A DNA stretch of 64,000 bases from Sphaerochaetaceae bacterium (GTDB lineage: Bacteria; Bacillota_I; Bacilli_A; RF39; UBA660). A program made the position numbers and the translations under genes. The notes under the pieces are model-generated. The model was given only the letters and a program-made list of their open reading frames with translations, was not told where the DNA came from and did no database searches. This document shows positions 1 through 64,000 of this stretch, piece after piece (position 1 is the first letter of the stretch; each line of letters starts with the position of its first letter). The DNA lies in contig CAVDHX010000024.1 in the NCBI GenBank assembly GCA_963609095.1, positions 7,126-71,125 of the forward strand. Direction: 5' to 3'.

Positions 1-1
1 A

Positions 2-1213
2 AAAATTTCTGAAATTATAAATACTCCTTATAATGGAAAGCAACAATTTGTTTTGGTTCAAGCCACTGGTGGTAGTGGAGCAGGACAACACTGGGTTGCT
101 GTTGATCATGTTGAAAATGGTGTTGTTTATGTATTGGATCCATCTTCTTCAGATGAAGGGCTTACTGATGTTACAACGATGCACAGATGGGGATTAGGAG
201 AAATTAATCTTTATGCTTTGTATGCTGATGATGTTGATTTTGGTAAAACCGGTAGTTCTAGTGGAACGTCAAGTAGTGAAGCTAATTCTAAAGTGGAAAG
301 TTATTTAAGTGAAATGAAGAAAATTGCTGATGATGATACACATGGATATAGTATGGATGCAAGAAATGGACCTGATTATGATTGCTCTTCATTTATATAT
401 TATTCGCTTGTAAATGCAGGTATTTTAAGTGGAAGTGAGCCGTTTGTTACGTCAAATATGGGACAAGTTTTAAAAGATGCTGGATTTACAGAAATTGCTT
501 ATAGTATAGATTCTTTACAAAAGGGTGATATAGTTGTTGATACTAGAGAAGGTGCTAGTGGGCACACTACTACAATATATAGTGTTGATGGTGATAATAT
601 TAAACAAATAGCCGCTCATCGTAATTATGATGGTGTTTCTGGGGATTCTAGTGGTACTGAGATAAACATTTCAGATTATTCTGAAGGTAGTCATCAATAT
701 ACATACATTTATAGATTAAGTGGTGCGAATAGTAGTTGTGATAGTGATACTGGTAGTGGTGAAATAGTTATTCCAGAAGAATTCGGTGATGGTGGATATA
801 CTGTTACATTTTATTCTAATGCTGATAATAGTTGGAATTGGGCACAAGGTACTGATCAAGGAAAACTTTATTATGATACTTGGATTCCTGATGGTAGTAA
901 TTTTGATAATGGAATAGCAACATATCAAGGAAGATATTTAATTGCTTGTACGACAACATTTGGAAATGTTGGTGATAAAGTTGACTTTTTCTTGGATGAT
1001 GGAACTAAAATACCATGTATAATAGCTGATACAAAAAACCCTAATGATGCCGGATGTAATGAATGGGGTCATGGAAATGGTAAAAATGTTATTGAGTTTG
1101 AAGTTTCTAAGGAATATTATAATAGATATGGAAATCCTGGCAATAATGGTTGGTTTTCTGAATGGGGTGGAAAACGTGTTGCTAGTGCTACTAACTTAGG
1201 TTCTATTTGGTAA
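2..1213 (+). CDS. 5'-truncated multidomain secreted cell-wall hydrolase: papain/C39-like peptidase tail, Ser/Gly linkers, CHAP/NlpC-P60-like Cys...His domain, C-terminal 3D/DPBB-like domain
   Basis: The frame is open to the window's 5' edge. Domain 1 carries HWVAV...D motifs and domain 2 carries DCSSF...GHTTTIY. The C-terminal Asp-rich IIADTKNPND block resembles 3D domains. G+C is visibly higher than in neighbours. Confidence 0.5.
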   Translation, partial: KISEIINTPYNGKQQFVLVQATGGSGAGQHWVAVDHVENGVVYVLDPSSSDEGLTDVTTMHRWGLGEINLYALYADDVDFGKTGSSSGTSSSEANSKVESYLSEMKKIADDDTHGYSMDARNGPDYDCSSFIYYSLVNAGILSGSEPFVTSNMGQVLKDAGFTEIAYSIDSLQKGDIVVDTREGASGHTTTIYSVDGDNIKQIAAHRNYDGVSGDSSGTEINISDYSEGSHQYTYIYRLSGANSSCDSDTGSGEIVIPEEFGDGGYTVTFYSNADNSWNWAQGTDQGKLYYDTWIPDGSNFDNGIATYQGRYLIACTTTFGNVGDKVDFFLDDGTKIPCIIADTKNPNDAGCNEWGHGNGKNVIEFEVSKEYYNRYGNPGNNGWFSEWGGKRVASATNLGSIW

Positions 1214-1243
1214 TTATTAAAAAACAGCAAAAATTTTGCTGTT

Positions 1244-1798
1244 TTAATTTTTTTTGGCGTTTTTAGTTTTAATGTTAACAAATTTAAGATTAATTTTGTT
1301 ATTATTTAATATATCTTGTATTTCTTTGTAATAATTTTCAGCTTGGGTTTTCATTGTACTACATTGCTGTGTTTGATTATTATTAGTAATAATTTTACAT
1401 TTGAACTTTTTATTTTTATAGGTTCCTTCTTGATACGATATGCCATAATTACCATTGTTGTCAAATCCATCTTCTTGATAACTGATGAATATGCTATTAT
1501 CTTTTTTATAATTTAAAATTGTTACAGAAGTTTTTTCATTTTGCTTTCTTATTTCTTTAGAAAAAATGTAATCATTTGATAGTGCTTTTTCAGTAATGCT
1601 TTCATCAATTTTTTTATAATATATTTTGTCTTCATTTGTTTTATAATTGTTTTTATTTAGGTAATTATATAAATTGTTGTTATTTATCTTGTTTTCTATT
1701 TTTATAAATGCAAAGATGCCTATACATATTATAATTGTAAATATTATGATTATTTTAATATATGTTAAAATTTTCTTAACTTTATTATCATCTTCCAT
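1244..1798 (-). CDS. hypothetical Asn/Lys-rich protein with N-terminal TM anchor
   Basis: 184-aa ORF with an N-terminal hydrophobic helix and low-complexity N/K-rich sequence. A hairpin plus T-run lies downstream at 1213-1243. Confidence 0.4.
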   Translation of the reverse strand: MEDDNKVKKILTYIKIIIIFTIIICIGIFAFIKIENKINNNNLYNYLNKNNYKTNEDKIYYKKIDESITEKALSNDYIFSKEIRKQNEKTSVTILNYKKDNSIFISYQEDGFDNNGNYGISYQEGTYKNKKFKCKIITNNNQTQQCSTMKTQAENYYKEIQDILNNNKINLKFVNIKTKNAKKN

Positions 1799-1936
1799 GT
1801 TATTTGTCCTCCTATCTTCTATTAAAATTATAGCAATTTATAAAATAATTATCAATGAAATTTCTGTTTTTAGATGTTAAAATTTGACTTATAAAATCTA
1901 GTTTGTTAAAATCTTATGTAGAATGGAGATGTTAAT

Positions 1937-2650
1937 ATGACACCACACAATAGTGCGAAGGAAAATGAAATTGCTAAAACTGTTATTATGCCTGGAGATC
2001 CTTTAAGGGCAAAGTATATAGCAGAAAAGTATTTAGATGATTATAAATTGGTTTCATCTGTTAGAAATATTTATGCTTATACTGGATTTTATAAAGGTAA
2101 AGAAGTTACTGTTATGGCTTCTGGTATGGGAATGCCTAGTATGGGTATATATTCATATGAGTTATATAAAAATTATAATGTTGATGAAATTATTAGAATT
2201 GGTTCTTGTGGAGCTTATGATGAAAATATGAGGTTATTTGATATTATTTTATCTACTTGTTGTTATAGTGAAAGTAATTTTGCTTTGACTTTAAATAATG
2301 ATGATTGTCATGTTGCTTATAGTGATGAAGATTTAAATGTAAAAATTGAAAAGGTAGCTTATGAAAATAATATTAAATTATATAAAGGAACAACTGCTTG
2401 TTTAGATTGTTTTGATTTATATATGTCTGATATTAGTAAGTTTTTTGAAAGAATGCCAAAGAACATTAATCCAATTGCGGCTGAGATGGAAGCTTTTGCT
2501 TTGTTTTATACAGCTAAGATGTTAAATAAAAAGGCTGCTTGTTTAATGAGTGTTGTTGATAGCAAATATATTAAAGAAGTTGCTAGTAGTGAGCAAAGAG
2601 AACAAGGTTTAGATAAGATGATTTTATTAGCTTTAGATTCAATTATTTAA
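1937..2650 (+). CDS. deoD: purine nucleoside phosphorylase, DeoD-type
   Basis: 237 aa. N-terminal TVIMPGDPLRAKYIAEKYLDD and the GMGMPS/SCGA motifs are typical of DeoD family PNPs. Confidence 0.85.
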   Translation: MTPHNSAKENEIAKTVIMPGDPLRAKYIAEKYLDDYKLVSSVRNIYAYTGFYKGKEVTVMASGMGMPSMGIYSYELYKNYNVDEIIRIGSCGAYDENMRLFDIILSTCCYSESNFALTLNNDDCHVAYSDEDLNVKIEKVAYENNIKLYKGTTACLDCFDLYMSDISKFFERMPKNINPIAAEMEAFALFYTAKMLNKKAACLMSVVDSKYIKEVASSEQREQGLDKMILLALDSII

Positions 2651-2692
2651 ATCTTTTTTTAAAAATTGTTTATAATAAAAATGAGGTGAATT

Positions 2693-3961
2693 ATGGAATA
2701 TTTTAATTATGATATTGATAATTATAAGGTTCATATTATTAAAACGGATAAGTTTAAGACGGTTGCTTTAAATGTGTCTATTCGTTTTGATGATAGAAGG
2801 GAAGATATTAAATATTTTGGATTATTAAAAAGAATGCTTGTTAATACTAGTAAGTATTATGAAAGCATTCGTGATTTAAATATTGCTTGTAGTAGGATTT
2901 ATGATCCGGTTTATTCTGTTAATGTTTTATCTAGTGGTTCTCAAGATATATTAGAATTAGAGGCTAGTTTTTCTAATGAAAAGTATACTGAATGTGGTAT
3001 GAATGAAAAAGCTTTAAAATTTTTACTTGATGTTTTATTTGAACCTAGAATAATTGATGATGGTTTTGATAATGAAATTTTTAAAATACAAAAAGAAAAG
3101 GTATTAGAAGATTTAAGAAATATAAAAAATAATCCTCGAAGGTATGCGGAGATAAGACTTTTAGAATGTATGAAGGTAAGAGAGTATGATGTGATTAAGA
3201 TAGATGAATTAATTTCAGAAATATCAAGTTTAACTTCAAAGGAATTGTATAGTTTTTATAAGTATATAATGGAAAATGGTGTTTTAGATATTACTTTATG
3301 TGGTGATTTAGATGAAAATATACTTGATGTTTTTAAGAAGTATGTAAAGTTTGATGGGAAGTATATTCATAAAAATCATGTTATAAATCAAAGGTCATAT
3401 AATAAAGAAGCTAATGTTGTTATTGAGGATTCAAATAATACTCAAAGTAATTTAATTGTTGGCTGTAAGCTTTTAGATTTAACTGATTTTGAAAGAAATT
3501 ATGTTTTGGTTTTATATTCATGGATTTTAGGTGGTGGTATGGGATCACTTTTAAATCAAACGGTTAGGGAAAAAAATTCTCTTTGTTATTATATTTATGC
3601 GGTTAGGCAATATTTATTAAGTACAGTTAAGATATATGCGGGTATAAATGCTTCTGATTATGATAAGACGTATGAACTTATTAAAAAGGAAATGAAGAAT
3701 ATGGAAGATGGTAATTTTTCTTTGGATTTGTTAAATAGTGTTAAGGAGATATATTATAATTCTTTAATTAGGATGGAAGATAGTAATGCTGATATTGTTT
3801 ATGGTTTTAATATGATGTTATTTACTGGTATGGATAAGTTAGAAGAAAGAAAAGAAAAGATGAAGAGTGTTACTAAGGAAGATGTTATAAAATTAGCTAA
3901 AAAGGTTCATATTGATACAGTGTATTTATTAAAAGGAGTAAGTGGAAATGGAGAAGCATAG
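2693..3961 (+). CDS. M16-family peptidase-like protein, non-catalytic partner
   Basis: 422 aa, pitrilysin-like length and fold signature, but no HxxEH motif. It is paired with a downstream active M16 gene, ymfF/ymfH-like. Confidence 0.65.
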   Translation: MEYFNYDIDNYKVHIIKTDKFKTVALNVSIRFDDRREDIKYFGLLKRMLVNTSKYYESIRDLNIACSRIYDPVYSVNVLSSGSQDILELEASFSNEKYTECGMNEKALKFLLDVLFEPRIIDDGFDNEIFKIQKEKVLEDLRNIKNNPRRYAEIRLLECMKVREYDVIKIDELISEISSLTSKELYSFYKYIMENGVLDITLCGDLDENILDVFKKYVKFDGKYIHKNHVINQRSYNKEANVVIEDSNNTQSNLIVGCKLLDLTDFERNYVLVLYSWILGGGMGSLLNQTVREKNSLCYYIYAVRQYLLSTVKIYAGINASDYDKTYELIKKEMKNMEDGNFSLDLLNSVKEIYYNSLIRMEDSNADIVYGFNMMLFTGMDKLEERKEKMKSVTKEDVIKLAKKVHIDTVYLLKGVSGNGEA

Positions 3962-5216
3962 TTATAAAATAATAAATTTGGATGTTTATGAAGAGGTTTT
4001 AGATAATGGTTTAAGGGTTTATATTAGTAAAATTAAAAGAAATAGTATTCATGCGAGGATAACTACTTTTTTTGGGGGGTCAATTTTAGAATTTAAAAGT
4101 AATGGTAAAGATTATAAGATGCCTGGAGGGGTTGCTCATTTTTTAGAACATAAGATGTTTGAAAGTAAAGATGGGATAGATCCACTTGTTATTTATGAAA
4201 ATAATGGTGCTTCTGCAAATGCTTTTACTAATGAATTTATTACGGCTTATCATTTTACTGGGGCTAGTCATTTTGAAGAAAATTTGAATACTTTACTTAC
4301 TTGTGTTCATAGTCCATATTTTACTGATGAGAATGTTTTAAAGGAAAAGGGAATAATTTCTCAAGAGAAAAAGCAAGATTTGGATAATCCATTTTCAATT
4401 GCTTATGATAAATCTTTGGAAACTACTTTTTATAATTTGGATTTTAAAAATACGGTACTTGGTTCTTTAGAGAATATTAATAGTATAACTAAAGAAGATT
4501 TATATAATTGTTATAATACTTTTTATCATCCTAGTAATATGATTTTGACAATTAGTGGTGATGTTGATGTTGATAAGACTATGGATTTGATTAGAAAATT
4601 TTATAGTAAATTGAAGTTTCCTATGAAACCTGAAATTGAGATTGTTAAAAAAAGGGAACCTGAAGAGGTTGTAAGTGAAAAAGAGGTTATTTTTAAAAAG
4701 GATTATAAGTCTAATACTATGATTATTAATTACAAAATAAAAAACAATCATTTTATAAAGGATGATTATTTGAATAGAGTATATTTGTCATTGCTTTTGG
4801 ATATGAAGTTTGGTTCTATTTCTAAGATTGTTGATGTTTTATCTCATAATAAAGATGTTTTATCACCACTTTCTGCTTATATGATGGCAGTTGATGATTA
4901 TTTTATTTTATCATTTGGTATTATTTCTAATGATGAGGGTGTTATTGATTTAATTGATAATACACTTAAGGATAAAACATTTAGTGAGGAAGATTTTGAT
5001 TTAATTAAGAAGGTTACTTTAAATAATATTCTTTTGTCTACTGAAAATGCGAGTGGTGTATGTAGTTTGATTTCTAATCAAGTTTATTTCTTTAATAATC
5101 CTGTTTATGATATGTATGAAAAGTTAAAAAATTTAGATTTTGAAACTTTTAAAAATTATGTTGATAATTTAAATTTAGATAATAGAAGTATTGTTATGTT
5201 AAAAGGTCATGATTGA
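3942..5216 (+). CDS. M16-family zinc peptidase, active subunit
   Basis: 424 aa with the inverted zinc-binding motif HFLEH (GVAHFLEHKMFES). It overlaps the upstream M16 partner. Confidence 0.8.
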   Translation: MEMEKHSYKIINLDVYEEVLDNGLRVYISKIKRNSIHARITTFFGGSILEFKSNGKDYKMPGGVAHFLEHKMFESKDGIDPLVIYENNGASANAFTNEFITAYHFTGASHFEENLNTLLTCVHSPYFTDENVLKEKGIISQEKKQDLDNPFSIAYDKSLETTFYNLDFKNTVLGSLENINSITKEDLYNCYNTFYHPSNMILTISGDVDVDKTMDLIRKFYSKLKFPMKPEIEIVKKREPEEVVSEKEVIFKKDYKSNTMIINYKIKNNHFIKDDYLNRVYLSLLLDMKFGSISKIVDVLSHNKDVLSPLSAYMMAVDDYFILSFGIISNDEGVIDLIDNTLKDKTFSEEDFDLIKKVTLNNILLSTENASGVCSLISNQVYFFNNPVYDMYEKLKNLDFETFKNYVDNLNLDNRSIVMLKGHD

Positions 5217-5780
5217 TCTTTTATTTTTTATTTTTCCTAATAAATTTAATTCATTTTCTATTTTTTTTAATTCATTTTCGTTTATTTTAAATTCATAGAT
5301 TATTTTATTTTCAAATGTTTTTTTAATATTTATGTTTTTTAATAGGTAATTTATTTTTTTAATATTATTGTAATCGAATTCATATGTTATTTCATATCCT
5401 TTTGTTAAATTGATTATTTCGCATTTATTTAGTGCTTCACTAGCACTGGTTGAATAGGCTCTGATGAGTCCACCTGCACCTAATTTAATACCACCGAAGT
5501 ATCTTATTACTACGCATAATATATTTTTTAAATCATTTTGTTTTAATACATTTAAAATTGGGTTTCCAGCAGTACCACTTGGTTCACCATTATCGGAACA
5601 TTTTTCATGGTTATTTATTATATATCCGTAGCAGTAATGAGTGGCGTTTGGATATGTTTTTTTAATATTATTTAAATATGTATTAAAGTTATCTAAGGTG
5701 CTGAATGGTGTTATTATTGTTATAAATTTTGATTTATTTATTATTATTTCATTTGTTATTTCTTTTTTTATACTTTTCAT
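5199..5780 (-). CDS. yigZ: YigZ/IMPACT family protein (UPF0029)
   Basis: Carries the GEPSGTAG and RYFGGIKLGAGGL motifs characteristic of YigZ/IMPACT. Confidence 0.8.
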   Translation of the reverse strand: MKSIKKEITNEIIINKSKFITIITPFSTLDNFNTYLNNIKKTYPNATHYCYGYIINNHEKCSDNGEPSGTAGNPILNVLKQNDLKNILCVVIRYFGGIKLGAGGLIRAYSTSASEALNKCEIINLTKGYEITYEFDYNNIKKINYLLKNINIKKTFENKIIYEFKINENELKKIENELNLLGKIKNKRSIMTF

Positions 5781-5878
5781 TGAATCACCATTTAAATTAT
5801 AAATAATTAAGTTTTAAAAATCAATATTGATAAAATAATAATAATTAATTATAATTATTAGGAAGGAGGGTTAGTTTT

Positions 5879-7630
5879 ATGGTTTTAGAAAAGTTAAAGT
5901 TAGTTCCTCATAAACCTGGGTGCTATTTAATGAAAAATTCTGATGGGGTAATTATTTATGTTGGTAAGGCTAAAGATTTAAGAAATAGGTTAAATTCTTA
6001 TTTTCATTCATCTCATACTGGTAAAACTGCTCGCCTTGTTGAGGAAATTGCTGATTTTGATTATATTGTAGTTTCATCTGAAACTGAATCTTTAATATTA
6101 GAGATTAATTTAATTAAAAAGCATGACCCTAAGTTTAATATTTTATTAAGGGATGATAAGAGTTATCCTTATATTGAACTTACTGAAGATAAGGTTCCGA
6201 GGTTACTTGTTGTAAGAAATGTTCATAGAAAGAAGAGAAAAACTAGGTTATTTGGACCTTATCCAAATGTTTATGCGGCTAGGAAGGTTGTTAATTTATT
6301 AAATAGATTGTATCCTTTAAGAAAGTGCAGTAGTTATCAGAAAAGACCTTGTTTATATTATCATATTAATCAATGTTTAGGTTATTGTGCGAATGATGTT
6401 CCTAAAGAAAAAATAGAGGTAATGGAAAAAGAAATTATAAGTTTTTTGAAGGGAAATCATGAGATAGTAACTGATAAAATATATAGTGAGATTAAAAAAG
6501 AAAGTGAGTTATTACATTTTGAAAAGGCTTTAGAATTAAAGCAACTTCTTGATGATATAAATGTTGTTTTGGTTAAACAAAAGATTGAAATAAATGATAA
6601 TGTTGATAGGGATATATTTGGATATTTTAATGATGAGAATTATTTAAGTGTTTTTATATTTTTTGTAAGGGGAAGTAAGATTATTGGCCATCATCATCAA
6701 ATTATTCCTTTGGTTGATACGAAAGAAGAAGAATTTACTAGATATATTGCGAAATTTTATGAGAAATCTTTGATTCCTAAGGAAGTACTTATGCCTAATA
6801 TTATTGATTCTAATTTACTTATGGAGTATTTAAATACTAAGGTTTATATTCCTTTAAAAGGGGTTAAAAAGAAATTGGTTGATATGGCTAGTGATAATGC
6901 GAAGAAGAATTTACTTGATGAATTGGAACTTTTAAATAGAAATGAAGAGAAAACTTGGAAGGCGAATGATGAGCTTAGAAAGTTATTAGGTATGGAAAAA
7001 CTTGATAGAATTGAAATATTTGATAATGCTCATTTGTTTGGAACTTATAATGTTTCTGGTATGGTTGTTTTTATTGATGGAGTTGGTGTAAAAAATGAGT
7101 ACCGTAAATTTAAAATATCTTTTGATAAAAATGATGATTATGGAACGATGAAGGAAGCTTTATATCGAAGATATTTTAGGGTTTTAAAGGATAATTTAGT
7201 TAAACCTGATTTGATAATTGTTGATGGTGGAATTGGGCAGATGAATGCGGCTTTAGAAATACTTGATAGTTTAGGTTTAAATATTAATTTGGTTGGTTTA
7301 AAGAAGGATGATAAGCATTCTACTAATGCACTTGTTACTTTTGATGGTGAGATTCCAATTGAAAAACGTAGTAATTTATTTCATTATTTGGAAAGAATGC
7401 AGGATGAGGTTCATAATTTTACAATAAATTATCATAAGCAAATTAGGAGTAAAGGGGTTTATTCAAGTATATTGGATGATATTTCTGGAATAGGGGATAA
7501 AAGGAAAAAAGAATTACTTAAAAAATATAAAACGATTGATAATATTAAAAAACAATCAGTAGAAGAACTTTCTAGTATTTTGCCTAAATCGGTTGCAGAA
7601 GGTCTTTTGAATATTTTAAAAAATATTTAA
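5879..7630 (+). CDS. uvrC: excinuclease ABC subunit C
   Basis: 583 aa. Has an N-terminal GIY-YIG (GCYLMKN...IIYVGKAKDLRNRL), a UvrBC domain, an RNase H-like domain and a C-terminal HhH. Confidence 0.9.
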   Translation: MVLEKLKLVPHKPGCYLMKNSDGVIIYVGKAKDLRNRLNSYFHSSHTGKTARLVEEIADFDYIVVSSETESLILEINLIKKHDPKFNILLRDDKSYPYIELTEDKVPRLLVVRNVHRKKRKTRLFGPYPNVYAARKVVNLLNRLYPLRKCSSYQKRPCLYYHINQCLGYCANDVPKEKIEVMEKEIISFLKGNHEIVTDKIYSEIKKESELLHFEKALELKQLLDDINVVLVKQKIEINDNVDRDIFGYFNDENYLSVFIFFVRGSKIIGHHHQIIPLVDTKEEEFTRYIAKFYEKSLIPKEVLMPNIIDSNLLMEYLNTKVYIPLKGVKKKLVDMASDNAKKNLLDELELLNRNEEKTWKANDELRKLLGMEKLDRIEIFDNAHLFGTYNVSGMVVFIDGVGVKNEYRKFKISFDKNDDYGTMKEALYRRYFRVLKDNLVKPDLIIVDGGIGQMNAALEILDSLGLNINLVGLKKDDKHSTNALVTFDGEIPIEKRSNLFHYLERMQDEVHNFTINYHKQIRSKGVYSSILDDISGIGDKRKKELLKKYKTIDNIKKQSVEELSSILPKSVAEGLLNILKNI

Positions 7631-7681
7631 GGTAAATTTTCTTTTTTATAAAAATATAGTATAATTGTTGTGGTGATATAA

Positions 7682-8989
7682 ATGTTTGAAAATTTAGGAG
7701 ATAGATTACAAAATGCTTTAAATAAAATAAAAGGTTATGGTAAGATTACTGAGGAAAATATTAGTGATGTTACAAGAGAAATTAGACTTGCTTTATTGGA
7801 GGCTGATGTTAATTATAAGGTTGTTAAGGAGTTCATTAATGATGTTAAGGAAAAGGCTTTAGGTGAAGAGGTTAGTAAGAGTTTAAAGCCTGGTGAAGAG
7901 TTTGTAAAGATAGTTAAAGATGAATTAACTGAATTACTTGGAAAAGAAGATGAACCGTTAATTATTGTAAAGCCGATGACTATTTTGATGATGGCTGGTT
8001 TACAGGGTTCTGGTAAAACAACAACTACTGGTAAACTTGCTTTACTTTTGAGAAAAAAATTTGGTATGAAGCCATTAATGGTAGCTTGTGATGTTTATAG
8101 ACCGGCTGCAATCGATCAATTAAAACAATTAGGTAAAGAACTTAATATTGAAGTATATTCTGAAGGTAAAGGTAATCCAGTTGAGATTGCGAAAAATGGT
8201 GTTGAATATGCTAGAGAAAATGGATATAATTATGTTTTGATTGATACGGCTGGTAGATTACATATTGATGATGAATTAATGGAAGAGTTACAAAACATTA
8301 ATGAAGATGTTAAGCCTAATGAGATTTTACTTGTAATTGACAGTATGATGGGTCAGGATGCTGTAAATGTAATTACTGGTTTTAATGATAGATTGCCACT
8401 TACTGGGGCTGTTTTAACTAAATTAGATGGTGATACTAAAGGTGGAGCGGCTTTATCTATTAGACATTTGACAAATATTCCTATTAAGTTTATTGGTGTA
8501 TCTGAAAAAATGGATGGATTAGAGCCCTTTCATCCTGAAAGAATGGCTAGTAGAATTTTAGATATGGGCGATTTAATGGGGATGATTGAGAAGGCTGAGA
8601 GTGTAATTGATGAAAAAGAAGCTATGGAGGCAGCTAAAAAATTACAAAAGGGTAAGTTTGATTTAGAGGATTTTTTGAATCAATTAAATCAAATTAAGAA
8701 GTTAGGACCACTTGAAAATTTAATTAAGTTGATTCCTGGTGCTAAAAAAATGGGATTAAATAATGTGAGTATTGATCCTAAACAAATGGCTCATATTGAG
8801 GCTATTATATTATCTATGACTTTAGAGGAAAGAAGAAATCCTGATATTTTAAAAGCTAGTAGGAAAAAAAGAATTGCGAGTGGTAGTGGAACTAGTGTAG
8901 AAGAGGTTAATAGACTATTGAAACAATTTGAACAAATGAAAATTATGGTAAAGCAGATGAAAAATGGAAATTTTAAGATGCCTTTTTAG
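7682..8989 (+). CDS. ffh: signal recognition particle protein Ffh
   Basis: 435 aa. Contains the SRP54 N domain, a GTPase domain (GLQGSGKTTT, DTAGR, TKLDG) and a Met-rich M domain. Confidence 0.92.
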   Translation: MFENLGDRLQNALNKIKGYGKITEENISDVTREIRLALLEADVNYKVVKEFINDVKEKALGEEVSKSLKPGEEFVKIVKDELTELLGKEDEPLIIVKPMTILMMAGLQGSGKTTTTGKLALLLRKKFGMKPLMVACDVYRPAAIDQLKQLGKELNIEVYSEGKGNPVEIAKNGVEYARENGYNYVLIDTAGRLHIDDELMEELQNINEDVKPNEILLVIDSMMGQDAVNVITGFNDRLPLTGAVLTKLDGDTKGGAALSIRHLTNIPIKFIGVSEKMDGLEPFHPERMASRILDMGDLMGMIEKAESVIDEKEAMEAAKKLQKGKFDLEDFLNQLNQIKKLGPLENLIKLIPGAKKMGLNNVSIDPKQMAHIEAIILSMTLEERRNPDILKASRKKRIASGSGTSVEEVNRLLKQFEQMKIMVKQMKNGNFKMPF

Positions 8990-9028
8990 ATAGATTTTTA
9001 TCTATCTTTTTATTTAAAAAAATAATGA

Positions 9029-9277
9029 CTAAAAGCCATTATTCATAAATTTACTGCAACATCCAGGATCATTATTAATAATTTGATTTTCTTCAGAGCA
9101 TGAATATTGAGGTGTATAAGTGTGATTATAAATATGTTTATTAATAACATGTGTATGAATTGGACAAATGTGTTTTACCTCGTGACAAAATTGACGTTCT
9201 ACACAGTTTGTCATAATAGGTTCCATAATAGGACAATTTTGCCTTGGCATGCATTTACCAAAATTCTTTTTAAACAT
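9029..9277 (-). CDS. small Cys/His-rich protein, possibly a spore coat or metal-binding protein
   Basis: 82 aa with 11 Cys and several His. A strong RBS (AAGGGGGAT) lies 8 nt before the ATG on the minus strand. Confidence 0.5.
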   Translation of the reverse strand: MFKKNFGKCMPRQNCPIMEPIMTNCVERQFCHEVKHICPIHTHVINKHIYNHTYTPQYSCSEENQIINNDPGCCSKFMNNGF

Positions 9278-9440
9278 TATGTATCCCCCTTATCTAGTTT
9301 ATAATATGAACATTTGTGCTTTTTGAATATGACATTAACACAATTAATAAGTTTTTAAAATTATTAGAATATGTGAAGGATATTAATAAATGAATATTAA
9401 AAAATAAAGAATTTTATGATGAACTTAATTATTATAGTAA

Positions 9441-9462
9441 AAAAAATAATCCCATATGGATT
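9441..9462 (-). terminator. Rho-independent terminator for the HIT-gene transcript
   Basis: Hairpin aatcc-catat-ggatt followed by a T-run on the minus strand. Confidence 0.5.
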
Positions 9463-9616
9463 TTTTTGGTATAAAAAAATTTTTAAAGCACTTAGTAAAT
9501 TAATTTCAAAATTATCTAAAAACATATTAAGTGAAAAAGATATTTATAAGATGTATTAATAATAGTTGAAATGAATGCTTCATATATAAAACTAAGTGCT
9601 TTAAAAATTCAAAAAA

Positions 9617-9982
9617 TTAGTTTTCTAACTTTTTAAATATTTCTTCTACTGGTAGTATTTCCTTTTTATCTTTGTAGTATGGTTTTAAGTGTAGATGAAA
9701 ATGTTTAACTTCCTGAACATCACCATTATTTTGAATTAAAGTTAAACCAGAAGTATTTAATTTTTCATGTAATGTTTTATCAATTTTTCTTGCCACTTTC
9801 ATTATATGTATTAATGTATCATCGTCAATTTCATATAAGTCTTTATAATGCTTTTTAGGAATAATCAAAGTATGTCCATTAGAATCAGGATTTACGTCTA
9901 AAAATACTTTAACTATTTCGTCTTCATATAAAGTATATGAAGGAATTTCATCATTAATAATTTTACAAAATATACAATCCAT
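9617..9982 (-). CDS. hit: HIT-family nucleotide hydrolase
   Basis: Has a CIFCKI N-terminus and the histidine triad HFHLHLKP. Start is placed at MDCIF, with an RBS (AAGTGGTGA) upstream; the longer ORF begins at 10063. Confidence 0.8.
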   Translation of the reverse strand: MDCIFCKIINDEIPSYTLYEDEIVKVFLDVNPDSNGHTLIIPKKHYKDLYEIDDDTLIHIMKVARKIDKTLHEKLNTSGLTLIQNNGDVQEVKHFHLHLKPYYKDKKEILPVEEIFKKLEN

Positions 9983-10119
9983 TTTAATCACCACTTTCAT
10001 TTTATCAATATTTATAAAATGTGTAAATAACTTTATAAAATTATTCATATATAATATTATCAAATATTACCAAATTTATTCAAAAATATATAAAAAAATG
10101 ATAAAATATATAAAGGTGA

Positions 10120-19983: not shown

Positions 19984-20370
19984 ATGGATAGTAAAATTTT
20001 TAAATTTTTAGTTTTTGTTTTAATTATTATAATCGCACTTGTTGTTTCATCAAATTCTGATAAGCAGGAAGTTACACTAGTTAAAACATCTGATGAGTTG
20101 ACTAAGATTTTGGATATAAAAGGTCTTGTTATAATCGACATTAGAAATAGTGATGAATTTAAAGAAAGTCATATTCCAAATGCTATCAATATTCCATATA
20201 ATGAACTTAAAAGTAGACTTAAATATAGTTTAAAAACACCCATTTTAGTTTATTCTAAAAATGATTCGCGTAGTCATTTGGCTGCTTTACAATTAAAACA
20301 GATGAATTATGTCACAATTTATGAACTTGGCAATATGGAGATATACAATGGAAATTTAATTAAAAGTTAA
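19984..20370 (+). CDS. rhodanese-domain protein with N-terminal TM/signal
   Basis: 128 aa with a rhodanese fold and an active-site Cys-loop region. Some rhodanese motif residues are present (VIIDIRNSDEF...) and an N-terminal hydrophobic helix is present. Confidence 0.65.
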   Translation: MDSKIFKFLVFVLIIIIALVVSSNSDKQEVTLVKTSDELTKILDIKGLVIIDIRNSDEFKESHIPNAINIPYNELKSRLKYSLKTPILVYSKNDSRSHLAALQLKQMNYVTIYELGNMEIYNGNLIKS

Positions 20371-20380
20371 TTTTCTATTT

Positions 20381-20466
20381 GCATGGATGGCGGAATGGTA
20401 GACGCGCTACTTTGAGGGGGTAGTGAGATATATCTCATGCGAGTTCAAGTCTCGTTCCATGCACCA
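20381..20466 (+). tRNA. tRNA-Leu (anticodon GAG), with encoded CCA
   Basis: Folds as a cloverleaf: acceptor gcatgga/tccatgc, D-arm GCGG-AATGGTAG-ACGC. The anticodon stem is ctact/ggtag with loop ttGAGgg. It has a long variable arm and T-arm gcgag-TTCAAGT-ctcgt. Closely parallels E. coli/Bacillus tRNA-Leu. Confidence 0.9.
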
Positions 20467-20571
20467 TTAGGGAACCTGTTCGGACTATTCGAGCTTTGAT
20501 ATATAGAAATCAATTGAAATGATTGATTTTTTTTGTTTTATAAGAAAAAAATCATAGAAGGGTTGATGTCT

Positions 20572-20845
20572 ATGATTAATGTAATCAAACAAGAAATTGA
20601 TATGGAGGAGTCTTTAAGAAAAAGATTAGAGATTATCTGTGATTTTTGTAATGCTACTCCAACGTTTTATAAATGGTAGTATAAGAAGAATTGATAAAAT
20701 TAATTTAAGTTACATTGAGCCACACAGAATTATTATTAATGATATGACTTTTTTTACTTTTAATTACTCTAATGGAATCTATATTAATAACTTGAGTAAA
20801 AAGATTAAACTAGCAGAACTTGAAAATTATATTAAATCACACTAA
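20572..20845 (+). pseudogene. frameshifted fragments of an unknown small gene downstream of tRNA-Leu
   Basis: A 34-codon ORF (MINVIKQEIDMEESLRKRLEIICDFCNATPTFYKW*) is immediately followed, in another frame, by a 68-codon ORF. No convincing RBS or product. Confidence 0.25.
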
Positions 20846-20885
20846 CTATTCCCTACAAAGATAGTGTAACAATTTATCGGAATCA

Positions 20886-21332
20886 TTAGAAAATGGTACC
20901 AGAATTTAAAACTTTATTTATGATTATGAAAATGGGATTAGCTGAAGTACAAACAGGTAAATTAGATACTGATTTATCAAAAATTGCAAAGCTAATCTCT
21001 TTTTCATTATAAGTATAGTTATCTTTTTGATATGATAATTTAAGATAATAATCTAATATGTTTATATTATTAAGTGATGCTTCTTGATATTTTAAATAAG
21101 TTTGGATATATTTATCTGAGTACGCTTTAGGTCTAGAACCAAAATGTGATGCAATACAATGAGAAATATGGGATTCCATAGAGGATTTAATATCTGAATA
21201 TTTCATGGCAATAATACCTTTCCAATGTTTAATGATGTAGTTTTTATATTCAGTAATTTTATCTTTTCTTGTCTGTTTGTCCTTTGATTCAATAATCTCA
21301 TCTATAATTTTAATAAATTTTTTTTCTTTCAT
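20886..21332 (-). CDS. hypothetical protein, possibly a mobile-element (transposase-like) C-terminal remnant
   Basis: 148-156 aa ORF with no N-terminal catalytic region. The upstream 21357-21560 holds broken coding-like sequence. Sits next to the tRNA. Confidence 0.3.
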   Translation of the reverse strand: MKEKKFIKIIDEIIESKDKQTRKDKITEYKNYIIKHWKGIIAMKYSDIKSSMESHISHCIASHFGSRPKAYSDKYIQTYLKYQEASLNNINILDYYLKLSYQKDNYTYNEKEISFAIFDKSVSNLPVCTSANPIFIIINKVLNSGTIF

Positions 21333-21671
21333 CTGATTTTTTATAAGCCTTATCAATTAAGAAAATGAAGTCAACTATTAATTCAATAACCATCTCATTA
21401 ATTTCTTTTTGTAAATTCAAAAAAGAGTCTATGTATCTATGCGTTGATAAATTGTTAAAAATTGAATTTAAAATATCAATTAGTTTATATTTATTTTTTT
21501 TAAGGCCATATTAATATAAAAATTTTTTGTTTCATAATTTAAAATCTGTGATAAAATATTCGTAGAAAGAGCTCCTTTTTATTGTATTTATAGTGATATT
21601 ATATCACACTGAGTTCTTTCTTTTTTTTATTTTTTCCGATACTATGTTGCATTATCACTTATGCAAAATGA

Positions 21672-21700
21672 TTGACTAAAATGGAAATATATGGTACATT
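21672..21700 (+). promoter_or_regulatory. sigma-A-type promoter for the peptide/MccB-like operon
   Basis: TTGACT - 17 nt - TACATT. Confidence 0.45.
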
Positions 21701-21755
21701 AATTATAACTTGATGGAGCTGTTATTTCTATTAAGTGCGAAAGGTGGTTAAAACA

Positions 21756-21821
21756 TGAAAATTAGTGTTAAAAAATTAGCTGAAACACAATTTGCTTGCC
21801 ACGTAGATCAAAATTGCTAAT
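21756..21821 (+). CDS. candidate 21-aa precursor peptide MKISVKKLAETQFACHVDQNC
   Basis: An RBS (AAAGGTGG) lies 6 nt upstream of the ATG. The ORF is followed at once by a 9-bp stem hairpin and is directly upstream of an MccB-like enzyme. Confidence 0.45.
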
Positions 21822-21836
21822 TGATGCTAAACATTA

Positions 21837-21858
21837 AAGCCCATCTTCATGGGCTTTA
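21837..21858 (+). terminator. intra-operon hairpin, possibly a partial terminator or attenuator, between the peptide ORF and the MccB-like gene
   Basis: aaagcccat-cttc-atgggcttt, followed by a weak U-tract. Confidence 0.45.
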
Positions 21859-21889
21859 ATGTGTTTATAAAGGTATAAAGGAGATTTTT

Positions 21890-22939
21890 ATGAGAGTATT
21901 AATAAATCCTACTAAGCCATTTTATTTAAATGAAATCAAAAAATCAATCAGATGTGGTAATTTTTCAGAAACAGGGAAAGTAATTGATTATGAAGATGAA
22001 ATGTTTGTTAGTTTTTTTAAAGAACTGTCAAAATTTATTGACGTTAAAGATTTAGAAAATATTGCAAAAACTAAATATTCAATGAGTAGTAAGGATTTTA
22101 ACGAAATATTAAAATATTTGATGAATGAAAAATTTGTTATTACTGATGATGAATATAATAAAATATATAATTATGATAAATTATATAATAGACAAAATGC
22201 TTATTTCTTTATGGTGTCAGATGATAATAAAAATATTGATTTATATAAAAACAAAAATATTTTAATTTTAGGATTAGGAGGAATAGGCTCTAATGTTGCT
22301 GAACAATTAGTAAGAGCTGGGTTTTCTAATTTTATGCTTGTGGATTGTGATATTGTTGAAAGTTCTAATTTAATTAGACAAAATGCTTATTATTCAGATG
22401 ATATTGGTATGTCTAAAACTACTGCGTTATCAAGAAGATTAATGTTAATAAACAGTAGTATAAAAGTTAATAAATACAACACAAAAATATTTTCTAAAGC
22501 TGATGTGTTACAATATATAGAAAAAGCAGATTTCGTAATTTGTACTTTGGATAAACCATATAGAAAAATTAGAAGAATTATAAATTCAGCATGTGTAAAA
22601 TGTAATAAACCTGTTATTTTTTCCGGATTTGCTGAACACGTCGGTATGGTTGGACCTTTTGTTGTTCCTTATACAACCGCTTGTTTAGAATGTATAGATA
22701 AGCAAGATGCCGAAATACCATTTCAAAATGTAAAAATTGCTCCTTCGTTTGGACCTTTATGTAACATCATTTCTTGCATTGTAACAGCGGAAGTGATAAA
22801 TTATTTTGTAAAATATAATTCGTATAATTTAATAGGATGTACTTTAATGTTTAATATGATTAACTATAAAACGGAAATTATTAAATGGTATAAAAATCCG
22901 TCATGTAAAAAGTGTGGTGATAAAAATGATAGTAAGTAA
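21890..22939 (+). CDS. MccB-like ThiF/E1-family peptide adenylyltransferase
   Basis: 349 aa. An N-terminal ~100-aa extension (peptide-clamp-like) precedes the Rossmann motif ILILGLGGIGSNVAEQLVRAGF...LVDCDIVESSNLIRQ. VGPFVVPYTTACLEC (CxxC) and a C-terminal SCKKCGDK (CxxC) mirror the MccB FGPLYVPGKTGCYEC...CSVCGNRM tetracysteine. Confidence 0.8.
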   Translation: MRVLINPTKPFYLNEIKKSIRCGNFSETGKVIDYEDEMFVSFFKELSKFIDVKDLENIAKTKYSMSSKDFNEILKYLMNEKFVITDDEYNKIYNYDKLYNRQNAYFFMVSDDNKNIDLYKNKNILILGLGGIGSNVAEQLVRAGFSNFMLVDCDIVESSNLIRQNAYYSDDIGMSKTTALSRRLMLINSSIKVNKYNTKIFSKADVLQYIEKADFVICTLDKPYRKIRRIINSACVKCNKPVIFSGFAEHVGMVGPFVVPYTTACLECIDKQDAEIPFQNVKIAPSFGPLCNIISCIVTAEVINYFVKYNSYNLIGCTLMFNMINYKTEIIKWYKNPSCKKCGDKNDSK

Positions 22940-24545
22940 TTTAAGTAAAAATATTAGTGGAAGAGATTTACTTGATAATATGAGTTTTAGTTTAAATGTT
23001 GGCAATAAGGTTGGATTAATAGGTAAAAACGGTGTGGGGAAATCAACTTTGTTAAAAATTCTGTCTGGCGATTTACTTTGTGATTCTGGTAAGATTAATT
23101 TAAATGGTCAAAAGGTAAAAATGTTAAAACAAGAAATTTCTAAAGATGATTATGATTATAGTATTATTGATTATATAAAAAAAGAAAATAATATTTTAAA
23201 TCTCGAAAAAAGATTACACGAATTAGAAACAAATTTAAATGATGATAACATGGAAGAATATGGTGATATACTAGATCAATATTTAGGTTTAGATGGTTAT
23301 AATTTTGAAAATAATTTAGGAATGGTTTTAAATGGCCTTAAATTAGATATAGATATTAATAAAAAAGTCGAAACATTATCTGGAGGACAAAAGATAAAAA
23401 TATTACTTGCTAGTTTACTTTTAAGTAATGCTGATATATTACTTTTAGATGAACCTACCAATAATTTGGATATTGAAGCTATAGAATGGCTAGAAAATTA
23501 TCTTATAAAATTAGAAAAGCAAATGATAATTGTTTCTCATGATGAAGAATTCTTAAACAATGTAACTAATAAAATTTTTGAATTAGAAAATGGTAAAATT
23601 ACTGAATATAATTTAAGTTATTCTGATTATTTAAATTATAAAGATATGGAATATAATCATAAACTAGAACAATATGAACAAGCCCAAGAACAAAAGAAAA
23701 AAATAAAGGTCCAAATTCAAGAAGCTAAAGAATGGTCAAATAAAGGTTTCTCATCAAAAAAGAAAGATAATGATAAAATAGCCGCTAACTTTGCTAAAGA
23801 AAGAACTAAAAAAACATCTGCAAAAGTATCAGGATTATCAAAAGAACTGGAAAAAATAGAAATTGACTCTAATTTTAGAAAACGTGAAGCCATTAATTTT
23901 ACTGTAGATTACTCAGATATAACAGGAAATGGCGATATTTATATTGAAGATTTAGTATGTGGCTATAATGATTTTAAAATACCATCTATAAAAGTAGATA
24001 TTCCATTTGGAACTAGAATACAAATATACGGTAAAAATGGTAGTGGTAAAACGACATTTATAAAAACACTTTTAAATGAAATTAAACCTATTAGTGGAAA
24101 AGTATATATAGGAAATGATGTTAAATTTGGATATATTTCTCAAGATAGTTTAGAAACCAATTCTGCAAATCTTTCAATATATGATTATTTGTCACAAAAT
24201 ACTGGCATTGATAAGAGCATGTTGTTTAATATTCTTAATAAATTTCATATAGCGTATGAAGATAAAGATAAACCTTATTTGACTTTATCACCAGGTCAAA
24301 GGACTAGAGTCAATTTGGCTAAATTAGCTATAAATAAAATTAATACATTAATATTAGATGAAGCAACTAATCATTTAGATATAGAAGCAATTCATGTGCT
24401 AGAAGAAGTTATTGATACATTTAATGGAACAATCATTAGTATTTCTCATAATAGAGCTTTTAACGAATATTTAAAGTCTGATGTTATTTTAAATATTGAA
24501 GATGCTAGTTTGACATATCCAGATAAAAAAGTAAAAAAAAAATGA
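22926..24545 (+). CDS. ABC-F family ATPase (tandem NBDs, no TMD), ribosome-associated and ARE-like
   Basis: Two Walker A motifs (GKNGVGKST, GKNGSGKTT) and two signature/Walker B sets, joined by a ~90-aa charged linker. Its ATG overlaps the upstream stop by 14 nt, with a GGTGA RBS. Confidence 0.85.
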   Translation: MIVSNLSKNISGRDLLDNMSFSLNVGNKVGLIGKNGVGKSTLLKILSGDLLCDSGKINLNGQKVKMLKQEISKDDYDYSIIDYIKKENNILNLEKRLHELETNLNDDNMEEYGDILDQYLGLDGYNFENNLGMVLNGLKLDIDINKKVETLSGGQKIKILLASLLLSNADILLLDEPTNNLDIEAIEWLENYLIKLEKQMIIVSHDEEFLNNVTNKIFELENGKITEYNLSYSDYLNYKDMEYNHKLEQYEQAQEQKKKIKVQIQEAKEWSNKGFSSKKKDNDKIAANFAKERTKKTSAKVSGLSKELEKIEIDSNFRKREAINFTVDYSDITGNGDIYIEDLVCGYNDFKIPSIKVDIPFGTRIQIYGKNGSGKTTFIKTLLNEIKPISGKVYIGNDVKFGYISQDSLETNSANLSIYDYLSQNTGIDKSMLFNILNKFHIAYEDKDKPYLTLSPGQRTRVNLAKLAINKINTLILDEATNHLDIEAIHVLEEVIDTFNGTIISISHNRAFNEYLKSDVILNIEDASLTYPDKKVKKK

Positions 24546-24675
24546 AAAAAGTATAAATATTATATAGAGTTGATGCAAATATTTTTTAACATTATAATTA
24601 ATACATCAAATACAATTGAACTTTTTACCAAAGTATGCATAGTCTCTTCAGTAAACTCTCCATTATGAAATTAAC

Positions 24676-24700
24676 CCTTGAATATCAAGGACTTTTTTTT
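24676..24700 (+). terminator. Rho-independent terminator after the ABC-F gene
   Basis: ccttga-ata-tcaagg followed by a T8 run. Confidence 0.6.
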
Positions 24701-25155
24701 ATGTTTTAATTTAATTAGGTACAAATCAAGTATATTTTTACAATTAACTTTTTCCTCCTAGCTTATTTTAGTTGAATTTTAACCATTGTATTGTTTATAA
24801 TCAACTTATAGAGTAAGGGGTTGTTTTTGTATATCCGAAATCATTTTACATTATCAGATGAAAAGTCTGATGTTATTTATATTTATGATAATATAGTTGT
24901 TTTTTGTGTTGGGCAAATCGAACAATAAAATTATGATAAAGCATATAGTAGATATAAAAATAGTGTTTTAACGTGGAAGAACAATTTGTGAAATCATATT
25001 TATATTAAAAATTTATAAAAGTATTAAAAAGAATTACTGTATAAAAAATTGCTGTCATTATGTTAGTATTTTTTTCATTCAACAATTATATTTTAATTTG
25101 AAATATGCTATTTTAAAGTCCTATTGATAAAGTTATAATTATGAATTTTTTGGTT

Positions 25156-25584
25156 TTAATTTAATATGTAAATGCCATACGTTAAGTATGATGCAAATAA
25201 TAACCATATTATGTATGGTATATTAATATATGCTGATATTTTATTTACCTTGTAAAATTTATAAATCATTATTACGACAATTATTAGTAATATTATAATC
25301 CAAATTAATGCGAATAAATACCATTTAAATATGAAGAAGATAATTGGCCAAATACCATTTATGATTAAATTTGTATAGTATATTTCTTTGTTTTTGTTGT
25401 TTTGTAAATAAAAACTTATACCCATTAAAATGTATAAAATAGTCCATGCAATTGGAAAGATAATTCCTGGTGGTGAAAATAAAGGCTTTGATATATTTTG
25501 ATAATTCATAAATGGACTTATAATTATTCCTATAAAGATACCCATAATTAATGGTATAGCTATATTTTTTAATAAATTTTTCAT
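25156..25584 (-). CDS. tspO: TspO/MBR family tryptophan-rich sensory protein
   Basis: 142-aa 5-TM protein carrying PPGIIFPIAWTILYILMG, which matches the TspO PxWxFxPxWT(x)LY motif. Confidence 0.7.
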   Translation of the reverse strand: MKNLLKNIAIPLIMGIFIGIIISPFMNYQNISKPLFSPPGIIFPIAWTILYILMGISFYLQNNKNKEIYYTNLIINGIWPIIFFIFKWYLFALIWIIILLIIVVIMIYKFYKVNKISAYINIPYIIWLLFASYLTYGIYILN

Positions 25585-25657
25585 GTTATCACCTATTATT
25601 ATAATATGTAAATGACAAAAAAATATAATTGTATTATAATATTTTACGTAGAGAGGA

Positions 25658-26011
25658 TTGATATTAATGGGGATGCTTACAAAGAGTAATAGGAATGAAG
25701 ATGATTTGTTAACTTTAAATTTAAATGATAGGAATTTTTCTATTTCTTTTGATAATGTTGAAAGGAAAATAAAATTAAATGAGAAAAGCTCAATTTTATT
25801 AGAAAAAGCTATTAAACAAAATTGTTTTTTAATTAAAAATGATAAATTGATTAAGGTAGGTAATTATAAAATAGTTTTAAAGAATGATGATGTAAGTAAG
25901 CTATGGTTAAAATCATTTGATAAATTAGTAGAATATAAGTTAATATTAAAAAATAATTCAAATTATATAGTTTCTGATAAAGGGAAAAAATATTTTAGAG
26001 AATATTGTTAA
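25658..26011 (+). CDS. hypothetical protein
   Basis: 117-aa ORF divergent from tspO. No recognisable motifs. Confidence 0.35.
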   Translation: MILMGMLTKSNRNEDDLLTLNLNDRNFSISFDNVERKIKLNEKSSILLEKAIKQNCFLIKNDKLIKVGNYKIVLKNDDVSKLWLKSFDKLVEYKLILKNNSNYIVSDKGKKYFREYC

Positions 26012-26095
26012 CATTATTTTTATAAATAATGTTTTTTTGTTTTTTTGAAGGAATTTGCAATTTTACGTCGTATATTAATAAGTGAGGAGGTTAAA

Positions 26096-26782
26096 ATGGA
26101 AATATTGAATATTATAAATCTAACAAAGAAATATAAAAATGGAACTGATGAATTGTATGCATTAGATAATATTAATTTTAAAGTAAAAAAGGGTGAATTT
26201 GTTATTATAACTGGTAAAAGTGGAAGTGGTAAAAGTACTCTTTTACACTTAATAGGGGGATTAGATTTTCCAACAAGTGGAACTGTTTTGGTTAATAATA
26301 CAGATATTTATAAGTTAAATGATAAAAATTTGACTATTTTTAGAAGAAAGTATATTGGAATTATATATCAATTTTATAATTTAATTCCTGTTTTGAATGT
26401 TTTTGAAAATATTATTTTACCGGCTTTATTTGATAAAAGAAAAATAAATGAAGAAAAAATTAATAATTTATTAAATAAATTAGGACTTAATGGTAAGAAT
26501 GATTATTTGCCAAATGATTTATCAGGTGGTGAACAACAAAGAGTTGCGATTGCTAGAGCTTTAATTAATCGGCCTAAATTGGTTTTAGCTGATGAACCAA
26601 CTGGGGCTTTAGATAGTAAAAATAGTAAATATATAATGAAATTATTAAGGTTTTATAATAAGAAATATAAGCAAACTATTATTATGGTAACTCACGATAC
26701 TTCTTTAGTTAGTTATGCCGATAGAATAATAACTATGTCTGATGGTAAGATAGAAAAGGATATTATTAATGATAAGCATTAA
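26096..26782 (+). CDS. ABC transporter ATP-binding protein (MacB/BceA-like)
   Basis: Walker A GKSGSGKST, signature LSGGEQQRVAIARAL, Walker B LVLADEPTGALD. RBS GAGGAGG. Confidence 0.85.
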   Translation: MEILNIINLTKKYKNGTDELYALDNINFKVKKGEFVIITGKSGSGKSTLLHLIGGLDFPTSGTVLVNNTDIYKLNDKNLTIFRRKYIGIIYQFYNLIPVLNVFENIILPALFDKRKINEEKINNLLNKLGLNGKNDYLPNDLSGGEQQRVAIARALINRPKLVLADEPTGALDSKNSKYIMKLLRFYNKKYKQTIIMVTHDTSLVSYADRIITMSDGKIEKDIINDKH

Positions 26783-28691
26783 ATTTTTAAAGAAAAATAA
26801 AAAGCAAACAATTACTATGGTTATGGGCATTATTTTATCAAGTGTTTTACTTTTTAGTATTGGCATTTTATTTTCTTCATTTAGAAATTTTATGATAGAA
26901 GATGTTAAAAAAAATGTTGGAAATTATCATGTAAAAATAGTTGGTAATATAAATGATGTAGATAAAAAACAAATTTTAAGTATAAAGAAAAAAAATGAGT
27001 ATTATATAAGATTTAAAAATATAAAAAATGTATATAGTTATACTGAAAATATTTGTGAAAAAAATCAATGTTTAGAGGTTATTTATAATACAAAATTGCT
27101 TTCTTTATATGGTGTTACTGATAATGATAATTTATTAAGTATATTCAAGAAAATTATAACGTTAATTGTTTTGATTTTATCGTTGGCTGTGTTTTTTATT
27201 GTTTATAATTCTTTTAATATTTCTTTAGTAAAACAAAAGCGAGATATATTTTTACTTAAAGTAAGTGGAGCTGATAATAGGTGCTTGTATAAAATTTATT
27301 TTTTTCAAGGAATTATTGTTGGATTGATTGGCATAATAATTGGTTTTTTAGTAAGTATGGTTATGAATATTTTTTCAATAAAGTTTATTAATTTGTTTTT
27401 ATATGAATTTTTTAGAGGAAGTTTAAAATTATCTATTTATTTTGATTTTATTTTAATACCGTTTTTTTTTATAATATTAATTGTTTTTTTGTCATCTTTA
27501 TTTCCACTTAGAAATTTGAATAAATATAAGATTGTTGATTTATATAATCCTATAAAAAACAATTATATAAATAAATATGATTTTAGGAAAAACTTTGTTT
27601 TAAATTATTCTCTTATAAATTATGAACGTGAGAAGCATAATTATAGAAATTTAATTATATGTTTATTTATCCTCTTATTTCTTTTTAATAGTTTTTTTTC
27701 GTTTATGCGATATACTTTTAAAATAATTAATGATTATGTTATTCTTCCAGAATATGATTTGTTAGTAAAAGCAGATATTGACGTGGTTAAAGATATTGAT
27801 AGAAAATTGGTTCCTAGTAAGTCTATTATATATAATTCATGTAATGGAAAGGTTCAAATAGCTAAAGATAAGTTTAATAAAAATCAAAAAGTGGGTAATG
27901 CTTTAATAACTAATTTAGGTGGTAATGAATTAATTAATTTTGTTTTTGAGGTAAAAAGTGAAAATGATTTGATGGTTAAAAATAATTATATTCCTTTTAA
28001 CAAATTGGATAAGGTTATATTGAATGATGAAAAATTATCTATTTCTTTAACTAATAAAATACCATTTGGATTTAAATCTTTATTAAAAAGTGATATTGTA
28101 ATTTTGAATTTAGATAATAATAATTTTTCTAAATTTTGTTTAAATTATGATACCATTGGTTATTTTAAAACTGATAAAAGTAATCTTGATGTATTTTTAA
28201 ATAATTATGCTATAAAAAATAATGTTGATTTAATTTATAGTAATGTTAAAAAAGCTAAACAAATTATTTCAAATATTGTTTTATTGATTAAAGTATTTAT
28301 TTATTTAATTATAGTTTTAATAATTTTAATATGTGTTACAACTATTTTTAATATTGTATCGGCTAATATTAAGTTTAGAAAAAGGGAACTTGCAAATTTA
28401 AAATCATTAGGTTTTTTAAATGTTAATATTGTTGAATTGTTATGCTTAGAATGTTTTATTATTACATTTAAAGCTTTTATTTATGCTTTACCATTTATTT
28501 TACTTGTATTTAAGTTTTTTTATAATAATCTTGGCAAAGTATTTAAATTAAATTTATCTATTTTTGATTATGAGCTTTTAACTGTAAGTTTTGTATTGTG
28601 TTTAATCATAGTTATTATATGTATGCTTTTAAGTTATATGTCTTTAATGAAGGAAAGTTTAATTATAAATATAAAACAGGAAATTTTTTAA
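26769..28691 (+). CDS. FtsX-family ABC permease with two FtsX modules and large extracytoplasmic domains (BceB-like)
   Basis: 640-aa polytopic membrane protein. It overlaps the ATPase gene. Confidence 0.7.
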
Positions 28692-28818
28692 AATTTCTTT
28701 TGATTTTCTTGCTTTTTTTAGTAAACTCATGTATATTATTATTGTACTTATTTCAAAGTTTAAAAGAACTCCATCTTTTTTTCTTGGATTTAAGCGTATT
28801 TATATAAAGGAGGATATT

Positions 28819-29088
28819 ATGGCTTTAAGTAAAGAACAAAAGGAAACTTTAGTTAAAAAGTATGCCAGAAAAGATAATGATACTGGATGTGCTGAAGTAC
28901 AAATTGCTATTTTAACTGAAGAAATTAAAGAATTAACTGAACACTTAAAAACACATATTCATGATTATCATTCACGTCGTGGTCTTCTTAAAAAAGTTGG
29001 TAAACGTAGAAGTTTACTTAAATATTTAATGAAGAAAGATGTTACAAGATATCGTGAAGTTGTTAAAAGTTTAGGACTTAGAAAATAA
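28819..29088 (+). CDS. rpsO: 30S ribosomal protein S15
   Basis: Begins [23 protein letters not shown]...[23 protein letters not shown]. Confidence 0.95.
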
Positions 29089-29093
29089 TAGTA

Positions 29094-29125
29094 GACACTC
29101 TTTTTAGAGTGTCATTTTTATGGGA
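29094..29125 (+). promoter_or_regulatory. rpsO-pnp intergenic hairpin (terminator / RNase III-type processing site)
   Basis: gacactc-ttttta-gagtgtc followed by a U-run. Confidence 0.55.
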
Positions 29126-29131
29126 GGATTT

Positions 29132-31270
29132 ATGAAAAAAACGTTTGAATTAGATTTTTTTGGAAGAAAGTTAATTGTTGAGACTGGTGAAGTTGCTAAG
29201 CAAGCTGATGGTGCTGTTATTGTTAGATATGGTGATACAGTTGTTTTATCTACAGTAGTTGTTGGTAAGGAAGCTAAGTTACTTTCTGATTTTTTTCCTT
29301 TAATGGTTTTATATCAAGAAAAGTTATATTCTGTTGGTAAAATTCCAGGAGGATTTATTAAAAGAGAAGGTAGACCTAGTGAAGCTGCTACGCTTGCTGC
29401 TCGTATGATAGATAGACCTATGAGGCCTCTTTTTCCTGATGATTTTAGAAATGAGGTACAAATTGTTAATACCATTTTATCAGTTGATCCTGATAATTCG
29501 CCTGAGCTTACTGCGTTATTTGCTTCTTCTTTAGCTACTTCAATTAGTAAGATTCCATTTAATGGTCCGGTTGCTGGAGTTAAGGTTGGTAGGGTTGATG
29601 GTAAATTAGTTATTAATCCAACTGTTTCTGAAGCATTGAATTCTGATATTGATTTAACTGTTGCCGGTACTTTAGATGCTATTAATATGGTTGAATCATC
29701 TGCTAAAGAAGTTGGGGAAGATGATATGTTAGAGGCTTTGATGTTTGGTCATGAAGCTTTGAAAAAGCTTGTTCAATTTGAAAATGATATTGTGAAAGAA
29801 ATTGGCAAAGAAAAAATGGAATATGAAAAATTAGAAATTTCTTCAAAGCTTGAGAAAGAGGTTTCTGATTTAATTGAAAAAGATATTGATGAAGCTTTAA
29901 GAATAAAGGATAAATTAGAAAAATATAATAGGTTAGATGAAATTAAAGAAAATTTAATTAATAGATATAAAGAAGAAAATGAAGATATGAAGCCTGATGA
30001 ATTAGCTCAGCTGATTGCTAAGGTAAATATTATATATGGCAAAGTAGAGTATAATTTATTTAGAAATATTGTTGTTAAAGAAAAGGTAAGAGCTGATGGA
30101 AGGGCTATGGATGAGATTAGACCATTATCTGCTTCTGTTGATTTTTTACCTAGAACTCATGGTTCTGCTTTATTTACAAGGGGACAAACTCAAAGTTTAT
30201 CTGTAACTACATTAGGTGCTTTAGGGGAACATCAAATATTGGATGGTCTTGGATTAGAGGATTCTAAGAGATTTATGCTTCATTATAATTTTCCTCAGTT
30301 TTCTGTTGGTGAGACTGGAAGATATGGAGCTCCTGGTAGAAGAGAAATTGGTCATGGAGCACTTGGTGAGAAAGCTTTATTACAAGTAATTCCTTCTGAA
30401 GAAGAGTTTCCATATACTATTAGGGTTGTTTCTGAAATATTAGAAAGTAATGGTTCATCTTCACAGGCAAGTATTTGTGCGGGATGTATGAGTTTAATGG
30501 CTGCTGGAGTTCCTATAAAAGCACCTGTTGCAGGAATTGCTATGGGTTTAATTACTGCAGGTGATGATTATACTATTTTAACTGATATTCAAGGAATGGA
30601 AGATCATTTAGGTGATATGGATTTTAAGGTAGCTGGAACTAAAGATGGTATTTGTGCTTTGCAGATGGATATTAAAATTAAGGGTATAACTAAAGATATA
30701 TTAAAAGAAGCTTTAAAGCAAGCTAAAAAAGCTAGGTTAGAAGTTTTGAAGGTTATGCTTGATGCGATTGATAGTCCAAGAGATGAAGTTAGTAAATATG
30801 CACCTAAAGTAATGACATTTATGATTAATCCAGATAAGATTAAAGATGTTATTGGTAAAGGTGGAGATATGATTACTAAGATTATTTTAGAATCTAGTCA
30901 TGTTAATAGTGTGAATGATATTAATGCTGTTAAGGTAGATTTAGAGGATGATGGTAGGGTAGTTATATATCATAGCGATAAAGATGTTATTGAAGAAACT
31001 GCTAATAGAATTAAGAATATTGTTAGGGAAGTTGAAGATAATGTAATTTATACTGGTAAGGTTGTTAAGGTTGAAGATTTTGGCTGTTTTGTAGAATTAT
31101 GGCCTGGATGTGAAGGATTAGTTCATGTTTCACAGTTAGATTCTAAAAGAGTTGAAAAACCTTCCGATTTAGTTAAGATTGGTGATGAAATTTTAGTTAA
31201 ATCATTAGGCTATGATAAAAAAGGTAGATTAAATTTATCTAGAAAAGATGCTATAAGTTTAAAAAAATAA
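29132..31270 (+). CDS. pnp: polyribonucleotide nucleotidyltransferase
   Basis: ~712 aa with two RNase PH domains, a KH domain and a C-terminal S1 domain. Confidence 0.92.
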
Positions 31271-31289
31271 TATGAGGTGAGGTGAAAAT

Positions 31290-31649
31290 ATGCGTAAAGA
31301 TTTTTATAGTATACCGGGAAATATTAATATGGTGCTTAATGAAGAAATAAGGTTAAAAAAAAGATTGGAAGAAGAAGTAAAAAATGTAAAATATAAATCA
31401 GTTAAATTATCACATAAATGTTTGTTTGGTGTGGCTGCACAAATGTCAGTTATGGCATATTCTTGTTTAAATGGTATGAGATATGATGGATGTTTGTTAA
31501 CTGGTGTTGGTGCTTTTGCACTTGGAGCATGTGTTCCTAGTTTGATAAAAAAGGTTAGAATTGCTGATAAAGAGTATCAGATTTATTTGGCTAATAAAAA
31601 TATTGAATTTTTAAATAAGAAAAAAGTTAAAATAAAAGAGTATATGTAA
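31290..31649 (+). CDS. hypothetical protein with a central hydrophobic segment
   Basis: 119-aa ORF preceded by an RBS (GAGGTGAGGTGA). Confidence 0.4.
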   Translation: MRKDFYSIPGNINMVLNEEIRLKKRLEEEVKNVKYKSVKLSHKCLFGVAAQMSVMAYSCLNGMRYDGCLLTGVGAFALGACVPSLIKKVRIADKEYQIYLANKNIEFLNKKKVKIKEYM

Positions 31650-31816
31650 GATTATACTTTTTTATAGTTGAAAAGAATTTAAATTTTATAAATAATAATT
31701 GTAAATAAATGTTTGATTGTTAAAAGGAAACATTTATTTCTTTTTTATTGTGAAAAAATGTTGAAAAATAAGAATAATCGTGTTATATTAATGGCGTGTT
31801 TTTTTAGGGGGATAGT

Positions 31817-33655
31817 ATGACAATAGAAAATTTAAAAATAACTAGTGCTTTGTCTAATGTTACACGTTTAAAATTGGAACGTAATCAAGAAGACTTTCAA
31901 GGTTATCCTTGTGTTGATAAACCTTGGGAACAATATTATGAAGGATATATTTCTGATTTAAAAAATACAAGAACTGTATATCAAGAAATTGTTCATAATA
32001 ATATTGATTATCCGAAGGATATTGCTTTAGAATTTTTTAAGTCTAAAATTAGTTATCGTAGTTTTTTTAATAATGTAGATTCTGCTGCAAAGTCGTTTAA
32101 GGAATATGGTGTAAAAAAAGGTGACTTTGTTACTATTTGTATGCCTGGATTACCTGAAACGGCATATAGCTTTTATGCTCTTTCAAAGATAGGTGCAATT
32201 GCAAATATGATAACTCCTTTTTTTGGCTCTAATGAAAATTTAATTAAAAGAATTGAGGATTGCGAGAGCGATGTTTTGATTGTAATGGATAGTTTTTATG
32301 ATGAAATTAAAGATGCCATTAAAAAATCATGTATTAAAAATGTAGTTATTGTACCAACTTTGAATTCATCTATATTTGGTTTATTTGCAAAAAAATACAA
32401 TCTTGAAAAAGGGAGTAATGAACTTTATTGGAATTCTTTCATCAAAGATGGTAAAAAACGTGCTGTACCAGATACTGTTGAGTATGAACCAAATATGCCA
32501 GTTGTAATGATGTGTACAAGTGCATCTACTAGTAAATCACCAAAAGGAGTTTTGCTTTCAAATGATAGTATTCAAAATTCAATTCAATCTTATCCTGCAT
32601 TAGGTGTTGATTTAACTAGAAAACAAAAGTTTTATCAAATTATTCCTATGTGGTGTTCTACAGGGTTAATAACTTGTCTTCATCTTCCATTGGCTTATGG
32701 AACAACTGTGTTTATGGATCCAAGGGTTAATCGTGAAGTGTTTGTTAAAAATATTATAAAAAATAAACCTAATTATGTTGTTGGCACTACTAGTATGTTT
32801 GAAGGATTTTTATATGATGAGTTGGTTGGTAATAGTGATTTATCTCATTTTAATTATCCATTTGAAGGTGGGGAGTATTTGAGTCCTGATGTTGCAAGAC
32901 AAATAAATGAGGTTTTTGAAAAACATGGCAGCAAAGCTAAAATGGGTGCTGCATATGGGCAGTGTGAATGTGGTGCTGCTATAACTTCTCAAACGCAGAA
33001 AGTTAATCATGAAAATGGCTCTGTAGGTATTCCACTTCCTGGAGTTTTGATTAATGCTTTTGATGAAAACAATAATAAACTATCTTATTATGAACCTGGT
33101 GAAATTTATGCTCATACTCCATGTGGTATGCTTGAATATTTTAAAGAACCAGAAAAGACTAAATCATATTTTTATATTGATGAAGATGGTATTAAATGGA
33201 ATCGTACTGGAGATATTGGATATATTGATGAAAATGGTGAATTATTTATTTTAGGTAGAGATAGTGATAATTCTATTATTAATGGGCATAAAATATATAA
33301 TTTTGAGGTTGAAAATACTATTATGAATCTTGATGAAATTAAAATGTGTGAAGTATTCGGTATGGAAAAAGATGATTCTAATAACTTGCTTGCTCATATC
33401 ATTTTTACTGATGAATTTGCTTTATCATTAACTGAAGATAGTTTAAATGATGAATTAAAGAAAATTCAAGATTATATTTATGAAGTAACTGAAAATAAGT
33501 ATATGGTTCCTACTGTTTTTAAAATTAGAAAGAGTTTTCCTTATACAAAGGGAAGCAAAAGAGATTTATTTAAAATGAAAGAAGAGGAAGATGGATTTAT
33601 TTATATGGGTGAATATGTTCCTACTAAGGTAAAAAAATTAACATTAAATCATTAA
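31817..33655 (+). CDS. AMP-dependent synthetase/ligase (acyl-CoA synthetase-like adenylating enzyme)
   Basis: 612 aa. Has a divergent AMP-binding P-loop (TSASTSKSPKGV), a YGQCE-like motif, and C-terminal RTGDIG. Confidence 0.7.
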   Translation: MTIENLKITSALSNVTRLKLERNQEDFQGYPCVDKPWEQYYEGYISDLKNTRTVYQEIVHNNIDYPKDIALEFFKSKISYRSFFNNVDSAAKSFKEYGVKKGDFVTICMPGLPETAYSFYALSKIGAIANMITPFFGSNENLIKRIEDCESDVLIVMDSFYDEIKDAIKKSCIKNVVIVPTLNSSIFGLFAKKYNLEKGSNELYWNSFIKDGKKRAVPDTVEYEPNMPVVMMCTSASTSKSPKGVLLSNDSIQNSIQSYPALGVDLTRKQKFYQIIPMWCSTGLITCLHLPLAYGTTVFMDPRVNREVFVKNIIKNKPNYVVGTTSMFEGFLYDELVGNSDLSHFNYPFEGGEYLSPDVARQINEVFEKHGSKAKMGAAYGQCECGAAITSQTQKVNHENGSVGIPLPGVLINAFDENNNKLSYYEPGEIYAHTPCGMLEYFKEPEKTKSYFYIDEDGIKWNRTGDIGYIDENGELFILGRDSDNSIINGHKIYNFEVENTIMNLDEIKMCEVFGMEKDDSNNLLAHIIFTDEFALSLTEDSLNDELKKIQDYIYEVTENKYMVPTVFKIRKSFPYTKGSKRDLFKMKEEEDGFIYMGEYVPTKVKKLTLNH

Positions 33656-33775
33656 TTAAATGTGCTGGATATTTATATTTTTATAAATTCAGCATTTTTA
33701 TTTTGTATTTTTTCTTTGATTAAATGACTTTTTATTAGAAATTTGATACAATGTTTATAGTAAAGGTGTGATGAT

Positions 33776-35584
33776 ATGGTTTTAACTAATTTAACTTTTT
33801 TAATTCTTTTTAGTATTTTTTATGTAGTAGGTATTTCATATTTGTATTTTAAAAAGATGAATATAAATAGTAAAGAAAAAAAAATATATGCTGCAATGCT
33901 TATATTTAATTTAATTGGTCTTTTTCTACAATTGCTTTGTTCGTTTGTATCAGAAAAATATGAGGTTATACCAATTATTATTAGTAATTTGACTTTAAAG
34001 GCTTTGCCCGTATATTTTGTTGTTTGGATATCATTAATGTTTTTATATTTGATTGAAATAACGTTTAAAGATAATAATAAATTAACTTTTTTGACTGTTG
34101 TCATTTCTATTATAACATCTATTATTATTGTTTTATCACCTTTTGAATTATATAGAAATGTTATGGAGTCTGTCTATTATGTTCATGGGTTAGCTACTAA
34201 TATTACATTTATTTATTCAATGGTTTTAAGTGTTTTAATGACTTTAATATTAATTATTAAACATAATAGCATTGATGTGAAAAAATCAATGCCTATTTGG
34301 CTTTTTCTTGTTTTAGGTATTGTTATGATGATTATTCAAATGATAAATCAAAGTTTAGTTATTACTGTTGCGGTTGAAAGTTTAGTTTGCTGTCTTATGT
34401 ATTTTACTATTGAAAATCCTGAGATTCAGTTGTTAAGTGAACTTTATAAAAATAAAAAATTAATTGAAAAGGCTAATGAGGATACATCTAATTTCTTATT
34501 TAAAATGACACAAGATATTAAAAGGCCTGTAAAAGAAATAATTGAAATTAGTAAAAATATGGAAGAACTTGATAATATTTCTGATTTAAAAATATCTGCT
34601 AAAGAAATTAATAATAAATCTATTGATGTTGATTATTTAATAAATGATGCTTTAGATGTTTCAAATATGAACACTAGAACTTTAAAAATATATGATAGTA
34701 GATATAATCCTGTTAATCTTTTTAAAGAAGTTGAATATCGTTTTGAAAATGATTTGGATAAAAATGTTAAATTTACTTTTGAAATGAGTAAGGCAATACC
34801 GAGTTATTTGTATGGTGATTCAATTAAGTTAAAGCAAGTTATAAATTCACTTTTAAATAACGCTAAAGATCATACTTCATCTGGTGAAATTGTTATGTCG
34901 GTAAGTGGACTTGTTAAATATGGTATTTGTCGTTTAATTATTGATGTTACTGATACTGGTAAAGGTATGAGTATTGAAACGGTTAATGAAATTTTAAGTT
35001 TAAATAGTGAACAACTTTCTAAAATTAATCTGCATAATCGTGATGGTGAAATATTAAAATTAAAGGAAGTTAAAAAATTAGTTACACTTTTAGGCGGTAA
35101 TATGATGGTCAAGAGTGAAGAAGGTAAAGGTACTACTGTTAATATAGTTTTAGATCAAAAGATTGTTGAAACAAAAGAAACAGAAATATCTAAGAAACTT
35201 GAAAATTATGAACAAACTCTTTATAAAAATAAAAAAGTTATGGTTGTAGATGATGATGCTAAAGAGCTTGCTAGAATAACAACATATTTAGAAGTTCATG
35301 ATGCTGATGTAAGTGGTTCTTTGTTTGGTAGAGATTGTATTGAAAAAATTTCTTCTAATGTTAAGTATGATTTAATATTATTGGATGATGAAACATCTAC
35401 TTATAGTGCGTTAGAAGTTTTAAAGGAATTAAAGAGAAACAAGAAATTTAATACACCTGTTGTTGTTTTGATTAATGATAATAAGGAATTTATTAAACTT
35501 CATTATCTTCAAGACGGATTTGCTGATTGTGTAATGAAATCAAAACTAGAAAGTGAAATAAATAGAATAATGAAAAGGTTTTAA
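33776..35584 (+). CDS. hybrid sensor histidine kinase: multi-TM sensor, HisKA-like, HATPase_c, C-terminal receiver
   Basis: Six or more N-terminal TM helices; N-box LLNNAKDHT; G1 DTGKGMS; G2 GGNMMVKSEEGKGTT; receiver VMVVDDD...LILLDD. The H-box reads MTQDIKRPV, with Gln where the phospho-His is expected. Confidence 0.7.
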   Translation: MVLTNLTFLILFSIFYVVGISYLYFKKMNINSKEKKIYAAMLIFNLIGLFLQLLCSFVSEKYEVIPIIISNLTLKALPVYFVVWISLMFLYLIEITFKDNNKLTFLTVVISIITSIIIVLSPFELYRNVMESVYYVHGLATNITFIYSMVLSVLMTLILIIKHNSIDVKKSMPIWLFLVLGIVMMIIQMINQSLVITVAVESLVCCLMYFTIENPEIQLLSELYKNKKLIEKANEDTSNFLFKMTQDIKRPVKEIIEISKNMEELDNISDLKISAKEINNKSIDVDYLINDALDVSNMNTRTLKIYDSRYNPVNLFKEVEYRFENDLDKNVKFTFEMSKAIPSYLYGDSIKLKQVINSLLNNAKDHTSSGEIVMSVSGLVKYGICRLIIDVTDTGKGMSIETVNEILSLNSEQLSKINLHNRDGEILKLKEVKKLVTLLGGNMMVKSEEGKGTTVNIVLDQKIVETKETEISKKLENYEQTLYKNKKVMVVDDDAKELARITTYLEVHDADVSGSLFGRDCIEKISSNVKYDLILLDDETSTYSALEVLKELKRNKKFNTPVVVLINDNKEFIKLHYLQDGFADCVMKSKLESEINRIMKRF

Positions 35585-35609
35585 GCCTTTTTTTGAAAGG
35601 AAGAAAATT

Positions 35610-36932
35610 ATGTATAATAATAAAAAAATATTTATTTTAGGAATGGGAAAAAGTGGTGTTAGTGTTGCAAAGTTGCTTGCTAAAGATAATCAAGTATTAG
35701 TTACTGATATTAAGTGTGATAACAAAGAAGTTATTTCAAATTTAAATGAACTTGGTGTTAATGTAATTATAACTAAAAAACAAGAAGATATTTTTGATGA
35801 TAGTTATGATTTAGTTGTTAAAAATCCTGGTGTTAGGTTGGATCATCCTGTTATTTTAAAGGCAAATGAATATGGTATTCCTGTAGTTACTGAATTGGAA
35901 GTTGCTTATGGATATTTACCTAATGTAAAAATTGTTGGAATAACTGGTTCAAATGGCAAAACAACAACAACTACAATTATATATGATATTTTAAAGATGG
36001 CTAAATTGCCAGTTCATTTAGCGGGTAATATTGGTTATCCTTTATGTGATCAAATTGGTGATATTAATGATGGCGATATTTTAGTTATTGAAATTTCTTC
36101 ACATCAATTAGCTAATTTTGATAAGTTTAAGGTTGATATTGCGGTTTTAACTAATTTATGTCCTGTTCATTTAGATCATTTTGGTAATTATGATAATTAT
36201 AAAAATACTAAGTTGCGTATATTTAATCATCAAGGTAATAATGATATTGCTATTATAAATAAATCTGATGAGGAGGTATATAAAAGAACCTTAAATTTAA
36301 ATAGCAGGAAATTATATTTTTCTTCTGAAAGTGATGCGGATATATGTATTAAAAATGATTTCATTGTTTACAATGGTGAAAGGATTGTAGAACTTTCTGA
36401 TATTAGAGTAAAAGGAATGCATAATTATGAAAATATTATGGCTGCAATATTAGTTAGTAAGCAATTTGGAGTTTCTAATTTAGTTATTAAAGAGGTTTTA
36501 AACAATTTTGCTGGTGTTGAGCACAGATTAGAATTTGTTACTAGAAAAAATGGGAGAGAATTTTATAATGATTCAAAGGCAACTAATGTAGATTCTACTA
36601 TTACTGCTTTAAAATCATTTAAAAATAATGTTATTTTACTTTTAGGCGGATTAGATAGAGGTCATAGTTTTGAGCCTTTAAAGCCTTATTTAAATTGTGT
36701 TAAGCATGTTGTTTGTTTTGGGCAGACAAAAGAAAGAATAAAAGAATTTTGTTTAAAAAATAATATTGATGTTACTGTAGTTGATAGTATTGAGGAAGCT
36801 ACAAAAGCTGCCTATAATATTTCTGATGAAGAAGATACTATTTTGCTAAGTCCTGCATGTGCGAGTTGGGATCAATATGATCATTTTGAACAACGTGGTG
36901 AAGAATTTAAAAAGGTTGTTAATGAACTTTAA
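35610..36932 (+). CDS. murD: UDP-N-acetylmuramoylalanine--D-glutamate ligase
   Basis: Mur ligase with ATP site GITGSNGKTTTT and the MurD N- and C-terminal domains. Confidence 0.9.
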   Translation: MYNNKKIFILGMGKSGVSVAKLLAKDNQVLVTDIKCDNKEVISNLNELGVNVIITKKQEDIFDDSYDLVVKNPGVRLDHPVILKANEYGIPVVTELEVAYGYLPNVKIVGITGSNGKTTTTTIIYDILKMAKLPVHLAGNIGYPLCDQIGDINDGDILVIEISSHQLANFDKFKVDIAVLTNLCPVHLDHFGNYDNYKNTKLRIFNHQGNNDIAIINKSDEEVYKRTLNLNSRKLYFSSESDADICIKNDFIVYNGERIVELSDIRVKGMHNYENIMAAILVSKQFGVSNLVIKEVLNNFAGVEHRLEFVTRKNGREFYNDSKATNVDSTITALKSFKNNVILLLGGLDRGHSFEPLKPYLNCVKHVVCFGQTKERIKEFCLKNNIDVTVVDSIEEATKAAYNISDEEDTILLSPACASWDQYDHFEQRGEEFKKVVNEL

Positions 36933-36947
36933 TTTGTTATAGAAAAC

Positions 36948-36980
36948 ACATAAAATTTAAAATTATGTGTTTTATTGTAT
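36948..36980. terminator. bidirectional Rho-independent terminator
   Basis: aacacataa-aatttaaaa-ttatgtgtt, flanked by A- and T-runs. Confidence 0.5.
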
Positions 36981-37027
36981 AGTGATCATTATAAAAATTT
37001 ACAATATAAAAGATATATGTTATTATT

Positions 37028-38884
37028 ATGATAGTGGAGGGTGTGAAGGTGAGAAAAGCAAAATATTTATTTTTAACGATATTATTGTTTATGTTTTGTT
37101 CATGTAATGTAATTGCTGAAACTATTAACAATACTTCTAATATTGTATGGAAAGATAGTGATAAATCTAATTCGATTAATGTTGGTGATGAAGTGTCGGT
37201 AGTTTATAAAACTGGAGCATCTGATTTCAATGTTACACAGCAGTTTTATGTTTTAAAAAATGAAGGTAAATATACATATTTATTTTCAAAGTATAATTTA
37301 AATGTTGGTACATATAAAACAAATTCTGATGTCAATATTGGTATAACGGCACCATCTATTAAAGCATGGGTTGGTTATGATGTGGAAAATTATGGACCTG
37401 TAACGCAAGAAGAAATGACAAATAGTTTAAATACTTGGTTAAATGATTATAAAAATGAATTGAAAAATAATTATAATTTAAATGTTGAAAATGTTTTCTT
37501 ATTATCAAGGGAAGATGCTATAAATTATTTGCTATTGACATCGTCTGATGAAAATATGGCATATAAATATAATAATGATAAATATGGAAATACATCTTAT
37601 TGGCTTAATGATATGTATGACTCTTCAAGTAGATATTTTATTAATGGTTCAGATAATACAATAAGTAAACAAGCAGATGGATATTCTGGAATAAGACCGG
37701 TTGTAAAAGTTCAAACAAAATATTTGAATGGAATCAATATTAATTATGTAAAACCACAAAATATATCATTATCTAAAAACGATTTATGTTTAATGATTGA
37801 TAATTTAAAGCAATGTTTTACATTTCTTAAAAAGGGAGAAGATAATACTAATTATTATTTGGCTAATTATAATTTAAATGTTGGATATTATTATAATCAA
37901 GCTAAAAAAATTGGAATTCAAGATTCCTCTATTAGGGCATGGGTTGATGATTCAACACCAAATTATGGTAGAGTTTCTTATAAAACTTCGACTGTATATT
38001 TTCAAGATTATAAAGATAGAATATTTAATAGTGGGTATAATATTTTATCAATTAATTATTTAAGTAAAAAGGATGCTGAAGAAGCTTATTCATTAAATCA
38101 TTTTGTTGCTGATGGTTCATATTCGATTACAACTGCTTTTAATGATAAAAATGCCTTGTTATATGCAAATACAACTTATTGGTTAAAAGATGGATATAAT
38201 GAAGGGTATAATTATTATATTAACTCTGAAAATAAAATTGGAGTTGCAAATGATGTATCTGGACTTAGGCCAGTAATTCAGTTAGCTGCTTTAGATGTAA
38301 CTAATTCGAAAAAATTTAATAATGGTAATGTTAAATACAATAAGAATGATTCAACTATTAGTGTTTATCCGGATGAAGGATATGAACTCGATAAATTATA
38401 TATTCTTAATTCTAATGGAGAATATTTAAATTATACAAAAGTAAAAACAAATGTTTATAAATTTACAGAAGGAAATTGGAGTGTAAATATATCAGCTACA
38501 TTTAAAGCAAAAAAATATGAAATTATAAATGGAATTAATCAAATATTTAAGAATAATTCTTTAGAATTTGAATTGAATGCTCCAGATAATATGATTAGTA
38601 ATATATATATTAATAATAATCTTTTAGATAGTAAGTATTTTAAAATTATTGATAAAAAAATAATTTTAGATAAAGACTATTTAACTACATTGAAAGAAGG
38701 AACTCATAGTTTAAAAATAACTTATAAAAATGATACTTTTAATGAAACTAATTTTATTATAAAAAATAATTTAAATGAGGAAAATCCAAATACAAATGAT
38801 TCAGTAATTTATTATATTGTTTTAATATTTGTGTCGTTTGTATTATGTGTATTATTTAGAAAAAACAAATTTTTAAAGGGTTAA
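37028..38884 (+). CDS. large secreted repeat protein with signal peptide and C-terminal TM anchor
   Basis: 618 aa with N-terminal signal YLFLTILLFMFCSCNVIA. Two copies of a ~90-aa module occur (YNLNVG...AWV...NYG; NT(S/T)YWL...SG(I/L)RPV). The C-terminal helix is VIYYIVLIFVSFVLCVLF. A GTG start at 37049 is possible. Confidence 0.55.
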   Translation: MIVEGVKVRKAKYLFLTILLFMFCSCNVIAETINNTSNIVWKDSDKSNSINVGDEVSVVYKTGASDFNVTQQFYVLKNEGKYTYLFSKYNLNVGTYKTNSDVNIGITAPSIKAWVGYDVENYGPVTQEEMTNSLNTWLNDYKNELKNNYNLNVENVFLLSREDAINYLLLTSSDENMAYKYNNDKYGNTSYWLNDMYDSSSRYFINGSDNTISKQADGYSGIRPVVKVQTKYLNGININYVKPQNISLSKNDLCLMIDNLKQCFTFLKKGEDNTNYYLANYNLNVGYYYNQAKKIGIQDSSIRAWVDDSTPNYGRVSYKTSTVYFQDYKDRIFNSGYNILSINYLSKKDAEEAYSLNHFVADGSYSITTAFNDKNALLYANTTYWLKDGYNEGYNYYINSENKIGVANDVSGLRPVIQLAALDVTNSKKFNNGNVKYNKNDSTISVYPDEGYELDKLYILNSNGEYLNYTKVKTNVYKFTEGNWSVNISATFKAKKYEIINGINQIFKNNSLEFELNAPDNMISNIYINNNLLDSKYFKIIDKKIILDKDYLTTLKEGTHSLKITYKNDTFNETNFIIKNNLNEENPNTNDSVIYYIVLIFVSFVLCVLFRKNKFLKG

Positions 38885-38962
38885 GGAAAACGTAATAGTT
38901 TTCCTTTTATCATAGATTGACAACGGTTTATTCTGTTTATATAATTATGGTAGGAGGAGCTT

Positions 38963-39748
38963 ATGAAAAATAAAAATGTGAAAAAATATATTAAATTGGG
39001 ATTTTTTGCTATTATTTTTATTGGAATATATATTGCATTCGCACTTTTAGTAGGAAATAGCAATAAAGTTAATTCAAATAATTTTTTGATAATAAATAGT
39101 TCAATTATATGGCATGAAAAAGGTGGAAAGTGGTATCAGGAATCGGAATTTAAAGAAAATTTTGGTAACCATAAATTTATTGGATATAATAATATGGATG
39201 AATTTACGGCAACTAACGTACAATATAATAAATTTAAATGGTATTTATTTGATGACAATTATAATCAGGTAAGTAATGATGATTTTAGATTGGCTTATAG
39301 TGGAAATATAAAGGTAAAACCGGTTAATTATATTATAAGTAGTTATAGTGCTAGTGATGACATAGTGCTTGATAATAATATTAAATATGAAAATCAAAAA
39401 GCTGAAAAGAAAATTAAAGGTTCATTGACAAAATATTTGTATGATTTTGATGGTGATGGTAAAATGGAAGCACTATATTTGACATCTACATTTTCGTTAA
39501 TTGCAGAAGATTATAAATCATATTCATATTTATTTTATGTAAAGGATGGAAAGGTTTTGGATAAGAAAGTAGATTCAGCAACTTCATATGGTATAACGGA
39601 TATAATAGATATAAATGAAGATAATAAATATGAAATAATAGTTAATAGAAATGTTTTAGATAATCCTACTTTAGATGCTTGTTATCAAATATACAATATA
39701 GAAAATAATAAAATAACATTAGTTCAAAATTGTTTATATAATAAGTAA
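38963..39748 (+). CDS. hypothetical N-terminally anchored extracytoplasmic protein
   Basis: 261 aa with a TM helix at residues 12-32. Has a DFDGDGKME calcium-binding-like motif. Confidence 0.45.
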   Translation: MKNKNVKKYIKLGFFAIIFIGIYIAFALLVGNSNKVNSNNFLIINSSIIWHEKGGKWYQESEFKENFGNHKFIGYNNMDEFTATNVQYNKFKWYLFDDNYNQVSNDDFRLAYSGNIKVKPVNYIISSYSASDDIVLDNNIKYENQKAEKKIKGSLTKYLYDFDGDGKMEALYLTSTFSLIAEDYKSYSYLFYVKDGKVLDKKVDSATSYGITDIIDINEDNKYEIIVNRNVLDNPTLDACYQIYNIENNKITLVQNCLYNK

Positions 39749-39771
39749 ATTTTCTTTGAATATAATGTAAT

Positions 39772-40527
39772 ATGAATAAAATACATTTGAAAAAAAGTAA
39801 AAAATTATTACATGTAAAATTGATTAATTTGATTGCTTTTTTTATTATATTATTTTTAATTTTTGTTTATTTTATTTTTTGTTATATAAAAAAGGCAATA
39901 ATGCCCTCTATATTTAAATATGGAAGTATTGAAGCTAAAAAATTTTCTAGTATCATTGTTAATGATGCGGTTGATAAATATATTTCGAAGCAAATAGATG
40001 TTGATAAAATATTTAATATAGTATATGATAAAAATAATGAAATTAAGTCTATTGATTTAAATACAAATTTAGTAAATTCTTATTTAGTTCAAGCAACTAA
40101 AAGCATTCAAAAAAATTTAAAATATATTGAAATGGGTCAAATAGATAAAGTGGAGTATAAAGTTGGTTTATTAGATACATATGAAAGAAAGAATTTGAAA
40201 AAAGGAATAATATTTTATTTGAATACTGGTTTTATTTTTAATAATCCAATATTTTCAAATTTTGGTAATCAGATTCCAATAAAATTAGCTTTAACAGGAG
40301 ATATAGTTAGTAATATAAAAACTGAAATTGAAAATTATGGAATTAATAATGCATTAATAAAAGTTTATGTAAATTTAAAAATGTCGCAGCAAATTATACT
40401 GCCTTTTTATAGTAAAGATATAGTTTTGAAGTCAAAAATACCTATTGCTATGAAGATGGTTACTGGGAATGTTCCTAGTTATTATGGAAATTTGAATACT
40501 TCTTCAATAAGTATTCCAAATAATTAA
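39772..40527 (+). CDS. yunB: YunB-like sporulation protein
   Basis: ~250 aa with a single N-terminal TM helix; adjacent to a YutD-like gene. Confidence 0.45.
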   Translation: MNKIHLKKSKKLLHVKLINLIAFFIILFLIFVYFIFCYIKKAIMPSIFKYGSIEAKKFSSIIVNDAVDKYISKQIDVDKIFNIVYDKNNEIKSIDLNTNLVNSYLVQATKSIQKNLKYIEMGQIDKVEYKVGLLDTYERKNLKKGIIFYLNTGFIFNNPIFSNFGNQIPIKLALTGDIVSNIKTEIENYGINNALIKVYVNLKMSQQIILPFYSKDIVLKSKIPIAMKMVTGNVPSYYGNLNTSSISIPNN

Positions 40528-40538
40528 GGGGGGAAGTT

Positions 40539-40817
40539 ATGGAGAAAATAAGGGTAAATGAAAATGATTATGAGTTAGTAAAGAATTATAAAGATGGTTT
40601 TAATTTGGATGTATTAAATGAAAAATATACATCATATTTTGATGATTATGATTATATATTAGGTGATTGGTCTTATGGAAAATTAAGATTAAAAGGATTT
40701 TGTGATAAAGATAATAAAATGTTTAAAAATATTAATGATATTAATGTTTTAGATGATTATATTAAAAAAAATGGAGCATATGATTGTAAATATTTTGTTT
40801 TAAAAAAGATTAAATAG
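40539..40817 (+). CDS. yutD: YutD-like protein (DUF1027)
   Basis: 92 aa carrying YILGDWSYGKLRLKGF. Confidence 0.55.
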   Translation: MEKIRVNENDYELVKNYKDGFNLDVLNEKYTSYFDDYDYILGDWSYGKLRLKGFCDKDNKMFKNINDINVLDDYIKKNGAYDCKYFVLKKIK

Positions 40818-40905
40818 TCTTTACATAATATTGTAAAGGTATTTAAAATTTATAAAAAAATTATTTTATAAATGGTATAATATAGAAAGAATAGGGGATG
40901 GTTTT

Positions 40906-42060
40906 ATGACAAATAGAATAATTTTAAATGAGACTTCTTATTTTGGATGGGGAGCTAGAGAAAATTTGGTTCCTGAGATTAAAAAAAGAGGATTTAAAAA
41001 AATATTGGTTGTTACTGATGAGACTTTAAAAAATTGTGGTGTGACTGATATGGTAACTAAAGAATTAGAGGGAAATATAGATTATGAGGTTTATTCTGAT
41101 GTGAAACCTAATCCAACGATAACTAATTGTCAAAATGGTATTGATTTTTGTAAAAAGGTTAAGGCTGATGCAATAGTAGCTGTTGGTGGTGGTTCTGTTA
41201 TTGATACAGCAAAGTGTATAGCTATTGTAATTAAGAACCCTGAGTTTTATGACATAAATTCTTTAGAGGGTGCAGTAGATACAAAGAATCCATGTTTACC
41301 AATTATTGCATTGCCAACAACTTCTGGTACTGCTGCTGAGGTAACAATAAATTATGTTATTACAGATGAAAAAAATGTTGTTAAAAGGGTATGTGTAGAT
41401 CCACATGATATTCCTGTTTTATCAATTGTTGATATGGAATTAATGGCAGGTATGCCAAAGATGACTGCAGCGGCTACTGGCCTTGATGCTTTAACTCATG
41501 CTATGGAAGGTTATATTACAAAAGCACATTGGGATATGAGTGATATGTTTCATTTAAAGTCTATGTGTATGACATATTATAATTTGGAAAATGCGGTTAA
41601 TAAGGATAAGCAAGCTATGATTAATATGGGTGTTAGTCAATATATCGCTGGTATGGGATTTTCAAATGTTGGGCTTGGTATTGTTCATTCAATGGCGCAT
41701 CAATTGGGGGCAGCTTATGATGTTGCTCATGGTATTGCTTGTGCACTTTTCTTACCTTATGTTTTAAAGTGGAATAGTAAAGCTTGTAAAAATCGTTTTA
41801 GAGCAATGGCTATAGTATTTGGCTTAGATGTTAATAATAAAAGTGATGATGAATGTGTAGATGCTGTTGTAAATGCGGTTAGGGATTTAGAAAAGAAACT
41901 TGGTGTACCTATGCATTTAAGTGAAATTGAAGGTAAAAAAATAAAGAAGGAAGACTTTGATTTGATGGCAGAAAAAGCTTTAATTGATCCTTGTACTGGT
42001 GGTAATCCAAGAGAGGTTACAAAAGAGGATATTTTAAATTTGTTTAATGAAGCTTATTAA
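40906..42060 (+). CDS. iron-containing (group III) alcohol dehydrogenase
   Basis: 384 aa with the GGGSVIDTAK motif and metal-binding His residues (HAMEG, HSMAHQLG). Confidence 0.88.
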   Translation: MTNRIILNETSYFGWGARENLVPEIKKRGFKKILVVTDETLKNCGVTDMVTKELEGNIDYEVYSDVKPNPTITNCQNGIDFCKKVKADAIVAVGGGSVIDTAKCIAIVIKNPEFYDINSLEGAVDTKNPCLPIIALPTTSGTAAEVTINYVITDEKNVVKRVCVDPHDIPVLSIVDMELMAGMPKMTAAATGLDALTHAMEGYITKAHWDMSDMFHLKSMCMTYYNLENAVNKDKQAMINMGVSQYIAGMGFSNVGLGIVHSMAHQLGAAYDVAHGIACALFLPYVLKWNSKACKNRFRAMAIVFGLDVNNKSDDECVDAVVNAVRDLEKKLGVPMHLSEIEGKKIKKEDFDLMAEKALIDPCTGGNPREVTKEDILNLFNEAY

Positions 42061-42083
42061 GAAATTATATAATTAATTTCTTT

Positions 42084-42749
42084 TTGCTTTATATAAAGGA
42101 TGTTTGTTTTATGAAGGAAAATTATAGAAAATATTTAGATGGAAATATGAACTTTGACAGAATAACATTACTCGGAATATTTGCTTTAGTAATTGTTTTA
42201 TCTGGATGTTTTGGATGGCTTTATGAATTTATTTTTTATTTTTTTAATGGTGGTATGAAGCGTTTTTATTGGAGAGGTGGCAATTTTTTACCTTGGATAA
42301 ATATTTATGCGACTGGTGCTATTATGGTATTTATTTTAACTTATAAGTTGAGAGATAGGCCTTTTTATGTATTTTTAGTTAGTGCGATTTCTTGTGGTGT
42401 TTTAGAATATTTTTCAGGGCTTGGAATGTATATTATTGGTCATGGAATGCGATGCTGGGATTATAATAATGAAATACTTAATTTTGGTAATATTGGTGGA
42501 TTTGTTTGTTTAAGAAGTGTTACTTTTTTTGGACTTTCCAGTTTGTTTTTGATTTATGTTGTTATGCCTTTTTGTTTTTATTTAGCAAATCACATGAATA
42601 AAGAAGTATTTTTATCTATTAGTTTTACTTTGTGTTTTATTATTTTATTTGATGAGTTTTATAATTTAATATTTGCTAGGGTGCTTCATCTTCCAAGGGC
42701 TACTAGTATTTATAAAAAATTAGGAGTGCCTTTTGTTTCATTTAAATAG
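42084..42749 (+). CDS. hypothetical polytopic membrane protein
   Basis: ~5 TM helices; no motif recognised. Confidence 0.45.
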   Translation: MLYIKDVCFMKENYRKYLDGNMNFDRITLLGIFALVIVLSGCFGWLYEFIFYFFNGGMKRFYWRGGNFLPWINIYATGAIMVFILTYKLRDRPFYVFLVSAISCGVLEYFSGLGMYIIGHGMRCWDYNNEILNFGNIGGFVCLRSVTFFGLSSLFLIYVVMPFCFYLANHMNKEVFLSISFTLCFIILFDEFYNLIFARVLHLPRATSIYKKLGVPFVSFK

Positions 42750-42751
42750 AC

Positions 42752-43321
42752 TTATAGAATTTTATCTATAAGTCCATATTTTAGTGCTTCATTTGCACTT
42801 AGAAAATAATCTCTTTCAGTGTCATTTTGAATTTTATTTATATCTTGTTTTGTATTTTTACTTAATATTTTGTTTATTTTTTCTTTTAATTTTAGGATTC
42901 TTTCGGCTGCAATCTTAATTTCTGTTGCTTGTCCTTGTGCACCTCCTAATGGTTGGTGAATCATTATTTCACTATTTGGTAAGGCATATCTCATGTCTTT
43001 TTTTCCAGATGAAAGTAGAAAGGCTGCCATGCTTGCAGCCATTCCAATACAGATGGTTGAAACATCACTTTCAATATAATTCATTGTATCGTAAATAGCA
43101 AATCCAGCAGTAATGGAACCACCTGGTGAATTTATGTATAGATTAATAGGTTCATTATTAATTGAATCTAGGTATAACATTTGAGCTACTATACTGTTGG
43201 CTAGGTTATCATTTATTTCACCTGATAATATTATTATTCGATCTTTTAATAATCTTGAGTATATATCATAAACTCTTTCTCCATCACTATTTTTTTCAAC
43301 AACATTTGGAATTAAACTCAT
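42752..43321 (-). CDS. clpP: ATP-dependent Clp protease proteolytic subunit
   Basis: 189 aa with catalytic Ser in GMAASMAAF, His in MIHQP and the conserved Asp. Confidence 0.92.
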
Positions 43322-43432
43322 ATTATCACCTTCTATTAATATAATAGGTGTAAAGGAGAAATATTATTCATAAAAAAACATGACAAATTTAGATAAATAT
43401 GCTAAGCTAAAATATGAAAGTAGGTGACATTT

Positions 43433-45085
43433 ATGAATTTAAAATATAAAGATAAAAATATTGTTTTAGATACTAAAACTAGTCTTTACGAAGTTTCAAA
43501 ACAAGTTCAAGATGATTTTGAATACCCAATTGTAGGGGCTAAATTAAATCATTTTTTAGTTGGTTTAAATGCACAAGTTGTGTCTGATAGTATAGTAGAT
43601 TTTTATGATATTTCATCAAATGTTGGTAATAGAATTTATTCTAGAAGTTTAGAATTTTTATTAACTGTTGCGAGTAAAAAAATATTAGGTTCTAGTGCTG
43701 ATATATTAATTAATTATTCTTTAGAAAACGGTATATATTGTGAAATAACAGGGGTAGATGTTTCTAAGGAATTGCTTGATAAGATTGAAGATAAGATGCA
43801 TGAGATGGTAGAGGCTAAAATACCTTATATTGAAATGTATGTTAATCGTTTTTCCGCACTTAATTATTTTAAGGCACATAATCAACTTGATAAAGTTGAT
43901 AGTTTAAGATATATTACTAATAAAACTATAACGCTTTATTCATTAGATGGTGTTTTTGATTATTTTTATGGACCTTTAGTTTATGATACATCAGTTCTTA
44001 AAAATTTTGGAATTATTTATTTGAAAGAAAATAGTTTTATATTGACATATCCTTCTTTAAAAAATCCAAATAAGGTTGATGAGTATATACATCATAAGTT
44101 AACGTTTGATACTTATAAAAATTTTCAGGAATGGGGAAGAATTATAAATATAAGTACGGTTTTTCAGTTAAATGAAATATGTACTAATGGTGGTTATTCT
44201 GATGTTGTAAGATTATTTGAAACTCATTATGAGGATCAATTATCCCAAATTGCTGAAGATATTTTTCAAAATAAGGATAAAATAAAGTTAGTTTTACTTG
44301 CAGGTCCTTCTTCTAGTGGTAAAACAACTACAGCTAAAAAATTAGGTTTATATTTACGTGTAAAAGGTATAAAATCGCATAAACTATCATTGGATAATTA
44401 TTTTGTTGACCGTGATAAAGCAGTTAGGGATGAAAATGGTAATTTAGATTTTTCTAGTATGGATTCTATTGATACAAAGTTATTTGAAGAAAATTTAAAA
44501 AATCTTTTGGATGGTAAGTTAACGGAATTACCATATTATGATTTTGTGTCTGGTAAGAAAATATTTAAAGGTGATAATTTAAAAATTGAACAAGGTGAGG
44601 TTTTAATTATTGAAGGAATTCATACTTTAAATGAACAGTTAACTAAAATAATTCCAAGGGATAATAAGTTTAAAATATTTATGAGTCCTTTAATACATTT
44701 AAAATTAGATAATCATAATAGGGTGCATACAACTGATGTTAGAAAATTAAGAAGAATTGTTAGGGATAATTTATTTAGAGGGACGAATGCGGAGACAACA
44801 CTTGCAATGTGGTCAAATGTTGATAAAGAAGCAAGTTTAAATATTTATCCATATCAAGATGATGCGGATGCGATGATAAATTCATCGCTTGGTTATGAAT
44901 TAAATGTGTTAAGAACGTATGCGGAGCCATTGCTTTATGGAATTGATTTTAATAGTGATCAGTATCCAGAAGCGGTTAGACTGATAAATTTACTTAGAAA
45001 TTTTTTATCAATAACTAGTGAGGTTGTTCCTAAGGATTCTATTTTAAGAGAATTTATTGGTGGCAGTGTATTTGAAGAAGATTGA
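43433..45085 (+). CDS. uridine kinase-family nucleoside kinase with N-terminal TGS/ThrRS-like domain
   Basis: P-loop [17 protein letters not shown] within a Udk/PRK-like domain, with a ~270-aa N-terminal extension. Confidence 0.65.
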
Positions 45086-45096
45086 GGAGGAATAGA

Positions 45097-46110
45097 ATGA
45101 TAAAAGTTGCAATTAATGGATTTGGACGTATTGGAAGATTGGTATTTAGAATTATGGAAGAGGATGAAGATATTGAGGTAGTTGCTATAAATGATTTAAC
45201 TGATTCTAAACAGTTAGCTTATTTACTTAAATATGATACATCTCATAGAAAGTATTTACCAAATGAAATATCTTATGATGAAGATGGTATTATTGTAAGA
45301 GGAAGAAAAGTAAAAATATATTCAGAACTTGATCCTAATAATTTACCATGGGGCCAGTTAGGAATTGATGCTGTATTTGAATGTACTGGTAAATTTACTG
45401 ATAAAGAAAAAGCTATGTCTCATATTAATGCAGGAGCTAAAAAGGTTATTATTTCCGCACCTGCTAAAGGGGATTTGAAGACAATTGTATATGGCGTTAA
45501 TGAAAATATTTTAGATGGAACTGAACAGGTTATAAGTGCGGCTTCATGTACGACTAATTGTTTAGCTCCAGTTTTAAATGTTTTAAATAATAGTTTTGGT
45601 ATAAAAAATGGATATATGACAACGGTACATGCTTATACAAATGATCAAGCTACGTTAGATGTTGCTCATAAAAAAGGTATTCAAGCAAGAAGGGGCAGGG
45701 CAGCTGCAGCTAATATAATACCAACTTCAACTGGAGCTGCTAGTGCTATTGGTAAGGTTATTCCATCTTTAAGTGGTAAGTTAGATGGAAATGCTATAAG
45801 GGTTCCTGTAACAACTGGTTCTGTTATAGATTTGACTTTACAGTTAAATAGTAAGGTTACTAAAGAGCAAATTAATGAAGTATTTAAAGAAAATTCAAAT
45901 GATACATTAGGTTTTACTACTGATCCTATTGTTTCAAGTGATATTATTGGTGATACACATGGTGGTGTTGTTGATGGACTACTTACTGATGTACTTGAAA
46001 CTGCAGATGGTGATTTAGTTAAGGTTATTGCTTGGTACGATAATGAGATGAGTTATTCAGCGCAGATGGTTAGAACAGCTAAATATTTATTTAAATCTAG
46101 TGTAAACTAG
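45097..46110 (+). CDS. gap: glyceraldehyde-3-phosphate dehydrogenase
   Basis: Has INGFGRIGR and the active-site [20 protein letters not shown]. Confidence 0.92.
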
Positions 46111-46144
46111 GTTTTTATTTTAAAAAAATGTATAATATATGTAG

Positions 46145-46921
46145 GTGATGAAAATGTATTGTCCAAAATGTGGAGTAGAAAATGATGAAGAATCTTTCTT
46201 TTGTAAAAAATGTGGTTTTCCATTAGATGAAAAACCTGAAAGTTTTGAAAAAGTTAAGTATAAAAAAGGAAAAACTAAAGTAAAAACTAGGAAAAAAAAT
46301 AAAGTAAAATATGTTGATAGAAATAAAGAAAAAGGTAAAATGAATTTGTTTCAAAAATTTATGATGTTATTTTTTATTTTATTAAGTTTATCTGCTTTAG
46401 GTCTTGCTGGATTTTTAGGCTATTATATTTATACAAATCAAAATATTGATGTTCCTTCTGTTACTGGTTATAGTTATGAAAGTGCTTGTGAGATACTTAA
46501 AAATAGAAAATTACAATGTGTTAAGGTTGAAAAAATAGTTAATGATGAAGATAATGATAAAATTGTTATTAGTCAAAGTAAAAAAAGTGGGTCTAAGGTA
46601 ATGGAAAATACAACTATTAAATTAACTGTTGGTGTTTTAGATACAAGTGTGTTGGTTCCTAATTTAATTGATCTTAATTTGAATGAAGCTATAAGTATTT
46701 TAAATAAGAGTAATATAAAATATAAATTGGTTTATTCTGCTTCAGATAAAGATAATGATGTTGTTATAAATCAAAGTATAAAAAAAGGCAAAAAAATTAA
46801 GTTAACTGATATTTTAATCATAACTGTTTCAAAGAATGATGATGATAAAACAGATAGTAAGACTGATGATAGTAATGAAATTAATGAAAATAATGAAACT
46901 TCAAATGACGTATCTAGCTGA
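46145..46921 (+). CDS. zinc-ribbon / TM / tandem PASTA-domain protein
   Basis: N-terminal CPKCG...CKKCG zinc ribbon, one TM helix, then two PASTA-like repeats (VPSVTGYSYESACEIL..., VPNLIDLNLNEAISIL...). No kinase domain. Confidence 0.55.
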   Translation: MMKMYCPKCGVENDEESFFCKKCGFPLDEKPESFEKVKYKKGKTKVKTRKKNKVKYVDRNKEKGKMNLFQKFMMLFFILLSLSALGLAGFLGYYIYTNQNIDVPSVTGYSYESACEILKNRKLQCVKVEKIVNDEDNDKIVISQSKKSGSKVMENTTIKLTVGVLDTSVLVPNLIDLNLNEAISILNKSNIKYKLVYSASDKDNDVVINQSIKKGKKIKLTDILIITVSKNDDDKTDSKTDDSNEINENNETSNDVSS

Positions 46922-46986
46922 TACGTTTTTATAAAATCACTTGTTATTATTATAAAAATGTTATAGAATAATTGTAGGTGATAAGA

Positions 46987-47364
46987 ATGAGAAAAGGGTT
47001 TACTTTAATTGAATTACTTGCAATTTTAACAGTACTTGGAATTATTATTTTGGTGTCTGTTCCATCTATTATGGATACAAATAAAAAGTCACAGGAAAAT
47101 GATTATACTGAATATAAACATACTGTTGAGAAGGCTGCTGAGGTTTATTTGGAAACTCATTCTGAAAAATTTGAAAAATTTTATGATGTTAAGTCAACGA
47201 ATGGTAGTGAGGTGACAATAAAGTCTGAAGATTTGGTTGCTTTGGGTTATATACAAGGTAGTTTACAAAATCCAAAGACTAAGGTAAAAATAATTGAAGA
47301 GGCTAGTTATGTAGAGGTTAAAAATAATAATGGTACGTTAGAATATACTTATGTATTACCATAG
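46987..47364 (+). CDS. prepilin-type (type IV pilin / competence pseudopilin-like) protein
   Basis: Class III signal MRKGFTLIELLAILTVLGIIILV, with the G/F cleavage motif and Glu+5. ~125 aa. Confidence 0.7.
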   Translation: MRKGFTLIELLAILTVLGIIILVSVPSIMDTNKKSQENDYTEYKHTVEKAAEVYLETHSEKFEKFYDVKSTNGSEVTIKSEDLVALGYIQGSLQNPKTKVKIIEEASYVEVKNNNGTLEYTYVLP

Positions 47365-47373
47365 GAGGATATT

Positions 47374-48558
47374 ATGAAAAAGACAATAAAAGATTATGAT
47401 TTATTAGGCAAAAAGGTTATTATTAGATGTGATTTTAATGTTCCAATTGAGGATGGAATTATTAAAGATGATAGTAGAATAAGAGCTAGTTTAAAAACTA
47501 TTAGGTATGCTAGAAAAATGGGGGCTAAGGTTATATTACTTTCTCATTTGGGAAGGGTTAAGTGTGAAGATGATAAGAAAAAATATACTTTAGAACCTAT
47601 TGCAGAAAGATTAAGTAAGTTATTAAGAAAAAAGGTTATTTTTATTAATGAAACTCGTGGTAAATTATTAGAAGATAAAATTAATAGTATGAAAAATAAG
47701 GATGTTATTTTGATTGAAAATACTAGGTTTGAAGATTTTCCTGATAAGAAGGAAAGTAATTGTGATGAAAATTTAAGTAAATATTGGGCTAGTTTAGGTG
47801 AAATATTTATAAATGATGCTTTTGGAACTATTCATAGGGTTCATGCTTCAAATTATGGAATTGCGAAAAATATTGAAAATGGAATTGGCTTTTTAGTTGA
47901 AAATGAAATTAAAAAATTAAATAAGTTAATGTTAAAACCTAGAAAACCTTATGTTATTGTTTTAGGTGGTAGTAAGGTTAGTGATAAAATAGGGGTAATT
48001 AGTAATTTGATTGATAAGGCTGATTATATTTTAATTGGTGGTGGAATGGCTTTTACTTTTTTAAAGGCTGCTGGATTTAATGTGGGAATGTCTATTTTAG
48101 AAAAGGATAAAGTAGGCTATTGTAGTGATTTACTTAATAAGTATGAGAATAAAATTATTTTACCAATTGATGTTATTACATCATGTGAAATTTCTGATAA
48201 GGCAGATGTTAATGAAAGATTTATAAATGAAATTGAAGCTGATGAGATTGGGTTAGATATTGGCCCAAAAACGGTTGAGGTTTTTAAACAATATTTAGAT
48301 GATTGCAGAACGATATTTTTAAATGGCCCACTTGGATATTTTGAATTGAAACCTTTTGAAAATGGTACTAAGAAGATATTAGAAATTATTTCTGAATCTA
48401 AGGCTTATACTGTTATTGGTGGTGGTGATTCTGTAAGAGGAGTTAATGAATTTAATTTGAGTGATAAGATAAGCCATATTTCAACTGGTGGAGGAGCTAG
48501 TTTAGAATATTTAGAAGGGAAAGCTTTAAAAGCTTTGGATATAATTGATGAAAAATAA
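47374..48558 (+). CDS. pgk: phosphoglycerate kinase
   Basis: 394 aa with N-terminal RCDFNVP and C-terminal GGGASLE motifs. Confidence 0.92.
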   Translation: MKKTIKDYDLLGKKVIIRCDFNVPIEDGIIKDDSRIRASLKTIRYARKMGAKVILLSHLGRVKCEDDKKKYTLEPIAERLSKLLRKKVIFINETRGKLLEDKINSMKNKDVILIENTRFEDFPDKKESNCDENLSKYWASLGEIFINDAFGTIHRVHASNYGIAKNIENGIGFLVENEIKKLNKLMLKPRKPYVIVLGGSKVSDKIGVISNLIDKADYILIGGGMAFTFLKAAGFNVGMSILEKDKVGYCSDLLNKYENKIILPIDVITSCEISDKADVNERFINEIEADEIGLDIGPKTVEVFKQYLDDCRTIFLNGPLGYFELKPFENGTKKILEIISESKAYTVIGGGDSVRGVNEFNLSDKISHISTGGGASLEYLEGKALKALDIIDEK

Positions 48559-49546
48559 TAAACGTAATTTTATTATAATTTTAATTCTTACTTTGTTAGT
48601 GCTTTATTTAGCTTTAAAGGATAATTTTCAGGAAAAGGTTAAGTATTTATTTTCATTTGATATTAAATGGTTATTAATTGCTTTTTCTTTGATTTTATTA
48701 TATTGGTTTTTAAAGGGATTAGTTTTATATTTTTGTAGTAAAAAAGTATATGATAAGTATAGTGTTAAACAAGGTATTTTACTTATGGTTACTACTCAAT
48801 TTTTTCATGCGATTACTCCTTTTTCATCTGGTGGGCAACCTTGGCAGATATATAAGTTGAAAAAAGATGGTCTTTCTTTGGGACAGTCTAGTAATGTTAT
48901 AATTCAGGATTTTATTGCTTATCAAATAGCTTTAGTTTTATTAGGGGCGATTGCTATCATTTCAAATTGTCGCTTTCATTTATTTTCAGCTAGTGCTATT
49001 TTAAAAAAGTTAGTTGTTTTAGGTTTTACAATAAATACTTTAGTTGTTATTTTTCTATTTTTAGTCGCATTTAGTAAGAAATGGAATAAGAAGTTGATTG
49101 ATGGTTCTATTAATATTTTGTATAAATTAAAAATAGTTAAGGATAAGGAAGAAAAGTTAAGTAAATCTGAGGAATTTATTAATAATTTTCATGAGAGTGC
49201 GGTTATTTTGTTTAAAGATAAATTAAATGTTTTTAAAATTATTTTGTTGAATTTTATTGCTTTGGTTGGTCAATATTTGATTCCATTTGCTTTATTGATG
49301 GGACTTGGAATATATTTAAATCCTTTAAAGGTTATAGTTACTTCTGCTTATGTTATGCTTATTGGTTCTATGATGCCAATTCCTGGAGGTACTGGAGGAC
49401 TTGAGTATAGTTTTATTTCATTTTTTAAGAATTTTATAACGGAACCAATTTTATCAAGTGTGATGATTGTTTGGAGAATAGTGACATATTATTTTGGGAT
49501 TTTAATAGGAGGATTGACTCTTTCTTTTAACAAGGAGGCTAAATAA
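48545..49546 (+). CDS. lysylphosphatidylglycerol-synthase-TM-region / flippase-like membrane protein (UPF0104)
   Basis: 333 aa with 8 TM helices. Overlaps pgk at its 5' end and the glycosyltransferase gene at its 3' end. Confidence 0.55.
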   Translation: MMKNNKRNFIIILILTLLVLYLALKDNFQEKVKYLFSFDIKWLLIAFSLILLYWFLKGLVLYFCSKKVYDKYSVKQGILLMVTTQFFHAITPFSSGGQPWQIYKLKKDGLSLGQSSNVIIQDFIAYQIALVLLGAIAIISNCRFHLFSASAILKKLVVLGFTINTLVVIFLFLVAFSKKWNKKLIDGSINILYKLKIVKDKEEKLSKSEEFINNFHESAVILFKDKLNVFKIILLNFIALVGQYLIPFALLMGLGIYLNPLKVIVTSAYVMLIGSMMPIPGGTGGLEYSFISFFKNFITEPILSSVMIVWRIVTYYFGILIGGLTLSFNKEAK

Positions 49547-50772
49547 TGAGAATAGGAATTTTTACTGAAACTTATACACCATATATTAGTGGCCTTGTAA
49601 CAAGTGAGCTTATGTTAAAGAAGGCTTTGGAGAAAAAGGGTCATGAGGTTTATGTTGTGACTGCTAATTTGGAAAATTTTCATTATGAGTATGATAATAA
49701 AGATAGGGTACTTAGAATTCCTGGTATTCCTACTGGTATATATGATTCAAGGCTTACTAGTATTTATCCTATTAAGGCTATTAATAAGATTAGAAGTTGG
49801 CATTTAGATGTTATTCATTCGCAAACTGAGTTTGCTATTGGGACGTTTGCTAGATTGTTCGCTAAACAATATAATATTCCAATTATTCATACATATCATA
49901 CTATGTATGAGGATTATGTTTATTATATAACTAAGGGTCATTTTGATAAATCTAGTAAAAAATTACTTGAATATTTAACTAAATTTTATTGTGATAGGAC
50001 GATAATAGAACTTATTGTTCCAACTAAAAAAGCTTATGATTTATTTAAGAAAAAATATAATGTTTCTAGGAATATTCATATTATTCCAACTGGTATAGAA
50101 GTTGATAGATTTTATAAGGAAAATATTGATGTTAAAAAGTCAAATTTACTTAAGAAAAAGTATAATATAAAAAACAAGGATTTTGTTGCTATATTTGTTG
50201 GGAGGATTGCTGAGGAGAAAAATATTCCGTTTTTGATAGATGTTACTGAGAAGATAATTAAAAGGAAACCCAATTTTAAATTATTGATTGTTGGTGATGG
50301 GCCTGATAAAGAAAAGTATGAAAAGTTGGCTAAAAAGTGTGGAGATAATATTATTTTTACTGGTAAGGTTCCTTGGGATGATGTTCCTATTTATTATGAT
50401 TTAGCTAATGTGTTTATTTCGGCTTCACAAAGTGAAACTCAAGGTTTAACTATTATTGAGGCTATGGCAAGTTCTCTTCCTGCTTTATGTATTAATGATG
50501 AAAGTTTTGTTGGTACTGTTGTTGATGATTTAAATGGTTATTTATTCCAAAATGAGGAAGAATGTATTGATGCTATTTTAAAAATTATGAATGATAAAAG
50601 ATTATTATCTTCTTTAGAAGTGGGCGCGAGAAACAGTGCGGAGATGCATTCATCAAAATATTTTGCTGAAAGGGTTTTAGATGTTTATAATTTGGCTATT
50701 AAAAATAGAAAATTAGGTTATAAAGAGAAGATAGAAAAATTTTTTAAAAGGGTGTTTAGATGGAAAAAATGA
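49546..50772 (+). CDS. GT4-family glycosyltransferase (glycolipid synthase-like)
   Basis: 408 aa with a GT-B fold and the EX7E-like motif (ETQGLTIIEAMASSLP). Confidence 0.8.
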   Translation: MRIGIFTETYTPYISGLVTSELMLKKALEKKGHEVYVVTANLENFHYEYDNKDRVLRIPGIPTGIYDSRLTSIYPIKAINKIRSWHLDVIHSQTEFAIGTFARLFAKQYNIPIIHTYHTMYEDYVYYITKGHFDKSSKKLLEYLTKFYCDRTIIELIVPTKKAYDLFKKKYNVSRNIHIIPTGIEVDRFYKENIDVKKSNLLKKKYNIKNKDFVAIFVGRIAEEKNIPFLIDVTEKIIKRKPNFKLLIVGDGPDKEKYEKLAKKCGDNIIFTGKVPWDDVPIYYDLANVFISASQSETQGLTIIEAMASSLPALCINDESFVGTVVDDLNGYLFQNEEECIDAILKIMNDKRLLSSLEVGARNSAEMHSSKYFAERVLDVYNLAIKNRKLGYKEKIEKFFKRVFRWKK

Positions 50773-51413
50773 TATTTATTAATTTAAAAATGTATTTGAA
50801 TACAAGGAAAGATGTTAAAAATTATATTGATAAATTAAAAGGGTTAAAGATGGTATTTTTTCCTTCTTCTATTTATATTCAAATGTTTATTGATAATGGT
50901 TTTATTTGTGGGTGTCAGGATGTATCTAGTTATCTATCAGGAGCGCATACGAGTGAGATATCTGCTGTTTCTATAAAAGATATTGGGTGTTTATATACTT
51001 TAATTGGTCATAGTGAGGTTGGAGATAATAAAGCAAAAGAAAAGATTAAAGTTTCTTTAGATAATGATTTGATTCCTATTTTATGTGTTGGTGAGAAAAA
51101 GGTTCAAGATAAATATGAAACTCTTGATAGACAGCTTTCAATACTTTCTGATATATGTGGTGAAGTGATTATTGCTTATGAGCCTGTATGGTCTATTGGA
51201 ACTGGCAATATTCCTTCTTGCCATGATATAGAGGATAGTATAAATTATATTAAAAGTAAATATCCAAGCTTTAAGGTTTTATATGGTGGTAGTGTGAATG
51301 AAAGTAATATAGCTGTTTTAAATAATGTTAAAAATATTGATGGTTTTTTATTAGGAACATCTGGAGTAGATGTAGATAGTTTATTAAAAATTAAGGAAGT
51401 TGTTTTGAAATAA
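50760..51413 (+). CDS. tpiA: triosephosphate isomerase
   Basis: Has a WKM-like segment (INLKMY), IGHSE, and YEPVWSIGTG with the catalytic Glu. Confidence 0.8.
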   Translation: MEKMIFINLKMYLNTRKDVKNYIDKLKGLKMVFFPSSIYIQMFIDNGFICGCQDVSSYLSGAHTSEISAVSIKDIGCLYTLIGHSEVGDNKAKEKIKVSLDNDLIPILCVGEKKVQDKYETLDRQLSILSDICGEVIIAYEPVWSIGTGNIPSCHDIEDSINYIKSKYPSFKVLYGGSVNESNIAVLNNVKNIDGFLLGTSGVDVDSLLKIKEVVLK

Positions 51414-51427
51414 CTTCTTTTTATTTT

Positions 51428-51434
51428 TTCGACA
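51428..51434 (-). promoter_or_regulatory. candidate Spo0A binding site (0A box TGTCGAA) upstream of spo0A
   Basis: The plus strand reads TTCGACA, the reverse complement of the consensus 0A box, ~100 nt upstream of the spo0A start. Confidence 0.35.
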
Positions 51435-51530
51435 AAATTAGCTATTTTTAACTCTAGATGAAAATAAAAAACTTTTGTATAATTTTAGTAAAGCACATGT
51501 AAATGGGCTTATATAAGAAGGGGAGATAAT

Positions 51531-52295
51531 ATGAAAAATATAAATATTTTAATGATTGATGATAATGTAAATCTTATAGAAATGGTAAAAGAATATTTTA
51601 AAGATAATGAAAATATAAATATAAAATTTTCTTCTAATGACGGAGAAGATGGAATTGAGAAGATGGTTAAATTCCAAAATGAAATTGATTTGGTAATATT
51701 GGATTTGATAATGCCAAATAAGGATGGAATTTATGTTTTAAATGAAATGAAAAAAAGAGGACTTAAAAATAAGGTAATAGTTGCGACTAGTTATAATGCA
51801 GCTGAGGTAATTCGTGAAGTTTCTGAGTTTGGTGTTAGTTACTATATTTTGAAGCCGTTTGATTTGAGTATTTTAGAGAAAAGAATTTATGACATAATGA
51901 AGAAGGAAGATAGTAATCAAAATATTGATTTTTATACTAGTAATTTACAGGTTTCTATTACTAAGATGCTGCACGAACTAGGAATACCATCTCATATAAA
52001 GGGATATCAATATATAAGAGAAGCTGTTAATGTTATTTTTGAAAATCCAGGGGTAATTGGCGGAATTACTAAAGAATTATATCCATTATTAGCTGAAAAA
52101 TTTGATACAACGGTATCAAGAGTTGAAAGAGCTATAAGACATGCAATTGAGGTAAGTTGGAATAGAGGTAATTTAGATTTTATGGAGGAAATATTTGGAT
52201 ATAGTGTTGATATTGATAAAGCTAAACCTACTAATTCTGAGTTTATGGTAACGATTGCTGATAAATTAAGATTGGATTTTCATCAGGTAAATTAA
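51531..52295 (+). CDS. spo0A: sporulation master regulator Spo0A
   Basis: N-terminal receiver domain (ILMIDDN...LDLIMP) plus the Spo0A-specific C-terminal DNA-binding domain (ITKMLHELGIPSHIKGYQYIREAV...SRVERAIRHAIEVSWNRGN). Confidence 0.9.
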   Translation: MKNINILMIDDNVNLIEMVKEYFKDNENINIKFSSNDGEDGIEKMVKFQNEIDLVILDLIMPNKDGIYVLNEMKKRGLKNKVIVATSYNAAEVIREVSEFGVSYYILKPFDLSILEKRIYDIMKKEDSNQNIDFYTSNLQVSITKMLHELGIPSHIKGYQYIREAVNVIFENPGVIGGITKELYPLLAEKFDTTVSRVERAIRHAIEVSWNRGNLDFMEEIFGYSVDIDKAKPTNSEFMVTIADKLRLDFHQVN

Positions 52296-52343
52296 TTTAC
52301 ATCTTAAAGTATAAATGCTATAATTATCACAGTAGGTGGTTAT

Positions 52344-52748
52344 ATGAAAAGTAGAGGGTTTACTTTAATTGAACTTTTGGGAAGTATCGTTATATTATCT
52401 ATTATTGCTTTGCTTGCTTTTCCTGCTGTGCTTAGTTTGCTTAATAATTCGCAAAATGAAGTTGATAGTAGTGTCAGGCAGGTAATGATAGATGCCGCAA
52501 ATGAGTATGTAAGTAATCATGTTGATGAATTTCCTAAAGCATTGATATCTGATACTGCTTTAAAAGAATATGGTAGTAGTGGTGAAATAACAGGACAAGT
52601 TTTGGTTGATAACGGATATATTAGTAGTTCTTTAATTAACAGTAAGAAAAATTGTGAGATGTTAAATGATGTGGTTAAGGTAACTAGTAATTATAAAAAA
52701 TATTTTTATGAATATATAAGTAAAAATAATAAGGAGAAGTGTGCGTGA
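52344..52748 (+). CDS. prepilin-type protein (type IV pilin / pseudopilin)
   Basis: MKSRGFTLIELLGSIVILSIIALLAF. Its TGA stop overlaps the ATG of the next pilin gene (ATGA). Confidence 0.7.
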   Translation: MKSRGFTLIELLGSIVILSIIALLAFPAVLSLLNNSQNEVDSSVRQVMIDAANEYVSNHVDEFPKALISDTALKEYGSSGEITGQVLVDNGYISSSLINSKKNCEMLNDVVKVTSNYKKYFYEYISKNNKEKCA

Positions 52749-53737
52749 TGAAAAGGGGTTTTACGTTAGTTGAATTATTGGCAGTTATTTTAATTATTGG
52801 AATAATTGCGACTATAACCACTCCAATTGTTTTAAATGTTATTGGCAGTGCTAAAGCAAAGGGATTTGAGGATAGTGCGCTTTCTTTATTAAGAGCTAGT
52901 AAAAATTATTATAGCGATCAATCTATTAGTGATGTTATTAAATTACCTTTAGAAATTAAATTTAGCGATGGTAATCAAACTAATACATATACAAATTCAC
53001 AAACTAAAAAAACTGAAACAAGTTCAGAAAGATTGTTAGAATATTCTGGAACTAATCCTGATAGTGGGATTATTGAAATTAATTCTGATGGAGAAGTTTA
53101 TATGGCTATTTATAGTAAATCGGCAAAAGTATGTGGTATGAAGTCTTATACGGATAAGACGTTGACTTTTACTAAGACATCTGAGGAAGAGTGTGTTACT
53201 ACATCAGTGTATGCTGTAAGTAAAATTTATATGCATCCAGGAAAAGCTATTCCATCTGGTGTGAATGTTAGAACTACGCCTTCCAAAGCTATGGCCGATT
53301 GGTCTGATATCATCGGAGTTCCCGCCAATGTGTTTTTGAAACACAAATTAGTTGCTAATAAAATTTCTGAAACTTATGTTGGATTTGTTATTACTGATGA
53401 AACTGCAAAAGCAAATGATGGTATTGTGGCGGGCACTTATTATTTAAAAGGCGGTACGGGTACATACAGTTCAAATGTTGATTTGGTGAAAAAAATTTTT
53501 GATTATGATAATCATTCTGATCGCTGCTATTCAATTGATGAATATGGTTTTGAAAATTTTGCTTGTAAAATTGATGATATTGTCGTTTATATTACGAACG
53601 GTATGGTAGAAGTCTACGATGTGTCTGCTAGTTATGATTATTACAGTCATCGTTATCACCCTTTGTGTGTAATTTATAGTGGTGCCACTGAAGATGAGTT
53701 TGATGAAGCATATTGTAGATCAAATAGGCCAGAATAA
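52748..53737 (+). CDS. large prepilin-type protein (~330 aa)
   Basis: MKRGFTLVELLAVILIIGIIATIT, then a long extracellular region. The mid-gene segment has locally elevated G+C. Confidence 0.65.
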   Translation: MKRGFTLVELLAVILIIGIIATITTPIVLNVIGSAKAKGFEDSALSLLRASKNYYSDQSISDVIKLPLEIKFSDGNQTNTYTNSQTKKTETSSERLLEYSGTNPDSGIIEINSDGEVYMAIYSKSAKVCGMKSYTDKTLTFTKTSEEECVTTSVYAVSKIYMHPGKAIPSGVNVRTTPSKAMADWSDIIGVPANVFLKHKLVANKISETYVGFVITDETAKANDGIVAGTYYLKGGTGTYSSNVDLVKKIFDYDNHSDRCYSIDEYGFENFACKIDDIVVYITNGMVEVYDVSASYDYYSHRYHPLCVIYSGATEDEFDEAYCRSNRPE

Positions 53738-53741
53738 GTAT

Positions 53742-55232
53742 ATGGATAAAAAGTTATATAAGATTGTGCTAGTTATTATTTTTTTACTATTGATATTGTT
53801 TGCTCGCAATGTCTTTACTAAAAAAGTTAATAAGTTTTCTAATGTTACTATTTTAAGTTCATTAAATAAAGAAATTGAAGATTATGAAAAAAACACTTTG
53901 CCTTTTACAATAAAGTATGATAAAAATTATAAGGTTTTTGTTAATGGAAAAGAATATAATAATGAAAGAATATATAAACCTGGTAATTATACAATAAAAG
54001 TTAAAGGAAAAAATAATGAAACAAGCACAGTTTCAATAAATAAGGTTACAAAGAAAAACATATATAAAATTTATACGATGACTGAAACACTTCAAGCTTT
54101 AATTGGTAATTTGGATCTTTCTAAAGATGTTGATCAAAATGCCTACATTTGGACAGCAAAGACTGGCACAATTAATTTGGACAATGTAAAAACAAACCAT
54201 AAAAATGTTATATTATCAAAATATAATGCAACTTCAACTCCAAGCGCTGATGAGTTCCATGATACTGTGGTGAAAGAAATAAAAAATTATGTTAAAAGTG
54301 TATTGTTAAGTGATGATAATGCATGTTTTGAAATGTATATTCATGAGGCTGATTTTTATTTGGCTTTGGAAATATTTGATAAGTTTGGTTTGGATGATAG
54401 CAGGTATAATATTATTATGTATACTGATGGTACAAAGGGATATGTTAGAGATTATGAAATTGCTAAGGCTGATGTTTATGATGATTTTAAAAAGATGAAG
54501 AAGTTTTATTTTAATTTGGTTAATAATGTTAAGGCAAATAAAATAGATTCCAGCACTAAAAAATATTTATCTAATGGTGAATATAAATTTATATATGGCT
54601 CTTTAAAAATAGATTATATGCTTATATCAACTTTTAAAGATAATGTGAAATTATTATTGCAATTTCCAGAGGCTAGGGAATATAAGGATAATAAGGTAAA
54701 TCAAGAAATGAAAAAAGCACATATTTATAAATTTTCTATGCAAGATAAGTTTAATGAATTAAATGATAAACAAAAGAAGATATTTTTTAATAATATTAAT
54801 TTAAATAAAAGCGAATTAGATAATAATTATTTCAGTGATGATAAAGATTATTTAATAATTACAGGTACGGTTCCTTTTTATGGTTCTAGTTATTCAAAAG
54901 AAAAATTTGAAAAGATAATAAATAATGTTGTAAAAGATTATGGGGAAAAATATACGATACTTTATAAACCACATCCAAGAGCTTTACCAACTGAGGAACA
55001 GGAAAAATTTTTAAATAATTTAAATATTAAGGTATTACTTGGTCAAATTCCAATGGAGGCTATTAGTTTTATTTATCCCAATTTAAAATTAGGTGGATTT
55101 GTTAGTTCATTATATATGAATGTTGATAAAGGCAAAACATTATTTTTCTTTGCAAAAGATAAAGATGATTTAATTGCTCCTATAAATACTTTGTATGATA
55201 GTTTGTTTAAAAATGCTAAATTTTATAATTAA
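53742..55232 (+). CDS. hypothetical N-terminally anchored protein
   Basis: ~497 aa (517 aa if started at 53679), Lys/Asn-rich, with an N-terminal TM helix LYKIVLVIIFLLLILFA. Confidence 0.45.
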   Translation: MDKKLYKIVLVIIFLLLILFARNVFTKKVNKFSNVTILSSLNKEIEDYEKNTLPFTIKYDKNYKVFVNGKEYNNERIYKPGNYTIKVKGKNNETSTVSINKVTKKNIYKIYTMTETLQALIGNLDLSKDVDQNAYIWTAKTGTINLDNVKTNHKNVILSKYNATSTPSADEFHDTVVKEIKNYVKSVLLSDDNACFEMYIHEADFYLALEIFDKFGLDDSRYNIIMYTDGTKGYVRDYEIAKADVYDDFKKMKKFYFNLVNNVKANKIDSSTKKYLSNGEYKFIYGSLKIDYMLISTFKDNVKLLLQFPEAREYKDNKVNQEMKKAHIYKFSMQDKFNELNDKQKKIFFNNINLNKSELDNNYFSDDKDYLIITGTVPFYGSSYSKEKFEKIINNVVKDYGEKYTILYKPHPRALPTEEQEKFLNNLNIKVLLGQIPMEAISFIYPNLKLGGFVSSLYMNVDKGKTLFFFAKDKDDLIAPINTLYDSLFKNAKFYN

Positions 55233-55301
55233 TTTATTGATTTTGTGATGTGAACAAAACAATGTATTTTGAACTGTTGTGTTTAAGATATAATCAATTT
55301 T

Positions 55302-55324
55302 AGAAGGTCAAAATTTGATCTTCT
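55302..55324. repeat. 23-nt imperfect palindrome (terminator-like) and start of a direct-repeat cluster upstream of the recombinase gene
   Basis: agaaggtcaaaatttgatcttct matches its reverse complement at 20 of 23 positions and is followed by a T-run. Related direct copies are tagaagagtcaaaat (55339-55353) and ggaagagtc (55369-55377). Confidence 0.5.
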
Positions 55325-55427
55325 TTTATTATGCAATTTAGAAGAGTCAAAATATAATTTTTCACTTTGGAAGAGTCTTTTTTTTGTTTATTGTAATAAT
55401 TAAAATTAAACTGGAAGGAGTGATATA

Positions 55428-56366
55428 ATGAATAATAATAAGGATGAATATAAATTTAATATGCTTTTAGATATGTGGCTTAAAGATAAAAAAAATGATG
55501 TTAAGATTCAATCTTATCAAAAATATGAAAGGTTAGTTAATAAACATATTAGATATCATTTAGGCAATATTTGTATTAATATGTTTTCTAATCAAATTTT
55601 AATTGATTATTTTAAATTATATGAAATTGAAATGCTTAGCGATTCTACTAAAAAAACAATATTAGGAATTATTAAACAAGCGATGGAATTAGGTTGTTTT
55701 AAAAGTTATTGTAATTTTGTTAATTTTAAAATTTCTTTTAAAAAAAATAGAAATAATGATTTGATGATATTTTCTAAAAGAGAATATATGAAGATTGATA
55801 GGTGTGCATGTTTTGAAATGAATGAAAAGAAATTAGTTTTATTAATTGTTATGTATACTGGGATTAGAATAGGTGAAGCTTGTGGCTTAAAGTGGTCAGA
55901 TATTAATTTGAAAAGAAAAACTATAAAAATAAATAGAACGGTTCAAAGAATTAAAGATGATGATCCTAGTTCGAAAAGAAAAACTAAGTTGATTGCTAGT
56001 TTGCCAAAATCAGAGTCTTCTATTAGAACAATTCCAATATCTAATTATTTAATTCCTTTTTTAAAAAAATTTTACAAGAATGAAGATGTTTATATTTTGA
56101 CAGGAAGTGATAGGATCTATGATGAGAGAACATATGAAATTTTTTATAAAAGGTTGCTTAAGTCATGTGGCGTTTCATATCTTAAATTTCATAGTTTGAG
56201 ACATTCTTTTGCAACTAATTCTATAGCGTCTGGTGTAGATGTTAAAACGTTATCTGAAATATTGGGCCATTCATCTGTTGAAATTACATTAAAGCTTTAT
56301 GTTCATCCAACTTTTAATATGAAAAAAAGATCTATTGAAAAAGCTATTAAGTTCATGAAAAGTTAA
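55428..56366 (+). CDS. tyrosine site-specific recombinase (phage-integrase/Xer family)
   Basis: 312 aa with an N-terminal SAM-like domain and the C-terminal catalytic motifs R...HSLRHSFAT...LGHSSVEITLKLYVH (R-H-R-Y). RBS GGAAGGAG. Confidence 0.85.
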   Translation: MNNNKDEYKFNMLLDMWLKDKKNDVKIQSYQKYERLVNKHIRYHLGNICINMFSNQILIDYFKLYEIEMLSDSTKKTILGIIKQAMELGCFKSYCNFVNFKISFKKNRNNDLMIFSKREYMKIDRCACFEMNEKKLVLLIVMYTGIRIGEACGLKWSDINLKRKTIKINRTVQRIKDDDPSSKRKTKLIASLPKSESSIRTIPISNYLIPFLKKFYKNEDVYILTGSDRIYDERTYEIFYKRLLKSCGVSYLKFHSLRHSFATNSIASGVDVKTLSEILGHSSVEITLKLYVHPTFNMKKRSIEKAIKFMKS

Positions 56367-56530
56367 TAGACTTTTTTTTATTTTTTGTTATATACTGTAT
56401 ATGTATTAATTAGAAAAGGTTTAAAATTGAAGTAAAATGTTAAAATTATATTTTTAAATATAATTGCTTTTTATTTGCTTGCGATTGAATATAATTATGA
56501 TATATAATGATAATATAAGGATGTGAGACG

Positions 56531-57607
56531 ATGAGGGTAGTTATTAGTGCGGGTGGAACAGGTGGACATATTTATCCTGCTTTGGCAATAATAGAAAAAA
56601 TTAAGCAAGAGGAACCTGATAGTGAATTTTTGTATATTGGTACACATAATAGAATGGAAAATGATATTGTTCCTAAAAAAGGTATTCCTTTTAAGACGGT
56701 TGAAATGTATGGGTTCAACAAAAAACATTTATTTAAAAATTTTAAGACTGTTAAATGCTTATTTAAGGCTTTTAATGATTGCAAAAAAATGATAAAGGAA
56801 TTTAATCCTGATGTTGTTATTGGTGTTGGTGGATATGTGACGGTTCCTGTAATTGTAAGTGCTAAAAAATTAGGATATAAAACTTTTTTACATGAACAAA
56901 ATTCAATTCCTGGTAAGTCTAATAAATTTTTATGTAAATATTCTGATATGATTGGTGTTTCTTTTGAATCTTCTTTGGAAAGGTTTCCGAAAGGTAAAGC
57001 GGTTCTTACGGGAAATCCTTGCAGTGAAAGTGCTAGAAATATATTAGAAATTGATAAGAAGAAGCTAGACCTAGATCCTAATAAGAAACTTGTTTTGATT
57101 GTAATGGGTTCCTTGGGTGCTGGTAGAGTTAGTAAATATTTAAAAAATGAGCTTAATAATTTTCAAGGAAAAAATTATGAAATTTTGTTCATTACTGGTA
57201 AAGATTCATATGATGATGTTTGTAAAAATAGTTATCCTTCAAATGTTAAAATTTTACCTTTTTATGAGGGATTAACAAGTATCATGAAGAAAACTGATGT
57301 AATGGTATCAAGGGCTGGGGCTTCTACTTTAAGTGAAATTATTTCTTTGCAAGTTCCTTCTATTTTGATTCCATCACCATTTGTAGCTAATAATCATCAA
57401 TATTTAAATGCACTTGATTTGGTTAATAATGATGCGGCTATGATGATTGAAGAAAAAAGTTTAGATGATAAAGTTTTAGCTGGAGCAGTTGATGATTTAA
57501 TTAATAATAAAAATGAATGTTTTAAATATAAGAATAATTTGAAGAAAATGCAGGTTAATGATAGCGCGGAGATTATATATAATGAGTTGAGAAAAATAAT
57601 AGGATAA
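56531..57607 (+). CDS. murG: UDP-N-acetylglucosamine--undecaprenyl-PP-MurNAc-pentapeptide GlcNAc transferase
   Basis: Begins MRVVISAGGTGGHIYPALAI, with the GT28 N- and C-terminal domains. Confidence 0.9.
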   Translation: MRVVISAGGTGGHIYPALAIIEKIKQEEPDSEFLYIGTHNRMENDIVPKKGIPFKTVEMYGFNKKHLFKNFKTVKCLFKAFNDCKKMIKEFNPDVVIGVGGYVTVPVIVSAKKLGYKTFLHEQNSIPGKSNKFLCKYSDMIGVSFESSLERFPKGKAVLTGNPCSESARNILEIDKKKLDLDPNKKLVLIVMGSLGAGRVSKYLKNELNNFQGKNYEILFITGKDSYDDVCKNSYPSNVKILPFYEGLTSIMKKTDVMVSRAGASTLSEIISLQVPSILIPSPFVANNHQYLNALDLVNNDAAMMIEEKSLDDKVLAGAVDDLINNKNECFKYKNNLKKMQVNDSAEIIYNELRKIIG

Positions 57608-57618
57608 AAGGTGATTTT

Positions 57619-58284
57619 GTGGCAAAAAAGAAAAGAAAGTTAAAGAAAAAAAATATATTTTTTGTATTTTTTATTGTATTTGTTTTTTTATTAGGTTTAT
57701 CTTTTTTTTCTGATATAAAAATTAATAATATTGTTGTTAAAAATAATGTTTTATATAGTGATTGGGAGATTATCAAAAAAGCTGGTCTTGGTGATTATCC
57801 TAGTTTTCTTAAGACTTTAACTATTAATACTTCAAAGAAGTTGGAAAGTGATCCATATATTAAGTCAGCTAAAGTAAAAAAAAGATTTTTAAATGATATT
57901 GTTATTGATGTTGAGGAAAATTTACCATTATTTTATTATTTGCCTAAGAAAAAGACTATTTTAATGGATAAAACGGAAACGGATGATAATTTTTCGGTTC
58001 CAACTGTTATAAATTATATTCCTGATAAGATTTATTCTAAATTTTTAAAGTCTATTTCTGGTATTGATTATTCAATTATTAAAAGAATTTCTGAAATTAA
58101 ATATGATCCTAATGATGTTGATAATGGAAGATTTTTTCTTACTATGAATGATGGTAATCAAGTATATTTAACTTTAAGTAAATTTTCTAGCCTTGATAAT
58201 TATTTAACTATTATAAAAGAATTTAATAATAAAAAGGGAATTTTGTATTTGGATTCTGGTGAATATTTTGAAGTTAAGGAATAA
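57619..58284 (+). CDS. divIB: cell division protein FtsQ/DivIB-like (POTRA)
   Basis: 221 aa: basic N-terminus, one TM helix, a POTRA-like segment, in the position between murG and ftsA. Confidence 0.65.
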   Translation: MAKKKRKLKKKNIFFVFFIVFVFLLGLSFFSDIKINNIVVKNNVLYSDWEIIKKAGLGDYPSFLKTLTINTSKKLESDPYIKSAKVKKRFLNDIVIDVEENLPLFYYLPKKKTILMDKTETDDNFSVPTVINYIPDKIYSKFLKSISGIDYSIIKRISEIKYDPNDVDNGRFFLTMNDGNQVYLTLSKFSSLDNYLTIIKEFNNKKGILYLDSGEYFEVKE

Positions 58285-58378
58285 AAGTTTTATTTAAAAC
58301 TTAAATTTAGTTTACATTTTGTTTGCAATAAGGTAAAATTATAGTATAATTAATGATAGACCGTAGGAGGATGATGTT

Positions 58379-59608
58379 ATGGAACATGTTTATGCAAGCA
58401 TGGAATTTGGTAGTGATTCAGTTAAACTTGTTGTTTGTGAACTTTATCAGAATCATTTAAATTTACTTGCTGCATCTACTATTCCTTCACGCGGAATAAA
58501 AAAGGGATTGATTGTTGATCCTAGTTTGACTAAAAAGTCTGTTATGCTTGCTTTGAAAGATGTTGAGGATATGATTGGTGTAAAAATAAAAAAGGTTATT
58601 GTTTGCGTTCCTAATCATATGGCTGAATATAAGATTATTAAAGGTGAGTGCAAGGTGGCTGGTGATTTGATTAGTGCTAGTGATATGATTAATTCATATA
58701 AGGCTGGAATAAAGAAGAATCTGTTACCTAATGAAGAATTTGTAACGGTTGTACCTATTGATTTTAAAATAAATGGTAAGACTGTTATGAAAGATCCTAA
58801 AGGTTTCCCTGGAACTGTTTTGATGGGTAGAGCTGTTATGGTAACGACACCTAAAAAAAATGTTTATTCTGTTGCTAGTATTGTTGAAAGTTTAGGCGTT
58901 GAAATTGTTGATATTTCTGTTGGAAGCATTGGCGATATTAATTGCTTTAAAAATGAAAATTTGGATAAAACTGTTAGTGCTGTTATTAATATTGGTGCTG
59001 AAATTACGACTGTATCTTTGTATAATAAATCTATTCCTGTAAGTACTAAGATTATTGGTATTGGTGGAAAAAGTATTGAACAAGATTTGGCTTATATGTA
59101 CAAAATTGATATTAATGAAGCAAGAAATATTAAGGAAAAGTTTGCTTTAGCTCATAAGAAAAATGCAAATGTTAATGAGGTGTATGAAACTCAAAATGTT
59201 GATAATGTTAAGATTAAAATTAATCAATCTGCTGTTTCTGAAGTCGTTATGAGTAGGATAGAAGATATTTTGTCACTTGCAAAAAATACGTTAAATGACT
59301 TAACAAATAAGCAAATTCAGTATATAATAGTAACTGGTGGAGTGAGTAATATGATTGATTTTGAATATTGCTTAAACGATGTTTTACCAAGTGCGAATAA
59401 AGGGACTGTTAAATTAATTGGTGCTAGAAATAATAAATATAGTTCTGTAATTGGAAATATTATTTATTTTCTAAATACTTTAAAGTTAAAAGGGATGGAT
59501 TATTCTATGTTTAGTGAAAGTGATATGGATGAAATTTCATCACCTAAACAAAATATTTTAGATGATACAATGCTTGGAAAGGTATTTGGATACTTTTTCG
59601 GCGAATAG
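58379..59608 (+). CDS. ftsA: cell division protein FtsA
   Basis: 409-aa actin-like ATPase (VVTGGVSN). RBS GGAGG. Confidence 0.9.
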
Positions 59609-59619
59609 GAGGAATTATA

Positions 59620-60660
59620 ATGATGGGAATTGAAATGGATCAATTGGCAAAAATAAAGGTAATCGGTGTTGGCGGCGGAGGCTGTAATGCTGTTAATAGA
59701 ATGATTGAATCGGTTGAGGGAGTAGAATTTATTGTTGCAAACACTGATTCTCAAGTGCTTAATAATTCAATGGCAGAAAATAAAATTCAAATAGGAACTG
59801 AACTTACTCATGGACTTGGTGCAGGTGCTAATCCTCAAATTGGTAAAGAGGCTGCTTTAGAATCTAAAACTGAATTGGAAGAAGCTTTGAAAGGAGCAGA
59901 TATGGTATTTATCACTTGTGGTATGGGTGGTGGAACTGGTACTGGTGCAGCTCCTGTTATTGCAGATATTGCTCAAAATTCTGGGGCTTTAACAATAGGA
60001 ATTGTTACAAAACCATTTTCTTTTGAAGGTAAGAAGAGGATGACCCAAGCTTTAGATGGTATTGAAGAATTAAAAAAACATGTTGACACTTTGATTGTTG
60101 TTCCTAATGATAGATTAAGAGAAATTATTGATAAATCAACACCGCTTTTAGATTCGTTTAAAGAGGTTGATAATGTACTTCGTCGTGGGGTTCAATCTAT
60201 TTCTGATTTGATTGCTTGTCCTGGATTAATTAATTTGGATTTTGCTGATGTTAAAACTGTAATGGAAAAACGTGGTAATGCTTTGATTGGTATTGGTGCT
60301 GGTGTTGGTGAAGATAGAGCCGTAGAAGCCGCTAATCAAGCTGTTTTAAGTCCACTTTTAGAAACTAGTATTGATGGGGCTACTGATGCTATCATCAATG
60401 TTACTGGTGGACCTAATTTAACTTTATTTGAAGTTGAAGAAGCAGTAGAAACTGTTAGAAAATCTGCTAATACTGATATTAATACAATATTTGGTGCTGT
60501 TATTAATGAAAATTTTACTGATGAATTAATTGTAACAGTTATTGCTACTGGATTTGATCAGGCAAAAGAAAAAAAAGATGAAGATGTAGTACCTATTGCT
60601 GGATTAGATGATGAGGATACTGTTATTCCAGTATTTCTAAGAAAAAGAGGCAATTATTAA
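59620..60660 (+). CDS. ftsZ: cell division protein FtsZ
   Basis: Has [10 protein letters not shown] and the tubulin signature GGGTGTG. Confidence 0.95.
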
Positions 60661-60692
60661 AATTGTCTTTTTTAAATAATAAGGTGATTTAA

Positions 60693-61409
60693 GTGGAAAG
60701 ATTACAAAAAATAATAGCAAATAGTGGATATTGTTCTAGAAGAAAAGCAGAAGAATTAATTAAAAAAGGTTTAGTTAAGGTTAATGGTAAAGTTGTTTCT
60801 GATTTGGGGGTTAAGGCTTCATATAGTGATACTATTATGGTAAATGATATTACTTTAAAATTAGAGGATAAGGAGTATGTTTTACTTTATAAGCCAAGGG
60901 GCGTTGTTACTTCTGCTCACGATGAAAAGGGTAGAAAAACAGTTGTTGATATTGTAGAGTCAACGAATAGATTATATCCTGTTGGTAGATTAGATTATGA
61001 TACTAGTGGGGTTATTTTACTTACTAATGATGGTGAATTAACTAATTTACTTATACATCCTAGACATGAAGTTGAAAAGGTTTATTTGGTGAAAATTGAT
61101 GAATTAGTAATTCCTACAAGGGTAAAGTCTTTAGCTTCTGGCGTGATTATTGATGGTGTAAAAACTTCAAAAGCAAAGGTTAAAATTAAAAGATTAGATA
61201 GAAGAAAAAAAACTTCACTAATTGAATTAACAATTCATGAAGGAAGGAATCATCAAGTTAAAAAAATGTTTGAAGCAATTGGTTATAAGGTTTCAAAATT
61301 AAAAAGGGAAAAGTTTGCGGGACTTGATTTATCTGGTTTAAAATCTGGCGAATATAGACATTTAAATATTAAGGAAGTAAAAAAATTATATGCTTTAGGT
61401 AAAAAATAA
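60693..61409 (+). CDS. rluB: rRNA pseudouridine synthase (RluB/RsuA family)
   Basis: An S4 domain followed by the catalytic GRLDYDTSG motif. Confidence 0.85.
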   Translation: MERLQKIIANSGYCSRRKAEELIKKGLVKVNGKVVSDLGVKASYSDTIMVNDITLKLEDKEYVLLYKPRGVVTSAHDEKGRKTVVDIVESTNRLYPVGRLDYDTSGVILLTNDGELTNLLIHPRHEVEKVYLVKIDELVIPTRVKSLASGVIIDGVKTSKAKVKIKRLDRRKKTSLIELTIHEGRNHQVKKMFEAIGYKVSKLKREKFAGLDLSGLKSGEYRHLNIKEVKKLYALGKK

Positions 61410-61415
61410 AGAAAC

Positions 61416-61601
61416 TTATTCAGTTTCTATTTCGATGGCTTCAGTTGGGCAACCTTCTGTGGCCATTTTTACTTCATCGTTAATTTCTTGCTTAATGACT
61501 TCAGCAAGTCCATCATCTCCAAAGTCAAATACATCTGGACATATTGCAGTGCATGCACCACAACCAATACATTTTTCTTTATCAACACTAACTTTATCCA
61601 T
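61416..61601 (-). CDS. fdx: 4Fe-4S ferredoxin
   Basis: CIGCGAC...CP plus additional Cys. Start placed at MDKVSVD after the RBS GGGAGG; the longer ORF runs to 61616. Confidence 0.8.
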   Translation of the reverse strand: MDKVSVDKEKCIGCGACTAICPDVFDFGDDGLAEVIKQEINDEVKMATEGCPTEAIEIETE

Positions 61602-61700
61602 TATAATTCCTCCCATATAAAAATTATATTTGTAATCATTAAAAAAAGCAATACCTTGCCTTTAAAAAAATATCAAAATATGGTATCATTAAAATAAGAG

Positions 61701-62489
61701 GTGGTACGGGTGGCATCAAGGATGGATCGTTATTATAAGAAAAATACTAGTAATTCATCAAGGACTGATAGAAATAAAACATTATATAATAGTATTTATT
61801 CATATGGTAAATATAGTAATATTGAGGGTATTGCTTCAATTGATAATACAAATGAAATTGATATTACAAAAATAAAAGAAATGCTTGATAATAGGGAGAA
61901 ATATCAGGTGGAAAGAAAATATCGTAAGTTAACAAATAGTGAGGATGTTAAGGAATTGCCTGTAGTTCATAAAAAATATAATGAAGATGAGAATAAAAAT
62001 TATGATATTATGGATGTTTTATCTAAGGCGAGGGAGAGTAAAATGCCTGATGATAAGGAAAGAGTTTTAAGTAAAACTAGTTATGATGTATTAAAAAGTT
62101 TAAATTTAAAATCTCATTTTAATGCTGATGATTATACTGATGATGATATTAAAGATATGATTCAAACAATTTCTAATACTAGTATGCTTAATAAGATGGA
62201 TGATATTGATTTGGCTAATGATATGTTTAGTGATTTGAAGGGTAAAAATGATGATACAAAGGTTTCTGATATAAAGGATATTAAGGAGTTAATTGATGAG
62301 ACTAAGAAAAAAGAACAAACTATGGATAATTCATTTTTTACTTCAAATATTAAGTTAAAAAAAGCTGATTTTGTTGGTTATAAAAATAATAAATCATCGG
62401 TTTTTAAAACTATTTTAATAACAATTATAATTTTAGGAATTATTACAGTTATTGGAATTTTGGTTGCTAAAAAACTAAATCTATTTTAA
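61701..62489 (+). CDS. hypothetical charged protein with C-terminal TM anchor
   Basis: 262 aa, Lys/Asp-rich, with C-terminal helix ILITIIILGIITVIGILVA. Confidence 0.4.
   Translation: MVRVASRMDRYYKKNTSNSSRTDRNKTLYNSIYSYGKYSNIEGIASIDNTNEIDITKIKEMLDNREKYQVERKYRKLTNSEDVKELPVVHKKYNEDENKNYDIMDVLSKARESKMPDDKERVLSKTSYDVLKSLNLKSHFNADDYTDDDIKDMIQTISNTSMLNKMDDIDLANDMFSDLKGKNDDTKVSDIKDIKELIDETKKKEQTMDNSFFTSNIKLKKADFVGYKNNKSSVFKTILITIIILGIITVIGILVAKKLNLF

Positions 62490-64000: not shown

What the first reader, a model, noticed from the sequence alone, without database searches (positions are those of the whole stretch)
21672..24700. Compact MccB-like peptide-adenylation islet: promoter, 21-codon ORF, hairpin, E1/ThiF-like enzyme, coupled ABC-F ATPase
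The 349-aa enzyme shares the defining architecture of microcin C synthetase MccB. It has an N-terminal ~100-aa extension, a ThiF Rossmann core, and a tetracysteine pair (VGPFVVPYTTACLEC...SCKKCGDK) that aligns with MccB FGPLYVPGKTGCYEC...CSVCGNRM. It is preceded by its own promoter, a 21-aa ORF, and a stable hairpin, an arrangement known from the mccA-mccB junction. There it yields excess peptide mRNA. No exporter, acetyltransferase or peptidase immunity genes follow. The only partner is a translationally coupled ABC-F protein, an arrangement I have not seen described for McC-like loci. The unit sits next to tRNA-Leu and degraded mobile-element ORFs, so it looks like an acquired islet. It may be a new peptide-nucleotide RiPP variant.
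Basis: partly seen in the sequence, partly recalled or inferred. Interest (0 to 1): 0.85.

Follow-up and report, generated by a model that had tools for sequence, protein, structure and literature searches.

The report
Mobile peptide-modification cassette with ribosome-protection partner
A 3-kb mobile gene cassette from an uncultured gut bacterium encodes a 21-residue peptide with an invariant tail (CHVDQNC), a microcin-C-synthetase-like enzyme that most likely modifies it, and a ribosome-protection-type ATPase, which together look like an undescribed family of ribosomally made peptide products, probably aimed at the ribosome.

Summary
The promoter, 21-codon ORF, hairpin, 349-aa E1-like enzyme and overlapping ABC-F gene are all present.

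- **Cassette.** They form a 2.95-kb unit (window 21666-24611). It recurs at 78-90% DNA identity in other genomic contexts.
- **Peptide.** It is real. About 45 related loci carry a 20-26-aa ORF ending in CHVDQNC, with one N-to-H exception. Those codons vary otherwise only synonymously. A DNA scan for that core alone found 32 loci, and a ThiF-like gene followed in all 30 with enough DNA.
- **Enzyme.** By sequence profile and by full-length fold it is closest to MccB, not to MoeB or ThiF.
- **ABC-F.** It follows the enzyme in nearly every locus, usually with a 14-nt overlap. It has co-diverged with the enzyme (Mantel r 0.91). It survives alone when the enzyme decays.

It is not a microcin-C-type member, because the precursor ends in Cys rather than the defining Asn.

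Best reading: this is a new family of ThiF-like RiPPs. The enzyme activates a carboxylate in the core with ATP, probably followed by thiol capture. ABC-F acts as target-protection immunity. The chemistry and the target are inferred, not shown.

I found no description of this family in the searched literature. Novelty: new variant of a known kind.

The parts
21666..24611 (+). Whole cassette as defined by DNA homology to the same unit in other genomic contexts
   Evidence: blastn gives 90% identity over 2949 bp to L094 and 78% over window 21665-24550 to L004, with unrelated flanks.
21672..21700 (+). Sigma-70-type promoter: -35 TTGACT, 17-nt spacer, TGn, -10 TACATT
   Evidence: Found by the consensus scan. 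It is conserved in L094 and L004, and the inter-locus homology begins 6 nt upstream of the -35.
21741..21747 (+). Shine-Dalgarno sequence (AAGGTGG) of the peptide gene
   Evidence: Read directly from the sequence. Strong SD sequences precede the peptide ORF in all loci.
21755..21820 (+). Precursor peptide gene, 21 aa: leader MKISVKKLAETQF, then Ala at the variable position 14, then the invariant core CHVDQNC
   Evidence: The ORF is conserved in about 45 loci. The core codons vary only synonymously, apart from one N-to-H change.
21831..21862 (+). 14-bp hairpin followed by a U-rich stretch; a leaky terminator or RNA-stabilising element between the peptide and enzyme genes
   Evidence: The fold has z = -4.9. 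A hairpin of differing sequence sits at the same place in 16 of 16 loci, and no antiterminator alternative was found.
21877..21883 (+). Shine-Dalgarno sequence (AAAGGAG) of the enzyme gene
   Evidence: Read directly from the sequence.
21890..22939 (+). MccB-like ThiF/E1-type adenylyltransferase, 349 aa. Residues 1 to about 95 form the N-terminal peptide clamp (RRE); the rest is the adenylation domain with GLGGIGS, R163, K176, D221 and the zinc motifs CxxC...CxxC
   Evidence: Pfam ThiF at 2e-48. MccB is the best PDB match by profile and by fold. Invariant residues are listed. The AF2 model has pLDDT 91.7.
22926..24545 (+). ABC-F ATPase, 539 aa from ATG 22926 (the ORF is open from GTG 22914). 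It has two NBDs, no membrane domain, catalytic E180 and E483, and a linker with an invariant DNDK. It overlaps the enzyme gene by 14 nt
   Evidence: NCBIfam NF000355 scores 390 bits against a cutoff of 380. Motifs are, the junction and linker conservation.
24676..24699 (+). Terminator-like stem (CCTTGAATATCAAGG) with a T-run after the ABC-F gene
   Evidence: Found by the consensus scan. It lies just outside the segment shared with L094, so it may belong to the local context.

Best explanation
This is a self-contained, horizontally mobile RiPP cassette of a previously undescribed ThiF-like (TLAT) family.

**Transcription.** One promoter drives a 21-aa precursor gene. A hairpin right after it probably ends or stabilises most transcripts, so that peptide mRNA exceeds enzyme mRNA, as in mccA-mccB. 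This step is inferred from anatomy.

**Modification.** Read-through RNA encodes a MccB-like enzyme. Its N-terminal clamp would bind the Lys-rich leader (MKFxVKK[LIV]xxxKF). Its E1-type active site would use ATP/Mg to adenylate a carboxylate in the invariant core CHVDQNC. The fold and catalytic residues are shown; the reaction is inferred. Because the peptide ends in Cys rather than Asn, the microcin C succinimide/phosphoramidate route is unlikely. The most parsimonious outcome is capture of the acyl-adenylate by one of the two invariant thiols, giving a thiolactone macrocycle. That would join either Cys15 to the C-terminal carboxylate (AIP-like) or Asp18 to Cys21 (GrcB-like). In about half of the family a methyltransferase-fold enzyme probably tailors the product further. 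The window copy lacks that gene.

**Self-protection.** The translationally coupled ABC-F is most likely a target-protection (immunity) factor. It would keep the producer's ribosomes working, which implies that the product acts on the ribosome.

**Step likelihoods.**
- Peptide is the enzyme's substrate: about 0.85.
- Product is cyclised rather than nucleotidylated: about 0.55.
- ABC-F acts as immunity against a ribosome-directed product: about 0.5.
For: **Peptide is a selected coding gene tied to the enzyme**
- 17 GTDB-genome loci, 32 metagenome loci and further contigs carry a peptide ending in CHVDQNC.
- The core codons show only synonymous variation: TGC/TGT 6:11, CAC/CAT 11:6, AAT/AAC 8:8, TGC/TGT 8:9.
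- A scan for the core DNA alone found 32 loci. A ThiF-like gene followed in all 30 that had enough downstream DNA.
- A second enzyme subfamily, only 28-33% identical, keeps the same core.

**Enzyme is MccB-like**
- Profile scores: MccB 201 bits, PaaA 112, MoeB 111.
- Fold: TM 0.81 over the full length to MccB.
- The ATP-binding and catalytic residues G128/G130/G131/G133, R163, K176 and D221 are conserved. Their spacing matches EnfB R167/K180/D225 (PMC12250964).

**Chemistry precedents**
- GrcB makes a Glu-Cys(C-terminal) thiolactone (PMC12596934).
- MccB given a non-Asn C-terminus forms a peptidyl-O-AMP that thiols capture as thioesters (PMC11118369).

**Hairpin**
- It is present in 16 of 16 loci, with different sequences.
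- The mccA-mccB precedent is PMC4231749.

**ABC-F**
- It is adjacent in every GTDB locus that had downstream DNA.
- A conserved 14-nt overlap links it to the enzyme gene.
- It has co-diverged with the enzyme: Mantel r 0.906, 0 of 2000 permutations.
- It passes the NCBIfam cutoff for ribosomal-protection-like ABC-F.
- Its best PDB sequence match is ExpZ (8buu). From memory, that entry is the resistance factor VmlR2.
- The linker is longer than in YbiT or YheS, and its centre carries an invariant DNDK.
- Decay pattern: the enzyme is broken but ABC-F intact in L012, L017/L110 and L023. An orphan ABC-F with its own promoter retains a remnant of the enzyme gene's 3' end in L083.

**Mobility**
- The same cassette sits in different contexts.
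- It occurs next to a serine recombinase inside a PBP gene.
- A subfamily-2 module lies beside a relaxase and MobC.
Against: - No chemistry, expression or activity has been measured. The product structure and the ribosomal target are inferences.
- The cassette has no exporter and no leader protease, so how a product would leave the cell is unexplained.
- An invariant core across enzymes as little as 28% identical is unusual for antibiotic RiPPs. It could equally fit a ribosome-arrest peptide, a cofactor or a metal-binding motif.
- The ABC-F belongs to no named resistance subfamily. It is at most 33% identical to any plasmid-borne ABC-F and scores almost as well against housekeeping YbiT, YheS and EttA.
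- One contig (L126) has an intact enzyme gene with only the first codons of ABC-F. L099 has a different downstream gene.
- The window copy lacks the 216-aa gene that its 92% relatives have, so it may make a different product or none.
- Orphan and decayed loci are few, and MAG assemblies can contain frameshift errors. The L017 break does recur in an independent assembly, L110.
Confidence: 0.6

Rival explanations
1. The short ORF is a regulatory leader (arrest) peptide. A ribosome stalling on CHVDQNC-stop would control the downstream terminator and so switch on an antibiotic-resistance ABC-F, as in the vga, msr and vmlR attenuators. The enzyme would be a passenger or a second resistance function.
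For: - The layout of promoter, uORF, terminator-like hairpin and downstream genes is the classic attenuator layout.
- ARE ABC-F genes are commonly regulated this way (established knowledge; see also PMC12421871 and PMC8546547).
- The invariant last seven residues would sit in the tunnel next to the peptidyl-transferase centre at termination, as in known arrest peptides (inference).
- In 5 of 16 loci the hairpin starts 2-4 nt after the stop codon, close enough for a terminating ribosome to melt it.
Against: - The peptide travels with the enzyme, not with ABC-F. It is present in L099 and in subfamily 2, where no ABC-F was detected. It is absent upstream of the orphan ABC-F, which has a plain promoter.
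- No antiterminator exists. The hairpin's 5' arm gains at most 3.8 kcal/mol with upstream RNA, against -6 to -20 kcal/mol for the hairpin itself.
- The distance from stop codon to hairpin varies from 2 to 24 nt.
- The N-terminal half of the peptide is also conserved (MKFxVKK..KF), as expected for a leader that binds an RRE.
- The enzyme has a full MccB-type peptide clamp.
Confidence: 0.12
2. The cassette makes a true microcin-C-type Trojan-horse peptide-nucleotide that poisons an aminoacyl-tRNA synthetase. This could happen after removal of the terminal Cys to expose Asn20, or by attaching a nucleotide to the penultimate Asn.
For: - MccB is the closest characterised enzyme by both sequence and fold.
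- The penultimate Asn is conserved in all peptides but one.
- The hairpin organisation is the same as in mcc.
- One variant locus (L099) replaces ABC-F with a 418-aa protein carrying HPNE...SLHNG. It has a faint resemblance to carboxypeptidase B (E = 0.45), which could trim the terminal Cys.
- The nearest outgroup enzyme (P0092) sits in a cluster with a methyltransferase and a GNAT, as in mcc.
Against: - The defining C-terminal Asn is absent from every peptide.
- No peptidase is part of the main cassette.
- An ABC-F would not protect against a tRNA-synthetase inhibitor. None of the known McC immunity types (MccC/E/F, HIT, S51) is present.
- McC peptides vary freely apart from the last residue, whereas here seven residues are fixed.
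- The carboxypeptidase resemblance is not significant.
Confidence: 0.1
3. The product is not an antibiotic. It would be a signalling peptide (an AIP-like thiolactone) or a metal-binding peptide with Cys/His/Asp/Cys ligands. The ABC-F would then have a regulatory or translational role rather than an immunity role.
For: - A thiolactone to the C-terminus would resemble staphylococcal AIPs. Enterofaecin-type and GRC-type TLAT products are suspected signals.
- CHxDxxC offers four metal ligands (inference).
- An ArsR-type regulator and an HMA P-type ATPase lie just upstream in two lineages.
- No exporter or protease is dedicated to the cassette.
- The ABCF protein LmrC acts as a signal transducer rather than in plain resistance (PMC8546547).
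Against: - No receptor kinase or regulator is consistently linked.
- Signalling peptides usually diversify between lineages, whereas this core is invariant.
- The HMA linkage is seen in only 2 of about 27 peptide lineages.
- ABC-F retention after loss of the enzyme fits a protective role better.
Confidence: 0.12
4. The enzyme is an ordinary ThiF/MoeB sulfur-carrier activator or a defence-system E1 (Cap2/Bil-like), and the short ORF is a chance ORF.
For: The top NCBIfam rows are ThiF and MoeB models. PADLOC E1-E2 models hit the Rossmann core. A rhodanese gene lies 1.5 kb upstream.
Against: - All ThiF and MoeB models score far below their cutoffs (110 against 275, 104 against 266).
- PADLOC hits cover only the generic E1 core.
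- No ThiS/MoaD, E2 or ubiquitin-like gene is present.
- The rhodanese lies outside the cassette and is not conserved in other loci.
- The ORF is conserved with synonymous-only variation.
Confidence: 0.02

Closest known systems
Microcin C system (mccA-mccB...; E. coli, Yersinia, Bacillus, Helicobacter)
   Same: - A very short precursor gene is followed by a terminator hairpin and then a MccB-type E1-like enzyme with an N-terminal peptide clamp and a CxxC...CxxC zinc site.
- MccB is the best structural and sequence match.
- Both are compact and mobile.
   Different: - The precursor ends in Cys, not the obligatory Asn.
- Seven core residues are fixed instead of one.
- No MccC, MccD, MccE or MccF is present.
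- The partner is an ABC-F, which is not among the known McC immunity mechanisms.
- Enzyme identity to E. coli MccB is only about 28% by tblastn.
GRC-type RiPPs (GrcA/GrcB, Streptococcus pneumoniae)
   Same: An RRE-ThiF enzyme acts on a precursor whose last residue is Cys, with an acidic residue a few positions upstream preceded by His (GrcA ...H34-E35...C39; here H16-V17-D18...C21). GrcB forms a carboxylate-to-Cys thiolactone.
   Different: No radical-SAM enzymes, standalone RRE, transporter or quorum-sensing operon are present. The acidic residue is Asp at i-3 rather than Glu at i-4. A second invariant Cys is present. Sequence relatedness to GrcB was not tested.
Enterofaecin (EnfA/EnfB) and IndA/IndF minimal TLAT clusters
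   Same: Both pair a 21-residue precursor with a single RRE-ThiF enzyme. Neither cluster encodes a leader peptidase. The catalytic Arg/Lys/Asp spacing is the same (R163/K176/D221 here, R167/K180/D225 in EnfB).
   Different: The core is WWIVI or NWYFI (hydrophobic, with Trp) rather than CHVDQNC. Those clusters carry transporters and Agr-like regulators and have no ABC-F.
Antibiotic-resistance (ARE) ABC-F proteins such as VmlR/VmlR2, Vga, Lsa, Msr, and producer-encoded OleB/CarA/LmrC
   Same: - The protein has two NBDs, no membrane domain, and both catalytic Glu residues.
- It has a long inter-domain linker.
- It passes NCBIfam NF000355.
- Its best PDB sequence match is ExpZ, 8buu. From memory, that entry is the resistance factor VmlR2.
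- Placement inside a biosynthetic cluster mirrors the producer self-protection seen for macrolides and lincosamides.
   Different: - It falls below the cutoff of every named ARE subfamily.
- It is at most 33% identical to any plasmid-borne ABC-F.
- It is linked to a RiPP enzyme rather than to a polyketide or lincosamide cluster.
- No resistance phenotype is known.

Membership tests
Microcin C-type peptide-nucleotide RiPPs | MccB-type E1-like enzyme with an N-terminal peptide clamp (RRE) next to the precursor gene | tested here: met
   The profile against PDB scores MccB at 201 bits over profile positions 58-343. Foldseek gives TM 0.81 over the full length.
Microcin C-type peptide-nucleotide RiPPs | Precursor ends in Asn, which is required for the succinimide intermediate and the N-P bond | tested here: not met
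   All peptides end in Cys, with Asn penultimate.
Microcin C-type peptide-nucleotide RiPPs | Intrinsic terminator or hairpin between the precursor and enzyme genes | tested here: met
   The hairpin lies at 21831-21862, and the 81-nt stretch containing it folds with z = -4.9. One is present in 16 of 16 loci.
Microcin C-type peptide-nucleotide RiPPs | Export or immunity genes of the MccC/MccE/MccF/HIT/S51 types | tested here: not met
   None is in the cassette or conserved in its flanks.
Microcin C-type peptide-nucleotide RiPPs | Product is a peptidyl-nucleotide that inhibits an aminoacyl-tRNA synthetase | not testable with these tools
   This requires LC-MS and enzymology.
ThiF-like (TLAT) RiPPs in the broad sense | RRE-ThiF fusion with an intact ATP site, plus an adjacent short precursor with a conserved core | tested here: met
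   GxGxxG, R163, K176 and D221 are conserved. The RRE-like N-domain is modelled at high confidence. The precursor is conserved.
GRC-type thiolactone RiPPs | C-terminal Cys with an upstream acidic residue in the core | tested here: met
   D18 and C21 are invariant.
GRC-type thiolactone RiPPs | Radical-SAM partners, a standalone RRE and a quorum-sensing operon | tested here: not met
   These are absent from all loci.
ARE / ribosomal-protection ABC-F | Two ABC NBDs joined by a linker, with no transmembrane domain | tested here: met
   Pfam finds ABC_tran twice plus ABC_tran_Xtn. Walker A motifs are at 37 and 373, and the catalytic Glu residues are E180 and E483.
ARE / ribosomal-protection ABC-F | Passes the curated model for ribosomal-protection-like ABC-F | tested here: met
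   NF000355 scores 390.4 bits against a cutoff of 380, a narrow pass.
ARE / ribosomal-protection ABC-F | Membership of a named resistance subfamily (Vga, Msr, Lsa, Sal, OptrA, CplR, producer type) | tested here: not met
   All score far below their cutoffs, for example Vga at 284 against 725. Identity to any plasmid-borne ABC-F is at most 33%.
ARE / ribosomal-protection ABC-F | Binds the ribosomal E site and confers resistance to a ribosome-targeting compound | not testable with these tools
   This requires genetics, cryo-EM and in vitro translation.
ThiF/MoeB sulfur-carrier activators | Passes the ThiF or MoeB equivalog cutoffs and has a ThiS/MoaD partner ending in Gly-Gly | tested here: not met
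   TIGR02356 scores 110 against 275 and NF004281 scores 104 against 266. No ThiS or MoaD gene is present.
Leader-peptide transcription attenuator of ARE ABC-F genes | uORF followed by a terminator upstream of the regulated gene | tested here: met
Leader-peptide transcription attenuator of ARE ABC-F genes | A competing antiterminator structure that involves the uORF region | tested here: not met
   The 5' arm gains at most 3.8 kcal/mol, against -6 to -20 kcal/mol for the hairpin.
Leader-peptide transcription attenuator of ARE ABC-F genes | The uORF co-occurs with the ABC-F gene it regulates | tested here: not met
   The orphan ABC-F lacks the uORF. The uORF is kept where no ABC-F was detected.

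The most novel reading that the evidence does not exclude
The cassette encodes the first RiPP class in which a single E1-like enzyme turns a 21-mer into a ribosome-targeting compound built on an invariant CHVDQNC warhead. The warhead would be a thiolactone-type macrocycle or an acyl-nucleotide that mimics a peptidyl-tRNA end. The producer would be protected by target protection from a dedicated, co-evolving ABC-F subfamily, not by efflux or drug modification. The whole unit would spread as a 3-kb cassette among uncultured gut Bacilli, leaving orphan ABC-F resistance genes behind.
Probability: 0.35. Interest if true: 0.85.

Novelty: new variant of a known kind. Interest (0 to 1): 0.7.

Why it matters
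ThiF-like RiPP enzymes are a fast-growing source of new peptide chemistry. Five reaction types are known, and each was found in a different cluster type.

This family adds a sixth candidate, with three unusual features:
- The seven-residue core is absolutely invariant, even between enzymes that share only 28% identity.
- The producers are uncultured, small-genome gut Bacilli, which isolate-based (RefSeq) genome mining largely misses.
- The dedicated partner is an ABC-F.

If the ABC-F is an immunity factor, the cassette points to a new ribosome-directed peptide made by human and animal gut bacteria. It would also point to a reservoir of ABC-F genes in the gut microbiome, some already orphaned, whose natural substrate is a peptide rather than a clinical drug.

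The system is small enough to test directly. One synthetic peptide, one enzyme and one ATPase suffice.

Tried and rejected
- **Antiterminator search.** I folded the uORF plus the 5' arm in 16 loci and found nothing that competes with the hairpin.
- **Conserved exporter or protease.** The MacB-type ABC/FtsX pair 1.5 kb downstream in the window, the 117-aa ORF, TspO and the rhodanese are not conserved in other loci.
- **Phage carriage.** The core pattern gave 0 hits in viral contigs.
- **Defence-system reading.** PADLOC gives only generic E1 and ABC hits.
- **Distant relatives.** Distant ThiF-like loci (L021-L079) and the 444-aa outgroup P0092 have no ABC-F, so the pairing is specific to this family.
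- **The 216-aa gene.** Pfam and NCBIfam-style searches found nothing. Only the predicted fold was informative.
- **The 418-aa protein of L099.** It has no Pfam hit and only a non-significant resemblance to carboxypeptidase B. I do not rely on it.
- **The ORF after the subfamily-2 enzyme in L131.** It looks membrane-like but has no Pfam hit, and the contig ends there. The 'ABC exporter' idea is unverified.
- **Composition.** GC content does not mark the cassette as foreign; it is 22-29% throughout.
- **Literature.** No paper holds the core motif, and none links ABC-F or ABCF with MccB or ThiF.
- **Not attempted.** I did not place the ABC-F in a phylogeny with reference subfamilies, because no reference sequences were available offline.

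Full report

Yes. Window 21672-21700 holds TTGACT, a 17-nt spacer and TGn-TACATT. The 21-codon ORF MKISVKKLAETQFACHVDQNC lies at 21755-21820, behind an AAGGTGG Shine-Dalgarno (SD) sequence. A 14-bp hairpin spans 21831-21862. The 81-nt stretch containing it folds at -25 kcal/mol, z = -4.9, and none of 200 shuffles is as stable.

A 349-aa ORF at 21890-22939 matches Pfam ThiF at 2e-48. A 543-aa ABC-F ORF runs from 22914 to 24545. Its likely start is ATG 22926, which overlaps the last 14 nt of the enzyme gene.

tRNA-Leu is at 20381-20466. An ISLre2-like transposase fragment is at 20886-21356 on the minus strand. Promoter-like hexamers are not above chance in this 22-29% GC DNA, so the promoter rests on conservation, discussed below.

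**2. The unit is a conserved, mobile cassette.**

The enzyme has about 90 full-length relatives at 43-92% identity, all about 345 aa long and all from gut or rumen metagenomes and MAGs labelled Bacilli, Tenericutes or Erysipelotrichaceae. In every GTDB locus with downstream DNA, an ABC-F follows directly. The most common junction is ATGATAGTAA(A/G)TAA, a 14-nt overlap.

Flanking genes differ from locus to locus. At the DNA level the window matches L094, a 92% relative in a different genomic context, at 90% identity over exactly 21666-24611. It matches L004 at 78% over 21665-24550. The homology begins 6 nt before the -35 hexamer, and the -35, spacer and -10 are conserved.

Other copies show further signs of mobility. 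One lies next to a large serine recombinase inside a split PBP gene (L092). A diverged module lies beside a relaxase and MobC/NikA (L117).

In the window the cassette sits in a variable stretch between uppS-cdsA-rseP-rhodanese-tRNA-Leu and rpsO-pnp.

**3. The short ORF is a real gene and belongs with the enzyme.**

In 16 of 18 GTDB loci a 20-26-aa ORF with a strong SD lies 41-70 nt upstream of the enzyme. It ends in (K)F[A/S/E]CHVDQNC, with one HVDQHC variant. Further contigs add MTFTVKSVKNVEFACHVDQNC, MAIKVKAVKTVKFACHVDQNC, MAISVKKLKDVKFMCHVDQNC, MFTVKKLDEVKFACHVDQNC and MKIEIKNIEKIQTTCHVDQNC.

The core codons vary only synonymously: TGC/TGT 6:11, CAC/CAT 11:6, GTA/GTT 2:15, AAT/AAC 8:8 and TGC/TGT 8:9. 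Selection therefore acts on the peptide, not on the RNA.

As a test unbiased by the enzyme, I scanned metagenome contigs for the back-translated core alone. This gave 32 loci. All 30 with enough downstream DNA have a ThiF-like gene starting 50-140 nt after the peptide stop. Three of them (L108, L117, L131) carry 24-aa peptides (MIKSVKKVKAINDTPLLCHVDQNC, MIKNIKKMTKEEAIAVTCHVDQNC) with enzymes only 28-33% identical to the window's. The heptapeptide core is thus preserved across very distant enzymes.

**4. What the enzyme is.**

All NCBIfam ThiF and MoeB models score far below their cutoffs (110 against 275, 104 against 266). A family profile searched against PDB sequences puts MccB first at E = 2e-58 and 201 bits, covering profile positions 58-343. 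PaaA scores 112, MoeB 111 and ThiF 106. The single sequence gives the same order for MccB against MoeB, at 114 against 73 bits.

The AF2 model is confident (pLDDT 91.7, pTM 0.90). It shows an N-terminal beta/alpha module (strands 2-33, helices 37-79) ahead of the Rossmann core. Foldseek matches MccB over the full length at TM 0.81, PaaA at 0.72, and MoeB and ThiF only over the core at 0.56-0.59.

The ATP-site residues G128/G130/G131/G133, R163, K176 and D221, and the four zinc cysteines, are invariant or nearly so. The R/K/D spacing equals that of EnfB R167/K180/D225, which mutagenesis has shown to be essential (PMC12250964).

At the level of 50%-identity clusters, only about ten clusters score above 320 bits. 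The family then grades into roughly 1400 MccB-like proteins with E of 1e-30 or better.

**5. Why it is not a microcin C system, and what chemistry is likely.**

McC-type systems require a C-terminal Asn. MccB adenylates it, forms a succinimide and then builds the N-P bond (PMC12250964). Here every peptide ends in Cys.

All characterised ThiF-like RiPP enzymes adenylate a carboxylate, and a nucleophile then attacks it (PMC12596934; PMC12150305). Two precedents bear on this core:
- GrcB links Glu35 to the C-terminal Cys39 as a thiolactone, in a core with His34 next to the acidic residue.
- MccB given a non-Asn C-terminus makes a peptidyl-O-AMP that thiols efficiently capture as thioesters (PMC11118369).

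The core CHVDQNC has two invariant thiols, an invariant Asp and a free C-terminus. I therefore infer a thiolactone, either Cys15 to the C-terminal carboxylate or Asp18 to Cys21. This is inference. An imide, a retained nucleotide or a thiocarboxylate cannot be excluded.

**6. The hairpin.**

All 16 loci examined have a stem-loop of 5-17 bp between the peptide stop and the enzyme SD. The sequences are unrelated and the context is U-rich. This matches the mccA-mccB terminator, which yields an abundant, stable short mccA transcript (PMC4231749).

I tested the alternative of a switchable attenuator. The 5' arm gains at most 3.8 kcal/mol by pairing upstream, against -6 to -20 kcal/mol for the hairpin. 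The distance from stop codon to stem ranges from 2 to 24 nt.

**7. The ABC-F.**

*Features of the protein.* It has both Walker A/B sets and both catalytic glutamates, E180 and E483. It passes NF000355 (ribosomal protection-like ABC-F) narrowly, at 390 against 380 bits. It fails every named subfamily as well as EttA, Uup and YbiT.

*Closest relatives.* Its best PDB sequence match is ExpZ, 8buu, at 244 bits. YbiT (236), YheS (228) and EttA (220) are close behind. From memory, 8buu is the resistance factor VmlR2. Alignments show a linker about 15-25 residues longer than in YbiT or YheS, and about 10 shorter than in 8buu. From memory, the 303-residue spacing between the two Glu residues equals that of VmlR (E129/E432) and exceeds that of EttA (E188/E470). 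No plasmid-borne ABC-F exceeds 33% identity.

*Conservation and co-inheritance.* Within the family the centre of the linker is its best-conserved part and holds an invariant DNDK. Over 29 non-redundant loci, the pairwise identities of enzyme and ABC-F correlate (Mantel r = 0.906, 0 of 2000 permutations), so the two genes have been inherited together.

*Decay is asymmetric.*
- In L012, L023 and L017 (the last confirmed in the independent assembly L110), the enzyme is truncated or frameshifted while ABC-F is intact.
- In L016 everything is broken, including an internal deletion of the peptide.
- L083-L085 carry an orphan ABC-F, 72% identical to the window's. It has its own promoter and about 35 nt of the enzyme gene's 3' end, and no uORF or hairpin.
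- The converse was seen once, in contig L126. There an intact enzyme gene is followed by only the first codons of ABC-F and then unrelated DNA.

This pattern is what an immunity or resistance gene shows, although the numbers are small.

**8. Other members of the system.**

A 216-aa gene lies divergently upstream in most cases, and convergently downstream in L090 and L091. It occurs in about 20 of about 45 distinct loci, including L094 and L114, the 92% relatives of the window. The window has no trace of it. The family has only 31 clusters and no Pfam match. Its confident model (pLDDT 94) has a class I SAM-methyltransferase fold. The matches (TM 0.4-0.5, E about 2e-6) include SAM aminoalkyl transferases such as CntL and nicotianamine synthase. 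It is probably a tailoring enzyme, analogous in role to MccD or the carboxymethyltransferase of Bacillus McC. That is an inference.

Variant modules also exist:
- L099 has the peptide and enzyme followed by a 418-aa protein of unknown family.
- In subfamily 2 (L131) a membrane-like ORF follows the enzyme before the contig ends.
- L005 has a TldD/PmbA pair immediately after ABC-F.

No exporter or protease is general.

**9. Rivals.**

- *Regulatory leader peptide.* This is the most serious rival. It is weakened because the peptide follows the enzyme and not ABC-F. No antiterminator was found. The N-terminal half of the peptide is conserved, and the enzyme has a peptide clamp.
- *True McC-type Trojan horse.* This fails on the C-terminal residue and on the type of immunity gene.
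- *Signal or metal-binding peptide.* This cannot be excluded. The ArsR/HMA-ATPase neighbourhood in two lineages is noted but weak.
- *Ordinary ThiF/MoeB or a defence-system E1.* This is contradicted.

**10. Novelty.**

Reviews from 2025 list five TLAT chemistries: phosphoramidate, indolizidinone, thiolactone, cyclic imide and indolylamide. None has this core or an ABC-F. No paper in the library contains CHVDQNC, HVDQNC or VDQNC. None mentions ABC-F or ABCF together with MccB or ThiF. Known McC immunity mechanisms do not include ABC-F.

The kind (a ThiF-like RiPP cluster) is known. The core, the partner and the host range are new, so I rate it a new variant of a known kind. The chemistry and the target remain untested, and the window's copy lacks the accessory methyltransferase-fold gene.

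Noticed in passing
L094:6022-6672 (-), L114, L004:367-1023 (-) and about 17 other loci; absent from the window (the homologous position would be just left of 21666): A 216-aa gene found only with this cassette (31 protein clusters, no Pfam hit). It has conserved Cys motifs and a predicted class I SAM-methyltransferase fold. It lies divergently upstream of the peptide promoter in about half of the loci. The window's copy of the cassette has lost it and has IS fragments there instead.
   Followed up: yes
L092:499-7606: The cassette, a 66-aa ORF and a large serine recombinase (Resolvase/Recombinase/Zn_ribbon) sit between the two halves of a penicillin-binding-protein gene (PBP_dimer+Transpeptidase | Transpeptidase+PASTA). 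This looks like an intervening element that splits a PBP gene.
   Followed up: no
L083:4870-6623 (also L084, L085): An orphan ABC-F, 72% identical to the window's. It has its own TTGACT-17-TAAAAT promoter and about 35 nt left over from the 3' end of the enzyme gene (..KCGESK*). It has no peptide gene and no hairpin.
   Followed up: partly
L010, L017 (= L110), L016, all in the same genomic context: A decay series within one lineage. L010 is intact. L017 has a frameshifted enzyme with intact ABC-F. In L016 the peptide is shortened to MKFACHVDQNC by a deletion between two AAATTTG repeats, and both the enzyme and ABC-F are broken.
   Followed up: partly
L099:230-2702: A variant module. MKIEIKNIEKIQTTCHVDQNC and a 352-aa enzyme are followed not by ABC-F but by a 418-aa protein with HPNE...SLHNG motifs. 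It has no Pfam hit and only a non-significant resemblance to carboxypeptidase B (E = 0.45). The contig ends just after it.
   Followed up: partly
L131:6711-8348, L108, L117: A second, distant enzyme subfamily (28-33% identity) with 24-aa peptides that share the same CHVDQNC core. In L131 the next ORF is hydrophobic and overlaps the enzyme gene's stop codon. In L117 the module lies beside a MobA/VirD2 relaxase and MobC/NikA, so it is probably on a small mobilisable plasmid.
   Followed up: partly
L094:3444-5769, L080:13-2377, L003, L109, L124, L128: An ArsR-type regulator and an HMA-domain P-type ATPase (54% identical between lineages) lie immediately upstream of the cassette in two different peptide lineages. 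This could be a shared island or a hint of a link to metals, since the core offers Cys/His/Asp/Cys ligands.
   Followed up: partly
L005:9071-11720: A TldD/PmbA metalloprotease pair follows directly after the ABC-F gene. This protease type processes microcin B17. It was seen in this one locus only.
   Followed up: partly
window 22914-24545, residues 271-300 of the ABC-F ORF: The middle of the inter-domain linker (W.NKG..SK..DNDK.A.NFAKER) is better conserved than the helices around it. DNDK is invariant in 29 sequences. It is a candidate for the part that reaches into the ribosome.
   Followed up: partly
window 22900-22939: The conserved C-terminus of the enzyme (..CGDKNDSK*) is partly dictated by the overlapping ABC-F start. 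GGTGAT serves as its Shine-Dalgarno sequence, and AATGATAGTAAG encodes both N-D-S-K and M-I-V-S.
   Followed up: yes
window 20470-21660 and 24700-28700: The variable region around the cassette holds several elements. There is an ISLre2/Mbov_0401-like transposase fragment (20886-21356, minus strand) and short ORFs with no family. There is also a TspO/MBR gene (25156-25584, minus strand), a 117-aa ORF of unknown family, and a MacB-type ABC ATPase with an FtsX permease (26045-28691). None of these is conserved next to the cassette elsewhere.
   Followed up: partly

What the first reader, a model, noticed from the sequence alone, without database searches (positions are those of the whole stretch)
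21756..21858. Candidate precursor peptide MKISVKKLAETQFACHVDQNC ends in Asn-Cys, not the canonical C-terminal Asn
All characterised MccB substrates end in Asn, which becomes the aspartamide-nucleotide. This peptide has a good RBS, a K-rich N-terminus like other MccA peptides, and a following hairpin (21837-21858), but its Asn is penultimate, before a terminal Cys. Three readings are possible. It may be a new substrate chemistry, for example a Cys-dependent step or C-terminal trimming. It may be a leader peptide used for attenuation. Or the true precursor is encoded elsewhere.
Basis: partly seen in the sequence, partly recalled or inferred. Interest (0 to 1): 0.7.

Follow-up and report, generated by a model that had tools for sequence, protein, structure and literature searches.

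The report
Conserved CHVDQNC precursor of ThiF-type peptide cassette
The 21-codon gene is real and strongly conserved: it most likely encodes the substrate peptide of a neighbouring MccB-like activating enzyme, in a small mobile gene cassette of uncultured gut bacteria that also carries a ribosome-protection-type ATPase, so it looks like an undescribed family of modified peptides and not a microcin C.

Summary
The small ORF exists (21755-21820, one base off the stated start) with a Shine-Dalgarno site and a strong downstream hairpin (21831-21862). It is not chance. Loci retrieved through the ThiF-like enzyme, through the peptide motif alone, or through the ABC-F all show the same order: a ~21-aa peptide, a hairpin, an MccB-like ThiF enzyme, then an overlapping ABC-F. 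The leader varies (M-K-F-x-V-K-K-...-K-F-x). The core CHVDQNC is invariant, with mostly synonymous codon changes; the single substitution seen hits the Asn.

A distant subfamily has an enzyme only 28% identical, a different leader and an ABC exporter in place of the ABC-F, yet keeps the identical core. This ties the peptide to the enzyme and not to ABC-F regulation. No antiterminator is detectable.

The enzyme has MccB's full two-domain fold and intact ATP/Mg/Zn residues. However, the defining microcin C features are absent: no terminal Asn and no mccC-F genes.

The best reading is a new family of ThiF-like RiPPs. Carboxylate adenylation is probably followed by capture by a Cys thiol (thiolactone, compare GrcB). 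The ABC-F is probably self-protection. The chemistry and the target are inferred, not shown.

The parts
21657..24662 (+). Extent of the conserved cassette, as shared with its closest relatives
   Evidence: blastn: L094 (92.8% identity) aligns from window 21657 and L001 (93.0%) aligns up to window 24662. Flanks on both sides differ.
21672..21700 (+). Promoter-like site TTGACT-17-TACATT with an upstream TG (weak evidence)
   Evidence: Consensus scan, 9 of 12 matches. It lies just inside the conserved block. Such matches are as frequent as in shuffles, so this is only a candidate.
21740..21747 (+). Shine-Dalgarno sequence AAAGGTGG of the peptide gene
   Evidence: Read directly from the sequence. 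All homologous loci have GGAGG-like sites at the same distance.
21755..21820 (+). Precursor peptide gene: leader MKISVKKLAETQFA plus core CHVDQNC, then TAA
   Evidence: Conserved in all family loci, with 30 distinct peptides and a core that is invariant except for one Asn-to-His variant (CHVDQHC, L006).
21831..21862 (+). Intergenic hairpin (14-bp stem, loop CUUC) followed by a U-rich stretch; probable partial terminator or transcript stabiliser between the peptide and enzyme genes
   Evidence: -19.8 kcal/mol, z = -4.8. A hairpin at this position is present in all 15 loci tested, with different stem sequences.
21890..22939 (+). ThiF-like adenylyltransferase (349 aa) with an N-terminal peptide-binding domain; MccB/EnfB-like
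   Evidence: Pfam ThiF 2e-48. PDB phmmer gives MccB 7e-32 against MoeB 2e-19. The AF2 model has pLDDT 90 and Foldseek matches MccB full length at TM 0.80. K176, D221 and the Cys tetrad C265/C268/C339/C342 are invariant, and R163 is nearly invariant.
22914..24545 (+). ABC-F ATPase (about 540 aa, two nucleotide-binding domains, no membrane domain), overlapping the end of the ThiF gene; the start is probably the ATG at 22926
   Evidence: Pfam gives ABC_tran twice plus ABC_tran_Xtn. NCBIfam NF000355 'ribosomal protection-like ABC-F' scores 390 bits against a cut-off of 380. The nearest solved proteins are ExpZ and YbiT. It lies directly downstream of the ThiF gene in every main-family locus with readable DNA.
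24676..24698 (+). Terminator-like hairpin plus T8 after the ABC-F gene; likely the operon end
   Evidence: This is the only terminator-like site found in 21300-25200.

Best explanation
The ORF is the precursor peptide gene of a compact, horizontally mobile RiPP cassette. The order is peptide, hairpin, ThiF-like adenylyltransferase, ABC-F.

Shown: the peptide has a variable 14-residue leader of fixed length (M-K-F/I-x-V-K-K-hydrophobic-x-x-x-K-F-x) and an invariant heptapeptide core CHVDQNC. It is inseparably linked to an MccB-fold enzyme that has an N-terminal peptide-binding domain and intact ATP, Mg and Zn residues.

Inferred: the enzyme docks the leader and adenylates a carboxylate of the core. 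This is most likely the C-terminal alpha-carboxylate of Cys21, as in MccB, EnfB and IndF. The activated acyl group is then captured within the peptide by a Cys thiol. Cys15 attacking the C-terminus would give a seven-residue thiolactone ring that spans exactly the invariant motif. The GrcB-like alternative is Asp18 side-chain activation captured by the Cys21 thiol. Neither is microcin C-type Asn phosphoramidate chemistry.

The intergenic hairpin probably sets a high peptide-to-enzyme transcript ratio, as in the mccA-mccB operon.

The translationally coupled ABC-F is most likely target protection for the producer. If so, the product acts on the large ribosomal subunit.
For: (1) Three independent retrievals converge.
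- ThiF homologues at 40-69% identity in MAGs carry the ORF 40-80 nt upstream.
- A scan for back-translated CHVDQNC-stop alone gave 32 metagenome loci. In 31 of them a ThiF-like gene follows; the other is cut at the contig end.
- Three ABC-F homologues picked blind all have the ThiF gene and the peptide upstream.

(2) Selection acts on the protein. In the loci retrieved through ThiF, six of the seven core codons and the stop vary synonymously, with one non-synonymous change (Asn to His). The leader and the intergenic DNA diverge freely.

(3) A distant subfamily (L088, L097, L111, L115) has enzymes only 28-33% identical, a different 17-residue leader, and an ABC exporter fragment downstream in L111 in place of an ABC-F. 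It keeps the identical core.

(4) The enzyme has a full-length MccB fold including the N-terminal domain (TM 0.80; PaaA is next). Counterparts of MccB Arg157, Lys170 and Asp214 and the Zn Cys tetrad are conserved.

(5) The precursor architecture matches enterofaecin-type precursors. These are 21 aa, with the leader MKKVTVRRATK... in Niallia and a (V/I)RKA leader motif required by EnfB (PMC11256085).

(6) There is chemical precedent. GrcB forms a Glu-to-C-terminal-Cys thiolactone (PMC12596934). The acyl-adenylate made by MccB is trapped by thiols to give thioesters (PMC13255007).

(7) The ABC-F passes NCBIfam's ribosomal-protection-like cut-off. Its interdomain linker aligns with ExpZ and is longer than YbiT's. 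It stays intact in L011, a deletion derivative that has lost the peptide gene and the enzyme's N-terminus. This is the pattern expected of an orphan immunity gene.
Against: - No product has been observed. The site of adenylation, the nucleophile and even the occurrence of a modification are all inferred.
- The main-family cassette has no exporter and no leader peptidase, which is unusual for a secreted antibiotic.
- The ABC-F scores only marginally above the NCBIfam cut-off and belongs to no characterised resistance subfamily. A role other than immunity is therefore possible.
- Sequence similarity to every characterised ThiF-like RiPP enzyme is low, at 27-36% over partial lengths. Chemistry cannot be transferred from them with confidence.
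- Strict C-terminal conservation is also what an arrest peptide would show.
Confidence: 0.7

Rival explanations
1. Microcin C-type Trojan horse. The terminal Cys is trimmed, or serves only transiently, and the enzyme then nucleotidylates the exposed Asn as MccB does.
For: MccB is the closest solved structure by both sequence and fold. Asn is penultimate. A hairpin sits between the peptide and enzyme genes, as in mccA-mccB (PMC4231749 as listed).
Against: - The terminal Cys is invariant in all of about 50 loci.
- The only core substitution seen removes the Asn (CHVDQHC in L006, where the enzyme and ABC-F are intact).
- All seven core residues are fixed. Uptake-carrier peptides of the MccA type are not expected to be constrained in this way (my own knowledge of microcin C; not tested here).
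- No peptidase and no mccC/D/E/F-like genes are in the cassette.
- An ABC-F would not protect against an aminoacyl-tRNA synthetase inhibitor (general knowledge of the two mechanisms).
Confidence: 0.07
2. Regulatory leader or arrest peptide. Translation of the small ORF, possibly stalled by a ribosome-targeting drug, controls read-through of the hairpin into the ThiF and ABC-F genes, as upstream ORFs do for resistance ABC-F genes. On this reading the peptide is not an enzyme substrate.
For: A small ORF plus a terminator-like hairpin lies upstream of an operon that contains a ribosome-protection-like ABC-F. C-terminal conservation resembles that of arrest peptides. The two roles need not exclude each other.
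Against: - The energy gap between the terminator fold and the best alternative fold equals the shuffled-ORF control in 14 of 15 loci, so no antiterminator is encoded in the ORF.
- The stop-to-stem distance varies between loci (0-19 nt's parsing).
- The ThiF gene always intervenes between the ORF and the ABC-F.
- The identical core occurs with a 28%-identical ThiF enzyme and, in L111, an ABC exporter instead of an ABC-F.
- The enzyme carries a dedicated peptide-binding domain.
- The leader resembles that of the EnfB substrate.
- No Rfam element is found here.
Confidence: 0.08
3. The peptide is functional but unmodified, or only disulfide-bridged or metal-binding through Cys, His, Asp and Cys. 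The ThiF-like enzyme acts on something else.
For: C-H-x-D-x-x-C is a plausible metal-binding or disulfide loop. No modification has been demonstrated.
Against: Peptide and enzyme co-occur in every locus, down to 28% enzyme identity. The enzyme has the MccB-type peptide clamp fold. The leader length is fixed at 14 residues in the main family (most peptides 21 aa, a few 19-20) and 17 residues in the distant one, as expected for a ruler between the binding site and the active site.
Confidence: 0.05
4. It is a chance ORF, and the true precursor is encoded elsewhere.
For: Short ORFs are frequent in AT-rich DNA.
Against: The ORF is conserved in frame with a Shine-Dalgarno site in all loci. The core's codon changes are mostly synonymous (one non-synonymous, Asn to His in L006). 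The motif-only search recovers the enzyme.
Confidence: 0.01

Closest known systems
Enterofaecin-type ThiF-like RiPPs (EnfA/EnfB, WWIII type; PMC11256085)
   Same: The precursor is 21 residues, with a basic leader of the same pattern (M-K-x-x-V-K/R-K/R-...) and a short conserved C-terminal core. The enzyme is a fusion of a peptide-binding domain and a ThiF domain. The EnfB-like enzyme of Niallia taxi aligns over 99% of the window protein at 30% identity. There is no leader peptidase in the cluster. [quoted passage not shown]
   Different: The core is CHVDQNC, not WW(I/V)xI. There are no multiple transporters or quorum-sensing regulators; an ABC-F is present instead. The nucleophile is probably a thiol and not a backbone amide. 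Enzyme identity is only about 30%.
GRC-type RiPP (GrcA/GrcB of Streptococcus pneumoniae; PMC12596934, PMC12250964)
   Same: The precursor ends in Cys, with an acidic residue a few positions upstream. A ThiF-like enzyme with an RRE domain makes a thiolactone with ATP and Mg. GrcB is the second-best match among the characterised enzymes (83 bits; the comparison used sequences read by OCR from a supplement).
   Different: The spacing is Glu-x3-Cys in GrcA against Asp-x2-Cys here, and this core has a second Cys at its start. There are no radical SAM enzymes, no standalone RRE, no transporter and no quorum-sensing regulators in the cassette.
Microcin C (MccA/MccB)
   Same: MccB is the closest solved enzyme (E 7e-32; full-length fold match at TM 0.80). 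The ATP, Mg and Zn residues are conserved. The small peptide gene is followed by a hairpin before the enzyme gene.
   Different: The precursor does not end in Asn. The whole heptapeptide core is invariant. No mccC/D/E/F-type genes are present. The partner gene is an ABC-F.
Predicted 'CxxxC type' ThiF-like RiPP clusters of Streptococcus (PMC11256085)
   Same: This is an uncharacterised ThiF-like RiPP subfamily whose precursor has a conserved two-Cys C-terminal motif and a strictly conserved last residue.
   Different: The spacing differs (C-x5-C here). The published type encodes a fusion of the ThiF-like enzyme with a peptidase, plus regulators, and occurs almost only in Streptococcus. No ABC-F is reported for it. 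I could not compare the sequences.
Self-resistance ABC-F proteins in antibiotic gene clusters (the TlrC/CarA/OleB/SrmB-type producer family and Vga/Msr/Lsa-type resistance factors named by NCBIfam; Ard1 and LmrC in the titles and abstracts listed)
   Same: It is a soluble protein with two nucleotide-binding domains encoded inside a biosynthetic operon. It passes NCBIfam's ribosomal-protection-like model. Its linker is extended compared with YbiT's.
   Different: It matches no characterised resistance subfamily at that subfamily's cut-off. I found no report of an ABC-F paired with a ThiF-like RiPP enzyme.

Membership tests
Microcin C-type system (MccA/MccB) | E1/ThiF-fold adenylyltransferase with an N-terminal peptide clamp | tested here: met
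   phmmer gives MccB at 7e-32. Foldseek matches MccB full length, TM 0.80 over about 357 columns.
Microcin C-type system (MccA/MccB) | Precursor ends in Asn, the site of the N-P bond | tested here: not met
   The peptide ends in Asn-Cys in the window and in all relatives. One relative has His-Cys.
Microcin C-type system (MccA/MccB) | Accessory export, tailoring and immunity genes (mccC MFS pump, mccD/E, mccF) | tested here: not met
   The conserved cassette is peptide, ThiF, ABC-F only. Flanks differ between loci.
Microcin C-type system (MccA/MccB) | Peptidyl-nucleotide (phosphoramidate) product | not testable with these tools
   This needs mass spectrometry of the enzyme product.
ThiF-like adenylyltransferase RiPPs in general | Fusion of a peptide-binding (RRE/clamp) domain and a ThiF domain, with catalytic ATP and Mg residues intact | tested here: met
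   The AF2 model has pLDDT 90 with an N-terminal beta/alpha domain at residues 1-110. R163, K176 and D221 align with the TRQ, NKT and SAD motifs of MccB. K176 and D221 are invariant and R163 is nearly invariant in 24 sequences.
ThiF-like adenylyltransferase RiPPs in general | Adjacent small precursor gene co-conserved with the enzyme, with a leader and a conserved C-terminal core | tested here: met
   Co-occurrence holds down to 28% enzyme identity.
ThiF-like adenylyltransferase RiPPs in general | ATP-dependent modification of the precursor | not testable with these tools
   This needs an in vitro or heterologous reconstitution.
Enterofaecin type (EnfA/EnfB) | 21-residue precursor with a (V/I)RKA-type leader motif | tested here: inconclusive
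   The length of 21 residues and a V-K-K-L/V/I motif at the same position are present. The motif is similar but not identical.
Enterofaecin type (EnfA/EnfB) | C-terminal WW(I/V)xI core | tested here: not met
   The core is CHVDQNC.
GRC type (GrcA/GrcB) | C-terminal Cys with an upstream acidic residue as thiolactone partners | tested here: inconclusive
   Asp18 and Cys21 are present and invariant, but the spacing differs from Glu35/Cys39.
GRC type (GrcA/GrcB) | Radical SAM enzymes, a standalone RRE and a transporter in the cluster | tested here: not met
   None of these is in the conserved cassette.
Upstream-ORF attenuator of a resistance ABC-F gene | Short ORF and terminator directly upstream of the ABC-F, with an alternative antiterminator fold | tested here: not met
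   The ThiF gene always intervenes. There is no excess alternative pairing over the shuffled-ORF control in 14 of 15 loci.
Upstream-ORF attenuator of a resistance ABC-F gene | Drug-dependent ribosome stalling on the ORF | not testable with these tools
   This needs toeprinting or ribosome profiling.
Ribosome-protection (ARE-like) ABC-F | Two ABC nucleotide-binding domains joined by a linker, with no membrane domain | tested here: met
   Pfam gives ABC_tran twice plus ABC_tran_Xtn. Full-length alignment to YbiT, ExpZ and EttA.
Ribosome-protection (ARE-like) ABC-F | Score above the curated family cut-off | tested here: met
   NF000355 scores 390.4 bits against a cut-off of 380, which is marginal. 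All specific subfamilies (Vga, Msr, Lsa, Sal, OptrA and others) score far below their cut-offs.
Ribosome-protection (ARE-like) ABC-F | Confers protection of the ribosome against an inhibitor | not testable with these tools
   This needs a resistance or translation assay.

The most novel reading that the evidence does not exclude
The cassette makes a small thiol-derived macrocyclic peptide: a thiolactone, or a head-to-tail cyclic CHVDQNC after an S-to-N acyl shift once the leader is removed. This product binds the large ribosomal subunit, and the co-translated ABC-F is its dedicated target-protection protein. That would be the first RiPP pathway with ABC-F self-immunity. It would also be a new ribosome-targeting scaffold, spread on mobile DNA among uncultured, small-genome gut Bacilli. 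Because the main family has no exporter, the pair might even act inside the cell as a ribosome-directed addiction or regulatory module.
Probability: 0.3. Interest if true: 0.8.

Novelty: new variant of a known kind. Interest (0 to 1): 0.62.

Why it matters
ThiF-like enzymes are an expanding source of new peptide macrocyclisation chemistry; only about five reaction types have been characterised. This family has three notable properties:

- The heptapeptide core is invariant even though the enzymes have diverged to 28% identity.
- It is widespread in gut and oral metagenomes of humans and animals.
- It resides in organisms that have not been cultured.

Its obligatory pairing with a ribosome-protection-type ABC-F gives a testable prediction of the target. 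If confirmed, that would link RiPPs to ABC-F-mediated target protection and yield a very small, genetically encodable translation inhibitor. The system is minimal (a 21-residue peptide and one enzyme), so reconstitution should be easy. The enzyme may also be useful for C-terminal activation and cyclisation of peptides.

Tried and rejected
- **Rfam.** A gathering-threshold scan of the whole window found only a tRNA at 20381-20463 and no known leader or riboswitch.
- **Antiterminator.** A search over 15 loci found nothing beyond the shuffled control.
- **Plasmid and phage collections.** No close relative was found, with at most 30% identity. The best plasmid hit turned out to be an EnfB-like WWIII-type system.
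- **P0092/P0093.** These 444-aa ThiF proteins belong to a different cluster with a methyltransferase and a GNAT, and no CHVDQNC peptide.
- **L112 (P0099).** It has a ThiF gene plus an ABC exporter but no CHVDQNC peptide upstream. I used it only to identify the exporter fragment in L111.
- **The 'c3' gene.** This conserved upstream divergent gene has no Pfam match even at E = 5 and is absent from the window.
- **The MacB/FtsX ABC system at 26045-28691.** It is not conserved with the cassette. Only the generic ATPase domain matches other loci.
- **The rhodanese gene at 19984-20370.** I considered it as a sulfur donor. It lies outside the conserved block, beyond a tRNA and a transposase remnant.
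- **Literature.** No paper contains CHVDQNC. No ThiF-like RiPP paper I searched mentions an ABC-F.

Full report
**Observation**

The ORF is real. ATG 21755 to TAA 21818-21820 encodes MKISVKKLAETQFACHVDQNC, so the stated start is one base off. AAAGGTGG lies 7 nt upstream of the ATG. The hairpin is stronger than described: a 14-bp stem at 21831-21862, -19.8 kcal/mol, z = -4.8 against dinucleotide shuffles.

Downstream lie two genes:
- A 349-aa ThiF-fold protein at 21890-22939 (Pfam ThiF 2e-48).
- An overlapping ABC-F of about 540 aa at 22914-24545. It has two ABC domains and the ABC_tran_Xtn linker. It scores 390 bits on NCBIfam NF000355, 'ribosomal protection-like ABC-F', against a cut-off of 380.

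A terminator-like hairpin with a T8 run follows at 24676.

**Is it more than chance?**

A 21-codon ORF proves nothing by itself in AT-rich DNA, so I looked at relatives through three independent routes.

(i) Retrieval through the enzyme. The enzyme has about 90 homologues at 43-92% identity. A genome scan with their alignment gave 18 family loci in MAGs labelled uncultured Bacilli, 'Tenericutes', Erysipelotrichaceae or Clostridia, from human, rabbit, deer and other guts. In 14 of the 15 loci with readable upstream DNA, an ORF of about 21 codons with a Shine-Dalgarno site sits 40-80 nt upstream (in L014, a decaying copy, it is cut to 11 codons). Its N-terminal 14 residues vary (M-K-F-x-V-K-K-x-x-x-x-K-F-x). 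Its last seven residues are CHVDQNC, except CHVDQHC in L006. In this set, which was not selected on the peptide, six of the seven core codons and the stop vary synonymously (TGC/TGT, CAC/CAT, GTA/GTT, AAT/AAC, TGC/TGT, TAA/TAG). The intergenic DNA cannot be aligned. Selection therefore acts on the amino-acid sequence.

(ii) Retrieval through the peptide. A metagenome scan with only the back-translated CHVDQNC-stop gave 32 loci. In 31 of them a ThiF-like gene follows directly; the remaining one is cut at the contig end.

(iii) Retrieval through the ABC-F. An ABC-F search listed more than 120 clusters at 59% identity or above. I picked three blind, and all have the ThiF gene and the peptide gene directly upstream.

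In total I collected 30 distinct peptides from about 50 loci.

**The decisive locus type**

L088, L111 and L115 encode MIKSVKKVKAINDTPLLCHVDQNC, and L097 encodes MIKNIKKMTKEEAIAVTCHVDQNC. Their enzymes are only 28-33% identical to the window's. That is barely closer than E. coli MccB (116 against 100 bits). The leader is different and three residues longer, yet the core is identical.

In L111 the gene after the enzyme is not an ABC-F. It is a fragment homologous to the ABC_membrane/ABC_tran exporter of L112 (38% identity, E 8e-19). L097 lies next to a relaxase and a MobC-like gene. So the peptide travels with the enzyme and not with the ABC-F. One lineage has an ordinary exporter where the other has an ABC-F.

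**The enzyme**

- MccB is the best solved relative by sequence, at 7e-32 over residues 64-345. MoeB scores 2e-19 and PaaA 4e-13.
- None of the ThiF/MoeB equivalog models comes near its cut-off.
- An AlphaFold2 model built on 24 homologues has mean pLDDT 90. It matches MccB over its full length, including the N-terminal domain (TM 0.80). PaaA is next at 0.74, and MoeB and ThiF match only the catalytic domain.
- The counterparts of MccB's TRQ arginine, NKT lysine and SAD aspartate are R163, K176 and D221. These and the four Zn cysteines (C265, C268, C339, C342) are invariant or nearly so. The protein therefore looks catalytically competent.
- Among the characterised ThiF-like RiPP enzymes, scores are MccB 100, GrcB 83, EnfB 80, PaaA 62 and IndF 58 bits. 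These sequences were read by OCR from a paper's supplement, so the scores are approximate. The enzyme belongs to none of those clades.
- The best hit in the plasmid collection is an EnfB-like protein of Niallia taxi, aligned over 99% of the query at 30% identity. Its precursor is MKKVTVRRATKVEATTWWIII: 21 residues with the same leader pattern as the window peptide. EnfB needs a (V/I)RKA leader motif (PMC11256085). The window family has V-K-K-L/V/I at the same place.

**Mechanism**

Shown by the data: the linkage of peptide and enzyme, the leader-and-core organisation, an intact adenylation site, and a peptide-binding domain.

Inferred from the family's known chemistry (PMC12596934, PMC12250964, PMC12150305): the enzyme adenylates a carboxylate, and a nucleophile within the peptide captures it. 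Two routes fit the invariant residues.

- Route A. The C-terminal carboxylate of Cys21 is activated, as in MccB, EnfB and IndF, and is attacked by the Cys15 thiol. This gives a seven-residue thiolactone whose ring is exactly the invariant motif. MccB-made acyl-adenylates are indeed trapped by thiols (PMC13255007).
- Route B. The Asp18 side chain is activated and captured by the Cys21 thiol, as GrcB does with Glu35 and Cys39.

I favour route A. The motif begins and ends with Cys, and the nearest enzymes act on the alpha-carboxylate. This preference is not tested.

Microcin C-type chemistry is unlikely for four reasons. Asn is not terminal. Cys21 never varies. The only core substitution seen removes the Asn. 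No peptidase or mcc accessory genes are conserved.

**The hairpin**

A hairpin is present between the peptide and enzyme genes in all 15 loci tested. The stem sequences differ and the distance from the stop codon varies between loci (0-19 nt). Blocking the 3' arm and refolding gives an energy penalty equal to that obtained with shuffled ORFs in 14 of 15 loci. The ORF therefore encodes no antiterminator. The simplest role is partial termination or transcript stabilisation that raises the peptide-to-enzyme ratio, as reported for mccA-mccB (PMC4231749, abstract).

**The ABC-F**

- It overlaps the end of the enzyme gene in every main-family locus.
- Its linker aligns with ExpZ with small gaps and is longer than YbiT's.
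- It belongs to no characterised resistance subfamily.
- L011 is a deletion derivative. It has lost the peptide gene and the first 104 or so residues of the enzyme, but keeps an intact ABC-F. In L015 the enzyme appears split while the ABC-F is intact. Bacteriocin immunity genes typically show this pattern.

I therefore read the ABC-F as target protection for the producer, which implies a ribosomal target. This is an inference, and the lack of an exporter and of a leader peptidase in the main family is unexplained.

**Mobility**

The window shares 92-93% nucleotide identity with L094 and L001, but only across 21657-24662. Both flanks differ. In the window, the upstream flank is an ISLre2-like transposase remnant (20886-21356, minus strand) and a tRNA (20381-20463). 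Other copies lie beside relaxase and replication genes.

**Comparison and novelty**

It works like the known ThiF-like RiPP systems and meets their general defining features. It fails the defining features of microcin C (terminal Asn, mcc accessory genes), of the enterofaecin type (WWIxI core) and of the GRC type (radical SAM partners).

Published genome mining lists the WWIII, NWYFI, VEGR, NICxxxK, CxxxC and GxxQY subfamilies. None has this motif or an ABC-F. No paper in the searched library contains CHVDQNC. I rate it a new variant of a known kind.

**Verdict**

Interest is moderate to high, because the family is undescribed, minimal and easy to test, and the ABC-F pairing predicts a target.

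Noticed in passing
L004:367-1023 (-), L013:4983-5621 (-), L094:1058-1693 (-) and about 13 other loci; absent from the window: A conserved gene of about 215 aa ('c3') is divergently transcribed about 200 nt upstream of the peptide gene in roughly a third of the family loci. These include the 92%-identical relative of the window. It has no Pfam match. It has Cys-rich motifs (KYGYTCDIxQIYCYL, EVGCGYIPILS, YLCPC, CPIIIAK), and the first of these loosely resembles the peptide core C-H-V-D-Q-x-C. It may be a fourth cassette gene for tailoring, immunity or regulation. In the window a transposase remnant replaces it.
   Followed up: partly
window 20381-20463 and 20886-21356 (-): A tRNA gene (Rfam, 49 bits) is followed by a truncated ISLre2-like transposase ORF immediately upstream of the cassette. 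This suggests that the cassette sits at an insertion or rearrangement hot spot.
   Followed up: partly
L011:5581-8344; L014 and L015 around 5968-8530: These are decayed copies of the cassette. L011 has lost the peptide gene and the enzyme's N-terminal domain but keeps the ABC-F. In L014 and L015 the enzyme is split, and in L014 the ABC-F is split too and the peptide ORF is cut to MKFACHVDQNC. These could be true pseudogenes or MAG assembly errors.
   Followed up: partly
window 25658-28691: A 117-aa protein with no domain match is followed by an ABC ATPase (26045-26782) and a 640-aa FtsX-type permease (26769-28691), about 1.1 kb downstream of the cassette. L121-type loci also have a small unknown protein plus a fused MacB-type ABC/FtsX gene after their cassette. 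However, only the ATPase domains are similar (43%), so a link to export is unproven.
   Followed up: partly
window 14795-15394 and 15510-16070: Two adjacent paralogous ORFs of about 190 aa lie on the plus strand and cluster together in the all-against-all BLAST. Their function was not examined.
   Followed up: no
L114 (= L111):2114-6300: In the distant subfamily, an MFS transporter, a 357-aa HTH (ArsR-like) protein and an M3 oligoendopeptidase F lie on the same strand directly upstream of the peptide gene. The peptidase could be a leader peptidase there. It is not present upstream in L097.
   Followed up: no
L116:652-3699: A 444-aa ThiF-like protein (31% identical to the window's) is followed by a class I methyltransferase and a GNAT acetyltransferase. 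This layout is more like microcin C, and the locus has no CHVDQNC peptide. It is a different system.
   Followed up: partly

Follow-up and report, generated by a model that had tools for sequence, protein, structure and literature searches.

To our knowledge, an ABC-F protein encoded in a biosynthetic cluster reliably indicates a ribosome-targeting product; so far, such products have been small molecules of actinomycetes only. The antibiotic-resistance (ARE) ABC-F proteins known to us counter small molecules, and we know of none that acts against a ribosomally made peptide. ABC-F proteins of antibiotic biosynthetic clusters protect the producers of ribosome-targeting antibiotics, and one of them, LmrC, transduces the signal of the ribosome-bound antibiotic into expression of its cluster, a signalling role beyond resistance (PMC8546547). 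We found no description in the literature of a module composed of a precursor peptide, a ThiF enzyme and an ABC-F, nor of an ABC-F paired with MccB, microcin C or RiPP self-resistance. An ABC-F has not been reported for other ThiF-type peptide clusters ("ABC" occurs 0 times in two reviews), and no searchable paper contains the peptide string HVDQNC.

A module of this composition was detected in the window, i.e., the whole stretch of 64,000 nt that was analysed. Its features are the following:

21672..21700, forward strand: promoter-like site upstream of the precursor gene (TTGACT, 17 nt, TACATT with the TG of an extended -10; consensus match 9/12 plus TG)
21755..21820, forward strand: 21-codon precursor peptide gene MKISVKKLAETQFACHVDQNC, with the ribosome-binding site AAAGGTGG before it
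21831..21862, forward strand: 14-bp hairpin ACATTAAAGCCCAT-CTTC-ATGGGCTTTAATGT between the precursor and ThiF genes, a partial terminator or attenuator
21890..22939, forward strand: ThiF/E1-type adenylyltransferase of the MccB fold with an N-terminal peptide-binding (RRE/clamp) domain (Pfam ThiF, 2e-48)
22916..22920, forward strand: GGTGA, Shine-Dalgarno-like, within the 3' end of the ThiF gene and 5 nt ahead of the ABC-F ATG
22926..24545, forward strand: ABC-F ATPase of 539 aa, consisting of NBD1 with an arm, a 105-residue helical-hairpin linker, NBD2 and a short C-terminus
23619..23855, forward strand: region coding for the interdomain helical hairpin (residues 232-310: two helices, 232-272 and 283-310, joined by the tip loop 273-282; AlphaFold2 secondary structure)
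24676..24700, forward strand: terminator-like hairpin with a T run, 130 nt past the ABC-F stop, at the end of the three-gene operon

The 21-aa precursor had been overlooked in the initial annotation. Every full locus has a precursor ORF ahead of its ThiF gene, in which an invariant end (F-x-C-H-V-D-Q-N-C) follows one of at least 23 leader variants. Cys is the last residue in all of the at least 25 precursor variants and is preceded by Asn, or by His in one locus (CHVDQHC in L144). The cores in the window and in L009 differ at four of seven codons, every change being synonymous. L002 and L147 have equivalents of the promoter-like site (TTGACT/TTGACA-17-TAAATT/TAAAAT) ahead of the precursor; the site is a consensus match only, and such sites occur in the region at a chance-level count. 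The terminator-like site is the sole one between positions 21400 and 25700 (0.5 expected). Positions 24473 and 24862 share an exact 17-nt repeat. It was considered as the remnant of a second ABC-F 3' end and attributed to chance, as no protein-level similarity was detected in 24546-25155.

The enzyme is of the MccB type, with an N-terminal clamp and a ThiF adenylation domain. Its likeness to MccB, proposed in the initial annotation, was borne out both by sequence (MccB was the top PDB match, E 7e-32) and by fold: the AlphaFold2 model (pLDDT 92) matched MccB in Foldseek with a TM score of 0.81-0.83 over ~356 columns that span both domains, and PaaA with 0.74. The protein possesses a CxxC...CxxC zinc motif and the N-terminal invariants Y12 and G23-N24-F25.

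The ABC-F ORF (22926-24545, forward strand) comprises 1620 nt, or 539 aa and a stop codon. The upstream 349-aa ThiF ORF (21890-22939) terminates with TAA at 22937-22939, and the ABC-F ATG at 22926 lies 14 nt inside it. This overlap and the GGTGA motif had been placed correctly from the start, and an overlap of 11-14 nt with a purine-rich GGTG/GAGG motif is conserved in most related loci, the exceptions being a 4-nt overlap in L147 and a 1-nt gap in L009, L113 and L132. As GGTGA corresponds to the Gly-Asp codons of the C-terminal CxxCG zinc motif of the ThiF protein, its conservation is partly due to coding constraint. An alternative in-frame GTG at 22914 was listed mechanically; the homologues all start with MIVxNL at the ATG. 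These number 7960 at E ≤ 1e-30, the nearest being 94% identical, which identifies the ORF as a real gene and not a chance one; a look-up of the window's ABC-F by exact sequence gave no match.

The product of this gene is a member of the ABC-F family, with tandem NBDs, a helical linker and no transmembrane domain. In agreement with the initial annotation, Pfam-type domains comprised two ABC_tran and the linker domain ABC_tran_Xtn, and zero membrane domains. Walker A and Walker B motifs occur twice each, both Walker B copies with the catalytic Glu (LLLDEPTNNLD and LILDEATNHLD), and the signatures LSGGQ and LSPGQ were identified. The best structural matches of the AlphaFold2 model (pLDDT 85) were all ribosome-bound ABC-F proteins, with TM scores of 0.6-0.7.

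We assessed the conservation of the module via its four elements: a 20-21-aa ORF ending in F-x-C-H-V-D-Q-(N/H)-C, a hairpin, a two-domain ThiF gene product of ~345 aa, and an ABC-F of ~540 aa whose gene overlaps or abuts the ThiF stop. All four were found in the window, in further genome loci (L002, L009, L013, L016, L019, L024, L142, L144, L145 and L147) and in 24 metagenome loci. The ~2.8 kb module occurs widely in gut metagenomes of humans and animals, and the relatives are labelled as Tenericutes, Bacilli or Clostridia MAGs. No fewer than 11 unrelated genomic contexts carried the trio of precursor, ThiF and ABC-F, with identities as low as 43-45%. The ThiF gene was immediately upstream of the ABC-F gene in eight of the nine ABC-F clusters sampled (57-92% identity), every neighbourhood being different, and genome loci with identities of 50% and 45% showed the pairing as well. 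The ABC-F gene comes next even in the remotest ThiF family member tested (43-44%). Metagenome loci found by precursor sequence alone had the ABC-F directly after ThiF in 24 of 25 assessable cases. The identities of the two proteins co-vary across loci, i.e., they co-diverge. Precursor and ThiF without ABC-F were seen on a low-coverage contig (L130), and a sister family (L135 type) with the same CHVDQNC core is also devoid of an ABC-F. In a scan of genome contigs with an ABC-F alignment, universal ABC motifs (LLDEPTNN, LSGGQKIK) dominated the output, which consisted mostly of proteobacterial YbiT-like genes at 28-32%; L024-L026 were the only useful loci. A GC dip and a transposase remnant suggest a genomic island in the window; a tRNA-Leu att-type direct repeat was looked for as its boundary and not found.

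One relative departed from the pairing in an informative manner. The ABC-F of L006 (72% identical) is nested within the linked clade with 97% bootstrap support and has no ThiF gene beside it; the final ~17 ThiF codons remain as a scar behind a new promoter-like site. The scar and the nesting together imply that the ABC-F was kept alone after deletion of the biosynthetic genes, in the manner of orphan immunity genes, and, judged by its sequence, the L006 gene looks like one.

Assignment of the ABC-F to a described family proved unsuccessful. Its NCBIfam scores for the housekeeping models were 276 bits for EttA (cut-off 599), 266 for Uup (900), 291 for YbiT-like (762) and 243-255 for YheS-like proteins (917-936). 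The ARE-specific models yielded 149-284 bits (284 for Vga) against cut-offs of 680-1450, and the ARE5 family model 256 against 800. The protein did pass the cut-off of the generic model NF000355 ("ribosomal protection-like ABC-F"; 390 versus 380 bits). We rejected this match as diagnostic of resistance: the same model scores a 634-aa Uup-like protein higher (433 bits), so the label is generic and non-discriminating. PDB sequence scores and structure searches did not separate the ARE from the housekeeping relatives of the protein. On a tree inferred by neighbour joining only, with weak deep branches and with the VmlR, Lsa and Sal references left out, the linked ABC-Fs formed a monophyletic clade (100% bootstrap) outside EttA, Uup, YbiT, YheS, Vga, Msr, OptrA and ARE5. 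The phylogeny called for in the initial annotation thus set the clade apart from the housekeeping factors (EttA/Uup) and also from the ARE families represented in it. Among 1.84 billion 50%-cluster representatives, only two full-length ones were ≥49% identical to the ABC-F, the next being at 40-42%. The clade of linked ABC-Fs is accordingly narrow, with at most 42% identity to anything outside it, and plasmid-borne ABC-Fs were all at most 33% identical to that of the window. By NCBIfam and by the tree with VgaA, MsrA/E, OptrA and ARE5, the protein belonged to none of the named resistance subfamilies (Vga, Msr, Lsa, Sal, OptrA, CplR, ARE5 producers). Orthology to EttA, Uup, YbiT or YheS was not observed either, given scores below the thresholds, the narrow clade and a different neighbourhood in each lineage.

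The interdomain linker was more distinctive. In an alignment with EttA, Uup, YbiT and YheS of E. coli and with OptrA, VgaA, MsrA, MsrE and ARE5, and without VmlR, Lsa and Sal, it measured 105 residues, as opposed to 79-83 in the first five and 109-114 in the last four. The residues that are extra relative to EttA, YbiT, Uup, YheS and OptrA form the tip of the hairpin (NKGFSSKKKDNDKIAANFAKERTKK), the same place at which Vga, Msr and ARE5 have their insertions. Conservation of the tip (0.83) equals that of the NBD1 catalytic core, and D281, D283 and K284 are invariant. The linker comparison recommended in the initial annotation therefore revealed an ARE-type linker, which exceeds those of EttA-type factors through additional residues at the hairpin tip. 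A linker of this length is suggestive of a resistance function, not diagnostic of it.

Taken together, the ABC-F gene belongs to a conserved operon as its dedicated third member and is not a captured housekeeping gene. As to its function, we propose self-immunity by target protection against the module's own ThiF-modified peptide, and we judge the chances of this being correct to be even. The proposal draws on the conserved linkage, the co-divergence, the isolation of the clade, the orphan retention, the linker architecture, the precedent of cluster-encoded ABC-Fs, and the finding that the operon contains no further candidate immunity or export gene between its promoter-like and terminator-like sites. 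Several points weigh against it, among them the absence of an exporter from the minimal module and the restriction of the ARE proteins known to us to small molecules; in addition, the sister family with the same CHVDQNC core and L130 do without an ABC-F, and no specific ARE threshold was reached, with sequence and fold comparisons not setting the ABC-F apart from housekeeping proteins. Under target protection, the product would act on the large ribosomal subunit. That the candidate immunity gene encodes an ABC-F points to the ribosome and not to an aminoacyl-tRNA synthetase; we infer the protein's binding to the ribosome, its protective role and what the product targets. The contrast drawn earlier between synthetase and ribosome is inapplicable as framed, with a precursor that ends in Asn-Cys (once His-Cys) and a likeness to MccB limited to the enzyme fold. 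A terminal Cys in place of Asn means that the chemistry is not that of microcin C.

The mechanism could be as follows. The operon, compact and probably horizontally mobile, would run from promoter to 21-aa precursor, hairpin, MccB-fold adenylyltransferase, ABC-F and terminator. The N-terminal clamp domain of the enzyme would bind the Lys-rich leader of the precursor, and the enzyme would adenylate a carboxylate within the precursor's invariant C-terminal end, CHVDQ(N/H)C, leading to cyclisation or nucleotidylation. With its start codon within the last codons of the enzyme gene, the ABC-F would be made whenever the enzyme is made. In the ATP state, it would occupy the ribosomal E site, as ARE-type ABC-F proteins do; the extended hairpin linker would reach the peptidyl-transferase centre or the tunnel entrance and displace or exclude the module's product, and ATP hydrolysis would release the ABC-F from the ribosome. 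As for the peptide itself, a cyclic heptapeptide is conceivable, as is a mimic of the 3' end of peptidyl-tRNA that is nucleotidylated at its C-terminus. A minimal module without an exporter is unusual for a secreted antibiotic, which leaves open an intracellular or signalling role. We advance a fuller version only tentatively and with some doubt: a new ThiF-dependent CHVDQ(N/H)C peptide would inhibit the large subunit at or near the peptidyl-transferase centre, and the ABC-F would be dedicated to a ribosomally synthesised peptide, the first such immunity factor to work by target protection, and would represent a new resistance subfamily in gut Bacillota that is sometimes found as an orphan.

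Alternatively, the ABC-F may regulate or assist the translation of its own operon, resolving or sensing stalling at the end of the precursor ORF and tuning read-through into ThiF and ABC-F, like LmrC. Attenuators of ABC-F resistance genes typically consist of a short ORF with a terminator-like hairpin behind it (PMC8546547), and in nearly all related loci a hairpin was located at the same position, conserved in place and not in sequence, usually with a T run after it. In most of these loci the stem begins 0-13 nt past the precursor stop codon, where a terminating ribosome could reach it. In the window, the folding energy of 21740-21895 was -36.9 kcal/mol (z = -3.2); no strong T run follows the hairpin, and the terminator scan passed it over. 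However, the L006 ABC-F outlived precursor, hairpin and ThiF and would thus be useful without an operon to regulate, and the sister family makes the same core without any ABC-F. We regard this reading as rather unlikely; regulation and immunity are also compatible, as LmrC performs both.

We consider it very unlikely that the ABC-F is a general resistance or housekeeping protein that happens to reside beside ThiF, functionally unconnected with the peptide. Such a passenger would fit the roughly equal distance to housekeeping and resistance ABC-Fs (YbiT-like 291, Vga 284, EttA 276, Uup 266), the flat PDB scores, and an NF000355 name without functional weight. It would not fit a pair that is kept, mostly with overlapping frames, in more than 10 unrelated neighbourhoods, nor a clade that is missing from the great majority of genomes and reaches no housekeeping family threshold. 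The option of a captured, unrelated housekeeping ABC-F, raised in the initial annotation, is contradicted by the narrow clade, by linkage to ThiF down to 43-45% identity and by the deletion scar in the sole unlinked relative, and on the same evidence the idea of a dedicated partner of the MccB-like gene has held. We also checked for a housekeeping ortholog at this position in relatives lacking the MccB-like gene, which had been named as refuting that idea; the only unlinked relative was the one bearing the ThiF scar.

Least probable of all is that the ABC-F energises peptide secretion with a separately encoded membrane partner: MacB/FtsX-type ABC transporters do lie a few kb away in the window (26045-28691), L009, L019 and L144, and the minimal module is otherwise without an exporter, but these transporters have ATPase domains or subunits of their own, their permeases and small neighbours show no detectable homology between the window and other loci, none is present within 5-8 kb in L002, L013, L016, L142 and L145, a terminator-like site and an opposite-strand TspO gene separate those of the window from the operon, and, with the structural studies of Vga, Msr, Lsa and VmlR, ribosome protection has supplanted the efflux model for ABC-F proteins. 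Given this lack of homology and their absence from many loci, the transporters and adjacent small proteins were also rejected as members of the module.

Should self-immunity hold, the microbiome would yield a new ribosome-active peptide scaffold, MccB-fold enzymes would gain a new chemistry on a Cys-terminated core, and the ABC-F proteins would gain a further resistance subfamily, marked by a conserved KDNDK linker tip that is amenable to structural probing. Orphan ABC-Fs derived from producer clusters would bear on the origin of mobile resistance genes. The module is small, so direct synthesis and testing are feasible.

Among described systems, the ARE5 proteins of producers (LmrC, OleB, CarA, TlrC, SrmB, VarM) share with the module an ABC-F inside the biosynthetic cluster of the compound thought to be countered, an NBD1 arm, a similarly long linker (105 residues in the module, 109 in the reference for ARE5) that carries its insertion at the hairpin tip, and a small upstream ORF with a terminator-like hairpin in the transcription unit (PMC8546547). 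They differ in score and grouping (256 bits against the cut-off of 800; apart from the ARE5 reference in the tree), in hosts (actinomycetes, as opposed to low-GC gut Bacillota) and in product (a macrolide, lincosamide or streptogramin, as opposed to a ribosomal 21-aa peptide). In the module, moreover, the ABC-F gene is the sole accessory gene and overlaps that of the biosynthetic enzyme. The mobile ARE proteins (Vga(A), Msr(A)/Msr(E), Lsa, Sal, VmlR, OptrA, PoxtA) likewise have two NBDs, both catalytic Glu residues, no membrane domain and an extended linker of the antibiotic-resistance-domain type, that of Vga and Msr being comparable (110-114 residues). Vga and Msr lack the NBD1 arm that the window ABC-F possesses, and the antibiotics of the mobile proteins have no established relation to the module. 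The family HMMs of the mobile proteins all scored the window ABC-F at 199-284 bits, short of their cut-offs of 680-1450. Housekeeping EttA, Uup, YbiT and YheS resemble the window protein in domain order and fold, with an arm as in EttA and PDB scores similar to those of ARE proteins; its linker is 22-26 residues longer, at the tip, its HMM scores are 243-291 against cut-offs of 599-936, and it belongs to a narrow, patchy group always accompanied by a ThiF gene or its scar.

On the biosynthetic side, the microcin C operon (mccA-mccB) offers a tiny precursor gene, an intergenic hairpin, a two-domain adenylyltransferase of the MccB fold and immunity within the operon, the last being putative here. 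Microcin C requires a C-terminal Asn for its succinimide and N-P bond, whereas the module's precursor ends in Cys, and equivalents of MccC, MccD, MccE and MccF are not in the module operon. The GrcB thiolactone, enterofaecin cyclic imide, IndF indolylamide and pantocin A systems similarly direct an RRE and a ThiF enzyme to the last few residues of a short precursor; unlike them, the module has no radical SAM partners. The CHVDQNC core falls outside the described or predicted ThiF precursor types WWIII, NWYFI, VEGR, NICxxxK, CxxxC and GxxQY (PMC11256085). Its C-terminal Cys with an acidic residue three positions upstream (D18...C21) is reminiscent of the Glu35-Cys39 thiolactone of GrcB (PMC12250964, PMC12596934).

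A promoter-like site (TTGACT-17-TGgTACATT), a precursor gene, a hairpin, the ThiF gene, the ABC-F gene and a terminator-like site follow one another in the window, and therefore constitute one unit. The precursor gene, which the initial annotation did not mention, is preceded by the ribosome-binding site AAAGGTGG. The unit and its neighbors comprise the following features:

20381-20463, tRNA-Leu
20886-21356, minus strand, ISLre2-like transposase remnant, 156 aa
21755-21820, plus strand, precursor open reading frame (ORF), 21 codons, MKISVKKLAETQFACHVDQNC, 69 nt 5' of the ThiF gene
21831-21862, plus strand, hairpin of 14 bp, 3' of the precursor
21890-22939, plus strand, ThiF-family gene, 349 codons, TAA at 22937-22939
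22916-22920, plus strand, GGTGA motif, 5 nt 5' of the ABC-F ATG
22926-24545, plus strand, ABC-F ORF, 539 codons and stop
about 24676-24690, plus strand, terminator-like site, 3' of ABC-F
25156-25584, minus strand, TspO/MBR family gene
between the TspO/MBR and MacB-type genes, 117-aa ORF without a family hit
26045-26782, MacB-type ABC ATPase
26769-28691, FtsX permease, 640 aa

Every related locus long enough to reveal it had this small precursor ORF 5' of the ThiF gene. The leaders occurred in at least 23 variants, each fitting M-x-x-x-V-K-K-[LVI]-x-x-x-K-F-x and running into C-H-V-D-Q-N-C-stop. At the 11 loci found independently of the peptide, i.e., reached via the ABC-F or ThiF protein, the core was CHVDQNC in 10 and CHVDQHC in one, and CHVDQ(N/H)C was constant in at least 25 precursor variants. 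Between the window and locus L009, four core codons out of seven are changed, every change being synonymous, so the peptide is under protein-level selection. The precursor–ThiF spacer carries a hairpin in nearly all loci; its sequence differs, a T run usually follows, and the stem often starts 0–13 nt from the precursor stop codon.

The ThiF protein had been described as MccB-like, and MccB was indeed its nearest solved relative by sequence (E 7e-32) and by fold (TM 0.81–0.83 over both domains; PaaA next, 0.74). Re-reading of the sequence confirmed the ABC-F ORF, its GGTGA ribosome-binding site and its ATG 14 nt inside the end of the ThiF ORF; across loci, this overlap was usually 11–14 nt.

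We assessed the linkage of the two genes in nine ABC-F clusters with 57–92% identity to the window ABC-F. A ThiF gene lay directly 5' in eight of the nine, with every copy in a different neighborhood: adjoining a heavy-metal ATPase (L002, L009, L019), sporulation genes (L013, L145), a Mob/integrase element (L016) or a MacB-type transporter (L144), or within a PBP gene with a large serine recombinase (L142). The ABC-F is thus not a captured housekeeping gene, one of the two options initially raised. The ThiF gene was still present at 50% (MAG labelled Tenericutes) and 45% (Clostridia MAG) ABC-F identity; a 38% relative lacked it. The most divergent ThiF tested (43–44%) was followed by ABC-F, and ThiF and ABC-F identities co-varied from locus to locus. 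Scanning metagenome contigs for DNA encoding CHVDQNC-stop yielded 32 loci, with ThiF 3' of the precursor wherever the contig had room. In the 20/21-aa precursor family, ABC-F followed ThiF in 24 of 25 assessable loci. The lone exception, L130, is a contig of 1.8x coverage and represents either a genuine variant without ABC-F or a misassembly; its precursor and ThiF (148–1469) are succeeded by an opposite-strand rplM instead of an ABC-F.

Broken ThiF or ABC-F frames were seen in metagenome copies L108, L114, L116, L117, L128, and L134. A PBP gene in L142 (2499–9606) and L143 is interrupted, between halves of 357 aa and 281 aa, by the module together with a 66-aa ORF and a large serine recombinase of 541 aa; this insert resembles an intervening mobile element with the module as cargo.

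A relative without the MccB-like gene had been proposed as evidence of a housekeeping role, and the reverse was seen. ABC-F cluster P0010 (72% identical; locus L006), nested with the window protein on the tree described below (97%), has no ThiF gene, but the last ~17 ThiF codons (IIKWDKDILCKKCGESK-stop; window counterpart IIKWYKNPSCKKCGDKNDSK-stop) remain directly 5' of its ATG (7950–8003). Upstream of this scar is unrelated sequence with a promoter-like TTGACT-17-TAAAAT. The scar shows that the ABC-F outlasted the deleted precursor and enzyme genes, as would be expected if it were an orphan immunity gene.

The ABC-F protein has two ABC_tran domains and an ABC-F linker domain and, as initially stated, no membrane domain. 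Two Walker A motifs, two Walker B motifs and both catalytic glutamates are intact, and the signatures are LSGGQ and LSPGQ. A comparison with 1.84 billion 50%-cluster representatives yielded just two full-length proteins at 49–53% identity to it; the next relatives were at 40–42%, and below about 37% identities formed a continuum. ABC-F genes from 72,556 plasmids were all ≤33% identical. All specific NCBIfam ABC-F models were missed by a wide margin (score/cut-off: EttA 276/599, Uup 266/900, YbiT-like 291/762, Vga 284/725, producers 256/800, Msr 253/680, Sal 251/725, Lsa 212/750, OptrA 199/1450). The sole model passed was the generic NF000355 (390/380), whose name is uninformative about function because a 634-aa Uup-like protein reaches 433 bits.

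On a neighbor-joining tree (44 sequences, 510 columns, 100 bootstraps), the ThiF-linked clade was monophyletic (100%) and belonged to a broader set of long-linker ABC-Fs (100%) that are uncharacterised; the references included no VmlR, Lsa or Sal sequences, and deep branches were weak. The clade was separate both from the E. coli housekeeping proteins EttA, Uup, YbiT, and YheS and from the resistance proteins OptrA, Vga(A), Msr(A), Msr(E), and one ARE5 protein (ABC-F of antibiotic producers). Members of the broader set (P0124, P0128, and other 35–42% relatives) have in common a linker-tip motif, D-N/H-D-K, and an LSPGE/Q signature in NBD2.

The interdomain linkers were compared, as initially recommended. 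Between the Walker B motif of domain 1 and the Walker A motif of domain 2, the clade has 196–201 residues, versus 173–176 in EttA, Uup, YbiT, YheS, and OptrA and 205–208 in Msr(A), Vga(A), and ARE5. The aligned linker proper is 105 residues in the window protein, versus 79–83 and 109–114 in the EttA/Uup/YbiT/YheS/OptrA and Vga/Msr/ARE5 groups, respectively. The added residues (NKGFSSKKKDNDKIAANFAKERTKK) lie at the hairpin tip, the site of the Vga, Msr, and ARE5 insertions. In the AlphaFold2 model (pLDDT 85), a helical hairpin (helix 232–272, loop 273–282, helix 283–310) connects the two domains, and the top structural matches were the ribosome-bound ABC-Fs PoxtA, EttA, VmlR2, and YbiT. The tip is as well conserved (0.83 over 32 clade members) as the catalytic part of domain 1, and better conserved than the flanking helices (0.68–0.69); D281, D283, and K284 were invariant.

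By analogy with known systems, we infer the following mechanism. The ThiF clamp domain would bind the Lys-rich leader, and the enzyme would activate a carboxylate within the CHVDQ(N/H)C core. Candidate products, judging from described ThiF-type enzymes, are a thiolactone, an imide or a nucleotidylated end; in GrcB, a thiolactone links Glu35 to the C-terminal Cys39 (PMC12250964, PMC12596934). The ABC-F would be made alongside the enzyme, because its start codon lies within the last enzyme codons, and would occupy the ribosomal E site, its extended tip keeping the product off the peptidyl-transferase center or tunnel.

The main rival reading, which is compatible with immunity, is regulatory: the hairpin by the precursor stop could make ThiF/ABC-F expression respond to slow termination, a layout reminiscent of the LmrC cascade and of attenuators found with other ABC-F genes (PMC8546547). 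The peptide might also bind metal. The Cys, His, Asp, and Cys of its core are typical metal ligands, and heavy-metal ATPases lie beside three copies: an ArsR-type regulator and an HMA-domain P1B ATPase are found just 5' of the module in three lineages (L002 3444–5769; L009 3220–5584; L019 1–887). The C-terminal Cys, and a penultimate position that is not always Asn, exclude microcin C chemistry as such.

The minimal module (precursor, ThiF, ABC-F) contains no exporter. MacB/FtsX-like transporters also occur near the module in L009, L019, and L144, with no detectable homology or orthology to those of the window; they have their own ATPases and are missing from many module loci, and were rejected as members of the module. 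GC content is 18–25% across 20.5–28.7 kb of the window, a stretch ending at rpsO-pnp, versus 26–33% on either side; a search for att-type direct repeats gave none. TldD/E processes some modified peptides, and a TldD/PmbA protease pair lies ~400 nt 3' of ABC-F in L019 (10050–12690) only. A sister family (L135 2114–8348; also L112, L121) has 24-aa precursors with the same CHVDQNC core, and its ThiF is only 28–33% identical to that of the window. It has no ABC-F; a hydrophobic ORF overlaps the ThiF stop (contigs end soon after), and 5' genes encode an MFS transporter, an HTH regulator and M3 oligoendopeptidase F (PepF).

CHVDQNC matches none of the ThiF-type modified peptides listed in reviews and surveys, which range over microcin C, pantocin A, GRC, enterofaecin, indolylamide, and a number of predicted precursor types; nor do these papers mention an ABC-F. 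Full-text literature held nothing relevant on ABC-F with MccB, microcin C or RiPP self-resistance, and neither the peptide string nor the core CHVDQ(N/H)C appeared in the searchable literature. An NBD1 arm, which Vga and Msr lack, is present in the window ABC-F, as it is in EttA and ARE5. Cluster-encoded ABC-F self-resistance is already known; what is new here is that a ribosomal-peptide pathway of gut Bacillota has an ABC-F, from a separate subfamily, as its only partner.
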